Shown here: piece by piece, positions 1 through 64,000 of the stretch | How the letters are laid out: each line of letters begins with the position of its first letter | Position numbering within the stretch: position 1 is the first letter of the stretch | From: Selenomonadaceae bacterium | GTDB taxonomy: Bacteria > Bacillota > Clostridia > Oscillospirales > CAG-272 | DNA: 64,000 nt | NCBI GenBank assembly: GCA_963598415.1 | Contig: CAVBUH010000047.1 | Coordinates: forward strand, 140,024-204,023 | Reading direction: 5' to 3' | The notes under the pieces: model-generated | What the model was told of the DNA's origin: nothing | Seen by the model: the letters and a program-made list of their open reading frames with translations, nothing else | The model's database searches: none | Position numbers and translations under genes: made by a program

Positions 1-876
1 ACCTCTGTACAAAAACGAATTTTCCGGGCTCCAATAACAGAAATCCTTAAGCTCAAGAGTTATTTTTTGTGATGTAACACCCGGATCTGCCGTAATCGTT
101 TTTATTACTCTATCAAGCGACATATCTTTTCCATCTTCAAAAAGAGAACCCGTAATCATTACATCGGCAGCTTCATCGCCACTGTTTCTGACGGTCAGTT
201 CAACATCAACTGTTCCGTTTTCACAATCGGTATATATAACAGCATCCTCCGCATATACCTCAGGCTTGACATAAATATATACAGGTTCCTGAACTCTGGG
301 ATTTGAAGAAAAGGATAAACCTATATTATTGTACTTCAATCCTTCTATATCATTTTCCGAACTCGGGTTGATGCAGCGTACCGCAATATGATTGTCCTCA
401 CCTTGCTTTATATAATCGGTAATGTCAAAAGTAAAAGCGCCTACACGTCCCGTATGCTCCCCAACATATTCTCCATTAAGCCAGTATTCGGTATAATACG
501 GCATTCCGGAGAAGCGGATAAGCACACGCTCTCCTTTATTTATATCGAGATCAGCATTAAATTTTACCGAAAACCATATACATTTTTCATAATCAAACAT
601 TCCGGGAAAATTGATTTTATCCCATCCAAGCGCAGTATATTTTTGATACCAACCGTTCTGCATTCCGATATCGTCGGAATCGGCACGCATAAGCCACTCA
701 GATAAACAAATTCCGTCGGTATAATTATCGTCGTATTTTTCCATTATCACGCCGTTATCACCGGAGGAACTGTCTCCGGGTAAATTATTTTTTTGACTGT
801 TTCTACCGCATGAGACAAGAACTAAAGTTAAAATCGGCAAAACTGTCAAAATAATTGTAAGCAGAATTTTTTTCAT
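1..876 (-). CDS. glycoside hydrolase family 2-like lipoprotein, N-terminal part (runs off the window start)
   Basis: Absent from the ORF track because it is edge-truncated. The minus-strand ATG at 876-874 gives MKKILLTIILTVLPILTLVLVSCGRN, a signal peptide with a lipobox Cys. It continues ...RFSGMPYYTEYWLNGEYVGEHTGRVGAFTFDITDY... and ends ...CYWSPENSFLYRG, which matches the GH2 sugar-binding domain and the W-x-P-x-x-P-x-LY hallmark. The frame is open for exactly 292 codons down to position 1. Confidence 0.7.
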   Translation of the reverse strand, partial: MKKILLTIILTVLPILTLVLVSCGRNSQKNNLPGDSSSGDNGVIMEKYDDNYTDGICLSEWLMRADSDDIGMQNGWYQKYTALGWDKINFPGMFDYEKCIWFSVKFNADLDINKGERVLIRFSGMPYYTEYWLNGEYVGEHTGRVGAFTFDITDYIKQGEDNHIAVRCINPSSENDIEGLKYNNIGLSFSSNPRVQEPVYIYVKPEVYAEDAVIYTDCENGTVDVELTVRNSGDEAADVMITGSLFEDGKDMSLDRVIKTITADPGVTSQKITLELKDFCYWSPENSFLYRG

Positions 877-1059
877 AATAACCTATTGTATATTAAATCC
901 TCGCAGAAGACCAATTATACAATCCTTTCTCAAAATAGAGTTTTCTGTAAAACAGAGGTGTTTTCCGCTTCGGAGAACGCAACAATGCCTGTAGCGGTGC
1001 TCGCACCACCGAAAACCGGGCAGAAAGAGGATAAGCGGTGTAACCGACACTCTTTGCCG

Positions 1060-1236
1060 AAGGCGATACGCTGGATACGGCGGTACAAATGCACAGCCAT
1101 AGTTTTCGTCAAACAATATCAATTGAGGAGGAAGGAATACCTCCTCTGCCAACGAAATTTCTGAAGTATGAGGAAACCGGACAAGCAGATATGCCGTCTG
1201 GGCACAAGCCGTGAACCCGGCGGTACTGAATTAAGG
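1060..1236 (-). mobile_element. family-A MITE-like repeat, diverged copy
   Basis: The ends are AAGGCGATACGC ... CGGCGGTACTGAATTAAGG. The core is TTTTCGTCAAACAATATCAATTGAGGAGGAAGGAATACCTCCTCTGCCAACGAAATTT, which aligns with the other family-A copies. Confidence 0.6.
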
Positions 1237-1394
1237 GTAGCACTAATAATTCTCTGCTCACAGACTGCAAAGAGATTTTTTCGTCAGTTTAAACAGAAAT
1301 TCCGCAGACAGCGCATAATCCAGCAAGGATTCTTGTGACGAATGATGGAAAACATCTCGAACCGTTTTGGGGTAGTGAGGTTTTAGTGGTTCCC
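1235..1394 (+). mobile_element. family-B MITE-like repeat
   Basis: It runs GGGTAGCACTAATAA ... AAAGAGATTTTTTCGTCAGTTTAAACAGAAATTCCGCAGACAGCG ... TTTTAGTGGTTCCC. It aligns with the copies at 8926, 12336 and 35698 and directly abuts the family-A copy. Confidence 0.6.
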
Positions 1395-1416
1395 TTAATT
1401 CAGATTGAATTATTGG

Positions 1417-3507
1417 CTATGCTTTTTTGTCTATGAGAATCAGCAGCGAGGTATTTGACTTATGAAGCTTAAGCGTAAGTCCGATCGTCATAAGCTCTTC
1501 ACCGGTAGCTTCAACCGTTTCGCCTGTTTCCGTTATGTTAAGTACATAGACAGTATCAGATTTTAATCCTTTAAGCTTGACTGTCTTCTTCGACACACTG
1601 CATTCTTCGGGACGAAATACAATCAGACAACCATCTTCTTCGTTAGGGCGGTAATATTCATAAACTGCATATTCACTTTTTAAATTATCCTGACTTCCCT
1701 GGCAAAGAATATAATAGTCGCCGTTAATATAATTCTTGCAAAGCTGATACTGCTCAATTCCGGGAAGATATAAGCTGCTCCTAACCGACGCAGCGCCGAG
1801 AACCAATCCGGATGCGATCATAGATCTCCAATGGTAATCCGTAACTCTTCCTTCAGACGAACATCCTCCCGCTGAAAGCGGAAGCCACCATGAAAGTCCG
1901 TAAGTACTCATACGGACGCCGTCGGTAATGGAGCCCTTGGTTATATTATAATCTGTTCTCCAAAGCGACACAGAGCGCTTCATCATTTCAATATCCAGCC
2001 TTCTTCCCCCAGAGGCACAATTATCAATCATGAGTCCAGGATTTAATTGTCGGAGCGTATCGAGGTATCGATATAAATTTGTGATATATTTTATCTCGGT
2101 GATTCCTATTCTATTTTCCCCCTCGGCAGAATCATTATTTCTCCATGTATCTGCAGGGGAACAGTTGAAATCCTGTCTATACCATTTGATATTATTTTCT
2201 TTTAAAATGGCGGATACTTTATTAATCATATAATCGGTTGCCTCATTATCGGCAAAGTTATATAGATAAAAGCTTGACTGTTTCGGCAAAAAATATTCCG
2301 GATGCTCTGTTACTATCTGAGTTCCCGGCATCGCGCGTTCCGGCTCAAACCATAAAAGAAGATTTTTACCAAGCTCACTGAGTCTGGCTGATATATTACG
2401 GAATCCATCGGGATATATTGATTCGCTCACATCCCAGTTTCCGAGCTGATTATACCACGAAAGATCACTGGAGCCCGATGTCACTGTGCTGCAATACCAA
2501 CCGGCGTCTATCCATAAAGTATCATATTCCAATCCGAGCCGCTCGCATAATTCAATTGTCTCAAGAATACTTTTTTCTCCGGAGCCTCCCCAAACGTTTA
2601 TACAATAAGGAAGAGCGGTAATGGGAGCACCTGTTTCATCCGAAGGGGTATACGACTGAAGAATAAGCTGCCTGAATTTGTTATGGCCCGCATCCTGATC
2701 GCCGTTAAAAAACATGAGAACAGAGGACGGAGTCCTCATTTCCTCGCCACTGAAAAGAGCTATCCGCGTTTCTTTCATACCGGCTGTAACATTTACACTT
2801 CCACCGTCGTTCTCAAATTCAGCTTTCCAGTCTCCCGTCCAGCCGATTGCGCCGAGTACACCATAAATACCGTTTGAAAGATCAAAATACGGGAATGCGC
2901 CTGAGGAAGAACGTCCTCCTTCAGATGACATACTGTATTTCCCATCATTCAGATTAACGGATACAGGCTCAAAATCATCTTGTTGCGCTTTTGATCCCTT
3001 TGTCGTTGTCAGTACAGCATCTTTCACTTCAACGGAATAATCCAAAGGGAGAATCTCTGAAATCACTGCTGACTCCGAATCAGAATTATTTTTGAAATAG
3101 CATGTCCACTCAATTGAAGCAAACAAAGTATCAAGCTTGATTTCAGCGCTGAAGGTAATATTATCGGGTGAATCATATGTCACAACAAAAAGCTTATTTC
3201 CGTCGTCATCCGTACGCTCATCAACTTTTTTATCCCACGCAGATATAAAATTGCCGAACACTTCTCCGTCATATCTGAAAGAAAACAAACCATTATTTTC
3301 TATTCTGCTTCTCAGCCATTTTTCAGCCGTTTCAACTGATCCGTCATCTTGATAGATCGGTTGATATGAGTTCATTTCCTCGGTATTATTCGTAGATTCC
3401 ATTGATGTTTCTCCGTTATTATTGATATTGCTGTCGCTGCAGCAAACTAAAGAAAAAGCTGCAGCGACAGACAAAAACGATGCTATGAAGCGCTTAATAT
3501 ATTTCAT
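1417..3507 (-). CDS. alpha-galactosidase-like glycoside hydrolase (GH36-type), lipoprotein
   Basis: 696 aa ORF. The N-terminus has a signal peptide with lipobox (AAFSLVCCSD). The TIM-barrel motifs LWIDAGWY, WYRQDFN and DNCASGGRRLDIEMMKRSVSLWRTDY resemble the GH36 catalytic region. Confidence 0.6.
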   Translation of the reverse strand: MKYIKRFIASFLSVAAAFSLVCCSDSNINNNGETSMESTNNTEEMNSYQPIYQDDGSVETAEKWLRSRIENNGLFSFRYDGEVFGNFISAWDKKVDERTDDDGNKLFVVTYDSPDNITFSAEIKLDTLFASIEWTCYFKNNSDSESAVISEILPLDYSVEVKDAVLTTTKGSKAQQDDFEPVSVNLNDGKYSMSSEGGRSSSGAFPYFDLSNGIYGVLGAIGWTGDWKAEFENDGGSVNVTAGMKETRIALFSGEEMRTPSSVLMFFNGDQDAGHNKFRQLILQSYTPSDETGAPITALPYCINVWGGSGEKSILETIELCERLGLEYDTLWIDAGWYCSTVTSGSSDLSWYNQLGNWDVSESIYPDGFRNISARLSELGKNLLLWFEPERAMPGTQIVTEHPEYFLPKQSSFYLYNFADNEATDYMINKVSAILKENNIKWYRQDFNCSPADTWRNNDSAEGENRIGITEIKYITNLYRYLDTLRQLNPGLMIDNCASGGRRLDIEMMKRSVSLWRTDYNITKGSITDGVRMSTYGLSWWLPLSAGGCSSEGRVTDYHWRSMIASGLVLGAASVRSSLYLPGIEQYQLCKNYINGDYYILCQGSQDNLKSEYAVYEYYRPNEEDGCLIVFRPEECSVSKKTVKLKGLKSDTVYVLNITETGETVEATGEELMTIGLTLKLHKSNTSLLILIDKKA

Positions 3508-4307
3508 TTTCTTTTTCCCTTTTTCATAAATATGAACATGATCGCAATCAGTGTTCCGAGCAAAAGCAAACCAATAGCTGACAGTATTGCTATTTTAGGG
3601 ATATTCCCGTTACTGTTAATTTCAGTAGTATCATCATCGGTTGCTTCTGTTTTAAGCATGGTATCCCCCTGCGAAACAGACATATTCTCTCGCTCTACAT
3701 AAACGTCTGCTTGTACGCGTCCATTAGGTATCAGTTCAACTTTCGAAAAGTCAATATTATATGAAAAATCTTTTTCAATAACAGCATATACCCCGTCGTT
3801 TCCTCCGGTGAGATTGGCTTGTAAAAATTTCATTCCGTCTGCCGAGGTAATGTTATTGACTGTTGCCGTTGCGGGAGATCCCACTTCCTCGATACACATT
3901 GTGACAAGAAGATTTGAATAGGACGCAAGTTCGCCCTGATACTCCATTATCTCGCTAACGCTTTGAGCGCCGGCGCGGTCGGATGTTATGGTAAACAATA
4001 GCCTGTCATGAATATTGTCGGCGTAGGTAACGGTACCCGTCCACTGAAGATACTGATTTTCCTCTGATTTCTGAAGCGCCCACGAACTGTCGGTCATACG
4101 GACGGCATAGTAAGGACCGGAGCTTACACCGTAGTAATTTATTTTTACCGGCTCGGAAAATTCAATCACTACCTGATAATCATTAATCTGAACCGCCCTG
4201 ATACAAACAAGAGGCTCGTCCTCCGCCATAACATTCAACCGAATGTATGGAAACAGCATTAATAAAAATAATAATATAGCAGCTATTTGGAATTTTTTAT
4301 ATTTCAT
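3504..4307 (-). CDS. hypothetical secreted protein with a C-terminal membrane anchor
   Basis: 267 aa. It has an N-terminal signal-like hydrophobic segment and a C-terminal TM helix plus basic tail (IAILSAIGLLLLGTLIAIMFIFMKKGKRK). It overlaps the GH36 gene by 4 nt, which suggests an operon. Confidence 0.5.
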   Translation of the reverse strand: MKYKKFQIAAILLFLLMLFPYIRLNVMAEDEPLVCIRAVQINDYQVVIEFSEPVKINYYGVSSGPYYAVRMTDSSWALQKSEENQYLQWTGTVTYADNIHDRLLFTITSDRAGAQSVSEIMEYQGELASYSNLLVTMCIEEVGSPATATVNNITSADGMKFLQANLTGGNDGVYAVIEKDFSYNIDFSKVELIPNGRVQADVYVERENMSVSQGDTMLKTEATDDDTTEINSNGNIPKIAILSAIGLLLLGTLIAIMFIFMKKGKRK

Positions 4308-4384
4308 GAGTACACTCTTTCATTATTTGAAGTTCCAATAACATAATACATCTTTCATCATGCAAAAAACTCTGCGGTAGCTTC

Positions 4385-5089
4385 TTACAGAGGATTAACC
4401 ACTTGATCTATCCCCCAAACGGTAACATCTTCAACGACGGCTCTTGAAGGCAGATTACATACATAAAGCACAGTATCTGCAATATCATCAACCGAAAGAA
4501 TGTTATTTACTTCGTCTATCCCCGATCCGTTCTGAAATCCGGTTGACGCTGCGGCAGGAATAACGCACGTCACACGTATATTGTCCGGCTGAAGCTCGGT
4601 ATAAAGTCCTTTAGAGAAATTTAAAACTCCCGCTTTGGCAGCGGCATAAACGCTCCATGCCGGCCAGCACTGACGCGCGCAGACAGACGATATATTTATA
4701 ATCGTTCCGCTTTTTTGTTTTTTCATTAAAGGAACAAACTGCCGGCTTCCGTAAATAACACTATTCAAATTAAGCTTTATACAGCGATCAATATCTTCTA
4801 TTGACTGGTCAGCAACCTCTTTGATTGCAACTCCCGAACCTGCGTTGTTTACAAGAATGTCAAGCCGTCCGTATTTTTCCATAATATAAGCATACGCTTT
4901 TTTCCAATCTGAAGGCAGAGTAACATCCATTACAAACTTATCGGCGCATCCGGTTTCATGCATTGCCTCTGTCAATTTCTGATCATGACGCGCAGCTATA
5001 ATTACGGTATCACCGCATTCTGTAAACTTCCCTGCCATTGCCTTGCCATAACCGGAGGAACCTCCGGTAATAAAAACGATTCTTTTCAT
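4385..5089 (-). CDS. SDR family oxidoreductase
   Basis: 234 aa. It has the Rossmann motif ITGGSSGYGKA, the NNAG motif and a catalytic YAAAK (YxxxK). Confidence 0.8.
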   Translation of the reverse strand: MKRIVFITGGSSGYGKAMAGKFTECGDTVIIAARHDQKLTEAMHETGCADKFVMDVTLPSDWKKAYAYIMEKYGRLDILVNNAGSGVAIKEVADQSIEDIDRCIKLNLNSVIYGSRQFVPLMKKQKSGTIINISSVCARQCWPAWSVYAAAKAGVLNFSKGLYTELQPDNIRVTCVIPAAASTGFQNGSGIDEVNNILSVDDIADTVLYVCNLPSRAVVEDVTVWGIDQVVNPL

Positions 5090-5161
5090 GATGTGTATAT
5101 CCTTTCCTTAATATAAACGTATATGCAGTGTATTTTTACTTTTTCCCATACGGAAAAAGAA

Positions 5162-6913
5162 TCAGATATCGGGCGCTGTCCGAAACCGAAAAGCGCCCGC
5201 TTGAAAAAGAGTCAAATTATCAATTAACCGCGTTTCTTTTTTGAAGCGACACGAATGCCGGAAGCGCCTGCAATTCCGATAATGGCTGCAACCGCAATTA
5301 AGATATTCGCCCTGTTCAAAACATTGAAGCGATATTTTTTCCTTAATCAGATTTGCGGCAAAGGGAAGATATCCGTCTGTTTTTTTTTCGGGGGTATATA
5401 TGATTTTTTTCGACCACATGACACCATCGGGGCCTGCAATCGAGATCAAAATCTGATAAATTGTCCCTTCGGAAAGTATTCCGAGATCTGAAAGCACAAT
5501 GTCAAGTTCAAGTATCTCCTGCCGCCATAATACCGTATGACTGACCGTTATACAGAATCGAAGATCGCTCCAGCCGTCATGCATAACATCATACATCTCT
5601 GGCTTGACACCATGAAACGTATCCATAACGCCTTCTCCGGTCAGATTGGCATCTGTTGCCATGGTCATACTGTAACCGTTGAAACGCTCCACACGACGAA
5701 TCAAATCAAAGTAAAGCCTTCTTTGCTTTGCCTGCAGCGACTGACTTGCTTTGAAAGCGTCCTCCGGAGCAGCAAATATTCTGTCCAGCCTATAATCGTG
5801 ATAGAACTTCCAAAATTCATGACAATGGCTTTTCAGAATTTCCTTCTCTTTTCCCTGAGGAAGCAAGCCATATTGCTCGAAATACAGATTTGCCGCAAAA
5901 ATATTCGCCAGAGAGCCTACGCCGGCTTCCGATAAGAATACTCCCCGTTTCATTTTATTGAATTCGGAAAGAGTATCCTTTACTTTTTTACCGTAAGGCA
6001 TGACCGGATATAGATGAACGTCACCCATTTCAGGAGTATAATAATTGGGAATATGCCTGTCTACTACCAAATCCGGCGCCTCCGGCGATTCGTTTCCCAT
6101 ATATCCGTCCCACTCGCAGCTGCCGGGATTACATACGGAACCATAATGACGATTTCCGTCAAAGCGCGCGCTTTGAAGAAAAAATACCGTATCCGGAGAC
6201 AAGGCTCTTGCATATCGCGGTGCTTCAATAACAGCGTGATAAAGCTTATCAGTCGTCCATGCTCCCTCCGCTTTTACCAGTGTTTCGTTCTGGAAACCGA
6301 ACATGAGCATACACGGGTGATTCCTATCGCGTTTAAGCACGGCTTCCACACTTTCGCGAAACAGTATCTCCGTTTGTTCACAGTCTTTTTTATGCCATGC
6401 CATAGAATGCTCTGAATAAAACAATAATCCCAATTCATCGCATATATCCAGAATCTGGGGCAGCGGTGCGGAAGCAAGCTGGCGCACCGCATTAAATCCG
6501 CAGGATTTTAAATATATCATCAAACGACGATATCCCGACAAATCATCTGCTGTGTCCGGAGACAAAGGCCACGCATTTCCGAAATGCGTCATTTTCAGGT
6601 ACAGACGCCTTCCGTTCAGATTAAAGTATCCGCTTTCATCCACAAAGAATTTTCTGAATGCGGTTCTCACTGTTCTTATGTCTGATTTTTCTCCGTTTGC
6701 ATAGGATAACAAAATGTTACAGCTATAAAGATACGGATCATCTGGACTCCACATATGAAAATCAGAAACAGAAACAGCCATATTAACCGTTATTTTTCCG
6801 GGAGTTGACACAGCGGATACCTTTGCTTTACCGCAAATATGTGAACTCGCGTTTTCAGAAAGAATAACAGTCAGATTAAAGTAAGGCAATACAAATCCTA
6901 TTCTTAATCGCAC
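5162..6913 (-). CDS. GH2-type glycoside hydrolase lacking the N-terminal sugar-binding domain; possible pseudogene
   Basis: 583 aa starting at a GTG. Homology begins inside the Ig-like domain (FHMWSPDDPYLY). TIM-barrel motifs are present (RDRNHPCMLMFGFQNE, VFLSEAGVG). The C-terminal roughly 45 aa are Cys/Arg-rich and look out of frame. An alternative frame encodes a TM anchor. Confidence 0.55.
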   Translation of the reverse strand: MRLRIGFVLPYFNLTVILSENASSHICGKAKVSAVSTPGKITVNMAVSVSDFHMWSPDDPYLYSCNILLSYANGEKSDIRTVRTAFRKFFVDESGYFNLNGRRLYLKMTHFGNAWPLSPDTADDLSGYRRLMIYLKSCGFNAVRQLASAPLPQILDICDELGLLFYSEHSMAWHKKDCEQTEILFRESVEAVLKRDRNHPCMLMFGFQNETLVKAEGAWTTDKLYHAVIEAPRYARALSPDTVFFLQSARFDGNRHYGSVCNPGSCEWDGYMGNESPEAPDLVVDRHIPNYYTPEMGDVHLYPVMPYGKKVKDTLSEFNKMKRGVFLSEAGVGSLANIFAANLYFEQYGLLPQGKEKEILKSHCHEFWKFYHDYRLDRIFAAPEDAFKASQSLQAKQRRLYFDLIRRVERFNGYSMTMATDANLTGEGVMDTFHGVKPEMYDVMHDGWSDLRFCITVSHTVLWRQEILELDIVLSDLGILSEGTIYQILISIAGPDGVMWSKKIIYTPEKKTDGYLPFAANLIKEKISLQCFEQGEYLNCGCSHYRNCRRFRHSCRFKKETRLIDNLTLFQAGAFRFRTAPDI

Positions 6914-7036
6914 AAACCTTTACAAGTAAAAACAAGGCAAATACTGACGCACCTTTAATTTTGTTTTGAGAGCCTTCTGATTATACCAAATTTTTTCCTC
7001 GCTCCGATACACCGAGAGCGAGGAAAAAGCTTTCTA

Positions 7037-7345
7037 TAAGGCAATTATCGGAGAGTGATCGAAATGATTCCTACCGCAGCTTTAATGTATAAACATAATA
7101 AAATCCTTATGCCGTATAAAATTGACATGGATATGAAAAAAAGCCTCCGAAATCGGTTAAATCCCACTCTCTTTGATGGTTTTGCCAATTTATAGATACT
7201 CCGTACAGTGAAATATTGCACACAATCCGCAGAACGAACGAAGGAAACCGAACAGACGATGCGGCAATCCCGGTATCAGACCAAACGAAAATGTCCGGCT
7301 GACAGCTATCAAGAAAATTGCATAGCGGTGTTACAATTGATCATT
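7037..7345 (+). repeat. decayed family-A-like repeat (tentative)
   Basis: The left end is TAAGGCAATTATCGG. The right part is AACGAAAATGTCCGGCTGACAGCTATCAAGAAAATTGCATAGCGGTGTTACAATTGA, which parallels the family-A right arm GACGAAAAATCCGGCGGCGCAACTGCACAACAATCATTGTGCGGTATTGCCTTAA. It is longer than canonical copies and the interior is poorly alignable. Confidence 0.3.
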
Positions 7346-7489
7346 GACAAAACTACAGATGTATATTTTATCAATATTGCCTTTGGAAAAATATATAACC
7401 GGGGTTGATTTACAAGGAAAAATATGATAAAATTTCCTTTGACATCATTATCATAAAGAACCACAAGAAAGGACATCGGCCGAACCGCT

Positions 7490-8797
7490 ATGAACCAAAC
7501 CTCAAACGCACTTCTCGATTTCATTTCAAAAACCCCAACCGGATTTCACGCAGTCAAAAATGTATCCGAATCACTTGTGTCAAAAGGCTATACCGAACTC
7601 AACGAAGCCAGTGATTGGAAGCTTGAATACGGTGGAAAATACTTTACTACCCGCAACCTTTCCTCTCTGATTGCTTTTCGTATTCCAATCGAAAAGCCAA
7701 AAAGCTTTATGATTACTGCGGCACACGGGGATTCACCTGCTTTTAAGATAAAGGAACACGCAGAAAGCGAAGCTGCAGGGTTCTATACCCGTATCAATAC
7801 CGAAAAATACGGCGGTATGATATACTCGTCATGGCTCGATCGTCCTCTTTCCGCAGCGGGAAAAATAACTGTTCTCGGTAACGGTACCATAACATCAAAG
7901 ATTGTGGATCTGAAACGAGACCTTTTTCTGATTCCGTCAGTTGCCATTCATATGAACCGCCACGCCAACGAAAACGCCTCCTATAACCCCGCAATAGATA
8001 TGCAGCCGATTTCCGGAAGCATATCTGCAAAGGGCGGCTACAAAAAACTTCTTGCCGAGGTGTGCGGATGTTCTGAGGAGGATATTCTTGCATCGGATAT
8101 GTTCCTTTATTCCCGTGACGCCGGAAAAACATGGGGCATAAACGAGGAATTTATTTCTTCGCCGCGGCTTGACGATCTTCAGTGCGTATTTGCCGCATAT
8201 TCCGGTTTTATTTCCGCCAAGGAATCAAGCGCCTGCCCTGTTCTCTGCATCTACGATAATGAGGAAGTAGGAAGCACAACGAAACAGGGAGCCGCCTCCA
8301 CTTTCCTGAAGGATACGCTCACAAGAATTACCGATGCGCTCGGCGGAAATCATTCCGATTATCTTAAATCTCTCGCTTCAAGCTTTATGGTTTCTGCCGA
8401 CAATGCTCACGCCGTCCATCCGAACCACCCCGAATATTCTGATCCGTCTCACCGCCCGATCATAAACGGGGGAATCGTAATCAAGCATAATGCCAACCAG
8501 CGATATACGACAGACGCGCTTTCCTCCGCCGTATTTACCGAGATCTGCCGCAAAGCCGGCGTTCCGGTACAGCGTTTCACCAATCGCTCGGACATAGCCG
8601 GCGGCTCTACGCTCGGAAATATTTCCAATACTCAAGCGGCGGTAAACACCGTGGATATCGGACTTCCTCAGCTCTCTATGCATTCTTCCTATGAAACGGC
8701 AGGTGCTTTGGATACCGATTACCTGATAACCGCTTTAACGTTTTTTTTCGGATCTGAAATCATATCAGAAGCTTCCGACAGCATAAGAATCCAATAA
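7490..8797 (+). CDS. M18 family aminopeptidase
   Basis: 435 aa. Motifs seen are AAHGDSPAFKIK, SPRLDDLQC, DNEEVGS, ADNAHAVHPNHPE and LSMHSSYE, typical of aspartyl/M18 aminopeptidases. Confidence 0.8.
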   Translation: MNQTSNALLDFISKTPTGFHAVKNVSESLVSKGYTELNEASDWKLEYGGKYFTTRNLSSLIAFRIPIEKPKSFMITAAHGDSPAFKIKEHAESEAAGFYTRINTEKYGGMIYSSWLDRPLSAAGKITVLGNGTITSKIVDLKRDLFLIPSVAIHMNRHANENASYNPAIDMQPISGSISAKGGYKKLLAEVCGCSEEDILASDMFLYSRDAGKTWGINEEFISSPRLDDLQCVFAAYSGFISAKESSACPVLCIYDNEEVGSTTKQGAASTFLKDTLTRITDALGGNHSDYLKSLASSFMVSADNAHAVHPNHPEYSDPSHRPIINGGIVIKHNANQRYTTDALSSAVFTEICRKAGVPVQRFTNRSDIAGGSTLGNISNTQAAVNTVDIGLPQLSMHSSYETAGALDTDYLITALTFFFGSEIISEASDSIRIQ

Positions 8798-8877
8798 GCT
8801 TCCCGGCAGTGTTAAGACAGCATAGACGGATTCGCCCCTTTCGCCTTGACGGTGTTTCTGCACTGCCGGAACTGTAC

Positions 8878-9196
8878 TAAGGCAACACCGACAGGCTTAC
8901 GCATGCGCCTTGCTAATGCACCTGCGGGACAATTTCCCGTCAAAAATTCACCGCCCAAATCCGCCTTGATCTGCTTTCCGCCATTCGTTACAAGAAATCC
9001 TTGCCAGATGTATACGCTGTCTTCGGAATTTTTGTTTTGACTGAAAAAAACGCTTTACCGTCTATAAACATTGAACTTTAGAGATTCCCTTCACAAATTT
9101 TGCCGGTGAGGTGCCGCTTTTTGCCCCTCAATTGGTATCGTCTGATGAAAATAGGACTCCGCTCTGCACCATCAGAATCCGACGATATTGCCTTAA
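8878..9196 (+). mobile_element. family-A MITE-like repeat interrupted by a nested family-B element
   Basis: The left arm is TAAGGCAACACCGACAGGCTTACGCATGCGCC. The right arm is TTCACAAATTTTGCC...CCTCAATTGGTATCGTCTGATGAAAA...GACGATATTGCCTTAA. The extra roughly 164 bp in the middle is a family-B copy. Confidence 0.6.
8926..9089 (-). mobile_element. family-B MITE-like repeat nested in family A
   Basis: The reverse complement reads GGGAATCTCTAAAGTTCAATGTTTATAGACGGTAAAGCGTTTTTTTCAGTCAAAACAAAAATTCCGAAGACAGCG...GAATTTTTGACGGGAAATTGTCCC. It aligns with the other B copies. Confidence 0.6.
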
Positions 9197-9499
9197 AAAT
9201 CAAGACTTTTAACATACGCCGCGATCAAATGGCTCCTCGGGGCTTTGCGCGTTAATGCAGCAACCTCTTTTGTCTTCACTTCAAGCAAGCAAACCATTAT
9301 TTGAAACAAAACCGGATCCGGTTCGTGATTCCTAAGGACTGTAAAAAACATTGCGTTTTTAACAGTCCTTTTTTATTTTCCGAAACATAGTACAAGCGGT
9401 GATTTTCATAAACTGAATCAAGATATTACTTTATTATTTCTGATTATCTGCGGAAATATTTCTTTCCGACGATACTGAATAAAACGGAGAGTCGCTATT

Positions 9500-10189
9500 A
9501 TGACCGATATAATTTCAAGATTATTCTGCCTGTTTCTTAAGGTTTCGGGAACAAAATCCTTTCCGCCCCCTCTTCCTCCGGAGGAAGAAGCGGAGTGCTT
9601 TCGAAAAGCCAAAAAAGGAGACCGCAAAGCGCGCGAAATACTGATTGAACACAATCTCCGCCTTGTTGCACATATTGTCAAAAAATATTATTCCACCTAT
9701 AAAAATCAGGAAGATCTTGTTTCAATCGGTACAGTCGGTCTTATAAAAGCCATTGATTCCTTTGATATTTCCAATGGCGCTCGCTTTGCTACCTATGCCA
9801 GCAAATGTCTTCAAAACGAGATACTCATGTACTTTCGTTCTCAGAAAAAAGCCTCTTGCGAAGTTTCGATCAACGAAACGATCGACATAGATAAGGACGG
9901 CAATCCCCTTACCTATATTGATATCATAAGCTGTGAGGATACAATAGCAGAGGACATTGATCTGAAAATCAGCAGTAAAAAAGCTATTGATATCATCAAC
10001 AGCGCCCTTACCCCCCGTGAACGTCAGATCATCATTCTGAGATACGGCTTAAACAACCGACGACCGGTAACACAGCGTGAAATCGCATCGGCGCTGGGGA
10101 TTTCCCGTTCATATGTCAGCCGCATTGAAAAAAGCGCCATTGATAAAATACGAAGCGAATTTCTCCGAATCGGAGAGAATATTTTTTAA
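9500..10189 (+). CDS. sigK: sporulation sigma factor SigK (pro-sigma-K), uninterrupted
   Basis: 229 aa. LIEHNLRLVAHIVKKY, DLVSIGTVGLIKAIDSF and ATYASKCLQNEILMYFR match the SigK/SigE group. An N-terminal pro-sequence of about 20 aa precedes FPPPL. An SD-like GGAGAG lies upstream. Confidence 0.8.
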   Translation: MTDIISRLFCLFLKVSGTKSFPPPLPPEEEAECFRKAKKGDRKAREILIEHNLRLVAHIVKKYYSTYKNQEDLVSIGTVGLIKAIDSFDISNGARFATYASKCLQNEILMYFRSQKKASCEVSINETIDIDKDGNPLTYIDIISCEDTIAEDIDLKISSKKAIDIINSALTPRERQIIILRYGLNNRRPVTQREIASALGISRSYVSRIEKSAIDKIRSEFLRIGENIF

Positions 10190-10257
10190 TCCTTCCCCTC
10201 ATTTTTCTCTGCCTTTATGCATATAAATGGAACAAAAAAATGTGCGAGGTAAAAATT

Positions 10258-11877
10258 ATGGATAACAGCTTATCGCAATATTTAAACGGGAGCATGCCGG
10301 GTGAAGGTATCCTCACCGAGCTGTACACGGGAACTTTAATGTCGGAAAACAGCACTGACTATATCATTCCCGACTACGTTTCAGATGCGGATAAAATTCT
10401 TCTTTGTACAGCAATTCCGAAAATTGAGGGAAAATTTATAAACGGCAATACGGTTGAATTGGAAGGAACGGTATACTTTTATCTGCTTCTTTCCACAGAA
10501 GGAAACACGCTTTCAAGCCTTATTTATTCAGAACCGTTTGAAGCAAAAACCGTAGTGAATGAAATTACCGACGAGTGTTTTGTCAGTCTCATGCCGGTCA
10601 TGGAATACACGAACGCCCGTCTTGTAAATCCGCGCAAGGTAAATCTGCGCTATCAGGTAAATATCGGAATGCGTGTATTCTGCGTCATGACACTTGAACC
10701 CGAAATCAGCGGAACAATGACGATTGAAGACGACATGAATCTTCAGCGCCGTTGCCATGTCCTGCGCACCGCCGAGACAGCTTCTGCAGAAGAAAAAAAC
10801 ATTCAGGTCAGCCAGGATATCGAGCTTGACAGCAGCTATCCGCAGGCAGAGGAAATCATCCTCTGCAAAGTAAGACTCCAGCCGAATGAAATACGAACGC
10901 AGGATAATCAAACAGATATCAGAACCGACGCTTTGGTTAATTGCATTTATCGCACCGACGAAGGCAACTATTTCTGCGTAGACAAAAAATTTACGCTCGA
11001 TAAAAATATAAACGGAACAGGAGAGACCGCCTGCGAATGGATGGCAAGAGCCGTTCCCGGACCGGTAACCGCTAAAATTTCGGCCAACAGTTATGGAGAA
11101 ATGAAGATAATCGAGCTTGATTTCACCTATGATCTTGAGCTTACCGGAATGAAGAATCGGGAAATGGAAGCGGTATGCGACATGTATTCCACAGAATTTG
11201 AATGTGATTCAAGCTTCATTGAAAAAAATATCACCGTGTTCAGAAGATGCTTTGTCAGCAATTTGTCGGTAAATGCAAGCGCCCCCCGCGCCGATATAAA
11301 TGCCGAAAAAGTCAAATCCGTATTTTCCGGTGCGGTCAATATAAAAAAAGCAACCGCACAGTATAATAAAGATAAAAACAAACTCGTTACCGAGGGAACC
11401 GCCGAAATTCTTCTTGTCTGCGAAAATAATGTTCTTGTTGAAAACGAAGAACTGTTCAGTGCAGCAGCGTTTGAATACCCCTTCAAATGCGAGACTGACG
11501 CCCCTGATGATCTCACTTCAGCCGAATTTATTGTTGAATGTACCGTAGGAGATACCAGATTCCGCGCGGATTCTCAGAATATATATTCCGACTTTGAGGT
11601 TTCAATAAAGGTTCTCGCCCTTGATTCAGAGAAGGTAAAATACATTTCCGCTGTAAAGCTGAATAAAGACGCTCCCGTCTTGCATAGCATGGCTCCGATC
11701 ACCCTCAGTTATCCTTCCGGCAATGAAACTCTTTGGGATATCGCAAAATATTATAAGATTACAAGGGAGAGCATAATGGCGTCAAACGGAATGTCAAGCG
11801 ACGACATCAGCAAAAAAAAGGTATTGCTCATTCCCCGCCCGTCTCTGAAAAAACCGTTATTTTCAAAAGTAATTTAA
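10258..11877 (+). CDS. DUF3794-type repeat protein with C-terminal LysM domain (SipL/SpoVID-like candidate)
   Basis: The ORF track gives 10240..11877. I prefer the ATG at 10258 because GAGGT lies about 8 nt upstream. The C-terminus (TLWDIAKYYKITRESIMASNGMSSDDISKKKVLLIP) is LysM-like. The rest resembles the DUF3794 proteins of Clostridia. Confidence 0.6.
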   Translation: MDNSLSQYLNGSMPGEGILTELYTGTLMSENSTDYIIPDYVSDADKILLCTAIPKIEGKFINGNTVELEGTVYFYLLLSTEGNTLSSLIYSEPFEAKTVVNEITDECFVSLMPVMEYTNARLVNPRKVNLRYQVNIGMRVFCVMTLEPEISGTMTIEDDMNLQRRCHVLRTAETASAEEKNIQVSQDIELDSSYPQAEEIILCKVRLQPNEIRTQDNQTDIRTDALVNCIYRTDEGNYFCVDKKFTLDKNINGTGETACEWMARAVPGPVTAKISANSYGEMKIIELDFTYDLELTGMKNREMEAVCDMYSTEFECDSSFIEKNITVFRRCFVSNLSVNASAPRADINAEKVKSVFSGAVNIKKATAQYNKDKNKLVTEGTAEILLVCENNVLVENEELFSAAAFEYPFKCETDAPDDLTSAEFIVECTVGDTRFRADSQNIYSDFEVSIKVLALDSEKVKYISAVKLNKDAPVLHSMAPITLSYPSGNETLWDIAKYYKITRESIMASNGMSSDDISKKKVLLIPRPSLKKPLFSKVI

Positions 11878-11969
11878 CTCTGCTAACTGCCACGTCATAC
11901 GATAATACGGACAAAATACGGACAAAATACGGTCAGGAAAACGTCTTTATCATAACCCAATCAATTATC

Positions 11970-12148
11970 TTAAGGCAGTACCTCACAATGATTGTTGTGC
12001 AGTTGCGCCGCCAGATTTTTCGTCAGACAATACCAATTGAGAAGGCAAGAGCGACTCCTCTGCCGACGAAATTGGTGAAGTATGACGGAAAAGATGCAAG
12101 CAAATCGCAACAAAGGCGTTAGCTGTGCATTGTGCGGTATTGCTTTAA
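11970..12148 (-). mobile_element. family-A MITE-like repeat
   Basis: It runs TTAAGGCAGTACCTCACAATGATTGTTGTGCAG ... GTGCGGTATTGCTTTAA, with the conserved core ...TTTTTCGTCAGACAATACCAATTGAGAAGGCAAGAGCGACTCCTCTGCCGACGAAATTGGTG... Confidence 0.8.
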
Positions 12149-12202
12149 GGCAGCACCGCACGATTCAAGGCACAAGCCATGATTTGTGCGGTGCTGCCTT
12201 AA
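12145..12202. repeat. TIR-only mini derivative of family A (58 bp palindromic hairpin)
   Basis: TTAAGGCAGCACCGCAC-(24 nt)-GTGCGGTGCTGCCTTAA. It shares its left TTAA with the end of the preceding full copy. Confidence 0.7.
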
Positions 12203-12335
12203 ATATGTCTTCAATCCAAAGCGCCGCTATAATACCGAGGCATAAAAAACTAAATCCGACACTTCGAAATCATTTTTTCATCTTTCCTGGCAGCTATACA
12301 GACAAATAGCATTTGCGCATACGCATAAATAGAAA

Positions 12336-12503
12336 GGGCATCTCTAAAAATGCAATGTTCATAGGCGGCAAAGAGATTTTTCGTCAGTCAAAACAAAAAT
12401 TCCGCAGACAGCGGCCTTAAAAAACCGATTCCTTAATATGCACGGAGATTTATTATGGCGTCGTTATCAGATTGACACGAAAAAATTCGCTTTTTTGTGT
12501 CCC
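12336..12503 (+). mobile_element. family-B MITE-like repeat (3' half diverged)
   Basis: The sequence is GGGCATCTCTAAAAATGCAATGTTCATAGGCGGCAAAGAGATTTTTCGTCAGTCAAAACAAAAATTCCGCAGACAGCG ... TTTTTTGTGTCCC. Confidence 0.55.
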
Positions 12504-12635
12504 GATTCCAATATTTACACAATGTTAATAATTATCGCTGAGACAAGTGGTAAAATATATAATGGGATTTTTTAAAAATTTCTAATAAAAATACGGGTTA
12601 TTCCAAAGATCCGTACATCAGGATATCATGAATTT

Positions 12636-13145
12636 ATGAGAAAACATATTGAAATAGGAAAAATAACAAGACCGCACGGAATCAACGGCGCCGTTAAGGT
12701 TGAGCCATGGTGCGATTCCCCTTCCGTTCTTGCAAACCTTAAAAGAATTTTTACAGCCAATGAAAACAGCTTTACTGAAATAAAAATCATGAAATCATCG
12801 ATTCAAAAGGACCGTGTTATCCTTTCTCTTGACGGCATTGATACCCCGGAAGCCGCGGAACGACTTCGCAGCATTATCATTTATGCCGACAGAGATGATA
12901 TTCCGGTCAGAGATGGAGCTTTTCTCATCGACGATCTTAAGGGGCTGCCCGTTATTGACATACACAGCGGAACGCTTTACGGGAAACTGAACGATGTTCT
13001 TCAGGGCGCGGCAGGCGACCTATACGAGGTTTCAACGGAAAAAGGCGAGGTTCTCATTCCGGCTGTAAAGGAATTCATTAAAAATATTGAGATAGAAAAG
13101 GGCATATATATTGCTCCGATCAAAGGAATGTTCGATGAGAATTGA
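12636..13145 (+). CDS. rimM: 16S rRNA processing protein RimM
   Basis: 169 aa. It has the GKITRPHGINGAVKVEPW N-terminal motif, a PRC-barrel-like C-terminus, and overlaps trmD. Confidence 0.85.
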   Translation: MRKHIEIGKITRPHGINGAVKVEPWCDSPSVLANLKRIFTANENSFTEIKIMKSSIQKDRVILSLDGIDTPEAAERLRSIIIYADRDDIPVRDGAFLIDDLKGLPVIDIHSGTLYGKLNDVLQGAAGDLYEVSTEKGEVLIPAVKEFIKNIEIEKGIYIAPIKGMFDEN

Positions 13146-13812
13146 TATTCTTACGTTGTTTCCCGATATGGTGGAAGCGGTTCTCGGTGAAAGCATTATA
13201 GGAAGGGCCGCTGCCGCCGGTATTCTTGACATACGGGTTCACAATATCCGCAGCTATTCCGAGGACAAGCACCGCAGAGTAGACGACACTCCGTACGGCG
13301 GCGGCATGGGCATGCTCCTTGCCGCACCGCCTATATATAATTGCTTCAGAGCGATTACCGCGGATTCCGCAAAAAAAAAGCCGCATACTGTTTATATGTC
13401 TCCTCAAGGTAAAGTGCTTACACAAAAAAAAGCCGAATCGCTGGCTTCTCTTGACAGACTCATTATCCTTTGCGGACATTATGAGGGTATTGACGAGCGT
13501 ATCATCGAAGAAATCGTTGATGAGGAAATATCGGTCGGAGACTATGTCCTGACAGGCGGAGAGCTTCCTGCCTGCATTCTTACAGACTGCGTGGCAAGGC
13601 TTGTCGAAGGCGTGCTCTCCGACAGCGAATGTCATAAAATCGAAAGTATTTCATGCGGCATGCTTGAATATCCACAGTATACCCGTCCGCCCGAATTCAG
13701 AGGCAAAAAGGTTCCGGCCGTACTTACCGGCGGGAATCACGCTGAAATCGATAAATGGAGATATGAGGAGGCACTGAAACGCACACTGAAAAAACGTCCG
13801 GATTTGCTGTAA
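13135..13812 (+). CDS. trmD: tRNA (guanine37-N1)-methyltransferase TrmD
   Basis: MRIDILTLFPDM start, then DDTPYGGGMGM and CGHYEGIDERI motifs. The ORF-track start at 13111 is upstream. The ATG at 13135 matches the family N-terminus. Confidence 0.9.
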   Translation: MRIDILTLFPDMVEAVLGESIIGRAAAAGILDIRVHNIRSYSEDKHRRVDDTPYGGGMGMLLAAPPIYNCFRAITADSAKKKPHTVYMSPQGKVLTQKKAESLASLDRLIILCGHYEGIDERIIEEIVDEEISVGDYVLTGGELPACILTDCVARLVEGVLSDSECHKIESISCGMLEYPQYTRPPEFRGKKVPAVLTGGNHAEIDKWRYEEALKRTLKKRPDLL

Positions 13813-13886
13813 AGCCGTCCGAAAATATTGACCTTTTCTATGCCGCCGTACTGGTTGCCATAACGGCAATAGCAAAGCTGATTGGA

Positions 13887-15305
13887 ATGATTCGTTCCTC
13901 CGTGCTTGCTTCTTTTTGCGGTGCCGGAGAGCTTGCTTCCGTTTTTGCCTCGGTAAACAGAACAACGATGTCGTTTTTCGATCTGTTCATAGGCTCCGCA
14001 ATATCCGGCTGTTTTATCCCCTCTCTCGCCTCCCGAAGCAGGAAGCGCGAAAGCTTTGTATCTGCTTTTTTTATTACCGTTGTCATCGCCTCAACAACCG
14101 TTGCTTTATTCGGAAGTGTTTTTTCAAATCAACTTGCGGAAATCATCTCACCGGGACTTTCTTCGGAAATGAAAACGGTAACCGCCGAACTGCTTCGGAT
14201 TTTTTTGCCGTCGGTCGTTGCGGCGGGAGGTGCTTATGTTCTCACCGCTCTGTGCCAAACCGGAAAACACCGGCTTTTACCGGCGGCAATCAGCGTAATG
14301 TCAAATGTCTTTATCATCATATGTCTTTTGGTCATCGGAAAAATTGACAGCACGGAAAAGCTGAAGCTTCTATCCGCAGTTTTCGTTTTTTCGTGGATTA
14401 TACAGCTTTTTTTCTGCGCAATTCCGTTTTTCCCTCATCTAAAAATAAGTTTTAAGCCTGATTTTAAGAGTATTGGAGCGGTATTGAAAAAATTCCCATC
14501 TTCACTTGCGGCGTCATGGCTCCTTCCCTTTTCAATATCGGTCACACTGCTTTTCTCCTCTGCATCGGCTACAAACGGCAGCGCGCTTTTTGATTATGCT
14601 TCCGTTATTTTTTCTGCCGTTATCGGAATTCTGGTCTCGGCAATCGGCGGATATGCCTTTCCTGTACTTGCGGACTCATATCATAGCAAAACAGATTTTA
14701 TAAGGAAATCAAAGCATTGCATAAAAACAGCCTTCGCCGTCTCCCTTCCGATATCGATTCTTTTATCGCTTCTTTCAAAAGAAATTGTCTCGGTTTTATA
14801 TCTGAGAGGAAGCTTTGAAGCTTCCGACGCGACCGCAGTATCGGAAATACTTTCGATCTTGTCCATGTCAATTCCCTTTTGCATTATAAATGAAACCCTC
14901 AGAAGAATTTTCGAAGCGGCAGGAAAAAACAAATATGCCGCTCTTTCCGCCATAGTGGGTATCGTATCGACGCTTACCGCGCAGATATTGGCTTATTATT
15001 CAGATGCGGGACTTGCCGGAATCGCCTCAGCCCTTACGGTAGGACAGCTTTTCGCCTCCGCCTTCGGGCTTGTCACTGCCTCAGTATGGCTCCCCGAAAC
15101 GGAAACGCTTCCGCATATCGAAAATATATTGCTCGGTTCCGCAGTATCCGCTGTAGCTTCGGGATTGATTTATAACCTGATCTCGCCTTATCTTAATAAG
15201 AATATTCCGGAAACAATATTATGTATTACAGCGATATCCCTATCAGCATTCGCCTCCTATCTGCCCTTTATAAAAAATAAAAGAAAGGAAAGAATCAGAG
15301 AATGA
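13887..15305 (+). CDS. murJ: lipid II flippase MurJ/MviN family (start uncertain)
   Basis: 472 aa polytopic membrane protein. The MurJ-like N-terminal pattern LIGMIRSSVLASFCGAGELASVF... begins upstream of the first ATG. Confidence 0.65.
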   Translation: MIRSSVLASFCGAGELASVFASVNRTTMSFFDLFIGSAISGCFIPSLASRSRKRESFVSAFFITVVIASTTVALFGSVFSNQLAEIISPGLSSEMKTVTAELLRIFLPSVVAAGGAYVLTALCQTGKHRLLPAAISVMSNVFIIICLLVIGKIDSTEKLKLLSAVFVFSWIIQLFFCAIPFFPHLKISFKPDFKSIGAVLKKFPSSLAASWLLPFSISVTLLFSSASATNGSALFDYASVIFSAVIGILVSAIGGYAFPVLADSYHSKTDFIRKSKHCIKTAFAVSLPISILLSLLSKEIVSVLYLRGSFEASDATAVSEILSILSMSIPFCIINETLRRIFEAAGKNKYAALSAIVGIVSTLTAQILAYYSDAGLAGIASALTVGQLFASAFGLVTASVWLPETETLPHIENILLGSAVSAVASGLIYNLISPYLNKNIPETILCITAISLSAFASYLPFIKNKRKERIRE

Positions 15306-17245
15306 ACGAAAAAAAACGTCCGTCGGTCGTGGCTGAAATATTCAAAAAAAGTCTGATTGTTTCGGCTTTGATACGTTTTTCGGACTTTATAAGCGAACAA
15401 TTCTCAGAAAGCTTTTTCGGGTATCTGCTCTGCGGCAATTACCGCAGGGAGAGCGGAAGCATTACAGAGCTTATCTCTGAGAGGCTGCGCTTGAAACAAA
15501 GAATCTCCATTCCGTTTAAACGCTTTATGGCAAAAGCCTTTGAAAAAAGCTTTATCCTCGGAAAGCTGAACCGGCTTCTGCATCAAATTCCGGATTTACA
15601 GATAAAAGCTGTGGGAGCATTCACTTTTTCTTTCGGACTCTATATTTCGATCTCGTATTTGATACGGCGCTTTGCAATGAATCTTCCGGAAGCCGTTTTT
15701 TCAGAGCTATATCTCGGAATAGTCTGTGTCGCAATAGGCGGAGCAATGAGTTCTTCGTCAAAGAAAATCTCATCTGCGATTTGTGAAAGTAAAATCCTCT
15801 CGTTTCTCCTTTTCTCCGTTCTCGGAATAAAAAAAGAAGCTTTCCGCGGTTCTCACCGAATATACGGCCGAAACGATGCGGCATTTTTACTCGGTATCGC
15901 TATCGGCGCGCTTTCCGCATTTGTTTCACCGTTCATAATCGTATGCGGCCTTTTTTTACTTATTCTTGCCTATGCCATTCTTACTGTTCCGGAATGCGGC
16001 GTGATTTGCATTATTCTCGCATTGCCTTTTCTCAGAACAATATACATCGCAATACTGTGCGCCTATGTCACTGCATGCTGGCTTCTTAAGCTTATGCGCG
16101 GTAAGAGAACGCTGGCAACAAATTCTCTTGATATCTCGGTGCTTGCCTTTATGACAGTCATTTTTTTCGGAGGCGTAATTTCCGTCACTCCCGCCGAAAG
16201 CATGAGAACGGCGCTGCTCTATATCTGTCTAATGTCGGGATATTTTCTCGCCGTCAACCTCATAAGGACCTCTGAATGGTTTTATCGCTGTGTGAAGGCG
16301 CTTATTTTCTCGCTCGCCGTCACAACCTCAATCGGCGTAATCGAATACGCCTTAGGACTCTCCCCCTTCAAATGGCTGGACACCTCGCTGTTCTCCTATA
16401 TTCCGGGAAGAGCCGTTTCCCTCTTCGGAAATCCGAATGTCCTTGCGGAATTTATCATACTTACGCTTCCCTTTCTTCTTGTATTCCGCGCGGCTTCAGG
16501 CAAGGGAGATGCCGCTTTCGGTTTATCTCTCCTCTCTGTTATCGCCATTCTTTGCCTTATCTTCACATGGTCCCGCGGAGGATGGCTTGCAGCGATAGCA
16601 GGAGGCATAATATTGCTTATGCTCTACAGCAAAAAAAATGTCGGATTTCTGATAGCATCCTTAGTCATCATACCTGCCGTTCCGGCATTTCTCCCCTCGT
16701 CCGTATCTGAACGTTTTCTCAGCTCCTTCAGTATTTCCGATTCCTCTATCTCCTATCGAACGGGAATCTGGAACGGTGTCGACAGACTGCTTTCTGAATG
16801 CTTTGCCGGTGGAATCGGTATCGGAGAAAGCGCCTTTCGGAGAATTTATCCCCTCTTTTCTCTCAGCACAATCGAGGAAGCACCGCACACCCACAATCTT
16901 TATACACAAATTATGGTCTCGGTCGGAATCACAGGACTTGCGGTTTTCATTGCCGTCATGCTGATTTTCCTGCGTCACTTCGCTTCCTACTATTCTTCGG
17001 GAAAATATGATGAAAAACGCCTGCGATTGTCTTCGGCTGCCGGATTTACGGGAATCTGTGCAATTCTCATTCACGGTTTTACCGATTATGTGTGGTATAA
17101 CAATCGGATTTTCCTTCTCTTCTGGCTTATACTCGGGCTGACCTCCGCCGCCATAAGAACGGGTGTAAGAGAAAGAGTGTACAGAGAACCGGAGGGTATT
17201 TCCCTTGATCTCGATATCAAAAAGCTCTCCCGTCCCAAAATATAA
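15302..17245 (+). CDS. O-antigen ligase (Wzy_C) domain membrane protein
   Basis: 647 aa with many TM helices. TWSRGGWLAAIAGG and a later HNLYTQ segment are typical of the O-antigen ligase-like family. It overlaps murJ by 4 nt. Confidence 0.65.
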   Translation: MNEKKRPSVVAEIFKKSLIVSALIRFSDFISEQFSESFFGYLLCGNYRRESGSITELISERLRLKQRISIPFKRFMAKAFEKSFILGKLNRLLHQIPDLQIKAVGAFTFSFGLYISISYLIRRFAMNLPEAVFSELYLGIVCVAIGGAMSSSSKKISSAICESKILSFLLFSVLGIKKEAFRGSHRIYGRNDAAFLLGIAIGALSAFVSPFIIVCGLFLLILAYAILTVPECGVICIILALPFLRTIYIAILCAYVTACWLLKLMRGKRTLATNSLDISVLAFMTVIFFGGVISVTPAESMRTALLYICLMSGYFLAVNLIRTSEWFYRCVKALIFSLAVTTSIGVIEYALGLSPFKWLDTSLFSYIPGRAVSLFGNPNVLAEFIILTLPFLLVFRAASGKGDAAFGLSLLSVIAILCLIFTWSRGGWLAAIAGGIILLMLYSKKNVGFLIASLVIIPAVPAFLPSSVSERFLSSFSISDSSISYRTGIWNGVDRLLSECFAGGIGIGESAFRRIYPLFSLSTIEEAPHTHNLYTQIMVSVGITGLAVFIAVMLIFLRHFASYYSSGKYDEKRLRLSSAAGFTGICAILIHGFTDYVWYNNRIFLLFWLILGLTSAAIRTGVRERVYREPEGISLDLDIKKLSRPKI

Positions 17246-17269
17246 CCTTAACAGGATTTCAGGAAAGGT

Positions 17270-17791
17270 ATGGCGCACATTATGAACAATAATCCATCCG
17301 AAAAAAAGAAATATGTTTTCAATTTTATAGATGTAATACTTATCATTCTTATTCTCGCCGCAGCTTCCGCTCTCGTATATTTTCTCAGGGAAAGAAAAAT
17401 CGTAATATCAGATAAAGGAGAGACAACGGAAATAATCTATAAGCTGGAAGTATCTCCGATGAGAGAGGAATTCCGAAATCTGGTGGAAATCGGAGATACT
17501 GTGACAGACTGTACTTATTTGTTATCCATCGGAGAGATAACCGATGTTGCATACTCCCCCTGCATTTATACCGGATTCAACAAAGAGCTTGGCGAAACCG
17601 TTAAAAGTACTTATCCGGGAAAAATAACCATGACTGTTACAATCAAAGCAGAAGCCAGAATTACCGATACAGGCTATACGGTAAACGGCAAAGAGCTTAT
17701 TCTCGACGAAATGATCAGTTTTCGTGTGCCGGGTTATACCGGAAACGGAAAATGCGTATCGATTACCGTATCCGATAACGGGAATCAATAA
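17270..17791 (+). CDS. membrane-anchored hypothetical protein (DUF4330-like), paralog 1
   Basis: 173 aa. An N-terminal FNFIDVILIILILAA TM helix is followed by a beta-rich domain. The SD AGGAAAGG lies upstream. Confidence 0.5.
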   Translation: MAHIMNNNPSEKKKYVFNFIDVILIILILAAASALVYFLRERKIVISDKGETTEIIYKLEVSPMREEFRNLVEIGDTVTDCTYLLSIGEITDVAYSPCIYTGFNKELGETVKSTYPGKITMTVTIKAEARITDTGYTVNGKELILDEMISFRVPGYTGNGKCVSITVSDNGNQ

Positions 17792-17818
17792 AGTCTCCCC
17801 CGGAAAGGAAAGATAAAA

Positions 17819-18307
17819 ATGAACCAAAAAGCTGGAAAAAACAGGCGCACACGTTTTTCAATAATCGATTTTGTCATAATTCTTATGCTCCTTGCATGCA
17901 TAGTCGGAGCTGTCATGCGTTACAATATAGCGGAAAGCCTCTTCTCCAAAACGGTTACCCAAGAAATGACGGTAAATTTTATTGCAGAAGCCCTTACGGA
18001 AAACAAAGCTTCCGCTTTTAACGAAAACGCGGTATTTTATTCAGGAAACGATTCCTTCGGTAAGCTTATATCTGTAAATTCCTCCCCTGCAATCGGTTAT
18101 TATGAAAATGCAGAGGGAATATACACGGAATATGAAAAAGAAGGGCTTTATGATATCTCTGGAAGCTTTGTCTGCGAATTGGTTCGCTCTGACAGCGGAT
18201 ATTTACTCAATGGAAAAACCTATATTGCTCCCGGCTCTGTCTTTACCCTGAAATCCGGCGGAGCTGCCGTTTCTGTTTTGATTACGGCGCTTGAACCCGC
18301 GGAATGA
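17819..18307 (+). CDS. membrane-anchored hypothetical protein (DUF4330-like), paralog 2
   Basis: 162 aa with the same architecture (FSIIDFVIILMLLAC TM helix then a beta-rich domain). The SD GGAAAGGAAAG lies upstream. Confidence 0.5.
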   Translation: MNQKAGKNRRTRFSIIDFVIILMLLACIVGAVMRYNIAESLFSKTVTQEMTVNFIAEALTENKASAFNENAVFYSGNDSFGKLISVNSSPAIGYYENAEGIYTEYEKEGLYDISGSFVCELVRSDSGYLLNGKTYIAPGSVFTLKSGGAAVSVLITALEPAE

Positions 18308-18381
18308 CGGTCTAAATTTTACATTTAAGCCCTGATATTTCAGCGTACTCTGATTGAAAGATAAAAATATTCTAAAAACAC

Positions 18382-18410
18382 TTGATTTTATAAAAGAAAT
18401 TTGCTATAAT
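18382..18410 (+). promoter_or_regulatory. sigma-A type promoter candidate for ptsH
   Basis: TTGATT (18382-18387), a 17 nt spacer, then TATAAT (18405-18410), about 45 nt upstream of the ptsH ATG. Confidence 0.5.
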
Positions 18411-18454
18411 AGAATATGTAATGTAAACAATATTTTACGACAGGAGTTAAAATA

Positions 18455-18718
18455 ATGATTTCACGCGATGTAACAATACAAAATAACGTCGGTCTTCATG
18501 CAAGACCTGCTACCTTCTTTATCCAGAAGGCTAACTCCTATAAATCATCTATATGGGTGGAAAAGGGCGATCGGCGCGTAAATGCGAAGTCTTTACTTGG
18601 CGTCCTTTCGCTCGGAATCGTCAAAGGAATGACGGTAACGCTTATTGCCGACGGCGCTGACGAAGCTGAGGCACTTGAGGGACTTTCCGAGCTCATCGCA
18701 ACCGGCTTTGAGGACTGA
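18455..18718 (+). CDS. ptsH: phosphocarrier protein HPr
   Basis: 87 aa. It has GLHARPA (His15 site) and NAKSLLGVLSLG (Ser46 region). The SD CAGGAG lies upstream. Confidence 0.85.
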   Translation: MISRDVTIQNNVGLHARPATFFIQKANSYKSSIWVEKGDRRVNAKSLLGVLSLGIVKGMTVTLIADGADEAEALEGLSELIATGFED

Positions 18719-18742
18719 ACAGCATAACCGTAATAGAACAAA

Positions 18743-18784
18743 GCGGGCAGACAATTCCTCGTCAGAAGGAGTCTGCCCGCTTTT
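18743..18784 (+). terminator. rho-independent terminator after ptsH
   Basis: GCGGGCAGAC-(18 nt)-GTCTGCCCGC followed by TTTT. Confidence 0.7.
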
Positions 18785-18843
18785 CGATAAGCCGGTTCAT
18801 GCCTGCAGCAGAAAATCAGCGACGATTTGTGGGGAATAGAAAA

Positions 18844-20664
18844 ATGACAGGTGGAATGACCGCAATAGAAAAATTAAGAGAGAAAGCCTCAAGACTTCCT
18901 CCCTGCCCAGGCGTATATCTGATGAAGAACGGCGCAGGGCAAATTATCTATATCGGAAAATCAAAAGTACTGCATAACAGGGTTCTCTCTTATTTTACCG
19001 ACATGGATCGCCATACCGTAAAAACCGCAAAGCTGGTAAGTCAGATAGCCGATTTTGACGTAATGCTCACTTCAACCGAAATAGAAGCGCTTGCTCTTGA
19101 AAACCGTCTGATCAAGCTTCACACTCCGAAATTTAATATTAAACTCAAGGATGGAAAGAGCTACCCCTATATCAAACTTACCGTAAACGAAGAATATCCG
19201 CGCATCCTCGTTGTAAGAAAACGTCTTGCCGACGGTGCAAAATATTTTGGTCCGTATTCCGGCACCGGAATTGCTTATATGATAGTAAATACCGTCAGAA
19301 AAGCATTCGGCATTCCCGACTGTAAAAAAAATTTCCCCAGGGATATCGGAAAAACACGTCCCTGCCTGAATTATCAGATCGGTCTTTGCGCAGGAGTATG
19401 CACGGGAGGTATTACGCAAGAGGAGTACCGGAAAATGTTCGCCGATATCGCTTCTTTTCTCGGCGGATCCTTTTCGGAGGTAAAAAAATCGTTGACAGAA
19501 CAAATGGAATATGCGTCGGAAAATCTGATGTTCGAGGTCGCCGCTCTCTGCCGTGACAGAATTCACTGTCTGTCAAAGCTCTGGGAAAAACAGAAAGTAA
19601 TCGCCGCTCCTTATGTGGAACAGGACATAATCGCCGTATATTCTGACGAAACCTGTTCCTGTCTTACCGTTTTCTATGTGCGGGGCGGCGCGGTTACAGA
19701 TCGTGAAAGCTTTATTTTCGGAGCCGACCGCATTGTCGACGACGACGCCGTATCCTCGTTTTTATATGAGCTTTACCATGTAAGGGAATATATTCCGAAA
19801 GAAATACTTCTTGACTTTCCTCTCGGAGAGGAAAGCCGGGAATCTCTCGCTGAAATGCTGAAGCTTAAGGCCGGCTTCAAAGTCAACATCAGATTCCCCG
19901 AAAAAGGCAGTTTAAAAGCACTCTGTGCTATGGTAAGAGAAAATGCAAAGGAATATGCCGCACAGTATAATGCTGAAGCCGAAAAGCAGAATGACGCTCT
20001 TGTCCGCATTGCACAGTTGCTCCGTCTTGAGGTAGTTCCCGAACGGATCGAGGCATATGATATATCCAACTACGGCAACGAAAATATTACCGCCGGAAAA
20101 ATTTCCATAGTAAACGGAAGGTTCGACAAGAGCGCCTACCGAACATACAAAATCGCTTCCTCCGGCGGTCAGGATGACTATGCTTCGATGCGCGAAGCAA
20201 TTTCAAGAAGATTGTCTCATCCGGAGGATGAATATCCCGATTTGATCCTGCTCGACGGAGGAAGAACGCATGTATCGGTAATACGGCAGCTTCTCTCCGA
20301 AATAAATCTGTATATACCGGTATTCGGCATGGTAAAAGACGAATATCACAAGACACGTGCTCTTACCGATGACAGGAATGAAATCAGTATCGCCAAAGAG
20401 CAGCCGGTTTTTCTCCTGATATACAAAATACAAGAGGAAGTACACCGATATACCGTTGCCAGAATGACGGGGGCAAAACGAAAAACCTTGAAGACCTCAT
20501 CTCTTGAAGCGATAAAAGGCATAGGACCTTCAAAAGCGAAAGCCCTGCTCTCCGCATTCAAAGGGCTATCCGGTGTTTCATCGGCAGTCTATGACGATCT
20601 GATTTCTGTCAAAGGAATTACCGAAAAAGACGCCGAAAATATTTTGAATTATTTCAAAAAATGA
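18844..20664 (+). CDS. uvrC: excinuclease ABC subunit C
   Basis: It has the GIY-YIG motif GVYLMKNGAGQIIYIGKSKVLHNRVLSYF, UvrBC and RNase-H-like regions, and a C-terminal HhH (IKGIGPSKAKALL). The in-frame ATG at 18799 is an alternative start. Confidence 0.85.
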   Translation: MTGGMTAIEKLREKASRLPPCPGVYLMKNGAGQIIYIGKSKVLHNRVLSYFTDMDRHTVKTAKLVSQIADFDVMLTSTEIEALALENRLIKLHTPKFNIKLKDGKSYPYIKLTVNEEYPRILVVRKRLADGAKYFGPYSGTGIAYMIVNTVRKAFGIPDCKKNFPRDIGKTRPCLNYQIGLCAGVCTGGITQEEYRKMFADIASFLGGSFSEVKKSLTEQMEYASENLMFEVAALCRDRIHCLSKLWEKQKVIAAPYVEQDIIAVYSDETCSCLTVFYVRGGAVTDRESFIFGADRIVDDDAVSSFLYELYHVREYIPKEILLDFPLGEESRESLAEMLKLKAGFKVNIRFPEKGSLKALCAMVRENAKEYAAQYNAEAEKQNDALVRIAQLLRLEVVPERIEAYDISNYGNENITAGKISIVNGRFDKSAYRTYKIASSGGQDDYASMREAISRRLSHPEDEYPDLILLDGGRTHVSVIRQLLSEINLYIPVFGMVKDEYHKTRALTDDRNEISIAKEQPVFLLIYKIQEEVHRYTVARMTGAKRKTLKTSSLEAIKGIGPSKAKALLSAFKGLSGVSSAVYDDLISVKGITEKDAENILNYFKK

Positions 20665-20669
20665 ATACA

Positions 20670-20849
20670 TTAAGGCAACACCGCACAATGATTGTTGTGC
20701 AGTTGCGCCGCCGGATTTTTCGTCAGACAATACAAATTGAGGAGGCAAGAGTGACTCCTCTGCCGACGAAATTTGTGAAGGTTGACGGAAAAGCTGCAAG
20801 CAAATACGCAATAAAGGCGTTAGCTGCGTCCCCCGCGGTATGGCCTTAA
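20670..20849 (-). mobile_element. family-A MITE-like repeat
   Basis: It runs TTAAGGCAACACCGCACAATGATTGTTGTGCAG ... CGCGGTATGGCCTTAA and starts 5 nt after the uvrC stop codon. Confidence 0.8.
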
Positions 20850-20905
20850 ATTATAAATTAAATAAGGAGGCTTTCATACCCGAAAGCTGCGGTAAAAATC
20901 AGATT

Positions 20906-21457
20906 ATGAGAATCATCACAGGAACAGCAAGAGGAACCAGACTGGAAACACTGGAAGGAGAAACAACCCGTCCCACCTCAGAGCGTACAAAAGAAGCGGT
21001 TTTCAGTATGCTTCAATTTGATATCGAGGGAAAAAACGTTCTTGATCTTTTCGGAGGCTCCGGTCAGCTCGCCCTTGAAGCATTAAGCCGAGGCGCTGTC
21101 AGCGCTTATATAACGGATTCGGATCAGGCAGCCTGCGAAATAATAAAAAGAAACGCAAAAAAAACCCGCCTGTTTGAAAAAACAAAAGTTCTTTGCTGTG
21201 ACTATAAATCAGTAATAAAAAATCTTTCCGGACGGGAAAAATTCGGAATTGTCTTTCTTGATCCTCCTTATAAAAGTAATTTTATTACCGATGCTTTACA
21301 GCGTCTCACAGAAGCAAACCTTATCTCCGACGGAGGCTTTGTTATCTGTGAAAGCGATGTCACGGCTCCTTTTTCTTACCCTGGATTTGCCCTCCAAAAA
21401 CATGCTAAATACGGAAAGGCTTTTATAACCATACTCAGAAAGGAATGCCAATCATGA
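20906..21457 (+). CDS. rsmD: 16S rRNA (guanine966-N2)-methyltransferase RsmD
   Basis: MRIITGTARGTRLETLEGETTRPTSERTKEAVFSML start, a DLFGGSGQLALEALSRGA SAM motif and DPPY. The ORF-track start at 20840 lies inside the repeat element. Confidence 0.8.
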   Translation: MRIITGTARGTRLETLEGETTRPTSERTKEAVFSMLQFDIEGKNVLDLFGGSGQLALEALSRGAVSAYITDSDQAACEIIKRNAKKTRLFEKTKVLCCDYKSVIKNLSGREKFGIVFLDPPYKSNFITDALQRLTEANLISDGGFVICESDVTAPFSYPGFALQKHAKYGKAFITILRKECQS

Positions 21458-21936
21458 GAACAAAAGCTTTAGTCTCCGGCAGCTTTGATCCTGTAACAGT
21501 CGGTCATACAGATTTAATACAGCGTGCTGCGAAAATGTTTGACGAAGTATACGCCGTTGTATTCAACAATACTGAAAAAAGCTATCTTTTTACACTTCAA
21601 GACAGAAAACAAATGCTGGAGCTATCCTGTTCTGATCTGCCGAATGTAAAAATAGACACTTTCGACGGATTGCTTGCCGATTATACCGCCGCCAACGGAA
21701 TAACCGTGATAGTACGAGGCGTCCGGGATGCCTCAGATGCCTCCTATGAGATGATGCTCGCCACGATAAACAGAAAACTCGGCAATTCACCTGATACCGT
21801 TTTTCTTCCTTCAAAACCGGAATTTGCCCATATTTCTTCCTCCTATGTACGCGACATGATAAAATACCGTCAGCCACTCACCGGTATTATTCCCGATAAA
21901 GCGACAAATTTTATCTCGAATTTATTTCCTCAATAA
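21454..21936 (+). CDS. coaD: phosphopantetheine adenylyltransferase
   Basis: It has SGSFDPVTVGHTDLI (the HxGH-type motif) and ISSSYVRDM. The SD GAAAGGA lies upstream of the ATG at 21454. Confidence 0.85.
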   Translation: MRTKALVSGSFDPVTVGHTDLIQRAAKMFDEVYAVVFNNTEKSYLFTLQDRKQMLELSCSDLPNVKIDTFDGLLADYTAANGITVIVRGVRDASDASYEMMLATINRKLGNSPDTVFLPSKPEFAHISSSYVRDMIKYRQPLTGIIPDKATNFISNLFPQ

Positions 21937-21973
21937 TCCGTTTTTTGACAAAAATAAACATAATTTTCCAACG

Positions 21974-22016
21974 TTCGCCGTTTTGTTCTCTTTGAGTTCC
22001 AAGACGGCGAATTTTT
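21974..22016 (+). terminator. rho-independent terminator after coaD
   Basis: TTCGCCGT-(22 nt)-ACGGCGAA followed by TTTTT. Confidence 0.6.
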
Positions 22017-22070
22017 GTTCTTATTGACATTAAATTTCTTATCAGAAGGAAAAATATCGGACGTTTCATA

Positions 22071-22099
22071 TTGAAAAAAAAGATAAATTGGGCTATAAT
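22071..22099 (+). promoter_or_regulatory. dcw (Pmra-like) promoter candidate
   Basis: TTGAAA (22071-22076), a 17 nt spacer, then TATAAT (22094-22099). Confidence 0.5.
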
Positions 22100-22107
22100 A
22101 TTCATGT

Positions 22108-22133
22108 AAGTGGCGGAAAGTGGATGAAAGTGG
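22108..22133 (+). promoter_or_regulatory. MraZ operator candidate: three AAGTGG boxes with exact 10 bp phasing
   Basis: AAGTGG occurs at 22108, 22118 and 22128, immediately downstream of the -10 box and upstream of mraZ. Confidence 0.6.
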
Positions 22134-22197
22134 TTGATTTTTAGCAAATATTTCATCCGTTCCCTCTGAATTCCATTTTCATGACGGAGGAAAGCAT

Positions 22198-22617
22198 ATG
22201 TTCTGCGGCGAATACAGTCACAATCTTGACGCCAAAAAACGGATAATTCTTCCGTCAAAGCTCCGGGAACAGCTTGGAGAAAATGTTGTCATGACCAAAA
22301 GCGTTGATCCATGCGTTGCTCTCTACCCGATAGAACGTTGGAATACCTTCACGGCAAGACTTGATTCTCTTCCCGACATAGAAACCCGACAGGTAAAGCG
22401 TTTTCTCTATTCCGCTGCCTTCGAAACCTCAGTAGATGCTCAGGGACGTATCCTTATCGCCCCCAATCTTTGTGATTATGCCTCTCTCTGCAAAAGCGTA
22501 AAGGTCATTGGAGTCGGAGATCATATCGAAATATGGGACGAAAAGCTCTGGAGCAACGAAAATTCCTCTGAGAACACCGCTGATATTGCCAATATTCTGA
22601 TAAAACTCGGGTTCTGA
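22198..22617 (+). CDS. mraZ: transcriptional regulator MraZ
   Basis: 139 aa. It has the duplicated SpoVT/AbrB-like halves (LDAKKRIILPSKLREQLG and VDAQGRILIAPNL) and is the first gene of the dcw cluster. Confidence 0.9.
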   Translation: MFCGEYSHNLDAKKRIILPSKLREQLGENVVMTKSVDPCVALYPIERWNTFTARLDSLPDIETRQVKRFLYSAAFETSVDAQGRILIAPNLCDYASLCKSVKVIGVGDHIEIWDEKLWSNENSSENTADIANILIKLGF

Positions 22618-22619
22618 CA

Positions 22620-23552
22620 ATGAAAAATAAATTTGAGCATTATTCCGTAATGCTGAACGAATGCATTAACGGACTTAATATAAAACCGGACGGACTATAT
22701 ATCGATTGTACTGCTGGGGGCGGAGGACATAGCTTCGAAATTGCAAAACGGCTTAACAGCTCCGGCAAGCTGATCGCAATCGACAGAGATCCCGAAGCCA
22801 TTTCTGCGGTAAAAGAAAGACTTGATTCTTTTTCCGACAGATCAGAAATTGTAAATGATAACTTCTCAAATCTGCCAAGCATTTTAAACGGCAGAAGTGC
22901 GGACGGAGTTCTGATTGATCTCGGTGTCTCCTCCTATCAGCTCGATACGGCAAGCAGGGGGTTCTCTTACAGAAACGATGCTCCGCTCGACATGAGAATG
23001 AATCCCACGGATCCCGTCAATGCAAAAGATATCGTAAACTCCTACTCCGAGGAAGCGCTTGCGAATATCATTTTTAAATACGGAGAGGAAAAATTCTCCC
23101 GAAGAATCGCTTCCGCAATAGTCAGACAGCGCAAGCTTAAGCCAATCGAAAGCACCCTTGAGCTTGCAAACATTATCGCAGAAGCAATTCCTGTAAAATT
23201 TCGGGAAAAAGGTTCAAATCCCGCCAAAAGAACATTCCAGGCAATCCGCATTGAAGTCAATCACGAGCTTGATATAATAGTCCCGACGGTAAAAGCAATT
23301 GCACAAGCATTGAAGCCGGGCGGCAGAATGGCAATCATTACTTTTCACTCTCTTGAAGACAGACTTGTTAAACAAACGATGAACGAGCTTTCCAAAGGTT
23401 GTATCTGTCCACCGGAATTACCGGTATGTGTCTGCGGAAAGAAACCGATTATAAAGCTTATCACTAAAAAACCACTCCTGCCTTCCGAAAAGGAGCTTTC
23501 CGAAAACAAAAGATCGCACAGTGCAAAGCTGCGTATCGCCGAAAAAATTTAG
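22620..23552 (+). CDS. rsmH: 16S rRNA (cytosine1402-N4)-methyltransferase RsmH
   Basis: 310 aa. Motifs seen are HYSVMLNE, DCTAGGGGHS, DLGVSSYQLD, ITFHSLEDR and NKRSHSAKLR. Confidence 0.9.
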   Translation: MKNKFEHYSVMLNECINGLNIKPDGLYIDCTAGGGGHSFEIAKRLNSSGKLIAIDRDPEAISAVKERLDSFSDRSEIVNDNFSNLPSILNGRSADGVLIDLGVSSYQLDTASRGFSYRNDAPLDMRMNPTDPVNAKDIVNSYSEEALANIIFKYGEEKFSRRIASAIVRQRKLKPIESTLELANIIAEAIPVKFREKGSNPAKRTFQAIRIEVNHELDIIVPTVKAIAQALKPGGRMAIITFHSLEDRLVKQTMNELSKGCICPPELPVCVCGKKPIIKLITKKPLLPSEKELSENKRSHSAKLRIAEKI

Positions 23553-23568
23553 AACAAGGGGAAACGAG

Positions 23569-24228
23569 ATGACAACCGACGTTACAAAGAAAAAAACGAT
23601 AACCGCGTCAGAGCCGAATATAAAAACGGGTAAACACGGCGGTACTTCCGTCCCCTCAAAGGGGAGAAAACCGGTAAATATTGCGCGCGACAGGCGTGTA
23701 ACCGGATATACAAGAGTAAAATCCGGAGAATTGAAAAGAAGGACCGTTGTTCGTACCCCCGATATGTCAAGACCTGATGCAAAGGTGGTAAATCCTCAGG
23801 TTTCAATCGGCTCGGTTCCGGCAACGGTAAAACGGGAAAAGGCGATCCCCGTAGCGACTCTCCGCGCTGAACCGACAGTACGCACCATCACCGACACGAA
23901 AAAGGAGGTCTTTCCCTTCTCGATCGTTTTTCTGTCGCTTATATGCTCTGTGCTCTTCATGTATATGATATTTAACTATGTACAGATAAACGAACACACC
24001 TCCGCCGTATCGGATCTGAAAACGGAAATTGCCACTCTCAGAGTTGAAAGAGATGATCTTACAGCAAAGCTTGACAAAAAAAATGATCTTACCTATATAG
24101 AAAAGATTGCAAGAGAAGAGCTTGGAATGGTAACAATTGACGAAATAATAAAAAAATATATCAATATGGATCCCGGAGATATTATTACATCTTTCGGCAA
24201 CAATCCCGATTCTTCGTCAGCCGATTGA
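23569..24228 (+). CDS. ftsL: cell division protein FtsL-like (septum formation initiator family)
   Basis: It has a basic N-terminal tail, one TM helix (FSIVFLSLICSVLFMYMIF) and a coiled-coil segment, and sits in the dcw position between rsmH and the PBP. I prefer the ATG at 23569 over the ORF-track start at 23521. Confidence 0.6.
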   Translation: MTTDVTKKKTITASEPNIKTGKHGGTSVPSKGRKPVNIARDRRVTGYTRVKSGELKRRTVVRTPDMSRPDAKVVNPQVSIGSVPATVKREKAIPVATLRAEPTVRTITDTKKEVFPFSIVFLSLICSVLFMYMIFNYVQINEHTSAVSDLKTEIATLRVERDDLTAKLDKKNDLTYIEKIAREELGMVTIDEIIKKYINMDPGDIITSFGNNPDSSSAD

Positions 24229-24356
24229 CAATAAAGAAAAAACCGAGGGTAATACGGCAAAAAATTTTCAGCCGATTGCCTCGTTTTTTTCTTTCTTATA
24301 TTGTAAAATGAATTGTTCGGTAGTATAATGATATAGTATATATTGTTCACACGGAG

Positions 24357-26615
24357 GTGATACACATAAGACGTTCAGACGAATCAAACCGCAGAATCCC
24401 CGGAAGAAGCATGATTATTCTGCTTGGCTGCATGATTTTGTGGTGTATACTTATCCTAAAGCTTTTTCAGCTTCAGATAATTGATTATGATTATTATCAG
24501 AATAAAGTGCTCGGCAATGTGCAAAGAATGACTACTCTGTCCGCTGTGCGCGGAGAAATATATGATGCTAATATGAACAAGCTTGCCTCGAACTATACGG
24601 TATACCGGATTTTTATTTCACCGAGGGATATAACCGATACCGATCAGGCAGAGCTTATCGCAAACGGACTTTCAGATATTCTCGGTGTTGATTATGATAA
24701 GATTATTGCCATGACCAAAAAAGTCCATCGCGCTGATGAAACAATTATGAAAAAAGCGTCGGAGGAACAAGCTGATTCGGTTCGAAAATTTATTCTTGAC
24801 AATGATCTGACCATGCAGATCCATCTCGAAGCAACGACTGCAAGATATTATCCTTTCTCATCGCTTGCCGCGAACGTAATCGGCGTCGTAGGAACAGACG
24901 GAGGACTTACCGGACTTGAATACCAGTACAACAGCTTTCTTCTCGGAAAATCCGGTAAATATGTCACTTCCAAAGACGCTCAGGGCGGTCAGATGCCAAG
25001 TAAATATGACACTTACATAGACGCCTCCAACGGAGCAAATCTGGTCACCACGATTGATGTCACAATTCAGAAAGCTCTCGAAAAACAGCTTCAGCAAACG
25101 TATCTTGATTCCGACCCTCTCAACCGGGTAACCGGAATCGTTATGGATGTCAATACCGGAGCCATTCTCGGCATGGCAACCTATCCCACCTTTGATCTTA
25201 ACTCGCCCTTCACTCTTGATGAGGATTCGATTGAAAAGCTGGAAACAAGCGAGCTCGATCCGGAATCCTCGGAATACGGAAAATATCAGACGGAGCTTCT
25301 CTATAAACTATGGAAAAACAAAGCCGTATCAGAATTATATGAACCCGGTTCAACCTTCAAAATAATCACTACCTCCATGGCGCTGGAAGAAGGATTGGTA
25401 TCGCTCGACGAAAAATTTTATTGTTCAGGAAAATTCTATGTTGACGGTTATCCTCAGCCGATTCACTGCCACAAACGGACCGGACATGGTTCCGTCACCT
25501 TTGAACGAGGTCTCCAGCAATCCTGCAATCCGATCCTTATGACGATCGGACTTCGCGTAGGTCAAGCAAAATTTTACGAATATTTCAATGCATTTGGATA
25601 TACAGGCTACACCGGAATCGACCTTCCGGGAGAAGCAAAATCAATCTATTCGTCATATGATAATTTCGGACTCGTTTCGCTTGCGGTCTACTCCTTTGGA
25701 CAGACATTCAAGGTAACCCCTCTCATGCAGCTCACCGCCATATCTGCCGTCGCCAACGGCGGCTATTTACTGACGCCGTATGTGGTTGACCAAATCATAG
25801 ATGATGACGGAAATATTCTCATGCAGCATGAAACAGACGCAAAACGTCAGGTGGTCAGCACAGAGGTATGTAAAACGATAAGCGGTATTCTCGAAAGAGG
25901 CGTTTCCGGAGACGGAGGGGCAAAGAATACCTATGTGGCCGGATATAAAATTGCAGCCAAAACCGGAACCTCCGAGGTTCGTGACCAGGCGGATCCGGAC
26001 GGCAACTATTCCTATCGGGTAGGATCAACCGTCGCCTATGCCCCTGCCGATAATCCTCAGATCTCCGTGATCATAGTCGTAGACACACCGATGAGCAGCA
26101 GCAAATACGGCGCTATTGTTGCAGCCCCCTATGTTGCAAATCTCATGAGTGAAATTCTTCCCTATATCGGAATCGAACCTAACTATACCGAGGAAGAATA
26201 TGCCAAACTCAAAGCTACGCTCAAGGGCTATGTAGGCTGGCCGACAACCGACGCCGTTCGGGCAATCACCAACCGCGGCATCGAATATGAGATTGTAGGA
26301 ACAGGCGACGTTATCAAATATCAGATTCCTTCAAAAGGCGAAGAAATCATGAAACAAGAAGGAAAAGTTATTTTCTATACCGGCGACGCCACGCCTGTTT
26401 CCGACATAAAAGTACCGGACGTAGTGGGAAAAACAGTTTCCGCTGCAAACCGTCTGCTTACAAACAGCGGATTTAACGTAATAATTGACGGTGCAACAGT
26501 ATCCTCCTCCTCAACCGAGGCTTATGTCGTATCACAGTCAATAGCGGCAGGAACTCTGTCGTCCAAGGGAACCGTCGTGAAAATAACCGTTCGCTATCTC
26601 GACGGAACAGCCTAA
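24357..26615 (+). CDS. class B penicillin-binding protein (FtsI/PBP2B/SpoVD family) with two PASTA domains
   Basis: 752 aa. It has an N-terminal TM helix, a PBP dimerisation domain, the transpeptidase motifs STFK, SCN and KTGT, and two C-terminal PASTA-like repeats. The start (GTG at 24357 or ATG at 24411) is uncertain. Confidence 0.85.
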   Translation: MIHIRRSDESNRRIPGRSMIILLGCMILWCILILKLFQLQIIDYDYYQNKVLGNVQRMTTLSAVRGEIYDANMNKLASNYTVYRIFISPRDITDTDQAELIANGLSDILGVDYDKIIAMTKKVHRADETIMKKASEEQADSVRKFILDNDLTMQIHLEATTARYYPFSSLAANVIGVVGTDGGLTGLEYQYNSFLLGKSGKYVTSKDAQGGQMPSKYDTYIDASNGANLVTTIDVTIQKALEKQLQQTYLDSDPLNRVTGIVMDVNTGAILGMATYPTFDLNSPFTLDEDSIEKLETSELDPESSEYGKYQTELLYKLWKNKAVSELYEPGSTFKIITTSMALEEGLVSLDEKFYCSGKFYVDGYPQPIHCHKRTGHGSVTFERGLQQSCNPILMTIGLRVGQAKFYEYFNAFGYTGYTGIDLPGEAKSIYSSYDNFGLVSLAVYSFGQTFKVTPLMQLTAISAVANGGYLLTPYVVDQIIDDDGNILMQHETDAKRQVVSTEVCKTISGILERGVSGDGGAKNTYVAGYKIAAKTGTSEVRDQADPDGNYSYRVGSTVAYAPADNPQISVIIVVDTPMSSSKYGAIVAAPYVANLMSEILPYIGIEPNYTEEEYAKLKATLKGYVGWPTTDAVRAITNRGIEYEIVGTGDVIKYQIPSKGEEIMKQEGKVIFYTGDATPVSDIKVPDVVGKTVSAANRLLTNSGFNVIIDGATVSSSSTEAYVVSQSIAAGTLSSKGTVVKITVRYLDGTA

Positions 26616-26690
26616 TTCCTATGTAAAAAAGAAAGGATATCAAATATCGGGACGTCAAACTCAAAATAAATAACGACGGAGATATTTGAT

Positions 26691-28151
26691 ATGAAATTCT
26701 CAGAGCTTGCACAAGACGCAAAGCAAATTATTCTTCCCTTTGATCCTGAAATAAAAGAAATTGTATCCGATTCTTCACAATGCCATCCGAACTGTCTTTT
26801 TATCTGTATAGACGGTCTGCACCGTGACGGACATGATTTTATCGACGAAGCAAGAAAAAGCGGAGCTTCCGCCTTTATCGTCGCCGCTTCTCACACGGAA
26901 AGAAAAGCATCTCTCCTATCAAGCGAGCTTCCGTTTGCCGTCTATGATGATACACGGATCGGAGAAGCGCTCATCACCTCCCGTTTTTTCGGGGAGCCGC
27001 AAAAAAAGCTTAAACTATTCGCAGTAACCGGAACTAACGGTAAAACAACCGTCGTTTCACTTTTAAATGCTATTTACACAATGGCGGGTTATTCCTGTCA
27101 AACCATCGGTACCCTCACCGGAAAGCTGACCACTCCCGATCCCTCCGTCTTATACAAAAGCCTTGCCGATTTTGTTGCGGATGGAGTCCAATACGTTTTT
27201 ATGGAGGCGTCCTCTCATGCGCTTGCGCTCGGAAAACTCGAACCGATTACTTTTGAATGCGGAATTTTCACCAATCTGACGCCCGAGCATCTGGATTTTC
27301 ACGGTTGCATGGATCATTACGCCGACGCAAAAGCAAAGCTGTTCAAAAAATCCGAACGGAGCATTTTAAACTCAGACGATTCTTACTGCCGTCATATGAT
27401 GCGAGCGGCGAAGGAAGCTTTTCTCTGTTCCGCCAGGCATGACGATTCTGATTTCTTTGCCAAAAATATCGTTCAAAACGGAATTTACGGAATACAATAC
27501 GATTTTATGACTACCGATTTAGTCTTTAAAATTAAATCCGGCATACCGGGGCTTTTCACGGTGATGAATACTATGGAGGCTGCCGCCGCCGCTTTAACCG
27601 GCGGAATCTCTCCCGATATTATCAGAGGGGCAATCGGTGGGTTTGCCGGTGTGAAAGGAAGACTCGAACGGGTAAGGATACCTACAAACGATTTTTCCGT
27701 ATACATCGACTTCGCTCACACTCCCGACGCGCTTGAAAACATTCTTCGCACTGTCAGAAGCTTTATGAATGAGAAACAGAGGCTTGTCCTCGTTTTCGGC
27801 TGCGGAGGCGACAGAGATAAAACAAAGCGCCCTGTAATGGGTGCTATTGCAACACAGCTTGCCGATTTCGTAATCATCACCGCGGATAACAGCAGAAGCG
27901 AAAAAACCTCCGATATCATCGATAATATTCTCTCCGGCGTGATGACCGATGCGGTTTATACCGTTATCGAAAACAGAAAAGAAGCCATTGAATACGCCGT
28001 CAGTACAGCCTGTCGCGATGATGTTATTCTTCTCACCGGAAAAGGTCACGAGGAATACGAGATTATGCCGGACGGAGTACATCCTTTTTCCGAAAAGGAC
28101 ATCGTGACGGAAGCCGCAAAAAAGTACATGAAATCAAGGGGACTGTTTTAA
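26691..28151 (+). CDS. murE: UDP-N-acetylmuramoyl-L-alanyl-D-glutamate--diamino acid ligase MurE
   Basis: 486 aa. It has the P-loop VTGTNGKTT, Mur ligase middle and C-terminal domains and GKGHE. The TAA stop codon lies within the terminal TTAAGG of the adjacent repeat. Confidence 0.85.
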   Translation: MKFSELAQDAKQIILPFDPEIKEIVSDSSQCHPNCLFICIDGLHRDGHDFIDEARKSGASAFIVAASHTERKASLLSSELPFAVYDDTRIGEALITSRFFGEPQKKLKLFAVTGTNGKTTVVSLLNAIYTMAGYSCQTIGTLTGKLTTPDPSVLYKSLADFVADGVQYVFMEASSHALALGKLEPITFECGIFTNLTPEHLDFHGCMDHYADAKAKLFKKSERSILNSDDSYCRHMMRAAKEAFLCSARHDDSDFFAKNIVQNGIYGIQYDFMTTDLVFKIKSGIPGLFTVMNTMEAAAAALTGGISPDIIRGAIGGFAGVKGRLERVRIPTNDFSVYIDFAHTPDALENILRTVRSFMNEKQRLVLVFGCGGDRDKTKRPVMGAIATQLADFVIITADNSRSEKTSDIIDNILSGVMTDAVYTVIENRKEAIEYAVSTACRDDVILLTGKGHEEYEIMPDGVHPFSEKDIVTEAAKKYMKSRGLF

Positions 28152-28318
28152 GGCAATACCGTCGGGTGCACAGCTAACGCCTTTATTGGGCATTTGCTTC
28201 CATCTTTTCCATCATACTTTACCAATTTCGTCGGCAGAGGAGTCACTCTTGCCTCCTCTGTCTGACGAAAAATCCAGTGGCACAACTGCACAACAATCAT
28301 TGCGCGGTATTGCCTTAA
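28148..28318 (+). mobile_element. family-A MITE-like repeat inside the dcw operon (murE-murF spacer)
   Basis: It runs TTAAGGCAATACCGTCGGGTGCACAGCTAACGCC ... GCGCGGTATTGCCTTAA. It lacks about 9 nt (AATTTGTAT) that other copies have after the central CTCCTC. Confidence 0.8.
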
Positions 28319-28357
28319 GTTCTTACCCAGACATATTTTTTATAACGGAGAAATATA

Positions 28358-29761
28358 ATGTTAGATCTTATCAAAGGAATATCGCCGGAAGAAACAGCCG
28401 CAGCGGTAAACGGAAAGCTTCTTTTCCTCGGAAATAAAAAAATAACCGGCGCATCTATAGATTCCAGGAGCATAAAGGACGGCGATCTTTTTGTCGCCAT
28501 AAAGGGCGAAAAAACAGACGGTCATTGCTACATAGATGCCGCCTCACAAGCGGGAGCGGCAGCAGTACTTGTTGAAAACTCCGACATCAGCATCAAACTG
28601 CCTCAAAAAAATAACTGTTCCGTTATATTGGTTAACAATACCGTTTTGGCTCTCGGAAAGCTTGCCAAAAAGCATAAAGAAGAACTGAATACGCTTACCG
28701 TTGCGGTCACGGGAAGCGTGGGAAAAACCACAACAAGACAATTTATCTATGCGGTACTCTCCTCCGAGATGAAAACGCATAAAACCGAAGGAAACTTCAA
28801 TAACGAGCTTGGTCTTCCGCTTTCGGTGCTGAAGCTTGACAGTACATACAAGGCGTCTGTGCTGGAGCTTGGCATGAGCCAAAAAGGAGAGATTTCTTAC
28901 CTTACCGACATAGTCCGCCCTGACATAGCGGTTATAACGAATATAGGCACCTCCCATATCGAATATCTCGGTTCAAGAGAAGCGATCCGCGACGCAAAAT
29001 TGGAAATTTCAGAAGGACTCAGAGGTGACGGGAAGCTTATACTGAACGGAGATGAGCCTCTCCTTCTCGGAATCGACAGCGCCTGCTATGTATCTCTTAA
29101 AAACACAGAAGCCGATTTCAGAGCCGCTAATATTTGTTATACCTCCGAGGGAATGAGTTTCAATGCCGTATGCCCTGACAGAATAATAAAGAACTGTCTG
29201 ATACCCACTCTTGGTGAACACACAGTGCTCGACGCAATGTTCGCCGTAGCCTGTGGTTTTTATGCCGGAATATCCGACGACGGCATAAGAAAAGGTCTTG
29301 CCGCCTTTGAAGCCGTCGGAATGAGACAGAACATCATAAAACACGGTGAAGTAACTTTTATTCTTGACTATTATAATGCAAGTCCCGAATCCATAAAGGC
29401 TTCGCTCACCGTAACCAAACAGCTTGCCGAAGAGTGCGGAGGCAGAACGGTTGCCGTTATCGGAAACGTTCTCGAACTCGGAAACAAATCCGAGGAGCTT
29501 CACCGCTCCGTAGGAAGCTATGCCGCCTCTCTGAGCTGCGATCTTTTCTTTGCTTTCGGAGAAGACGCCTGCCTTGCCGCCCTTCAGGCAAAAGAAGATG
29601 GCATAAATGAAAATTCAGTCTTTACCTTTCCGGATATTTCCGATCCTGCCGCCATATCTGAAGCAATAACCGAACATATAAAACCCGGCGACTGCATACT
29701 TATTAAAGCGAGCCGTTCCATCCACATGGAGCGGGTAGCGGATATTCTTCTCGGAAAATAA
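28358..29761 (+). CDS. murF: UDP-N-acetylmuramoyl-tripeptide--D-alanyl-D-alanine ligase MurF
   Basis: 467 aa. It has VTGSVGKTTT, NFNNELGLPL and Mur ligase C-terminal motifs. Confidence 0.85.
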   Translation: MLDLIKGISPEETAAAVNGKLLFLGNKKITGASIDSRSIKDGDLFVAIKGEKTDGHCYIDAASQAGAAAVLVENSDISIKLPQKNNCSVILVNNTVLALGKLAKKHKEELNTLTVAVTGSVGKTTTRQFIYAVLSSEMKTHKTEGNFNNELGLPLSVLKLDSTYKASVLELGMSQKGEISYLTDIVRPDIAVITNIGTSHIEYLGSREAIRDAKLEISEGLRGDGKLILNGDEPLLLGIDSACYVSLKNTEADFRAANICYTSEGMSFNAVCPDRIIKNCLIPTLGEHTVLDAMFAVACGFYAGISDDGIRKGLAAFEAVGMRQNIIKHGEVTFILDYYNASPESIKASLTVTKQLAEECGGRTVAVIGNVLELGNKSEELHRSVGSYAASLSCDLFFAFGEDACLAALQAKEDGINENSVFTFPDISDPAAISEAITEHIKPGDCILIKASRSIHMERVADILLGK

Positions 29762-29830
29762 ATCCTTCGGATTCTCTGCCGCTGTATAAAATCTTCATCA
29801 AGCCGGAAAAAGAAAGGAAATACAAGCATC

Positions 29831-30820
29831 ATGTCGGTATTTTATATTATAACCTTGCTTACCACTCTTCTCTTAACAGCGCTGATTCTGCGCTTCCTGA
29901 TTCCTGTCCTGAAAAGTAAAAAAATGGGACAGAAAATTCTCGATATCGGTCCCCGCTGGCATAAATCCAAGGAAGGTACTCCGACAATGGGAGGGCTATC
30001 CTTTATCATTTCTTTTTCCGTTGTCAGCGCAGTTATGCTCTTAATAGCCGTGTATAATGGAAGCGCCGACAATATCCTTTCGGCAGTGCTGACCGGTTTT
30101 CTTGCCCTCGGAAATGGGCTTATCGGCGTCATAGACGATAGAACGAAGTTCTCAAAGGGTAAGAACGAGGGGCTTCTTTCCTGGCAAAAATACCTGCTTC
30201 AGCTTGCCCTCTGCGTGGTATATCTCTTTTTCATGAAATATTTTGATTTCATAAATACCTCCATATATATTCCTTTCTTCAAAAAAACGCTTGAACTTGG
30301 TATTGTGTACTATCCTCTTGCGATAATTCTTATTACGGGAGTCGTCAACAGCGTCAACCTCACAGACGGTATCGACGGTCTTGCGGCAGCCGAAACCGCC
30401 ATTGTTTCTGCGTTCTTCTCCGCAGTGGCATTTACACTCGGAAGCATGACTCTTGCTGTTTTTTCCGGCGCCGCCGTCGGCTGCTGCCTTGGATTTTTAA
30501 TATACAATTTCTATCCGGCAAAGGTATTTATGGGTGACACCGGTTCCCTGTTCCTCGGAGGTCTGGTTGCCGGAATGGCTTTCATGGCAAACAATCCCTT
30601 GATTATCATTGTTGTGGGCATTATGTATATCTGCGAGTCGCTCTCCGATATTATCCAGGTCTTGTATTTCAAACTCACACATGGCAGGCGCTTCTTCAAA
30701 ATGGCGCCTATTCACCATCACTTTGAAAAATGCGGATGGAGTGAAATAAAAATTGTATCGGTCTTTTCGTTAATCACACTGCTGATGAGTGCGCTTGCAT
30801 ATATCTTCGATATCATTTAA
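29831..30820 (+). CDS. mraY: phospho-N-acetylmuramoyl-pentapeptide transferase MraY
   Basis: 329 aa with 10 TM-like segments. It has KxGTPTMGG, NLTDGIDGLA, MGDTGSLFLGG and PIHHHFE. Confidence 0.9.
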   Translation: MSVFYIITLLTTLLLTALILRFLIPVLKSKKMGQKILDIGPRWHKSKEGTPTMGGLSFIISFSVVSAVMLLIAVYNGSADNILSAVLTGFLALGNGLIGVIDDRTKFSKGKNEGLLSWQKYLLQLALCVVYLFFMKYFDFINTSIYIPFFKKTLELGIVYYPLAIILITGVVNSVNLTDGIDGLAAAETAIVSAFFSAVAFTLGSMTLAVFSGAAVGCCLGFLIYNFYPAKVFMGDTGSLFLGGLVAGMAFMANNPLIIIVVGIMYICESLSDIIQVLYFKLTHGRRFFKMAPIHHHFEKCGWSEIKIVSVFSLITLLMSALAYIFDII

Positions 30821-30842
30821 ATACCTTGAAGGCGGAAAAACA

Positions 30843-32315
30843 ATGAACAATAACAATTCCGGAAACACTTCAAAAAACGAATATAAGGTCCGGCGTTCTA
30901 ATCTTACCAGGGAAGAGGCAAGAAAAAAAACGGTTCGCCGCCCCGCAAATGAACGAAAGGTTCAGACCGGAGCGCAAGCCGCGCCGCCTCACATTTCCCA
31001 AACGAGACAGCAGTCGTCTCAGCCCCCTCAGGCGAACGGAGCAGTCGCTTCTTATACAAAAGCAGACTATGCAAAAGGAATTGTTCCCGAAGCTGTCAGA
31101 ACAAACAGCAGCGACACCAACGCCAGAATAGAGAAAAAACGAAAGAAATCTCGTAAAAACGATTTTATTAAGCCAACGGATATCGTCAGAATAAAAGGAA
31201 GTTATGACCGCATACTTTTGATTCTTGTGATTATTCTGACGCTGTTCGGATTGATAATGGACTTTTCGGCAAGCTATGCTTACGCTTACAGCAGCACGGG
31301 CGACAGCTTCCATTTTGTAAAGCGACAGATAATTTGGGCGGCGGCGGGTTTTGTCGCAATGTTTGTCGCAATGCATTTTGATTATCGCTGGATGCGAAAA
31401 GTGACCGTACCGGTTTTCATCGCTGTTATAATACTTCTTATAGCGGTTTTGGCAACCGGAATCGCAAGCGGAGTAGCCCAGAGATGGATATTGATCGGTC
31501 CTATCACTATACAGCCGTCTGAATTTATGAAAACAGCGCTCGTTTTACTGCTTGCGCTCTATATTGCAAGAAACCAGGATCGAATCACGAACTATCGTAA
31601 TTTCTGGCAATCCTCTATATACGGAATGTTTATTCCGACCGCTATTGTAGGAGTTGTCTGCGTTCTGATCGCGCTCGAAAAGCATTTTTCCGGAACCATC
31701 ATTGTATTTCTTATCGGAATGGTTGTTATTTTCGCCGGAGGCGCGAGGAAAGGCTGGTTCATCGGCGCAGGCGCCTCTGCCGCTGCGATCATCATTCCCG
31801 CCATTATGTTTGTTCCCTATGCAAAAGAACGTGTTGATATGTGGCTGCACCCTGAAAACTATTCTCCAACGGGAAAAATATGGCAAACGCTTCAAGGGCT
31901 GTACGCAATCGGATCAGGAGGACTTTTTGGAGTCGGCCTCGGAAACAGCCGTCAAAAACATCTTTATGTCTCTCAGCCGCAAAACGACTTCGTATTTTCC
32001 ATTATCGCTGAAGAGCTTGGCTTTGCCGGCGCTATTCTTGTCATTATATTATTTATGCTGCTCATATGGAGAGGGTTTGTAATTGCCCTTAAAGCTCCCG
32101 ATACCTTCTCCTCCCTCGTCGTTATCGGTCTTACCAGCAAGGTAGCAATCCAGGCGATTCTTAATATCGCCGTTGTCACGAATACCATTCCCAACACCGG
32201 TATCAGCCTACCATTCTTCAGCTATGGCGGCACCGCTCTCCTTATGCAGCTTGCCGAAATGGGAATCATTCTGTCTATATCGCGTTATTCTTACCAACGC
32301 AATCCGCAATTATGA
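30843..32315 (+). CDS. ftsW: FtsW/RodA/SpoVE family peptidoglycan glycosyltransferase
   Basis: It has a SEDS-family core (QPSEFMK, DFVFSIIAEELGF, LPFFSYGGT) preceded by a basic, Gln/Ser-rich N-terminal extension of about 110 aa. I prefer the ATG at 30843 over the ORF-track start at 30789. Confidence 0.8.
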   Translation: MNNNNSGNTSKNEYKVRRSNLTREEARKKTVRRPANERKVQTGAQAAPPHISQTRQQSSQPPQANGAVASYTKADYAKGIVPEAVRTNSSDTNARIEKKRKKSRKNDFIKPTDIVRIKGSYDRILLILVIILTLFGLIMDFSASYAYAYSSTGDSFHFVKRQIIWAAAGFVAMFVAMHFDYRWMRKVTVPVFIAVIILLIAVLATGIASGVAQRWILIGPITIQPSEFMKTALVLLLALYIARNQDRITNYRNFWQSSIYGMFIPTAIVGVVCVLIALEKHFSGTIIVFLIGMVVIFAGGARKGWFIGAGASAAAIIIPAIMFVPYAKERVDMWLHPENYSPTGKIWQTLQGLYAIGSGGLFGVGLGNSRQKHLYVSQPQNDFVFSIIAEELGFAGAILVIILFMLLIWRGFVIALKAPDTFSSLVVIGLTSKVAIQAILNIAVVTNTIPNTGISLPFFSYGGTALLMQLAEMGIILSISRYSYQRNPQL

Positions 32316-32341
32316 AAATTCATTGAAAGGTAGCATCGGAT

Positions 32342-33463
32342 ATGAGAGTACTCATGACCGGAGGCGGTACCGGAGGGCATATCAATCCGGCTATTGCCAT
32401 TGCCAAAACGATTCAGAAAAATGAACCGGATTCCAAAATCGCTTTTGTCGGAACCTCACGCGGCATGGAAAATCGACTTATTCCCAAAGAGGGGTTTCCT
32501 ATATACCACATAGAAATGCGAGGACTGAGACGCGGCTTTTCTCTTTCCAATCTGAAAACCTTACAGCTTATGATAACGTCGGTAGGAAAAGCCAAAAAGC
32601 TTATCCGAGAGTTTAAACCGGATATCGCAATTGGTACCGGAGGATATGTTTGCTGGCCTCTTATAAAAGCAGCTTCCGAAATGGGTATTCCAACGGCGCT
32701 TCATGAATCAAATGCGCTTGCCGGAGTAGCGGTAAAGCTTCTCGCTCCAAAAATAGATATCCTATTCACAAATTTTGAACAAACCGCCGAACAGATAAAG
32801 CACTGTAAAAAAATCGTTCATGTCGGGAACCCATTAAAAAACGGTTTTACCGACGTCACGCATGAAGAAGCAAGAAAAACACTCGGATTTGAAGGAAAAT
32901 ACCGATATTCTATTCTCTCCTGCGGAGGCAGCCTCGGAGCGGAAAGAATCAATTCCGAGATATTGAAAATGATGACCGAGTACTCTTCTAAGCATCCGGA
33001 AATACATCACCTTCACCAGGCGGGCGTAGGAAATTATAAAACGGTAAAAACCGAATTCGATCGCCTCGGACTCGATCGTTTTTCTAATCTTTCTCTTGTA
33101 GATTATATCTACGATATGCCCTTACGTCTTGCCGCTGCGGATATCGTCATAAACCGTGCCGGTGCTATGACAATATCAGAGCTTGCTCTTCTGAAAAAGC
33201 CTTCTATTCTCATCCCTTCTCCTAACGTTACTGATAATCATCAGTATAAAAACGCTAAAGTTCTTGCCGACGCCGGCGCCGTCGTTATGATAGAAGAAAA
33301 AAATCTTGAAAATGTCTTTCTCTCCGATGCTGTTGAAAAATTACTCGGCAATCGGAGTGAGCGAAGAGAGATGGCGGAGAAATTCGGCAAATTTGCCATA
33401 AAAAATGCAGATTTTTTGATATATAATGAGATAAAAAAACTTGTAAATTTGAGAAAAATGTGA
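32342..33463 (+). CDS. murG: undecaprenyldiphospho-muramoylpentapeptide beta-N-acetylglucosaminyltransferase MurG
   Basis: 373 aa. It has GGGTGGHINPA, GTGGYV and a C-terminal GT28 domain (RAGAMTISEL). Confidence 0.9.
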   Translation: MRVLMTGGGTGGHINPAIAIAKTIQKNEPDSKIAFVGTSRGMENRLIPKEGFPIYHIEMRGLRRGFSLSNLKTLQLMITSVGKAKKLIREFKPDIAIGTGGYVCWPLIKAASEMGIPTALHESNALAGVAVKLLAPKIDILFTNFEQTAEQIKHCKKIVHVGNPLKNGFTDVTHEEARKTLGFEGKYRYSILSCGGSLGAERINSEILKMMTEYSSKHPEIHHLHQAGVGNYKTVKTEFDRLGLDRFSNLSLVDYIYDMPLRLAAADIVINRAGAMTISELALLKKPSILIPSPNVTDNHQYKNAKVLADAGAVVMIEEKNLENVFLSDAVEKLLGNRSERREMAEKFGKFAIKNADFLIYNEIKKLVNLRKM

Positions 33464-33536
33464 TATACTGTTGGTATGCCGAATTTCGCGGCAAATATCG
33501 GAAGGGATTTTGCGCTCAAACGCGCCTGATCATATT

Positions 33537-34400
33537 ATGAACAGTGCCGGTGTAAACGCGGAAGTGAAAAGCGGTCTGAATAACGCCGAGCTCGTCAATA
33601 AAGATTCCTTCGAGCGTCTTAAGTCTAAAAACCGCCGCAAAGAATTCCGCAGAAGAATTTTCTATTTTTTTATCTCCGTCCTTCTCTGCGCGGTAGTCGC
33701 CTTGGTGTGTATTATTTTTTTCTTCGGTCTAAAACATGTTGAGATACGCGGAAACGAAAAATATTCTCAGGACGAGATCCTCGCTGTTTGCAGTTTTGAA
33801 GAAAACGTTAACCTTTTCGGAATTGATTTTGACGCTGCTGAAGACCTGATAACCGGCAATTTTCCTTATATTCGAGGGGTAAATTTTAAAAGAGTTTTTC
33901 CCTCCACCTTAATCATAACGGTTTTCGAAGACGCTCCTGCATGGTTTACACAGATTGCAGGCGACTGGTTTGTTCTGTCAGACGATTTACGGGTAATATC
34001 TCGTTATAATATGAAAGAAGAAATAGAATTGCTCGGTCTTCCCCTTACTTACATAAATCTCCCTGAAGTAAATTATGCCGTCACGGGCGAAACCGTCAAA
34101 TTCACAAAAGCGTCCAATTATGATTATATTGTATCTTTTTTGAAAGAACTTGACGATTATGAATTTTTTTCATCGGTGGATTCAATAGACGCTTCTGACA
34201 GATACCATATTTCGGTTTACTCCGGCAATGGAAAATATAAAATAAATATCGGAACATCTGAAAATCTCGACGCCAAAATCAAATTTGTTATGAAGGTTAT
34301 TGAAGAAGCTTTTGATGAAAATACCATCGCTTCCATCGATGTGGAATATCTCACTTCAATCATTGTCCTGAAGCAGGACGAGCTTTTCATATATCCTTGA
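33537..34400 (+). CDS. ftsQ: cell division protein FtsQ/DivIB (POTRA domain), start uncertain
   Basis: One TM helix (FYFFISVLLCAVVALVCIIFFF) is followed by a POTRA-like segment (HVEIRGNEKYSQDEIL). It sits in the dcw position before ftsZ. The ORF track starts at TTG 33471. No good SD precedes either start. Confidence 0.6.
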   Translation: MNSAGVNAEVKSGLNNAELVNKDSFERLKSKNRRKEFRRRIFYFFISVLLCAVVALVCIIFFFGLKHVEIRGNEKYSQDEILAVCSFEENVNLFGIDFDAAEDLITGNFPYIRGVNFKRVFPSTLIITVFEDAPAWFTQIAGDWFVLSDDLRVISRYNMKEEIELLGLPLTYINLPEVNYAVTGETVKFTKASNYDYIVSFLKELDDYEFFSSVDSIDASDRYHISVYSGNGKYKINIGTSENLDAKIKFVMKVIEEAFDENTIASIDVEYLTSIIVLKQDELFIYP

Positions 34401-34556
34401 ATGGGATCAAATTGTTAATATATAGTTAATTTTTTAAAAAAGTATTGCATAGTTTTGCGAAAAATATTATCATTATTAGTGTATATCTGTGTACAGATAC
34501 TTTTTTATGGTAATAATAAAATAAAGGTCTATTAAAGTTTTTAGGAGGATACATAT

Positions 34557-35693
34557 ATGCCATTCGAGCTCGAAGAAAATTATGACAGCGGCGTTAATAT
34601 AAAGGTCGTAGGTGTCGGCGGAGGAGGAAGCAATGCCGTAAACCGTATGATTGAGACAAACATTCGCGGTGTTGAATTCATCGCCATTAATACTGACAAA
34701 CAGGCTCTTATGCGTTCCGCAGCCCCCAAGAAGATTCCGATAGGCGACAAAATTACAAAAGGACACGGGGCCGGCGCGAATCCGGACATCGGTGCCAGAG
34801 CCGCAGAGGAAAGTCAGGAGGAAATCGCTTCCGCGCTAAAGGGAGCCGATATGGTTTTCATAACCGCGGGTATGGGAGGCGGAACCGGAACAGGCGCAGC
34901 ACCTGTCGTTGCAAAGCTTGCCCGGGATATGGATATTCTTACTATCGGTATCGTAACAAAACCTTTCAATTTTGAGGGCAGAAGAAGAATGGAAGCAGCA
35001 GAGAGCGGTATCGAGCGTTTCCGCGATTCCGTTGATTCTCTTATCATTATTCCGAACGAGAGATTAAAACAAATTTCCGAAACAAGAATTACTTTTGCAA
35101 ACGCTTTTGCCGAGGCAGATAATGTTCTCCGTCGCGGTGTTCAAAGTATTTCCGACCTTATTAATGTTCCCGGAATCGTAAACCTTGATTTTGCCGATGT
35201 GACCGCTGTAATGCAGAATGCCGGCGCTGCTCATATGGGCGTAGGAACCGCTACAGGCAAGGATAAGGCAACGGAAGCCGCCAAGCTCGCTATTTCAAGT
35301 CCGCTTCTTGAAACGTCAATACAGGGTGCAAGAGGCATTCTTATCAACATTACCGCTTCTCCCGACATCGGGCTTGAAGAAATTGATACCGCTTCCACTA
35401 TTATTGCGGAAGAAGCTCACCCCGACGCTCAAATCATTTGGGGTGCTGCGTTTGACGATACTCTTGAGGATACCATGTCTATCACGGTCGTAGCCACCGG
35501 CTTTGAAGGCGAGAAGAAAGAAGCAAAGAAGGAAGTTAAGAGCACTTCCGCACAAAAGATTTCACATCCTGCTCAGGAGTCGGTTCAGGAAAAAAAGACT
35601 GTTGAATTAAACGACAGCGATGAAAACGAGGAAATATCCGATGATGATTTCATTGATTTGTGGGATATTGTAAAGAAAAAGAGAAGCAAATAA
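34557..35693 (+). CDS. ftsZ: cell division protein FtsZ
   Basis: 378 aa. It has [12 protein letters not shown], the tubulin signature GGGTGTG and NLDFADV. The SD AGGAGG lies 8 nt upstream. Confidence 0.95.
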
Positions 35694-35697
35694 GATT

Positions 35698-35858
35698 GGG
35701 GAACCTCTAAAAATTTAATGTTCCCAGACCAGCAATCGGTAGTCAAAACAAAAATTCGACAGACAGCGTATATATATACCTGATAAGATTTTTTGTGACC
35801 GACGAATGGCGGAAAACAGTTCGATTTGGAATTGGGGCAGTGAATTTTTAGAGGTACC
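35698..35858 (+). mobile_element. family-B MITE-like repeat in the ftsZ 3' region
   Basis: The ends are GGGGAACCTCTAAAAATT ... AATTTTTAGAGGTACC, a clear inverted-repeat pair. The core is GTAGTCAAAACAAAAATTCGACAGACAGCG. It lies between the ftsZ stop codon and the terminator hairpin. Confidence 0.7.
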
Positions 35859-35866
35859 GTTATATA

Positions 35867-35916
35867 AAAGCAAGATGTCTTCCCTGTTTGCAAAACAGTC
35901 GACATCTTGCTTTTAT
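35867..35916 (+). terminator. terminator hairpin downstream of ftsZ and the B element
   Basis: AAAAGCAAGATGTC-(20 nt with an inner hairpin)-GACATCTTGCTTTT followed by ATTAT. Confidence 0.55.
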
Positions 35917-35939
35917 TATACTTTTATTATATCAGAAGA

Positions 35940-36120
35940 TTAAGGCAATACCGCCGGTCGCACAGCTAACGCCTTTATTGCGCATTTGCTTGCAGCTTTT
36001 CCCTCATACTTCACCAATTTCGTCGACAGAGGGAGGCGATCCTGCCTCCTCAATTTATATTGTTTGACGAAAAGTCCGGAGGCGCAGCTGCACAACAATC
36101 ATTGCGTGGTATTGCCTTAA
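35940..36120 (+). mobile_element. family-A MITE-like repeat (used as reference copy)
   Basis: It runs TTAAGGCAATACCGCCGGTCGCACAGCTAACGCCTTTATTGCGCATTTGCTTGC ... GCGTGGTATTGCCTTAA and is 181 bp long. Confidence 0.8.
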
Positions 36121-36176
36121 ATTTTAAAATAGTCCTTCCCGCTCGGCCGACATCTCATACACGCGCCTTATATCAC

Positions 36177-36926
36177 TTATTTTCTTATAAGCCAAAGCTT
36201 AACTACCGCCGCACATTCACGTAAACACCTCATCGGAACCGTATACCATTCTATTTCGGAATGATAATGCGTACAATTTATCCCCATATCTTCGGCAATT
36301 TTAACCGCTCTATATATGTGATACCCACTTGTAATCAAGGCTACTCTGTAACCGCTTTCGCCGCCGAAATACTCATCCAAGAGTTCCCTTGAGTTATAGA
36401 GATTGGTATAAGTCGAAACGGAAGCTTCTTCCCGAATGATTCTGTCAGCGCTTATTCCTTTTGCAATAAGATACTGCTCCATAGCAAATGCCTCTGTTAC
36501 GGTTTCGCCGTTTCCCTGCCCTCCTGATACAACAATAATGGCGTTTGTATTTTTGCGGTAATATTCAACCGCTTTATCAAGTCGGTTTGCAAGCTGTCTG
36601 CTTACCTGATCACCGTTGAGCCCTGCACCGAGTACTATAACTGCGTCTTCTGTAAAATCGGCGTTATCACGCTGTCCGTAAGCAGAAACATAGACTACCA
36701 ATGAAGCAAATATAACCGATATCCCCAAAACAGCAGCAAACAGCCATTTAACGCTAAATAGCTTATCAAAATATTTTCCTGCAGCAATCAGAAAAATAGA
36801 TATAATCCCGCACAAAATCAAACCAAAATTAAAATTCGAAACAAAAGGCATGACCGCTGTATATATCATTCCCAATATTCCTATGATAATCAATACTATC
36901 GATGCTATATGTTTTATTTTCATCAA
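36177..36926 (-). CDS. YdcF/DUF218 (ElyC/SanA-like) family membrane protein
   Basis: 249 aa. N-terminal TM helices are followed by a DUF218-like core (VLGAGLNGDQVS, VVSGGQGNGETVTEA, ALITSGYHIYRA). Confidence 0.65.
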   Translation of the reverse strand: MMKIKHIASIVLIIIGILGMIYTAVMPFVSNFNFGLILCGIISIFLIAAGKYFDKLFSVKWLFAAVLGISVIFASLVVYVSAYGQRDNADFTEDAVIVLGAGLNGDQVSRQLANRLDKAVEYYRKNTNAIIVVSGGQGNGETVTEAFAMEQYLIAKGISADRIIREEASVSTYTNLYNSRELLDEYFGGESGYRVALITSGYHIYRAVKIAEDMGINCTHYHSEIEWYTVPMRCLRECAAVVKLWLIRK

Positions 36927-37039
36927 TCCCGTCCTCCTCTTCTATACTGTGTATCCGTTACTCTTAAGGTGATACTGTGCGGCAATATAAATCTCTGAAG
37001 TGTTATACTTATACCATACTTTTTACAATTTGTCAACCG

Positions 37040-37290
37040 CATCGCAAGTTATCTGAACAAAATCTACAATAAACGGAGAAAATATTTTCATTAGGAGAGC
37101 AAGTTTGGAAAATCCTGTACCGTTTACGGTTCTGCTTCTTCACGCTTGTCCCTCACTCGTAACCGAACCCCTGCTTTCCACCATACTTTTTTATTTGAAG
37201 CGAAAGTAATTTAATCAGGGCTCAGTGGTAAGTTCTTTCCGACCATTCCGAAACAAGCTCCAAATGGACGCCTGCTAAACTGTTACTCAT
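37040..37290 (-). pseudogene. remnant of a DUF4379-type zinc-ribbon protein gene
   Basis: The minus-strand SD GAGGAAGG plus the ATG at 37290 gives MSNSLAGVHLELVSEWSE. After a frameshift it continues KNLPLSPD(stop)ITFASNKKVWWK... This matches the P-E-L-x-x-E-W-x-x-x-K-N ... KKVWW pattern but is broken by at least one frameshift and stop codons. Confidence 0.45.
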
Positions 37291-37421
37291 TTCCTTCCTC
37301 TGTAATTATCTAATTATATATTGAGAAAATGATGTAGTTTGTGATATAGTCAGCTAACAAAAATACCCCGACAGAACTTTTTGCCTCGTCAAGAAACTAA
37401 CACACTATGAATAAACCGGAA

Positions 37422-37835
37422 TTAACAATCTAACTGCATTTGAATATGCGGAATTCCATCTTCCAAAAATTCCTCGGAAGTTTGATGAAATCCTATTTTT
37501 TCATACATCCGTCTCACATAAACCTGTGCTTCAATGGTAATTCTTTTCGCACGGAACTTGTCTTTTGCAACATCAATTGCTGCAGCCACAATTTTGCTGC
37601 CAATACCACAGCGGCGTTTTACGGAAATTACACGACCGATAGAAAAATCCGAAAATGTCATTCCCTGTGGAAGAATCCGTGCGTATGCCTGAATTCCGTT
37701 TTCATCTTGCAGCCAAATATGATATGCCACTTTATCCGCTTCATCGATTTCCTGATAGGCGCATTTCTGTTCAACGACAAACACTGATACTCGCAGCTTA
37801 TAGATGTCATACAGTTCTTCTGTGCTTAATTCCAA
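37422..37835 (-). CDS. GNAT family N-acetyltransferase (ElaA-like)
   Basis: 137 aa. It has LYDIYKLRVSVFVVEQKCAYQEID and RRCGIGSKIV (an acetyl-CoA binding-type motif). Confidence 0.75.
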   Translation of the reverse strand: MELSTEELYDIYKLRVSVFVVEQKCAYQEIDEADKVAYHIWLQDENGIQAYARILPQGMTFSDFSIGRVISVKRRCGIGSKIVAAAIDVAKDKFRAKRITIEAQVYVRRMYEKIGFHQTSEEFLEDGIPHIQMQLDC

Positions 37836-37938
37836 AAAGTGTTTTACAACTAAATCCCCTCCGTATATGCATATCTGTTTAGTAAAAAGAGCGATGTCCG
37901 TAGTTCAGACACCGCCCTTATAAATCTTATTGAATCGC

Positions 37939-38019
37939 CTGAAATTATGCGATTTTTTTAGTCTCTGCACCGTTTTCTGCACCGATAAGTGTAAAATTTG
38001 ATGTAAAGCTGTAAATTTT
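37939..38019 (+). repeat. direct repeat copy 1 (2x CTGCACCG plus 3x TGTAAA iterons)
   Basis: CTGAAATTATGCGATTTTTTTAGTCTCTGCACCGTTTTCTGCACCGATAAGTGTAAAATTTGATGTAAAGCTGTAAATTTT. It is highly similar to 43047..43125. Confidence 0.75.
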
Positions 38020-38070
38020 GAGTTTTTTCAAAATGAATAACTTACCGTTTTTCAGGCAAAACGGTACATA

Positions 38071-38556
38071 TTAATAGAGCTTTGCACCGGCAGGAATGTG
38101 GCCATCAACCATCAGCAGATGAAGCTTTTCTTCGCCGTTTTCTTCGTGAACGGCGGAAATCAGCATACCGCAGGAATCAATGCCCATCATCTTTCTCGGC
38201 GGGAGATTGGTGATAGCGATACAAGTCTTGCCAACCAGTTCTTCCGGCTCGTAATACTCGTGAATACCGCTCAAAATGGTGCGGTCTGTGCCTGTTCCGT
38301 CGTCAAGAGAAAACTGTAGCAGCTTCTTGGACTTCGGTACTGCAACACATTCTTTCACCTTAACTGCTCTGAAATCAGACTTTGAAAATGTATCAAAATC
38401 GACTTCTTCCTCGAATAACGGCTCGATTTTCACCTTGGAGAAATCAAGCTTTTCAACTGCTTTAGCAGTTTGCTCAGCTTTACCGTCATTTGCATATGTC
38501 TCTTCTGCTTTAGAGCTTACACCATTTCCGCTTTTTGCACCATCAAGGGGTTTCAT
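38071..38556 (-). CDS. tRNA-binding domain protein resembling the C-terminal domain of methionyl-tRNA synthetase (possibly a 3' gene fragment)
   Basis: 161 aa. A low-complexity linker-like N-terminus is followed by DFRAVKVKECVAVPKSKKLLQFSLDDGTGTDRTILSGIHEYYEPEELVGKTCIAITNLPPRKMMGIDSCGMLISA, an EMAP/CsaA/MetRS-C type OB fold. No SD precedes the ATG. Confidence 0.6.
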   Translation of the reverse strand: MKPLDGAKSGNGVSSKAEETYANDGKAEQTAKAVEKLDFSKVKIEPLFEEEVDFDTFSKSDFRAVKVKECVAVPKSKKLLQFSLDDGTGTDRTILSGIHEYYEPEELVGKTCIAITNLPPRKMMGIDSCGMLISAVHEENGEEKLHLLMVDGHIPAGAKLY

Positions 38557-38680
38557 TGTGGGGATTCGGACAGAAACCCGGAATTATCGGGAATTATCAA
38601 GCATTTACGGGCATTTCGCAATAATAAAACCACACAAATAAAGTCATATCGAGAATTATCAAGAATTCCGGTGTGCTTAT

Positions 38681-38711
38681 ATTGGTGTAACTTTTGGTGT
38701 AAGGTGTAAGC
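38681..38711 (+). repeat. third, partial copy of the GGTGTAA iteron block
   Basis: ATTGGTGTAACTTTTGGTGTAAGGTGTAAGC, compared with ATTGGTGTAAATTTGGTGTAAAGAGGTAAAT at 43093. Confidence 0.55.
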
Positions 38712-38817
38712 TTGATATACCTGATTGCCCAACAAAGAAGCACATCTTTCATACAAAAACCACACGGCGGGCGTGTGGTTGAGTTTAGTAAGAGATTTTT
38801 CAAAAAACGCGAAAGAT

Positions 38818-40632
38818 TTACTTTTTGACAAATGGCATTTCGGTCATTCTGAGCTTTGCACAGCCGTAGGGATAAAGTTCAACTGCTTCTGGGGCAGAGA
38901 GCGGCTCTGCCGATTCCGGAATTTTAGCGCATACGGTTTCGTAGCCGTCGGCTAAGCCCCAATTTATTTTGCAAACTTTTGCTTTGAGAATAATCGGCGG
39001 TTTGTTTTCGGAAAACGGATACTCGCCTATATCTCTGCGTTCCGCCTTAAATTCGTTTGCGGCAAAGGCATAATTAAAGCCGCTTTGCGGTATAAGCTCA
39101 TAATCGCAATAGGGAAATTTTCTTTCAACGCCGTCGCGCGTGTATTCGAGCTTATGCTTTTCGTATTTTATCGGCAGCGAAAATACAAGCGAGCCGTAAC
39201 GCACGGTGTGCAGGTTATAGGGGCGGTCCGTTAAAACGGGCCTTGCTTCAAAGGCTATTTCAATCAAAAGGTCACGGCAGGGCTTAATGTCAAATTTAAG
39301 CTCGTCCGCATTGCTCTTTTCGCCGTTTACTACGACATTTTCCGCAAATGACGGAATACGGATTTTAAATTCAAATTCGGTTTCGGAATTTACGGTATAT
39401 TTAAAACTGTTTTTAAAGGGGTATTCGGTTTCAAGCTTTATATTAAAGCTGTCCGTTTTAAGCTCGGACGGCACGGGAACGGCGTTTATTATCGTGTTGC
39501 CGCTGTGCATAAATGCCGACAGCGCAAATTTCGGCCAGCCCTGGTTAAAGTTTGCGGTACAGCAACCGAAATTAGGCTCCAAGCCGAATATATGCGATTC
39601 GCTGCCGTTTGTTCTGAAAACAGGCTTTCCGGGGAATATCTCACAGGCTATTTGATTGCTCTGCTGAACGTATTGGTGAGTCCACATATCCTCGCTTATT
39701 GTAGCGGGCAGTGCGTTGAAAGCCGCAAGCTCCAGTAATTCCGCCCACTTTTTATCGCCCGTGTAGGCATAGAGCCATTCATAGGAATACATAAGCTCCG
39801 TGACCGAACAAAGCTCCGTTCCCTGAATAGGACTTAACCCCGCAAGGCATTCGTCTCCCGTAAATGTCCCTACGGGCGTGCCGTTGTATTTTTTCAAAAT
39901 GTCATATAAAGCGCCGGCGTTATCGGTATAATCCGCTTTGAAAATGTCGGCTGTTAAAGCCTCCGCTTTAAGCGCCATTGCAATGTTTACGATATGAGTA
40001 TCAAATCTCCAGCGGTTAAGCGGAGTTTTCCAAAGCTCGGTAAGTTCGTTGTAATCGGTGCCCTGATTTTTTAAGATTTCCGCAAGCCCTAATAGCCAAT
40101 CCTCGCGGAAATGCTCATAAGTGAATTTAATGGCTATAAATGTTTCATACCACCTGAATTTACCCCAATCAAAAAGTTTAATCTCGCCGCTTTGCAGTAA
40201 TTCGTAATAGTTTTTAAGCACATTATATACAACATTCGGTATGCGTTCGTCCTTTGAGCACTCGTAATAAACAACCAATACCTTTGTGATAAGCTGTATA
40301 GCCCAGGTGTCGTATTCGTTTCGTTTGCCGTCTGGGCAAGGGCATATCCAACCGTCGGGTCTTTGAGCGGTAATAATTGCATCAATATATTTTTTTGAGC
40401 GGCGCTTCATATCTTCATTATCCAAAAGGAAGGCAAGCGGAATAAATCCGTCAAGCCAATAGGGAACCCGCTCCCAGCCCTCGCGTGTGCCGCCAATCCA
40501 CGCGCTGTCGGCAATATCGGGCCACATTTTATCCAAATTTCCGCTGAGACCCTCCGCCTGTATTTCAAGCTGACGTTTAAACCAACCGAAGGGTTTAATT
40601 TCATTTGTTGTATAAAAGTTATATTTCTGCAT
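38818..40632 (-). CDS. beta-L-arabinofuranosidase-like glycoside hydrolase (GH127/GH146-type)
   Basis: 604 aa. It has a GTELCS (E-x-C) motif and FGCCTANFNQGWPKF (a Cys-Cys motif), reminiscent of the Zn/Cys catalytic site of GH127. Confidence 0.55.
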   Translation of the reverse strand: MQKYNFYTTNEIKPFGWFKRQLEIQAEGLSGNLDKMWPDIADSAWIGGTREGWERVPYWLDGFIPLAFLLDNEDMKRRSKKYIDAIITAQRPDGWICPCPDGKRNEYDTWAIQLITKVLVVYYECSKDERIPNVVYNVLKNYYELLQSGEIKLFDWGKFRWYETFIAIKFTYEHFREDWLLGLAEILKNQGTDYNELTELWKTPLNRWRFDTHIVNIAMALKAEALTADIFKADYTDNAGALYDILKKYNGTPVGTFTGDECLAGLSPIQGTELCSVTELMYSYEWLYAYTGDKKWAELLELAAFNALPATISEDMWTHQYVQQSNQIACEIFPGKPVFRTNGSESHIFGLEPNFGCCTANFNQGWPKFALSAFMHSGNTIINAVPVPSELKTDSFNIKLETEYPFKNSFKYTVNSETEFEFKIRIPSFAENVVVNGEKSNADELKFDIKPCRDLLIEIAFEARPVLTDRPYNLHTVRYGSLVFSLPIKYEKHKLEYTRDGVERKFPYCDYELIPQSGFNYAFAANEFKAERRDIGEYPFSENKPPIILKAKVCKINWGLADGYETVCAKIPESAEPLSAPEAVELYPYGCAKLRMTEMPFVKK

Positions 40633-40719
40633 AATTTCAGCTCCTTTTGATATATTTTATCACATTGTTTTTTATTAAAACATAGCTAATATCACATAAT
40701 ACATTGACAATATCACACT

Positions 40720-41511
40720 ATGTGGTATATAATAAGAGCGGTGATGATTTTGCAGGGAATTGATTTGGAAAAGCCTATACGTTATCTTGCCGCCTCTCTG
40801 CGCTTTTTCAAAGAGGGGGAACATCATATAACGCGGTTTTGCGAAGATGATGTTTTGCTCCTTGTTTATGACGGCGTTTTGCGTTTTTCAGAAAACGGAG
40901 AGCAGTACGAGGTGTCGGCGGGGGAGTACTTCATTCAGCGGCGCGGAATGTATCAGGGCGGCGAAAGGGCAAGCGATAAGCCTAAATATCTTTATGTTCA
41001 TATGTTATCCGAGCATTGGGCGGAGGCGGGCAAAATTCTGCCGAGATGCGGCACGTTTGATTATTCGGTTCTCAAAGCGAATATTGAGGAAATGGACCGT
41101 TTTGCGCACGGTGACGCGCCGTATATTGCGAAAGCGGGCAAGCTTTACAATATTTTAAATTCTCTGTATTCCAAAAAGCCTGAAAAAACCTTGGCTACCG
41201 AAATATCCGATTATATTGCGAAAAACTGCTCCGAAAAAATAACCCTTGATGCGCTTTGCAAGGAATTTCATTTCAGCAAGAATCATATAATAAACATTTT
41301 CAAAAAAACCTACGGCATAACGCCGATAACATATCTGCAACAGCAGAGACTGCGAAAATCCGAGTATTTAACAGAAACAACCTCGGATACGCTTGAAAGC
41401 ATATCCGAGGCGAGCGGATTTAACAGCTATGCTTATTTTTATAAGCAATTTGTCCGTAAAAACGGTATTTCCCCCGAAAAATGGCGCGAGAATAAGCGAT
41501 TGATAGAGTAA
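40720..41511 (+). CDS. AraC family transcriptional regulator
   Basis: 263 aa. A cupin-like N-terminal domain is followed by a C-terminal double HTH (LDALCKEFHFSKNHIINIFKKTYGITPITYL...SGFNSYAYFYKQFVRKNGISP). It is divergent from the GH127-like gene. The start may be the ATG at 40744. Confidence 0.8.
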   Translation: MWYIIRAVMILQGIDLEKPIRYLAASLRFFKEGEHHITRFCEDDVLLLVYDGVLRFSENGEQYEVSAGEYFIQRRGMYQGGERASDKPKYLYVHMLSEHWAEAGKILPRCGTFDYSVLKANIEEMDRFAHGDAPYIAKAGKLYNILNSLYSKKPEKTLATEISDYIAKNCSEKITLDALCKEFHFSKNHIINIFKKTYGITPITYLQQQRLRKSEYLTETTSDTLESISEASGFNSYAYFYKQFVRKNGISPEKWRENKRLIE

Positions 41512-41751
41512 TGCGGAAAATTTATAATTTTGAACAACGGTATTTGTGTGCCGAGCGTGTCGATTTTCCGGCGCGCTCTTATTTTTATATTCGATTCCGG
41601 AATGATTTTAAATATGAAATATGTATCATGTAAAAAGTGATGCTTGTTTTTTATATGAAAAATCAAAAAATTCTATCTTTAATTGATTTGTGTATAATGA
41701 TAGAATAATACAGGAAACAATATAAAATTTAACAAAAAGAGAAAAAGGTGT

Positions 41752-42969
41752 ATGCGAATGTCCGGAATTAAACATATTAAACCACTGATGAGTGTGTTTC
41801 TGATGATTTTTATGACAGCGGCTGTTATTCTTGGCGGCAATTGTGTTTCTGCGGCGAGATATGCCGGAAGGGGAACAAAAAGCGATCCGTATCTTATTGA
41901 AACCGCAGAGCAATTGCAGGGAATGAACGATAATTTATCGGCACATTACAAGCTGAATAATACCATTGATTTATCGGGTTTGACATTTACTCCTATAGGG
42001 CATGAGGGAAATCCGTTTACCGGATCGTTTGTTTGTGATACAGACAGCGATGGCTTACCGAAATATGCAATTAAAAATTTATCTGTAACTATCATAGGTG
42101 TTGAAAAATACGCAAATTATGTTGAGGGAAAAAACAAATGGCAGTCGGCACTATTCGGTGCAACCGACAATGCAACTGTCACAAATATAGCATTGCTTAA
42201 TGTCAATATTAAAAACACAATTGAGGGAGAAAACTGGATGAATCCGGATTGGTCAATCAACCCCGGAATGGATGCCATGGCTACTGCTGCATTGATTGGA
42301 ATTGCCGAAAAAACGACAGTCACAGGATGTTTAGCTACCGGAACAATAGATTCACGTTCAAATCAAACAGCAGGACTTGTTGGAAGAGCCATAAAAAGTG
42401 TAATCTCAAAATGTTATACTTCTGTAACAATAAAGCAAACGGGACGTTGGGGTAACGGCGGATTTGTAGGATATTTACTTGACGGAAGCAAAGCAACAGA
42501 ATGTTTTTCGGAATCGGACTTTTTAAGCAGTGAATCGTCATCTGTCGGATTTGATGCCGGTAAGAATACTACAGGCGGCTTTATAGGCGGTTCGAGCGAT
42601 AATTCGGTAATTGAAAACTGCTATTCCACGGGAAAGGTAGGAGACAACGGTGAAAGCTTTATCGGTTCAGAAGGAAATCCGACGGTTAAAAATTGTTTTT
42701 CAACAGGAACCGTTGCAAATGCGACATCCGTTGTTGCGGGCAATAACAGCAATAACTGTTTTATTTTGAATAAAAGCGGATGCGTTCAGGATGATTTTAA
42801 GGCCGCAAGTATGTCAGAAATTAAAGCGGCATTTTCAAATAATAATGTTTGGAATGTTTCGGGTGAAATACCACAGTTGAAAAATGTTAAAAAAATCACC
42901 GATGTTTCGAAATATGTTCCGGTTGCGGGAGGACTCAGCGATATATTGAGAAAAACAGAATTGGTGTAG
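41752..42969 (+). CDS. secreted GLUG-motif repeat protein
   Basis: 405 aa. It has a signal peptide and repeated G-G-F-(V/I)-G ... (N/E)-C-(Y/F)-S units (GGFVGYLLDGSKATECFS, TGGFIGGSSDNSVIENCYSTGKV), typical of GLUG-domain surface proteins. Confidence 0.6.
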   Translation: MRMSGIKHIKPLMSVFLMIFMTAAVILGGNCVSAARYAGRGTKSDPYLIETAEQLQGMNDNLSAHYKLNNTIDLSGLTFTPIGHEGNPFTGSFVCDTDSDGLPKYAIKNLSVTIIGVEKYANYVEGKNKWQSALFGATDNATVTNIALLNVNIKNTIEGENWMNPDWSINPGMDAMATAALIGIAEKTTVTGCLATGTIDSRSNQTAGLVGRAIKSVISKCYTSVTIKQTGRWGNGGFVGYLLDGSKATECFSESDFLSSESSSVGFDAGKNTTGGFIGGSSDNSVIENCYSTGKVGDNGESFIGSEGNPTVKNCFSTGTVANATSVVAGNNSNNCFILNKSGCVQDDFKAASMSEIKAAFSNNNVWNVSGEIPQLKNVKKITDVSKYVPVAGGLSDILRKTELV

Positions 42970-43006
42970 TTTGCGATGTAGTCCGAAAACTATGAGAAAT
43001 GAAAGA

Positions 43007-43038
43007 AGCTCCTGAGAAGATGTAGCTTCTCAGGAGCT
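43007..43038 (-). terminator. terminator hairpin downstream of lysS (also faces the GLUG gene)
   Basis: AGCTCCTGAGAAG-(6 nt)-CTTCTCAGGAGCT. On the minus strand it is followed by the U-rich TCTTTCATTTCTC. Confidence 0.6.
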
Positions 43039-43046
43039 GTGTGAAA

Positions 43047-43125
43047 CTCAAAATTATGCGATTTTTTAGTCTCTGCACCGTTTTTAGCACCGATTGGTGT
43101 AAATTTGGTGTAAAGAGGTAAATTT
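43047..43125 (+). repeat. direct repeat copy 2
   Basis: CTCAAAATTATGCGATTTTTTAGTCTCTGCACCGTTTTTAGCACCGATTGGTGTAAATTTGGTGTAAAGAGGTAAATTT. It lies between the lysS stop codon and its terminator hairpin. Confidence 0.75.
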
Positions 43126-43171
43126 ATTCAGTTTGGAAAGTCCCGAAACCCGCATAAACACTGGCTTTTTC

Positions 43172-44671
43172 TTACTTGTCGTTCGGTAATGACTTCATTG
43201 TGGGGAACAGCAAAACGTCTCTTATTGACGCACTGTCGGTAAGCAGCATGACAAGTCTGTCAACACCGAACCCAAGTCCGCCCGTAGGAGGAAGCCCATA
43301 TTCAAGCGCCGTCACATAATCGTAATCAACCTCCGCGTTGCAGTTGGGCTCCTCAGCTTTCTTAATCCTCACCTGACGTTCAAAGCGTTCCTTTTGATCA
43401 ATAGGATCGTTAAGCTCACTGAAAGCGTTACCGAATTCCATACAGTTAATAAAATATTCAAACCTTTCGGTAAATTGAGGCTCGTCCGCTTTTCTCTTGG
43501 CAAGGGGACTGTTTTCCACGGGATAATCATAGATAAATGTCGGCTGAACCAGCTTGTCCTCAACATAAGCATCAAAAAATTCAGCAAGAACAGTGCCTTT
43601 AGAAGCATCGGCAGAAATCTCAATATGATGCGCCTTTGCATCGGCACGGGCCTCCTCGTCACTCTGCCAGCTATAGTAATCGACACCGGAGTATTTTTTA
43701 ACGGCTTCGGTCATAGAGAGACGCTCCCAATGACTCATATCAATTTCCGTCCCTTGATATGTTATCTTCATAGAACCGCAGATATTCAGTGTAAGACGCT
43801 TATAAAGCTCTTCTACAAGATCCATCATACCCTTGTAATCGGTATAGGCTTGGTAAAGCTCTATTGTAGTAAATTCAGGATTATGGCGGGGATCCATCCC
43901 CTCGTTTCTGAATATTCTTCCTACTTCATATACACGGTTCATGCCGCCGACGATAAGACGCTTCAGATACAGCTCCGTCTCGATTCTGAGGTACATATCC
44001 ATATCCAGCGTATTATGATGCGTTTTGAAGGGGCGCGCCGACGCACCGATTTCAAGAGGCACAAGAATAGGAGTATCAACCTCAAGAAAATCCTTTGAAT
44101 CAAGATACGCCCTTATCTCCGAGAGAATACGAGAACGCTTTATAAAGGTTTCCTTTACCTCAGGATTGACAATAAGGTCAACATATCTCTGTCTGTAACG
44201 CAAATCCGTATTGGTAAGTCCGTGAAATTTTTCGGGAAGCGGCAAAAGCGACTTTGAAAGTAGCTTAATCTTTTGAGCGTGTATAGAGATCTCTCCTGTT
44301 TTCGTTCTGAAAGCAAAGCCCTCAAGACCTATTATATCGCCAATATCCCACTTCTTGAAAGAAGCATACTCCTCATCTCCGACATCGTCGCGGCGAACGT
44401 AGCTCTGTATTCTTCCGTTGCCGTCATAAATATCGCAGAAAGATGCCTTGCCCATAATTCTGCGGCTCATGATTCTGCCGGCTATCGAGACGTTTTTCCC
44501 CTCGTATTCATCAAAGGCTTCTTTTATATCCGAGCTTTTGGCGGTTACGTCATATTTAGTATTTACAAACGGATCAAGTCCATTCGCTTTCAGGTCGGAG
44601 AGCTTATCGCGGCGAATCTTGAGTATTTCGGCAAGCTCCTGTTCTTCCGTATTCAGTATGTTATTATCCAT
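43172..44671 (-). CDS. lysS: lysine--tRNA ligase (class II)
   Basis: It has an OB anticodon-binding N-domain and class II motifs (RNEGMDPRHNPEFTTIELY, GGLGFGVDRLVMLL). I prefer the ATG at 44671, which has AGGGA 9 nt upstream. The ORF track starts at TTG 44677. Confidence 0.9.
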   Translation of the reverse strand: MDNNILNTEEQELAEILKIRRDKLSDLKANGLDPFVNTKYDVTAKSSDIKEAFDEYEGKNVSIAGRIMSRRIMGKASFCDIYDGNGRIQSYVRRDDVGDEEYASFKKWDIGDIIGLEGFAFRTKTGEISIHAQKIKLLSKSLLPLPEKFHGLTNTDLRYRQRYVDLIVNPEVKETFIKRSRILSEIRAYLDSKDFLEVDTPILVPLEIGASARPFKTHHNTLDMDMYLRIETELYLKRLIVGGMNRVYEVGRIFRNEGMDPRHNPEFTTIELYQAYTDYKGMMDLVEELYKRLTLNICGSMKITYQGTEIDMSHWERLSMTEAVKKYSGVDYYSWQSDEEARADAKAHHIEISADASKGTVLAEFFDAYVEDKLVQPTFIYDYPVENSPLAKRKADEPQFTERFEYFINCMEFGNAFSELNDPIDQKERFERQVRIKKAEEPNCNAEVDYDYVTALEYGLPPTGGLGFGVDRLVMLLTDSASIRDVLLFPTMKSLPNDK

Positions 44672-44685
44672 CGGCAATGATCCCT

Positions 44686-45159
44686 TTACTTTGATATTTC
44701 AAGTATACGAAGCTTTACAAGTCCGCCGGGAGTAGTCACACTCACGGTATCTCCAACCTTCGCCCCGATAATAGCGCTTCCGATAGGCGACTGATCGGAA
44801 ATTTTGTCAAGAAGCGGATCCGCCTCCGTTGAACCCACAAGGGTATAGGTGATCTCTTCTTCAAAATCTTCATCGTATACCTTAACTATATTTCCGACAT
44901 TAACAACATCTGTGCTGACCTCACTGTCGGAAATCACCTTGACATGCTTAAGGCTTTCCTCAAGCTCATTGATACGCGCTTCGGTCTTTGCCTGTTCATT
45001 TTTGGCTTCATCATATTCGCTATTTTCCGAAAGGTCTCCAAAGGACAGCGCAACCCTTATCGCTTCAACGACTTCTTTTCTTTTAGTTGTTTTCAGGTAT
45101 TCAAGTTCATCCTGAAGCTTTTTTAGACCTTCTTCGGTAACCACAATTTCTTTTGACAT
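44686..45159 (-). CDS. greA: transcription elongation factor GreA
   Basis: [23 protein letters not shown] start, then [13 protein letters not shown] and a C-terminal FKBP-like domain. I prefer the ATG at 45159, which has ACGGAGA upstream. Confidence 0.9.
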
Positions 45160-45268
45160 GATATTCTCCGTTTTCCGGCGGCGAAAGTAGTATTTATTTT
45201 GATATTGACTCGGATTGCAGAACAGCACCGCCGCTATCCGCTTCCTGAAACGGGTTCAACCCCGGTAT

Positions 45269-46480
45269 TTACTGATTGAGAGCCTTAACCGCCGCGATAA
45301 GCTGGTTATCATTCTCATCGGTCAGTTTGTAGAAATTTATACTTGAAGCCTCCTCGGAAAGCTCTATTTCAATATCAGGAGTTATCCCGATACCGTCATA
45401 GTTTTCTGAGTATGGAGGATTATATCTTCCCGTTGATATTTTAAAGGCAGAACCATCCTTCAGCGTAAAAAATCTCTGCAAAACGCCTTTCCCATAGGTG
45501 GTAGTTCCTACAAGAACCGCATCATAATCACCGTGTTCGGTATAATCCTTGAGCGCACAGGTAAAAAGCTCGGCAGCGCTTGCCGTCCGGCTGTTTGTCA
45601 GTACCGCAACCTTTGCGTCAAGAAAAGAAGCGTCGGATTTATAATGATCTTCCTCGCCCGTATTGTAATATATATGAGCAATCGGTCCTTCAGGCAGTAA
45701 ATAATCCAGCACTTCGACAATGCTGTTCAATTCTCCTCCGCCGTTATTACGAAGATCAAATACAAATTTCGTACATCCGGAAGACCGAAGTTCTTCAATC
45801 GCATTCTTAAATTGCTCCGGCGTTGTCGAATTAAATTCGGAAATTCTTATGAAACCGACATCTCCGCTCCCCCCGTAAACATGATATGTCACGCTGAGAG
45901 TCTTAACCTCACGTCTTTCACAGATAACGGTCGTTTCCTCGCTTCCTCTCCTAACTGACAGCTCGACCTGAGTACCCTTATCCCCCTTGATAAGATCAAG
46001 AGCGGCATAATAACCGATTTCCGATATGCGCTGTCCTTCCACCCCGGTAATAATATCTCCCTCAAGAAGTCCAGACTCTGCGGCTGGAGAATCGGGAAGA
46101 ATACTGATTATCTCTATGCTCTCGTTCCCTGTATCATATATAACATTGACTCCGATGCCCACTGCATTTCCGTTTTGTTCATTTTTAAACGCATCATACT
46201 CATCGCTTGTCATATACATTGAATAGTTATCCCCGATTCCTGAGAGATAACCTCTGATCACCGCAGCATTCAGCGCGTCATCGTCAATTTCTCCGATATA
46301 ATATTTTCTTACAATTTCATCAACACTGAGAAGCTTGTCAAAATAAGAATACCCGGAGAGTGTCTCATTCAGTTTTGTATTATACTTTTGCTCAAAAAAA
46401 AGAAAAGACGCATTGAAGGTAACGACAACCGCAATAATGGCAACAATAATCACCGCATAAAGAGGAATTTTCTTTGACAT
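45269..46480 (-). CDS. S41 family C-terminal processing peptidase with PDZ domain
   Basis: It has an N-terminal TM helix, a PDZ segment (ILPDSPAAESGLLEGDIITGVEG) and the catalytic region FDLRNNGGG ... TASAAELF ... TYGKG. I prefer the ATG at 46480. Confidence 0.8.
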   Translation of the reverse strand: MSKKIPLYAVIIVAIIAVVVTFNASFLFFEQKYNTKLNETLSGYSYFDKLLSVDEIVRKYYIGEIDDDALNAAVIRGYLSGIGDNYSMYMTSDEYDAFKNEQNGNAVGIGVNVIYDTGNESIEIISILPDSPAAESGLLEGDIITGVEGQRISEIGYYAALDLIKGDKGTQVELSVRRGSEETTVICERREVKTLSVTYHVYGGSGDVGFIRISEFNSTTPEQFKNAIEELRSSGCTKFVFDLRNNGGGELNSIVEVLDYLLPEGPIAHIYYNTGEEDHYKSDASFLDAKVAVLTNSRTASAAELFTCALKDYTEHGDYDAVLVGTTTYGKGVLQRFFTLKDGSAFKISTGRYNPPYSENYDGIGITPDIEIELSEEASSINFYKLTDENDNQLIAAVKALNQ

Positions 46481-46791
46481 TAAGCTAACCTTTCTTCCGA
46501 AACGAATATCATCGGATATATACTCCGGGGCTGCTGCATGAATGCAAACAGCCCCGCGACGTCTGTCCTGCCGCTGAAAACGATTAAAGCATATAGACCA
46601 TCGGCAAAAGCCGAACAAATCATCGTTAATTGTTTTCTAAAACAATTTAAATTTCCCCAAAAGCCGCTCTTACCATTCCATACGGAATTACGTCGGGAAA
46701 ATATCCGCTCATAATCAAGCGAATCCTTCTCAGCAAAGAGCGGATAACTGCCTTTTTATATTATTATCTTAAATCTTTCATTTAACGCCAA

Positions 46792-48045
46792 TCAGGAATA
46801 TTTAAGCAAGCCTTTGGCAACCGGATCCACCATTTTACCGTTATTATTTATTACAAGCATATTTTTAACAAGGGGATTCGTCGTCGAGCCGTTAATCCGG
46901 ACTTCAAAATGAAGATGATATCCGGAAGAGTTTCCCGTAGAACCAATCTTTGCTATAACCTGCCCCCGTTCTACCTTATCTCCTGCTTTAACAAGGAGTT
47001 TGCTGCAATGCGCATAAAGTGTTGCTTTATTTCCGCCGTGGTCAATCAGTATGTAGTATCCGTAGCTGCTGTTATACAAAGCCTTAAGTACTTTCCCGTC
47101 ATTCGCCGCATAAATATTAGAACCGTACTTAGCGGGGATATCGACTCCGAGATGAAAATCCTTTTCTCCCCAAAGTATTCGCCAGCCGTATTTGGAACTG
47201 ATCGTTCTGTAGTTACTGTCAACCGGCCACAACAGCGCTCCCTTGGCTTCCGCAATCTGCTGCTCCTCGTATTCCTTGAGCAGCTTTTTCAGTTCATCAT
47301 CCAGCGCCGCATCCTTCTTGGCTGCGTCCTGCTGCGCTTTCTTGGCAGCCGCTTCATCCTTCTCAAGCTGTGCAATCAGCTTCTCTGCCGCCTGAAGCTT
47401 TTCTGAGAGCTGATTCTGTGACTCGTTCTGATAAGCGCCCAATTCCTCATACTCATTCTTCTTCTGAGAAAGGGAGCTTTTCAGAGCGTCGAGATCGCTG
47501 ACCTCCTGTTCAAGCTCATCCATCAACGTCTGTTCATAAGTCAGCACAGAACCTAAATTGTCAACTCTTGTTATAAAATCAATTAAATTCTCAGAGCTTA
47601 CAAGCAGTTCAAGATAATTTTGAGTTCCGTCTTCATATGATATGCGGAGACGCTCTAAAAAATCATTATATTTCTGCGATATTTGATTTTCCCTATCAGC
47701 TATTTGAATCTCCTTATCCTTTATAAGAACTTCATACTTCTCTATAAGCTCCGCCGTATCATCAATATTGGATTGTATATAGTGAATCTGCTGATCAAGC
47801 TGCTCCTTTTCCGCAGTAGCGTTTTCGATATCCTTTCCCAACGAATCAATTTTCGCCTCATATTCAGCGATTTTCTTTTCGTTTGCCGAAATTTTATCCT
47901 TCACCGCCTGTATATCTGCCTCAGTTATTTTTGCTGCCCCCGACTCTAAAGTATTGAAAGGAAAATACACAGCCATCATTATTACAACCGCAGAAAAAAT
48001 GACAGCGACAGCAATAAACCTGCCCGTTTTTTTGATCAAGTTCAT
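46792..48045 (-). CDS. M23 family metallopeptidase with long coiled-coil N-domain (EnvC/PcsB-like FtsEX partner candidate)
   Basis: 417 aa. A signal/TM segment is followed by a heptad-rich region of about 230 aa. The C-terminal LytM motifs are HLGVDI and GSTGNSSGYHLHFE. Confidence 0.75.
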   Translation of the reverse strand: MNLIKKTGRFIAVAVIFSAVVIMMAVYFPFNTLESGAAKITEADIQAVKDKISANEKKIAEYEAKIDSLGKDIENATAEKEQLDQQIHYIQSNIDDTAELIEKYEVLIKDKEIQIADRENQISQKYNDFLERLRISYEDGTQNYLELLVSSENLIDFITRVDNLGSVLTYEQTLMDELEQEVSDLDALKSSLSQKKNEYEELGAYQNESQNQLSEKLQAAEKLIAQLEKDEAAAKKAQQDAAKKDAALDDELKKLLKEYEEQQIAEAKGALLWPVDSNYRTISSKYGWRILWGEKDFHLGVDIPAKYGSNIYAANDGKVLKALYNSSYGYYILIDHGGNKATLYAHCSKLLVKAGDKVERGQVIAKIGSTGNSSGYHLHFEVRINGSTTNPLVKNMLVINNNGKMVDPVAKGLLKYS

Positions 48046-48057
48046 AATGCCTCTCCT

Positions 48058-49479
48058 TTATGCTTTCAGATATTTTCTTATTGAAATCACACTTCCGATA
48101 AGTCCGGTTATCACACCGATTACGACGCAGCCGACAAACATAACCAGCTTGAGATTATCAAACGGCAGTATAGAAATCATCTGGATTTCATTCATTATCA
48201 TCTTCTGCACATAACCGTACATATACCATTGTACAAAGAAAGCGGCTATTCCCGAGAAAAGTCCGATAATGGCACCTTCAAGCTCAAACGGAAGCGCAAT
48301 AAACCATTTTGTAGCGCCTACATACCGCATAATGGTGATTTCCTTACTTCTTCCCACCACAGCAAGCTTTACGGTATTAATAATTACAAAGATACTTACA
48401 ACAAAAAGTATCACCATAAACCATGTAAAAATCAGAATAATCCCGCTTTTAAGACTTTCAATATTCTCTGCAATATCCGCCCGGCATCTGGTTTTATAAA
48501 TACCTTCGATATTATCAAGCTGAAGCTGCAAAGCGGAAACCGACGAATTATCTTTATAGGTAATAATAAACGAATCAGGATAAGGATTATCGCCTTCTTC
48601 AAGCGTCGCAAGAAGGCTCGGATAGTCCTTCAGCTTTTCTTTTTCCGATTCAAGCGTTTCTTCCTTTGAAACAAATTCAATTCCATTTTCCGATATATTG
48701 TCAAGTCCTTCAAGCTGTTTCCTGATTCTGTCAAGGCGCACCCCGCTGTCTGTCGGCATATCGGAAACCTCAGCACCATTGGCGTCATAAACAAGCTTAT
48801 AGGTTGCAAAGGTCTGCTTTTCACTCCAAACGGCATAGAAAGTGATCACACCTCCTTTAGCATCTTCGGAGGAAACCGTATATTCCGCATTGGAAAGATA
48901 CTCCGCCTCCTCCGAATCGGGGGATAGCGACCAGCCGAGAAACTCTATCGTGCTGTATCTTGCCGTAAGCGCGTCAGCGAGGGAAAGAGCATCCCCTTCC
49001 TGATAGGAATCCGGGTTTTCGGGAAGACTTCCTTCTATATTCAGTCCGGAAGCATTATACTTGATCTTATATCCGTCGGAAACGGATTTTTCTTCCCATA
49101 TCGCATACATCGTTATCACGCCGCTGACAGCGTCCTCGGGATTGATCTTATAAGTTTTACCGGCGCCGTAATCCGCAGCTTCAGCATCGGGATTAACAGA
49201 CCAGCCAAGAAATGTTTTCCCCTCGGACTTTATTGCCGGCGCAAGCACTGCTTCGGCTTCGGCTTCATACGGCTCATCCGTATCAGCAAACGCAACAATT
49301 TCATTGAGATCTCCGAGCGATTCAAGATTATGATCGATATTGATCACAAGCATAGAAAAGCAGCCCATAACAATCAGACAGGAGAGAAGCACCGTTACCG
49401 ATGCAAGCGTCATCATTCCGTTACGCCATAAGCCTTTAAAAGCCTGAGAGAAGAAATAAGAAATTTTATACCTGCGCAT
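48058..49479 (-). CDS. ftsX: cell division permease-like protein FtsX with an enlarged extracellular domain
   Basis: 473 aa. TM1 is followed by an extracellular region and then a C-terminal 3-TM FtsX core (RYVGATKWFI). The extracellular region contains at least two F-L-G-W-S...YA-(I/V)-W repeats. Confidence 0.8.
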   Translation of the reverse strand: MRRYKISYFFSQAFKGLWRNGMMTLASVTVLLSCLIVMGCFSMLVINIDHNLESLGDLNEIVAFADTDEPYEAEAEAVLAPAIKSEGKTFLGWSVNPDAEAADYGAGKTYKINPEDAVSGVITMYAIWEEKSVSDGYKIKYNASGLNIEGSLPENPDSYQEGDALSLADALTARYSTIEFLGWSLSPDSEEAEYLSNAEYTVSSEDAKGGVITFYAVWSEKQTFATYKLVYDANGAEVSDMPTDSGVRLDRIRKQLEGLDNISENGIEFVSKEETLESEKEKLKDYPSLLATLEEGDNPYPDSFIITYKDNSSVSALQLQLDNIEGIYKTRCRADIAENIESLKSGIILIFTWFMVILFVVSIFVIINTVKLAVVGRSKEITIMRYVGATKWFIALPFELEGAIIGLFSGIAAFFVQWYMYGYVQKMIMNEIQMISILPFDNLKLVMFVGCVVIGVITGLIGSVISIRKYLKA

Positions 49480-50152
49480 TGAACATACCTCCTACCCTGT
49501 CGCTTACGACAACACCGTTGTCGATTGTAACAACTCTCTGTTGGAAGTAGTCTACAAGCTGCTTTTCATGCGTCACAACGATTACAGTCTTGTTTTTTCT
49601 GTGTATTTTTATCAGCAGATTCATGATCTCAAGACTGAGCTTAGGATCGATATTTCCGGTAGGCTCGTCCGCAATGATGGTGGATGGATTATTGGCAAGC
49701 GCTCTGGCAAGTGCAACGCGCTGCTGCTCTCCTCCGGAAAGCTGAGACGGAAAACAGTTGGCTTTATCCTGAAGCCCCACAATATTGAGAATGGAAGGAA
49801 CCCTGCGTTTTATTGTTCTTTTCGATTCACCTATAATCTGCATGGCAAAAGCAACGTTTTCAAAAACCGTCATATCGGGAAGAAGTCTAAAATCCTGAAA
49901 TACAACGCCTATTTGACGGCGATAATAAGGAATTTTACGATTGGGCATCTTGACCAGATCAAATTCATTTACGGTAAGCTGACCCTCTGTAATGGATTCT
50001 TCTCTTGTCAGAAGCTTGGTTAAAGTTGACTTTCCTGCGCCCGAGGCACCTACGATGAAGACAAATTCACCGTCATCTATCTTTAAATCTATGCCGTTCA
50101 GCGCTTCCGTCCCGTTCGGATAGACTTTTTTTACATTTTTAAATTCAATCAT
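49466..50152 (-). CDS. ftsE: cell division ATP-binding protein FtsE
   Basis: 228 aa. It has Walker A GASGAGKST, the signature LSGGEQQRVALARA and Walker B IIADEPTGNID. It overlaps ftsX. Confidence 0.9.
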   Translation of the reverse strand: MIEFKNVKKVYPNGTEALNGIDLKIDDGEFVFIVGASGAGKSTLTKLLTREESITEGQLTVNEFDLVKMPNRKIPYYRRQIGVVFQDFRLLPDMTVFENVAFAMQIIGESKRTIKRRVPSILNIVGLQDKANCFPSQLSGGEQQRVALARALANNPSTIIADEPTGNIDPKLSLEIMNLLIKIHRKNKTVIVVTHEKQLVDYFQQRVVTIDNGVVVSDRVGGMFNAQV

Positions 50153-50323
50153 TTATATAACCGCTTGCTTTCTTATGCTCCGAGAAAGGAGCAGAGTATT
50201 TTCGGATAAAACGGAATTAACCCAGCAATTAAAAGCATCGAAAAAGGTTAAAGCATGCTGTTTTCAACCGCTAAAAAGTACCATTAATCGCTGTCTTACA
50301 TTGATAAACAGTTCTATTGTCAA

Positions 50324-50363
50324 GCAAAAACCGGAGCAGCGGCTTTTGACAGCCGCTCCTCCG
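50324..50363 (-). terminator. rho-independent terminator after the CdaR-like gene
   Basis: On the minus strand: CGGAGGAGCGGCT-(6 nt)-AGCCGCTGCTCCG followed by GTTTTTGC. Confidence 0.6.
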
Positions 50364-50391
50364 AATTTATGAGTCGCAAACAGTGAGGTTA

Positions 50392-51477
50392 TCAGAATTT
50401 TACCGGCTTTGAGGTCAGATATTTTTTTACCATAAGCGCCACCTTGAAGGTTATCGCATGTTCAAACTCACGAAGATCAAGTCCGGTAAGCTTACGAACC
50501 TTTTCAAGCCTGTACACAAGAGTATTCCGATGTACAAAAAGCTTACGGGAGGTTTCGGAAACATTAAGATTATTCTCGAAAAAGCACTGAATGGTAAGCA
50601 GTGTTTCTCTATCGAGAGATTCAAGACTTCCCTTCTTAAAGACCTCCGAAAGAAACATTTCACACAGTGTTGTCGGAAGCTGATAAATCAATCTGCCAAT
50701 TCCGAGATTTTCATAGCTGATAATATTCTTTTCGGTATCGAAAACCTTCCCGACCTCAATCGCAACCTGTGCTTCCTTATAGGAACGCGCCAGATCCTTT
50801 ATACTTTCAACAGCGGTTCCTATACCGATCGAGACCTTGGTATAGAACTCGGTTCCGAAAGTATCGGAAATCGACTGTGCTATCTTTTCAATCGCCTTGG
50901 TGTCGTAGTTTGGCTTTACCTCTTTTACGAGCACAATATCATTTTCACCGACGCTTATAACATAATCCTTGTTCTTATCGGGGAACATATTCTGCACCAT
51001 CTGATAAGGAATGATTTCGTTCTTTCCGACGAACTTGATGAGCATAACGATGCGCATAACATCGTTGCTGAAATGAAGCTCTTTCGATTTCAGATAAATA
51101 TCGCTCGGAAGAATATTATCAAGAATCACGTTTTTGATAAAGGACGCCTTATCGTATTTATCATCGTAAAGTCCTTTAATGCTGTTAAGAGAAATCGAAA
51201 GTATCGAGGCAAGCCGCTCTGCCTGCTTGTCCTCCCCCTCAACGAACACAATATACTCCGCCTTTGTGCCCGATCCGATCGGCTTGTATGTATAGCCTGC
51301 CGACATAACCGTCTCCGAGGTATAGGAAAGCTCGTCTCTGATTCCCTGACGGGTACCTCCTATTTTTGCAAGATCGCTGCAAGAAATAATGATACCGTTT
51401 TCATCAATAACTCCGATAACGCGGTCTACCGCGTCCTTCATCTGATGAATAATTCCCTGAAATAATCTATTGGACAT
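50392..51477 (-). CDS. PucR/CdaR family transcriptional regulator
   Basis: 361 aa. The C-terminal HTH NVSETSRKLFVHRNTLVYRLEKVRKLTGLDL is typical of the PucR C-terminal domain. Confidence 0.75.
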   Translation of the reverse strand: MSNRLFQGIIHQMKDAVDRVIGVIDENGIIISCSDLAKIGGTRQGIRDELSYTSETVMSAGYTYKPIGSGTKAEYIVFVEGEDKQAERLASILSISLNSIKGLYDDKYDKASFIKNVILDNILPSDIYLKSKELHFSNDVMRIVMLIKFVGKNEIIPYQMVQNMFPDKNKDYVISVGENDIVLVKEVKPNYDTKAIEKIAQSISDTFGTEFYTKVSIGIGTAVESIKDLARSYKEAQVAIEVGKVFDTEKNIISYENLGIGRLIYQLPTTLCEMFLSEVFKKGSLESLDRETLLTIQCFFENNLNVSETSRKLFVHRNTLVYRLEKVRKLTGLDLREFEHAITFKVALMVKKYLTSKPVKF

Positions 51478-51508
51478 AATTCTGACCTCCGAATTTTTTT
51501 AACAAATA

Positions 51509-52240
51509 TTAATCAGTAAGCTCTCTGCAAAGAGAGATACAGGCGAGTACAAACCCGGATGCTGTTTCGCATCTAAGTATTCTCGGTCCGAGTCCGACGA
51601 CGGTCAGACCGTTTGACTCCGCAAAAGAAATCTCCTCCTGCGAAAATCCGCCTTCCGCGCCGACAACTATAGATATACAATCCGACGCATCCTGTTTCAG
51701 AACACTTCCGAGCATCCGCGAGCGTTCGTTTTCGTAACAAAACAAGGAAAGAGCATCCTCCGAAGCTTCTTTTATCGCCCGTTCATAAGACACAGGCGGC
51801 AACACCTTCGGAACAACGCTTCTTCCGCACTGTTTTGCAGCCTCAAGCGCAATACGGTTCCACCGTTCGAGCTTCTTGGCGGTATCACCGACTTTAGCTA
51901 TACAAAATCTGCTTTCAAACGGCGTAACCGAGTACACTCCGCATTCAACCGCCTTCTGAATTATCACCTCAAGCTTATCCCCCTTGGGAAGAGCCTGAAA
52001 GAGTCTGATACGGCAGGGCGATTCCGAAGACGCCTGTAAAACGCTTTCAATCCGCGCAAACACATTACCCTCGGCAAAACCGACAATAATGCAAAGATAT
52101 GTTTCCCCCTCTGACGAAGAAACGCAGATTTTTTCTCCTTTCTTCATCCGTAAAGAAAAGGAGATATGGCGTGCGTCCGTTCCGGTTATAACAACCGTAC
52201 TATTCGAAATTGCATCGGAAGAGACAAAAAACTTGTGCAT
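51509..52240 (-). CDS. rsmE: 16S rRNA (uracil1498-N3)-methyltransferase RsmE
   Basis: MHKFFVSSDAI start, an RLFQALPKGDKLE motif and a C-terminal GAEGGFSQEE...LGPRILRCETA knot motif. I prefer the ATG at 52240. Confidence 0.8.
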   Translation of the reverse strand: MHKFFVSSDAISNSTVVITGTDARHISFSLRMKKGEKICVSSSEGETYLCIIVGFAEGNVFARIESVLQASSESPCRIRLFQALPKGDKLEVIIQKAVECGVYSVTPFESRFCIAKVGDTAKKLERWNRIALEAAKQCGRSVVPKVLPPVSYERAIKEASEDALSLFCYENERSRMLGSVLKQDASDCISIVVGAEGGFSQEEISFAESNGLTVVGLGPRILRCETASGFVLACISLCRELTD

Positions 52241-52456
52241 ATAGCCGAAATATCCTAAAAAAAGATAAATTGTTACGCTTTTTTCGAAAAAGCGCGCCAT
52301 TTTCTCAAATGTTCTTATATATCATACATTATTTTTGCTGATTTGTCAATATTTTTTTATTAAATTTTGTAAAAAACAATGAATCGGTTATCAGTATTAC
52401 ACAAAATACAAAGTTGTTTTTTATAAGCATTAGCTCAAAGCCAAAGGGAACAGAAA

Positions 52457-53089
52457 TCAGGAAATCAATCTTTTCAACCATCCTTTATTCTCGGTTTTTC
52501 GGTAGAAACCTCTACCGGTAAAGATGTCTTTTGTTATACCGCAGATTCCGATATTTCTGTATTTCCCCTTTATAAGCATATACTGCCTAAAAATTCCCTC
52601 AAGTGCCATTCCGCATTTACGCATCACATGGAGACTCCGCTCATTTCCTTCGATAAAATGTGCTTCTACACGATTCATGCCCAACTCCGAAAAAGCGAAT
52701 TCCGTTACAGCCATAACCGCCTCCGAAGCATATCCGTTTCCCCAATATGCCGGATTCAGAACATATCCGATTTCCGTTCTCCTATTATCAACGTCAAAGC
52801 TCGTATATCCGCAGGTACCAATCATCTTTCCGGTCTCGGTGATAACCACAGCCCAATCAAAAAACTCTCCGCGCTTATAGCTGGTCTGAACCGCTTCAAG
52901 ATACCGGTAAGTTTGATCCTGATTCAGATGCGGACTCCAGAGAAGATATTCTGTCACCGTCTGCTGGCTTGCATATTCATACATATCCCTGTAATCGGAG
53001 GGCAATAATTTTCTTAATGTCAGCCGTTCGGTTTGAATCGTCGGTATTCTTGAAAAAATCCTGCAAAGACGGCTCTTTGAAATTTCCAT
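52457..53089 (-). CDS. GNAT family N-acetyltransferase (RimJ/RimL-like)
   Basis: It has TERLTLRKL near the N-terminus, WGNGYASEA and an NERSLHVMRKCGM pattern. I prefer the ATG at 53089. Confidence 0.7.
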   Translation of the reverse strand: MEISKSRLCRIFSRIPTIQTERLTLRKLLPSDYRDMYEYASQQTVTEYLLWSPHLNQDQTYRYLEAVQTSYKRGEFFDWAVVITETGKMIGTCGYTSFDVDNRRTEIGYVLNPAYWGNGYASEAVMAVTEFAFSELGMNRVEAHFIEGNERSLHVMRKCGMALEGIFRQYMLIKGKYRNIGICGITKDIFTGRGFYRKTENKGWLKRLIS

Positions 53090-53316
53090 TCGCTTTTTCT
53101 CCCATACCCGGTAAACGGATTCTATTATCCTATATTTTACAGTTTTTCGCATCAAAAGTCAATAGAAAAGCACCTCATTACGGTGAAAAAACGCAAAAGC
53201 GCTTCGTTATCAACCGGCATCACTTGTAACAATCGGAGCATCTCTGCATAACTTAGTAAATGGAAAGAATTTTTCCTCAAAGAAACATTCATAACGAAAG
53301 AAAGGAATATAAAAAT

Positions 53317-53571
53317 ATGACAGGCAGCATGTCGTCAATGAAAAAGGGAGAATACGGAAAAATAAAGGAACTGAACAATTCGGGAGATATACGAAGAAGA
53401 TTAATGGATATCGGCTTCATCGCCGGATCACCGGTAGTGTGTATAGGAAAAAGCCCTCTCGGGGATCCTACCGCATATCTGATAAAAGGAGCGGTCATAG
53501 CGCTTCGAGCGGAGGATTCATCCGAAATAATGATAGAATACGATTCTGAAAGGAACATACAGGCAGTATAA
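53317..53571 (+). CDS. feoA: ferrous iron transport protein FeoA
   Basis: It is a small SH3-like protein (MKKGEYGKIKELNNSGDIRRRLMDIGFIAGSPV) directly upstream of and overlapping feoB. Confidence 0.8.
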   Translation: MTGSMSSMKKGEYGKIKELNNSGDIRRRLMDIGFIAGSPVVCIGKSPLGDPTAYLIKGAVIALRAEDSSEIMIEYDSERNIQAV

Positions 53572-55676
53572 TGGGACTCAGCAGAACATCAACAGGCAGA
53601 GGGGCGTCGGAATCTGACGCCTCTGCCGTAAAAACCAACGAAAAAGACAGAATAGTGGCTCTTGCCGGAAATCCCAACGTCGGTAAAAGCACCGTTTTTA
53701 ACAGTCTTACCGGAATGAAGCAGCACACCGGGAATTGGACAGGAAAAACGGTTACCAGCGCCATCGGAAAATGCAAAAGCGAACTGCGCACCTATATATT
53801 CGCTGATCTGCCCGGATGCTATTCACTCAGCGCGCGGTCAGCAGAGGAAGAGGTAGCAAGAGATTATATATATTTCGGCAATTCCGACAGAATAGCCGTC
53901 GTGTGCGACGCCTCCTGTCTTGAACGCAATTTTTTTCTTGTCATACAAATACTTGAAGTCTGCGAAAATGCGGCTGTCTGTATCAATCTGATAGACGAAG
54001 CCGAAAAAAAGGGACTCATAATTGATGAGAAAGCCCTCTCCGAACAAATCGGCGTACCGGTTGCAGCAATGAGCGCAAGAAAAGGAAAAGAGGCGCGCCG
54101 TCTGCTTCCGGCGCTTGAAGCGGAAGGCGCGTCAAAAATTGAAGTTAAGTACAAAAACTACATAGAAAACTATATAACCGACGCCTCCGCGCTTCTTTGC
54201 GGCAACGGCGTAACAAGAAGGCAGGCAAGAGTATTCGCACTCCGAATACTTGACAGCGACAACGCTTTTGTTTCAAAGCTTGCCGATAAATACAATATCG
54301 GTTCAGAGGAATATAAAGCGATCGAGCAGCTCGCCAAACAGCTTAAAGCAACCCACTGCAAAGAAAATTCCGATGCTGTAAATGATGATATCGCAGAAGC
54401 CATATCATCCGCCGCCTCCCGTGCAGTAGCGGGAACAGTCCGAAAAAAAGGCGTAAAGAGAAACGAAAGAGACCGAAAGATCGACAAATTACTCATAGGC
54501 AGAGTTACCGGTTTTCCGATCATGCTGTTAATGCTTTTAGCCATACTATGGCTGACCGTACAGGGAGCAAACTATCCTTCAGAACTTCTGTCACGGTTAT
54601 TCGCGGCGATAGAAGCCGGAGCAAATATGCTGCTCGTAAAAATCGGTGCCACCCCTCTCCTGACCGGTCTGATTTGCGAAGGGATCATACGAGTCGTCGG
54701 TTGGGTTATATCCGTCATGCTTCCCCCTATGGCAATTTTCTTTCCTCTGTTTACGATACTTGAAGATATGGGATATCTTCCGAGAGTTGCCTTCAATCTT
54801 GATCGATGCTTCAAAAAGTGCTCTGCCTGCGGAAAACAGGCGCTCACGATGTGTATGGGCTTCGGATGCAATGCCGCCGGCGTTGTCGGCTGCCGCATAA
54901 TCGATTCTCCGCGGGAAAGATTAATCGCCATTTTAACAAACAGCTTCATGCCGTGTAACGGGCGTTTTCCGATGCTGATTGCCATTATAACGATGTTTTT
55001 CGCCGCATCGTCGGGTATTGTATCGGCGGCTGTGCTTACAGCAATCATCATAATAAGCGTTTTGATTACGCTGCTTGTATCAAAGCTCCTCTCTATAACC
55101 GTTCTCAAAGGGGTTCCCTCTTCTTTTACCCTTGAGCTTCCTCCCTACCGAACACCTCAATTCGGAAAGGTACTGGTCCGATCAATATTCGACCGCACTC
55201 TCTTTGTTCTCGGAAGAGCAGTTGCCGTCGCCGCTCCCACAGGTCTTGTGATATGGCTGCTCGCAAACGTAACCGTCGGCAGCGGAACATTGCTTTCCGC
55301 GCTTTCTGGTTTTCTAAATCCCCTCGGACAGTTGATGGGACTTGACGGCGTTATACTACTTGCATTCCTTCTCGGAATGCCCGCCAATGAAATTGTTATA
55401 CCTATTATCATGATGTGCTATATGGCAAACGGGACTCTTGTCGGATACAGTTCGCTTTCTGAATTGAAAAGTCTTCTTGTCGATAATGGATGGACGCTTG
55501 TAACAGCAATTAATATGATAATTTTCACGGTATTCCATTGGCCGTGCTCCACTACTATCCTGACGATAAAAAAAGAAAGCGGAAGTTGGGCTCATACCGC
55601 TGCGGCAATAGCCATTCCCACCATAATCGGCATTACGCTTTGTATTCTCATAAATATGATTTCCCGGATATTCTGA
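53571..55676 (+). CDS. feoB: ferrous iron transporter FeoB
   Basis: 701 aa. The N-terminal G-domain has GNPNVGKST and DLPG. A polytopic membrane domain with gate motifs follows. Confidence 0.9.
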   Translation: MGLSRTSTGRGASESDASAVKTNEKDRIVALAGNPNVGKSTVFNSLTGMKQHTGNWTGKTVTSAIGKCKSELRTYIFADLPGCYSLSARSAEEEVARDYIYFGNSDRIAVVCDASCLERNFFLVIQILEVCENAAVCINLIDEAEKKGLIIDEKALSEQIGVPVAAMSARKGKEARRLLPALEAEGASKIEVKYKNYIENYITDASALLCGNGVTRRQARVFALRILDSDNAFVSKLADKYNIGSEEYKAIEQLAKQLKATHCKENSDAVNDDIAEAISSAASRAVAGTVRKKGVKRNERDRKIDKLLIGRVTGFPIMLLMLLAILWLTVQGANYPSELLSRLFAAIEAGANMLLVKIGATPLLTGLICEGIIRVVGWVISVMLPPMAIFFPLFTILEDMGYLPRVAFNLDRCFKKCSACGKQALTMCMGFGCNAAGVVGCRIIDSPRERLIAILTNSFMPCNGRFPMLIAIITMFFAASSGIVSAAVLTAIIIISVLITLLVSKLLSITVLKGVPSSFTLELPPYRTPQFGKVLVRSIFDRTLFVLGRAVAVAAPTGLVIWLLANVTVGSGTLLSALSGFLNPLGQLMGLDGVILLAFLLGMPANEIVIPIIMMCYMANGTLVGYSSLSELKSLLVDNGWTLVTAINMIIFTVFHWPCSTTILTIKKESGSWAHTAAAIAIPTIIGITLCILINMISRIF

Positions 55677-55717
55677 GCGGAATATTGACGGATAAAGCGT
55701 TGCCTCATTCCCCGCTT

Positions 55718-56698
55718 TTATTCTCTCACTTCATTTCGGCACTTTCCTGTCTCAAAAAATTCAATGATATTTCTCGCCGTTGTCTCTGCAATACTCCTCA
55801 GCGCTTCATCGGTCAGAAACGCCTGATGAGAAGTCACAATCACATTAGGCATTGAAATCAGTGAAGTAAGGAGTTCGTCTCTGATCAGCTTATCAGACAG
55901 ATCCTCATAGAAAAACTCCGTTTCCTCCTCATATACATCAAGGCAGGCTCCTCCGAGTCTGCCGCTTTTTATTCCTTCCAAGAGCGCCGCACTATCAATC
56001 AGTCCGCCGCGGGAAGTATTAATAATAATGGCGCCCGGCTTCATCTCAGAGATTGTTTTTTCATTTATCATATGACGCGACTGTTCCGTCAAAGGGCAAT
56101 GAAGGGATATAATATCGCTTTGAGAAAGCAGTTCACCGACAGGAAGATACCTTAAACCCGAAGAAAAATCGGGGAACGGATCGTATGCCGTCACATTCAT
56201 ACCAAATCCCGAAGCTACAGAAGCAAATTCTCTGCCGATTTTTCCCGTCCCGATCACGCCGGCGGTTTTCCCTTTCAGTCCGATTCCGGTAAGTCCGTTC
56301 AGGCTAAAATTGAATTCTCTCGTTCTGAGGTATGCTCTATGTGTCTTTCTGCAAAGAGTCAACAACAGTGCAAAAGCGTGTTCGGCAACCGCCGAAGGAG
56401 AATACGCCGGAACACGTACAACCGTAAGTCTTCCCCTTGCCGCGGCAAGATCTACGTTATTGAATCCGGCGCATCTCAGTGCCGCAAAATGTATGTCGAG
56501 AGAACAAAGCTTCTCTATCACGGCAGCATCAAGCGTGTCGTTCACAAATATAACCACACCGTCGCTGCCATGAGCAAGAGTACAGGTATCCAAAGAGAGT
56601 TTTGTTTCATAATACCGATATTCAATCCCAAACCGTTTTCCGGCTTCATCAAATCCGGGAATATCGTAAGGCTTTGTATCAAAAACCGAAAAAATCAT
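55718..56698 (-). CDS. D-isomer specific 2-hydroxyacid dehydrogenase (D-lactate dehydrogenase-like)
   Basis: 326 aa. It has the NAD-binding motif GVIGTGKIGREF, and the catalytic-region residues R (INTSRG), E and H (VTSHQAF). Confidence 0.8.
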   Translation of the reverse strand: MIFSVFDTKPYDIPGFDEAGKRFGIEYRYYETKLSLDTCTLAHGSDGVVIFVNDTLDAAVIEKLCSLDIHFAALRCAGFNNVDLAAARGRLTVVRVPAYSPSAVAEHAFALLLTLCRKTHRAYLRTREFNFSLNGLTGIGLKGKTAGVIGTGKIGREFASVASGFGMNVTAYDPFPDFSSGLRYLPVGELLSQSDIISLHCPLTEQSRHMINEKTISEMKPGAIIINTSRGGLIDSAALLEGIKSGRLGGACLDVYEEETEFFYEDLSDKLIRDELLTSLISMPNVIVTSHQAFLTDEALRSIAETTARNIIEFFETGKCRNEVRE

Positions 56699-56763
56699 TT
56701 CCGTTACCGCACCTCTTCATAAAGCATTCCTTATTCTTTCAGAAAACTTCTGAAATATCCTGC

Positions 56764-56930
56764 TTAAGGCAATACCGCACAATGTGCTCCGCCAGATTTT
56801 TTGTCAGACAATACAAATTGAGGAGGCAAGAGCGACTCCTCTGCCAATGAAATTGGTAAAGTATGACGGAAAAGAGGCAAGCATATGCGCAATAAAGGTG
56901 TTAGCTTTGCACCCGGCGGTATTGTCTTAA
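56764..56930 (-). mobile_element. family-A MITE-like repeat
   Basis: It runs TTAAGGCAATACCGCACAATGTGCTCCGCC ... CCCGGCGGTATTGTCTTAA and carries a short internal deletion in the left arm relative to other copies. Confidence 0.8.
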
Positions 56931-57082
56931 ATTTTCATGCAATGATTGTTTTTCAAACGGGATTATCCCGATCTGCGAAACAACGGAAAGGAGACCGGGA
57001 CGAATGGAATATGCAAATATTGAATAAATCCGTGTATAAAAACAAAGGGCTGTCATGAAACGACATAACAGCCCCTGCTGAT

Positions 57083-57535
57083 TCAGCAATACATTCCGTT
57101 GCTTTTCATAAACGCATAAATCTTTTCACCGTGCTGCTGTTCCTCAGCCTGAATATGATTCAGCATCTTTCTCGCTTTGGGATCTGAAAATTCAAAAATA
57201 CCGGTATCGTATAATGCCGAAACATGCTTCTCGGAAGCAAGCATATCCTTGCAGAGAAATTCGTCGTTATTTCTGCTCTGCTCATCGCAATAGCCGGCGC
57301 AGCCGCAATTACAGTTGTTCGCCTTGATGCTTTGAGGGACGTCGGCAACCGTTCCGCCCGACATTTCATTGATGGTTTTTAAATGCGTTCTTTCATCAGA
57401 TGCAAGTTCCCCGAAAAGATTTTTCAGTTCCGTACTGCATGCGCATCCGGCATATTTATCGTATTTTTCGATGCAAAGCTTCTCCTGACTTTTGAAATCG
57501 TCGAGAAAATCAATTTCTTTTTGCGTTAGATTCAT
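57083..57535 (-). CDS. spore coat protein F (CotF/Coat_F) family protein
   Basis: It is a four-helix, ferritin-like pattern protein (LTQKEIDFLDDFKSQEKLCIEKY ... LASEKHVSALYDTGIFE ... HIQAEEQQHGEKIY). The SD AAGGAG lies upstream of the ATG at 57535. Confidence 0.65.
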   Translation of the reverse strand: MNLTQKEIDFLDDFKSQEKLCIEKYDKYAGCACSTELKNLFGELASDERTHLKTINEMSGGTVADVPQSIKANNCNCGCAGYCDEQSRNNDEFLCKDMLASEKHVSALYDTGIFEFSDPKARKMLNHIQAEEQQHGEKIYAFMKSNGMYC

Positions 57536-57695
57536 AATGGCATCTCCTTTTTTTGAATTGATTATATTATATCCCCTTTTACTGCGTATATTCAAAATAA
57601 ATCAAATTAACAAGAAAAGCAAATGAATATATCCTTCCGTGTTATCATACTTATTCCATAGCACAATTTATTTTTATGGGAGCCGGATATTAATT

Positions 57696-58691
57696 ATGGG
57701 TGAAAAAACAAAGCGTAAGCTCTTCTTCGGAATTATTCTCGCCGTCATTTCCGTATCGGTATGCGCGATACTGTCGCTGGTAAATACAGCACGACTTGAC
57801 AAGCTTACCTCGGGAGGATATATCAAATGGGTTGACTATGGAGTAACCGCGGCGGCAATGAATGACGCGCTTCAGGCAGATATTGAAACCTATGGCACCG
57901 AAAAGCACATAAGCTGGATAGATATTCTCTCTTATCTCGGAGCAAAATACGGCGGAAATTTCTCCTCGTATAAAAAAAGCGATATAAAGAGCTTTACCGA
58001 TAAAATCAAAGCGGGAGAAGAAACCGTTCAAAGTATCTCCTTAAAGATGAAATATTTCGATTATTATAAAGAAGCATATTCCGCCGTTCTCGAAGGCTAT
58101 GTCGGTGAATACTATAAAGACGGAAAATTTTACTATGGGCTTAAGGCATTTTCCCCCATAGCCTCCGGGTATTACTATGAACATTATGACGACTTCGGAG
58201 CAAGCAGAAGCTATGGCTATAAAAGAGAGCACCTCGGTCATGACATGATGGGTTCTGTCGGCACACCGATCATCGCTGTGGAATCGGGATATGTTGAAGC
58301 CATCGGATGGAATCAGTACGGAGGATGGAGAATAGGAATCAGAAGCTTTGACAACAAAAGATACTATTACTATGCGCATCTGAGAAAAGATCATCCGTAT
58401 ACCGACATTGAGGAAGGGGATATCATTACGGCAGGAGATGTAATAGGATATCTCGGCATGACCGGATACAGCGTTAAAGAAAACGTTAATAACATCAATA
58501 TTCCTCACCTTCACTTCGGAATACAGCTTATTTTTGACGCATCGCAGAAAGACGGAAACAATCAAATATGGATCGATACCTATGAGATCGTAAAATTCCT
58601 TTATAAAAACAGGATGGAAGTAGTAAAGGATACCGATTCCGGAGAGTACCGAGCCGCCTCGGAAATCATTATTTATGATATACCGGATTAA
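57696..58691 (+). CDS. M23 family metallopeptidase, membrane-anchored
   Basis: It has an N-terminal TM helix and the LytM motifs HLGHDM and GMTGYS...IPHLHFG. The SD GGGAG lies upstream of the ATG at 57696. Confidence 0.75.
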   Translation: MGEKTKRKLFFGIILAVISVSVCAILSLVNTARLDKLTSGGYIKWVDYGVTAAAMNDALQADIETYGTEKHISWIDILSYLGAKYGGNFSSYKKSDIKSFTDKIKAGEETVQSISLKMKYFDYYKEAYSAVLEGYVGEYYKDGKFYYGLKAFSPIASGYYYEHYDDFGASRSYGYKREHLGHDMMGSVGTPIIAVESGYVEAIGWNQYGGWRIGIRSFDNKRYYYYAHLRKDHPYTDIEEGDIITAGDVIGYLGMTGYSVKENVNNINIPHLHFGIQLIFDASQKDGNNQIWIDTYEIVKFLYKNRMEVVKDTDSGEYRAASEIIIYDIPD

Positions 58692-58737
58692 GGAATCGCT
58701 GAATCAATCGGATATCCGATTGATTCAGCGATTCCTT
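58690..58737 (+). terminator. long perfect hairpin after the M23 gene
   Basis: AAGGAATCGCTGAATCAATCGGATATCCGATTGATTCAGCGATTCCTT is a 23 bp perfect stem. The T-tract after it is weak. Confidence 0.5.
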
Positions 58738-58866
58738 AATCTTCACTGAATTTTAATAAATTGTTGTCGTAATATTAACGATATTTTTTATATAATATAT
58801 TTATTATATTAATTTATTTGTACAAATATTCTTTGAAAGGATGTCCGCTGACGGACAAAAATCGTT

Positions 58867-59832
58867 ATGAGAGAGTACATAGGCAACAATTCACAGCTTT
58901 TTGATGTAAGACAATATACTCTTACCGATGGAAAAGCAAACGGTACAAAAGCCGTAAACATCTGGAACGGAGGTAATCTCAGTTTTACGATTCTTCCTGA
59001 CAGATGCCTCGACATCGCGGAAGTAAGATACAACGGTAATAACATGTCGTATATTACACCGAGCGGAATCGTAAATCCGAAATATTTCGATCCGGACGGA
59101 ACAAGCTGGCTTCGTTCCTTCGGCGGCGGATTTCTTACCACCTGCGGGCTTCAGAACATCGGCACCGCCGACGGGACCGCTGATCTTACCATGCACGGCA
59201 GAATCGCAAATATTCCCTGTGAAAACCTTTGTGTTGATCTCGCTCCCGACGGTCTCAGTGTCACAATAAAGGGAACCGCAAGAGAAGCGGTGCTTTTCGG
59301 TTGCAAGCTTTCGCTCAGACGGGAATACCGCTGCGCTTACGGAGAGGACAAGATTCATTTTACCGACGTAATCACAAATGAAGGCTTTGAAAAAATTCCT
59401 GTATCGATTCTCTATCATATGAATATCGGATATCCTCTTCTTTCTGAAAAGGCAAAATTGGTAATTCCTTCTGCCGACATATCTGCAAGAGACGATCATG
59501 CAAAAGAAAATATCAATGATTGGAACAAAATCACCGCTCCGCAGCACGGTTTTCAGGAAATGTGCTACTATCATAAGCTTGAGGAAAACTGTTACGGAAT
59601 AGACAATCCTTCCATCGGTACGAGTATGCGTATCTCCTTTGAATCAAACGGCATGCTCGACCGTCTTGTGCAGTGGAGAATGCTTGGGGAATGCGAATAT
59701 GTAATGGGACTGGAAGCGGCTTCCTGTACTCTTGAAGGACGCCGGGACGCTGTGAAAAACGGCTCTCAGAAGTATCTCGAACCTGAAGAAAGCTTTACAA
59801 ACAGCTTCTGTATCAGCTTTAAAGCTATTTGA
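58867..59832 (+). CDS. aldose 1-epimerase family protein (DUF4432-like)
   Basis: 321 aa. The N-terminal pattern YTLTDGKANGTKAVNIWNGGNLSFTILPDRCLDIAEVRYNG and a mutarotase-like beta-sandwich are present. Confidence 0.6.
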   Translation: MREYIGNNSQLFDVRQYTLTDGKANGTKAVNIWNGGNLSFTILPDRCLDIAEVRYNGNNMSYITPSGIVNPKYFDPDGTSWLRSFGGGFLTTCGLQNIGTADGTADLTMHGRIANIPCENLCVDLAPDGLSVTIKGTAREAVLFGCKLSLRREYRCAYGEDKIHFTDVITNEGFEKIPVSILYHMNIGYPLLSEKAKLVIPSADISARDDHAKENINDWNKITAPQHGFQEMCYYHKLEENCYGIDNPSIGTSMRISFESNGMLDRLVQWRMLGECEYVMGLEAASCTLEGRRDAVKNGSQKYLEPEESFTNSFCISFKAI

Positions 59833-59837
59833 ATATT

Positions 59838-60269
59838 ATGAAGCTTCTTTCTGAGGTTTTTAAAAGGGTACTGCTGCCCGCATGCTTCTTCTTTACCGTT
59901 CTATGCTTTGTTTTTTCGGCTATTCTCAGTCTTTCCGACACTTCTATGGCACTCCCGACCATTAATCTTAAAAATATCTGTCAGATATTTGTTTTTTCAC
60001 TTGTGCTTGCAGCTTCCAATCTCCTTTTTTCAAGCAAAAAAATCAAATACGGGCTGGCGCTCCTTCTTCATTTTATCTGCTTTATAGCCGATATATCGAT
60101 TGTATTCTTTCTGATAGGAAAACATTTTGAATCATCTAAAAATGCGCTTTCTATCCTGTTTGTGTTCGCTCTTGTGTATATAATGATCGCGGCAATTGCC
60201 ACAACTGTACGGCACTTCATTCTTGCCGGTAAAAACACACAAAAAACTTATAAACGTCAGTTCAGATGA
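59838..60269 (+). CDS. hypothetical integral membrane protein
   Basis: It has four predicted hydrophobic helices. The ORF track starts at TTG 59829. The ATG at 59838 (MKLLSEVF) is more likely. Confidence 0.5.
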   Translation: MKLLSEVFKRVLLPACFFFTVLCFVFSAILSLSDTSMALPTINLKNICQIFVFSLVLAASNLLFSSKKIKYGLALLLHFICFIADISIVFFLIGKHFESSKNALSILFVFALVYIMIAAIATTVRHFILAGKNTQKTYKRQFR

Positions 60270-60298
60270 GAAAAATAAAAAGGGCATTGTAAAAAAAG

Positions 60299-60477
60299 TT
60301 AAGGCCGCACTGCTGGGTGAACAGCTAACGCCTTTTTGCGCATATGCTTGCACCTATTCCGTCATACTTCAAGAATTTCATCGACAGAGAAGTCGCGCTT
60401 GCTTCCGCAATTTGTATTGTCTGACGAAAAATCCGGCGGCGCAACTGTACAACAATCATTGTGCGATTTTACCTTAA
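60299..60477 (+). mobile_element. family-A MITE-like repeat (more diverged)
   Basis: It runs TTAAGGCCGCACTGCTGGGTGAACAGCTAACGCC ... GTGCGATTTTACCTTAA. The core is recognisable, but the central hairpin and the TIRs are eroded. Confidence 0.7.
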
Positions 60478-60867
60478 GTTTATTTTACACACGCTGTGAA
60501 TTTCTCCTCACCGATGTATATTATATTGCCTCAAGCAGGGTAAACTCAACTGTTCGCAGAAGCAAATCGCAGTAAAGAAGCTGTTAAAAGCAAATGTCTT
60601 TAACAGCTTCTCTGCGTTCTTATCCGTTAACTATACCCATTCAACCAGCATCTAAAACAATAACCGCAATAAAAATACGATGAACAACATTTAAGTCTGT
60701 GCAAGAGAAGTTGTCAATAACGAGCTGATTTACGCATAAATATAAAATCAGGGCGAAGATACATTCATTGGTATTTTCGCCCTTTGTCTGTTTTCCCTTT
60801 TGTAACGGAATTACAGCAATACTTTTTGTTGGGGTATCTATCCATCCATGCTTACATAGGAAAATAA

Positions 60868-61782
60868 TCAGTCTGGAATAACTCCTTTAAAGGTGATTTC
60901 GATTTCTACCCACTCGTCTATGTCTGTCTGAATAGAAGAAGAAAATTCTAAGTTTTCCCATACTTTCACCTCTACACTATTGCCGCTGGCATCTTCGGCA
61001 TAAAAATCGTACAACGGGACATAGTACCAAACATAGTTTCCCTCTTTCCCCTCCGGATGTTCTTCTACATTCAAAGAGTATCCATTCCCTTTCAATAATT
61101 CAACATAATTTTTAGCTACGGTTATACGTTCCTCCTTGCTGCAACCCAAAACAGGCTTCAGTGTATGCACTATCACTTTCTTTTTATCGTTATCAAAAAT
61201 ATTCCAGGCGCCTTCCGGGAGCTCCGGCAAATTATAGCCGTTCAAGTTTCTCGCTCTGACTGTAACAGTTAAAGTACCAGTGTCTTCCAGTCCCTGCTCA
61301 GCGCGTCTTTCTAATTCGGTAAAACTGATGATGGATTCTGTTCCGGTATACTGAAACTTATATTTGATTTCATAAGCTAAATTATCAGCCTCAATTTCAC
61401 TGCCCATAGAGTAACTCTGAATGCAGAACCCTTTTTCTACCAGCCTATCCTTGTAATCCAGTACATCCCGATAAGAAATGTTTTCGATAGTGTATGTCTC
61501 ATAATCTGCTCCGCTGTCTGAAAGGATAAAGTTTTCAGGTTTAATGTCTTCGGCTATAATAAGTTTCTCAGCTTCTGTCGTCTCGTCGCCGTTGCCAGAA
61601 GGATCGGTATCGCCTTGTGATCCCTCTGGTGCCAAGGTTTCGGAAATATCAGGGATTTCAGTCTCTGTAACATCTCCATCTCCCGTATTATCAGAAACAT
61701 TCGACCTTTTAGTGCTGTTCCCGCAAGCAGCAAGTGACATCACCATAATCAGAGTAAAGATTAGTGCTAAAATTCGTTTCAT
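60868..61782 (-). CDS. hypothetical lipoprotein
   Basis: 304 aa. It has a signal peptide with lipobox (VMSLAACGN) followed by an acidic low-complexity linker. The SD GGAGG lies 7 nt upstream. Confidence 0.55.
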   Translation of the reverse strand: MKRILALIFTLIMVMSLAACGNSTKRSNVSDNTGDGDVTETEIPDISETLAPEGSQGDTDPSGNGDETTEAEKLIIAEDIKPENFILSDSGADYETYTIENISYRDVLDYKDRLVEKGFCIQSYSMGSEIEADNLAYEIKYKFQYTGTESIISFTELERRAEQGLEDTGTLTVTVRARNLNGYNLPELPEGAWNIFDNDKKKVIVHTLKPVLGCSKEERITVAKNYVELLKGNGYSLNVEEHPEGKEGNYVWYYVPLYDFYAEDASGNSVEVKVWENLEFSSSIQTDIDEWVEIEITFKGVIPD

Positions 61783-61808
61783 TTTGTGTCCTCCTAATGT
61801 TTATAATT

Positions 61809-62012
61809 AAAAAGTGCGACTACCGAAGCAGCCGCACAAAAAACACAAACTCCGATAGTCGCCAAACTAACTGATATAGCAAGAGCCTTGCTTATACACA
61901 GGGGAATTTGCATTTTTATCAAATTCATTGTATATAAGCGCAAAAAGGGTATAGTATCCCCATAGGCTCATTTCTAATCTATTCAGTTAGTTTGGCTCAA
62001 TCATTATACCAC
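61809..62012 (-). promoter_or_regulatory. candidate structured 5' leader (extended -10 promoter, about 136 nt stem-enclosed domain, terminator) of the lipoprotein gene
   Basis: On the minus strand, TGGTATAAT lies at 62012-62004. GCCAAACTAACTGA (61996-61983) pairs with TCAGTTAGTTTGGC (61874-61861). Inner stems are GCTTATATACA/TGTGTATAAGC and GCAAG/CTTGC. Then GTGCGGCT-loop-AGTCGCAC plus TTTTT (61837-61809) sits just before the SD. Confidence 0.35.
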
Positions 62013-62442
62013 ATCTCTTGCAAAAATGATAGATAATTTTGTAAATATTCTTGATTTTCGCAAGCTTTGTGGTATAGGATTCACTTTCTCCATCGGTTAA
62101 TCCACCATATATAATGAGGCAGTCGCACTAATGTGCGACTGCCTCACGAAGTCGGGTTTTGCGGATGAAATCCGCAATTTTGACCATTTAAATTCATAAT
62201 AATTCAAAGAAAATACAGTCAAAAACACCCGATTCGGCATTTTCCCGGTTTCCTGACCGGAAAAATGCCGGGCTTGTTGCTTAACGCAACAGCCCGGATG
62301 TTTCGTATATCGTGATCATCTGTCACTCTTTGGGGATTTCTTTCTCTGTTTTGACAGCACAGAATGAACAGCTTGTTCGTTCTGTACTAATCACGAACGC
62401 ATTCGTGGTTATTCAGCAGACATGATTTTATATGAGAAGCCG

Positions 62443-63702
62443 TTATGATTCCCCTATAAAAGCACCGTTTTTCTTAAGTATCGCACGAAGCTGCATCACA
62501 TCCACTTCCGATACTGACCGCCCATCCTCTGCCGCAAGCGCTGCTGCTGTTCCTGCAGCCTCCCCGAGAGTACACACAATCGGCATAATACGAATCGACG
62601 CCTGCGCTTCATGAGTTGCCGATATACAGCGACCGGCAATCAGCAAATTGCGTGCATTTCTGGGTATAAGACTCCTGTATGGGATTGTATAATACGCTCC
62701 GTCGGGAAAATAATAGTGACTGGTGCCGGAGCCGGTCGGATTGTGAATATCGATATCATAGTTTCCCGTAGCTACCGAATCCGGAAAAACAACACAAGCC
62801 TTCAATTCCTCTCCCGTAAGAATATGTTCGCCTATGATTCTTCGGCTTTCTCTGACTCCCGTCTGAACCGCTGAACTCAGGATTTCTGCCTTTTCAAAAC
62901 CGGGCACAACTCGTTTCAGCACGGAAAGAAGCTCGAACGCCTGTTCCCGCGCTTCCATATCTGCTTTTGATACATCAAAGCAGTCCACCGGATTTCGGTT
63001 TATCACTCTGGTCGCATTCAAATGCACAATGCCGGGAAACATGGTAGGAATAACCATGATGGTATCCATGGGATTTTTAATGTATCCCTTTTTCTTTTCC
63101 TCCTGCCATATGCCCATGATCTTTCCTCGGTATAATTCGTATTGATCGGGATCAACATTTCCTATAGTAAAACAGAGCGTCATTGGCTGGCAGAGTCCAT
63201 CCTCATCCCTTCCGAGCATATACGGAAAGCCTGCCGAAAAAGCAAGATCGGCATCTCCCGTCGCATCAATAAAATAACGTCCTTCCAGCGTTATTATCCC
63301 GGACTTGTTAGCAACGACAACAGAGTTAACCATATTGTCATTACAGAAAACACCGGTAAGCGTACTGTTAAATAAAATTTCCGCTCCCGAATCAATCAGC
63401 TTTCGATTCAATATCAGCTTGAGATACTCCGGATTGAAAACCATGCCTTTCATAGCATTCATCGTTCTCAAGGAGGCTGTCAGTTCTTCAAAAATTCCTC
63501 TCGACAGAAGTTTTTTTTCATGAGTTAAGGGATCTGTCGTCCAGTAATTCATAAAGGGGTTGACAAGCATGGCAGAAGGTGCGCCGCCGAGACAATTCAA
63601 TCTTTCGACCAGCAAAACCTCGGCTCCCCCTCTCGCTGCCGCAAGCGCAGCAGCAGAGCCGGCAAATCCACCCCCTATTACCACGACATCATACTTCTTC
63701 AT
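62443..63702 (-). CDS. FAD-dependent oxidoreductase (FAD_oxidored-type)
   Basis: 419 aa. The N-terminal dinucleotide-binding motif is [30 protein letters not shown]. Confidence 0.7.
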
Positions 63703-64000
63703 CGGTCACGGCAATCGCAAGCTCATCAAGCGCCTTCGGATCGGCAAATGTCGGACATTTCGTCATAAGCTCTGAAGCGTTCTGAACCTTGGGGAAAGCA
63801 ATAACATCGCGGATATCGTCAATTCCGAGAAGAAGCGCGGTTAGGCGGTCAAGGCCGAAAGCAAGACCTCCGTGAGGGGGCGTACCGTACTTGAAAGCCT
63901 CGAGCAGAAAGCCGAACTTCGCATTCGCATCTTCCTCCGTAAAGCCGAGAGCCTTGAACATTTTATTCTGTATGTCCGATGTATGAATTCTGATAGAACC
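63689..64000 (-). CDS. aspS: aspartate--tRNA ligase, C-terminal part (runs off the window end)
   Basis: It has class II motif 3 and the C-terminus [43 protein letters not shown]. The reading frame continues to position 64000. Confidence 0.85.

Follow-up and report, generated by a model that had tools for sequence, protein, structure and literature searches.

A 172-bp fold-back repeat of gut Clostridia is probably a MITE with IS5-type ends

Introduction

Correia elements of Neisseria and RUP elements of Streptococcus pneumoniae both duplicate TA, and RUP has been linked to an IS630-type element. A second group of small repeats is tied to the IS5 family: BrickBuilt and MITEPgRS of Porphyromonas gingivalis, along with ATR of Neisseria meningitidis, are IS5-family-related 'type II' MITEs (PMC4596501). 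IS5 itself duplicates a 5'-YTAR-3' target (PMC5009759). The repeats of gut Clostridia are poorly catalogued. Here, we analysed a repeat, designated family A, in a 64-kb window, by which we mean the whole stretch of DNA under analysis. A sequence-only reading of the window had likened this repeat to Correia and RUP elements while proposing that its structure is that of a MITE formed from both termini of an IS of the DDE type. Our analysis places family A elsewhere among the known systems, as it is very probably a non-autonomous MITE with IS5-type ends and a 4-bp target duplication that is moved in trans by an IS5-family transposase.

Results

Family A in the window

The window consists of housekeeping DNA with a GC content of 43%, and includes uvrC, rsmD, the dcw cluster from mraZ to ftsZ, rimM and sporulation genes. 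Using BLAST with the copy at 35940–36120, and an nhmmer profile built from the window copies, we found seven full-length copies of family A with nhmmer E-values ranging from 2e-44 to 1e-60. The terminal 15-mer TTAAGGCAATACCGC, with two or fewer mismatches allowed, matched 13 times in the window against 0.13 matches expected from shuffled sequence. The roughly 170–180-bp, TIR-bounded, multicopy repeat that had been described from the sequence is confirmed.

Copies with TTAA on both sides are located at 11970–12148 (− strand, 171-bp core, E = 1.9e-58), at 20670–20849 in the uvrC/rsmD spacer (− strand, 172-bp core, E = 1e-60), at 35940–36120 in the spacer between ftsZ and a DUF218 gene (+ strand, 173-bp core, E = 6.8e-59), at 56764–56930 (− strand, 159-bp core with a 13-bp internal deletion, E = 2.1e-52) and at 60299–60477 (+ strand, 171-bp core, E = 3.2e-55). 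Within the dcw cluster, the murE/murF spacer holds a copy at 28148–28318 (+ strand, E = 1.7e-53) whose 163-bp core has a 9-bp internal deletion and whose TTAA (28148–28151) supplies the murE stop codon. The copy at 1058–1234 (− strand, core 1062–1230, E = 2.1e-44) has degenerate ends and is flanked by CGAA and TTAA.

Partial and composite forms were also present. An interrupted copy that had been placed at 8878–9196 is real: it occupies 8877–9196 on the + strand, with CTAA and TTAA flanking a core at 8881–9192 and a TIR pair at 8881/9192. It was recovered by nhmmer in pieces spanning profile positions 2–69, 47–134 and 62–180, and an element of a different family, designated family B, is nested within it at approximately 8935–9088. 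A left-end remnant at 8812–8861 (+ strand, profile positions 1–50) gave a weak nhmmer match. The 58-bp derivative reported at 12145–12202 also proved genuine; this mini form, which we did not assign to a strand, has a 50-bp core made up of one TIR joined to another, and its TTAA at 12145–12148 is held in common with the full copy at 11970–12148. Two other suggestions were not upheld. The profile gave zero matches, even at E ≤ 1, to a supposed decayed copy at 7037–7345, and a supposed solo end at 36964–36982 has at least three mismatches, making it indistinguishable from chance.

Gene positions in the window agree with the earlier observation that copies are always intergenic and occur in both orientations. 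Three copies lie between convergent genes, five between co-directional genes, and none between divergent starts. Of the window ORFs that we screened, none was recognised as encoding a transposase, again as had been noted.

Family B appears as a sibling MITE family in the same DNA. Its copy at 1231–1398 (− strand) has a 160-bp core at 1235–1394 bounded by the TIRs GGGTAGCACTAATAATTC and GGGAACCACTAAAACCTC, with TTAA on both sides, and the left TTAA is common to the family A copy at 1058–1234. A truncated family B copy is located at 12336–12416 (− strand), and a further copy at 35698–35858 (− strand) starts 4 nt past the ftsZ stop codon; the boundaries of both are approximate. Families A and B have the inner blocks TTTTCCGTCA...CTGACGAAAAATC in common despite their different ends.

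A 172-bp core and a 4-bp target duplication

The intact window copies all read TTAAGG...CCTTAA. Because the flank is almost always the palindrome TTAA, the window alone leaves it ambiguous where the TIR ends and the duplication begins, and the ends had accordingly been read as fitting a duplication of either TA or TTAA. We therefore turned to the flanks of relatives in other Clostridia MAGs, human faecal contigs, IMG/VR contigs and Subdoligranulum variabile. In these relatives, a GGCAA...TTGCC core sits between direct, non-palindromic 4-mers: TTGA/TTGA (locus L013), TAAG/TAAG (L033), TTAT/TTAT (L011 and L048), CTAA/CTAA (L040 and L067), TTAG/TTAG (L048, L050 and L064) and ATAA/ATAA (L063), as well as repeats of CTTA and TCAA (L065). 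Among the matches listed from IMG/VR and S. variabile, 25 of 46 complete elements had identical 4-mers on both flanks; TTAG (6), TTAA (5) and CTAA (4) accounted for 15 of these 25, with other 4-mers making up the rest. A looser scan of all loci collected found 33 identical flank pairs, 22 of which fit YTAR, compared with 0 for the next 4-mers outward, which served as a control.

The non-palindromic direct repeats establish that the unit is a core plus a 4-bp duplication, and not TA. Family A thus has a core of 172 bp, GGCAAYACCGCAYAAT...ATTRTGCGGTRTTGCC, with a 4-bp target duplication, mostly TTAA, on its flanks, and its TIRs are 16–18 bp long, GGCAAYACCGCAYAAT(TC), inverted at both ends. In the same IMG/VR and S. 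variabile set, again among the matches listed, the core was exactly 172 bp in 31 of 46 complete elements; internal-deletion forms of 37–100 bp occur too. Of the two duplications considered in the earlier reading, the 4-bp one consequently holds, with TTAA or YTAR-like sites as targets, and TA fails. We considered whether family A could instead be a Correia/RUP-style MITE of the IS630/Tc1-mariner kind that duplicates only TA, with the outer T...A belonging to the inverted repeat. The TTAAGG...CCTTAA of the window fits TA as well as TTAA, but TA cannot yield the TTGA, TAAG, TTAG, CTAA and TTAT direct repeats of the relatives, and the ISs that share these ends (described below) belong to the IS5 family, making this alternative very unlikely. 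On both counts, the likeness to Correia and RUP elements was not sustained: four bases are duplicated, at YTAR-like sites, and an IS5-family transposase is the partner.

Empty and occupied sites in related genomes

In the syntenic contig of a related genome (GCA_054267355.1, L030), which encodes a MurE 72% identical to that of the window, the uvrC–rsmD and murE–murF spacers are only 10 bp and 31 bp long, and both sites are therefore empty there. Empty orthologous sites in relatives, anticipated for a mobile repeat, thus exist for these two copies. At the murE stop codon, where it has a TTAA, the related genome reads CTTTTTTAAAATTCC, and the window reads CTGTTTTAA(GGC...GCC)TTAAGTTC. The murE–murF copy was therefore inserted at a TTAA overlapping the stop codon of murE.

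A sister strain (GCA_964311565.1, L029), 96–97% identical over 19 kb, has one of the three family A copies of the shared 20 kb. It keeps the murE–murF copy, in an undeleted 180-bp form. The family A copy after ftsZ (window 35940–36120) and the family B copy at 35698–35858 are both missing from this strain, and an unrelated 238-bp spacer is found in place of the uvrC–rsmD copy. Since the junction after ftsZ has diverged in the sister strain, it does not present a clean empty site, and exact MurE and FtsZ look-ups for a clean within-species empty site returned only insertion-bearing contigs. The murE–murF copy was present in every same-species contig that we saw; records of the species are ERZ1106976 NODE_803 and GCA_964311565.1.

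Copies beyond the window

Many further copies exist outside the window, in line with the MITE reading. A species-level scan covering one genome per species, which did not return the genome that the window comes from, gave 14 matches in a single 'Lachnospiraceae' MAG (CAYOFP01) and single matches in four other Clostridia MAGs. Diverged copies, approximately 73% identical, were present in human faecal contigs labelled 'Bacteriophage sp.', and a search with the TIR only returned more than 120 IMG/VR stretches, which is a lower bound, and many copies in S. variabile records with a GC content of 60%. Across these hosts the interiors are strongly diverged, and the ends and the 172-bp length are kept. 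The relatives are nevertheless built alike, with TIRs, two arms and a hairpin in the centre. The sequence of this hairpin changes in a compensated manner, the stems seen being GAGGAG/CTCCTC, GCGAATAC/GTATTCGC, GATAATAC/GTATTATC and CAGGC/GCCTG.

The TIR string retrieved only unrelated primers from full-text literature, and family A is absent by name from a survey paper on prokaryotic MITEs. Judged against Rfam and the searchable literature, family A is apparently an unnamed, widespread new family in gut Clostridia.

Fold, coding content and RNA-family searches

Each arm of family A contains the inverted sub-terminal motif that had been pointed out from the sequence, which we found as TTTCGTC...GACGAAA. 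Single copies fold beyond shuffled controls as RNA from either strand (z = −4.7 and −4.0) and as DNA (z = −3.6); since the DNA is palindromic, the two strands do not differ in how well they fold. For the main subfamily, the consensus is a single hairpin of 52 pairs that spans the element, with 93.6% of cells paired compared with 33–47% when the partner is slid. This fold has 35 compensatory cells, a value reached in 0 of 500 shuffles, although the compensatory changes mostly track one split between two host lineages and so represent few independent events. A single consensus fold is clear within the main subfamily and fails for all subfamilies together because registers shift.

A fold well beyond shuffles with pairing kept by compensatory changes is also what a structured non-coding RNA gene or a cis-regulatory RNA would show, and such an RNA would not be mobile. 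Against this, a search of the whole window at the Rfam gathering score gave zero matches, and one copy searched at E ≤ 1 gave only an 18-bit chance match against a 70-bit threshold, so family A matches no structured-RNA family in Rfam. Furthermore, the two strands fold equally, and copies occupy non-orthologous loci in either orientation, with target duplications and with empty sites in relatives. We therefore consider an RNA gene highly improbable.

We also looked for a hidden small protein or a read-through design. Several frames looked open, yet they were not significant relative to dinucleotide shuffles: copies had 1.5 open frames versus 0.8 in shuffles and 9.5 stops versus 11.8, and neither was a significant difference. 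There is no frame conservation across family A, and stop codons are not depleted. With cores of 159–173 bp, family A falls within the size range of bacterial MITEs (about 50–800 bp) and, like them, lacks coding capacity. Separately, we observed that gene callers put a spurious 50-aa ORF in family A.

The murE–murF copy contains neither a promoter-like nor a terminator-like site. Given its place within an operon, this copy presumably forms a strong stem-loop in the transcript. The MITE might also be used by its host: in the transcript, the 172-bp hairpin could offer a cleavage site for RNase III, stabilise the mRNA or decouple adjacent genes, or the DNA palindrome could bind a protein, and copies would then be kept in part by selection. 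Several observations are in line with host use: the 172-bp length and the compensated hairpin are held across subfamilies in hosts ranging from 43% to 60% GC, the murE–murF copy is fixed in the same-species contigs seen, the inner blocks recur in family B with different ends, and no window copy lies between divergent gene starts. However, copies sit in both orientations in non-orthologous places and are present or absent between strains, internal deletions of 9–13 bp and mini forms are tolerated, the murE–murF copy is devoid of the regulatory sites mentioned above, and the palindrome is explained equally well by a symmetric requirement of transposition. Additional host use is therefore unlikely in our view. 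The most likely reason for the long hairpin is that transposition makes symmetric demands on the two ends, not a host function.

IS5-family insertion sequences with the ends of family A

Pairs of + and − TIRs 0.4–6 kb apart, searched for in all loci, gave chance matches only. A matching IS was found neither in the window nor in approximately 1 Mb of MITE-flanking DNA from the other loci, with the exception of one related IS. This IS was picked up when all ORFs in the collected loci were screened with E. coli IS5 InsH, which gave one strong homologue (E = 8e-81), at locus L148. The L148 contig begins inside a MITE and is the only contig on which we found a MITE and a related IS5-family element together. 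The L148-type IS is 1134 bp long, and its left end in relatives, GGCAATCCCGCACAAAG, is flanked by TTAG, TTAA or TTAC and is identical to the MITE end at 15 of 17 positions.

Using the L148 transposase as a query in metagenomes, we recovered full-length ISs of 1106–1139 bp in which both ends are the MITE TIR and the flanks are 4-bp duplications. One of these has ctat on either side of GGCAATACCGCACAAACC...GGCAGCACCGCACAATTG (L206), another has ttaa on either side of GGCAACACCGCACGAAG...GGCAACACCGCATAATAG (L210), and a third has ctaa on either side of GGCAACACCGCACAACTT...GGCAACACCGCACAAATG (L211); further ISs with MITE ends came from L205, L207 and L212. On longer contigs, they were found at L275 (NCBI MAG GCA_963655715.1), at L276, where a 74-bp mini element lies 0.9 kb away, and at L277, with TTAA on both sides. 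The partner proteins, including those of L206, L210 and L211, are IS5-family transposases of 322–326 aa: with 296–304 bits they exceed the cutoff of 140 for NCBIfam NF033581, 'IS5 family transposase', and they also have matches to Pfam DDE_Tnp_1 and DUF772. Full-length ISs with the TIRs of the repeat thus occur in gut metagenomes, and these elements of approximately 1.1 kb are likely the source of the transposase that moves family A. In the window's organism, too, this IS lineage would be what moves the MITE, and its transposase would be present there now or would have been formerly.

Local alignments between the MITE and the ISs end after the terminal 15–18 bp, and with likeness limited to this extent the MITE did not arise by simple deletion from the ISs found. 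The related IS does have true internal-deletion derivatives, for example of 626 bp at L183 and L185. In IMG/VR, relatives of the IS5 group that are more distant have other ends, such as GGAAGGTCTGAACAAG, but the same ctaa, ctag or ttaa duplications. Nothing close to the partner transposase was present in the plasmid collection, where the best match is 45% identical.

Other candidates near family A copies were rejected. An IS256-type transposase beside a solo end in L045 is unrelated, a large serine recombinase found in L037 and L043 beside a truncated copy is ruled out as mobiliser, and a 473-aa protein seen at multiple loci is a PAPS-reductase/DUF3440 protein and not a transposase.

The identity of the partner also bears on whether a RAYT (Y1/HUH) enzyme could have spread family A as a REP/BIME-like palindrome, or whether family A could be an element of the palindrome-associated IS200/IS605 type. 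REP/BIME are short palindromes whose head is conserved and which go with a Y1 transposase, and family A is indeed a palindromic, intergenic, high-copy repeat. REP/BIME and IS200/IS605-type elements, however, have no target duplication or matched TIRs, whereas a variable 4-bp duplication is the rule for family A, and the enzymes with matching ends are of the DDE type. This origin is extremely improbable.

Discussion

The extra copies, the empty sites and the ISs with the same TIRs, together with the lack of an RNA-family match, support the original proposal that the repeat is a MITE formed from the ends of an IS of the DDE type. Family A encodes nothing, and in the mechanism that we favor the DDE transposase of the ~1.1-kb IS5-family lineage would act in trans. 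This transposase would bind both ends of family A and join the element into a 4-bp staggered cut at a TTAA or YTAR-like target, and repair at the target would then duplicate the four bases. Copies that are co-transcribed, such as the one between murE and murF, would put a strong stem-loop into the mRNA. The family A copies may still be active.

Because the 172-bp length and the compensated hairpin persist in hosts from 43% to 60% GC, and the inner module is common to family B, it is conceivable that the fold-back itself is the functional unit. It could serve as an intermediate, in hairpin or cruciform form, that very short substrates require for an unusual kind of IS5-type transposition, or as an RNA or DNA structure exploited by the host in essential operons such as dcw. 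We hold this idea with low confidence.

As a type of element, a MITE with IS5-type ends is ordinary and would not surprise a specialist. Family A nevertheless enlarges the catalogue of mobile elements in gut Clostridia of humans and animals by a very widespread MITE superfamily and by its probable partner from the IS5 family. Given their location in core operons (murE–murF, uvrC–rsmD and after ftsZ) and their differences between strains, the copies are markers of recent genome change and possible substrates for rearrangement. Metagenome contigs frequently break at family A, and its two palindromic halves can give such contigs false inverted terminal repeats, a concern wherever virus catalogues call a 'complete viral genome'.

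Family A resembles ERIC/IRU and the Rickettsia palindromic elements (RPEs) in that the whole element is an imperfect palindrome for which one long hairpin is possible. ERIC, unlike family A, has no established relation to a TIR, a target duplication or a transposase. RPEs sit in frame inside genes, whereas the family A copies of the window are all intergenic and their open-frame signal is not above shuffles. The likeness to Correia and RUP elements is that of small (~100–160 bp), TIR-bounded, intergenic, high-copy repeats that are often co-transcribed with their neighbors; family A differs from them in its 4-bp duplication and its IS5-family partner.

Similar to E. coli IS5 and the IS5 group, family A has ends that start with GG and a 4-bp 5'-YTAR-3' duplication (PMC5009759), a pattern also seen in the IMG/VR relative in which GGAAGGTCTGAACAAG... 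lies between ctaa repeats. In contrast to IS5, family A has no transposase gene and its ends read GGCAAYACCGC... as opposed to GGAAGGTGCGAA..., and its partner IS lineage is only approximately 45% identical to proteobacterial IS5 relatives. BrickBuilt, MITEPgRS and ATR are also among the closest described systems. As with these elements, family A is short and non-coding and resembles a full-length IS in its TIR alone, with IS5-family ends, and copies are intergenic, strain-variable and often nested or adjacent to one another (PMC4596501). Family A is set apart from all three by an unrelated sequence, by a host of a different phylum (Clostridia), and by a fixed 172-bp fold-back body that contains no internal minisatellite. 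Finally, the duplications of BrickBuilt are irregular (PMC4596501), and that of family A is a regular 4-bp TTAA/YTAR.

Two MITE families that insert into one another

The window holds a second MITE family, family B, a sibling of family A, which has a 160-bp core bounded by the terminal inverted repeats (TIRs) GGGTAGCACTAATAATTC and GGGAACCACTAAAA.. and a TTAA target duplication. Its four copies lie at window positions 1231-1398, about 8935-9088, about 12336-12416 and about 35698-35858, and each adjoins or is enclosed by a copy of family A (4/4). The inner modules of the two families resemble each other and their ends differ; the family B ends resemble the right end (GGATGTCCCTCATAATTG) of the related IS5-family element. 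These MITEs insert into one another, landing either at the flanking TTAA of another element or in its interior. Neighbouring elements have one TTAA in common at 1231-1234 and again at 12145-12148, and at 8812-9196 a B copy is nested within an A copy, with a further A remnant alongside. This mutual insertion, with its common TTAA and nesting, makes some spacers heaps of MITE debris. Unrelated to either family is a 45-nt direct repeat, 89% identical between 37954-37998 and 43062-43106. In the sister strain (GCA_964311565.1), the uvrC-rsmD gap holds a 238-bp sequence (L029:3931-4168) unrelated to the MITE that the window carries there.

Mosaic and truncated copies

In a contig of the same species (ERZ27237211 k119_63524), the copy between murE and murF (L020:4458-4637) matches the window copy in its murE-side half. 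The remaining half derives from another copy and leads into downstream DNA absent from the window. This mosaic is due either to copies having recombined with one another or to a chimeric assembly across the repeat. Gene callers place a reverse-strand ORF of 50-53 aa within the murE-murF MITE (L019:4458-4610, L029:11458-11619 in the sister strain, and the corresponding place at other loci); it shows no conservation and is almost certainly spurious. At two further loci (L037:2650-2735 and L043:450-520), a MITE copy stops after about 60 bp, exactly at the 3' boundary of a gene for a large serine recombinase. This may be the trace of an integrative element that inserted into the copy or recombined with it. 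Internally deleted forms of the related IS with an intact left end measure 626 bp (L183, L185), 620 bp (L219), 756 bp (L213) and 1042 bp (L201), and may represent intermediate steps towards non-autonomous elements.

Elements at the ends of database records

The PLSDB loci (L065-L067; OY725839.1 and OY725847.1) belong to Subdoligranulum variabile TSDC17.2-1.1, whose assembly includes dozens of non-mobilizable 'plasmid' records of 55-335 kb, one encoding an FtsZ homologue (L065:18601-19818). These records look like chromosome pieces carrying a plasmid label. Among at least 133 IMG/VR stretches with the family A TIR (loci within L035-L170, for example L087 (4012 bp, the whole contig), L050 (13120 bp) and L048), at least 61 begin within an element and at least 42 finish within one. 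In some of these stretches the two cut element halves form inverted terminal repeats of 50-80 nt, which could pass for the authentic ends of a viral genome.
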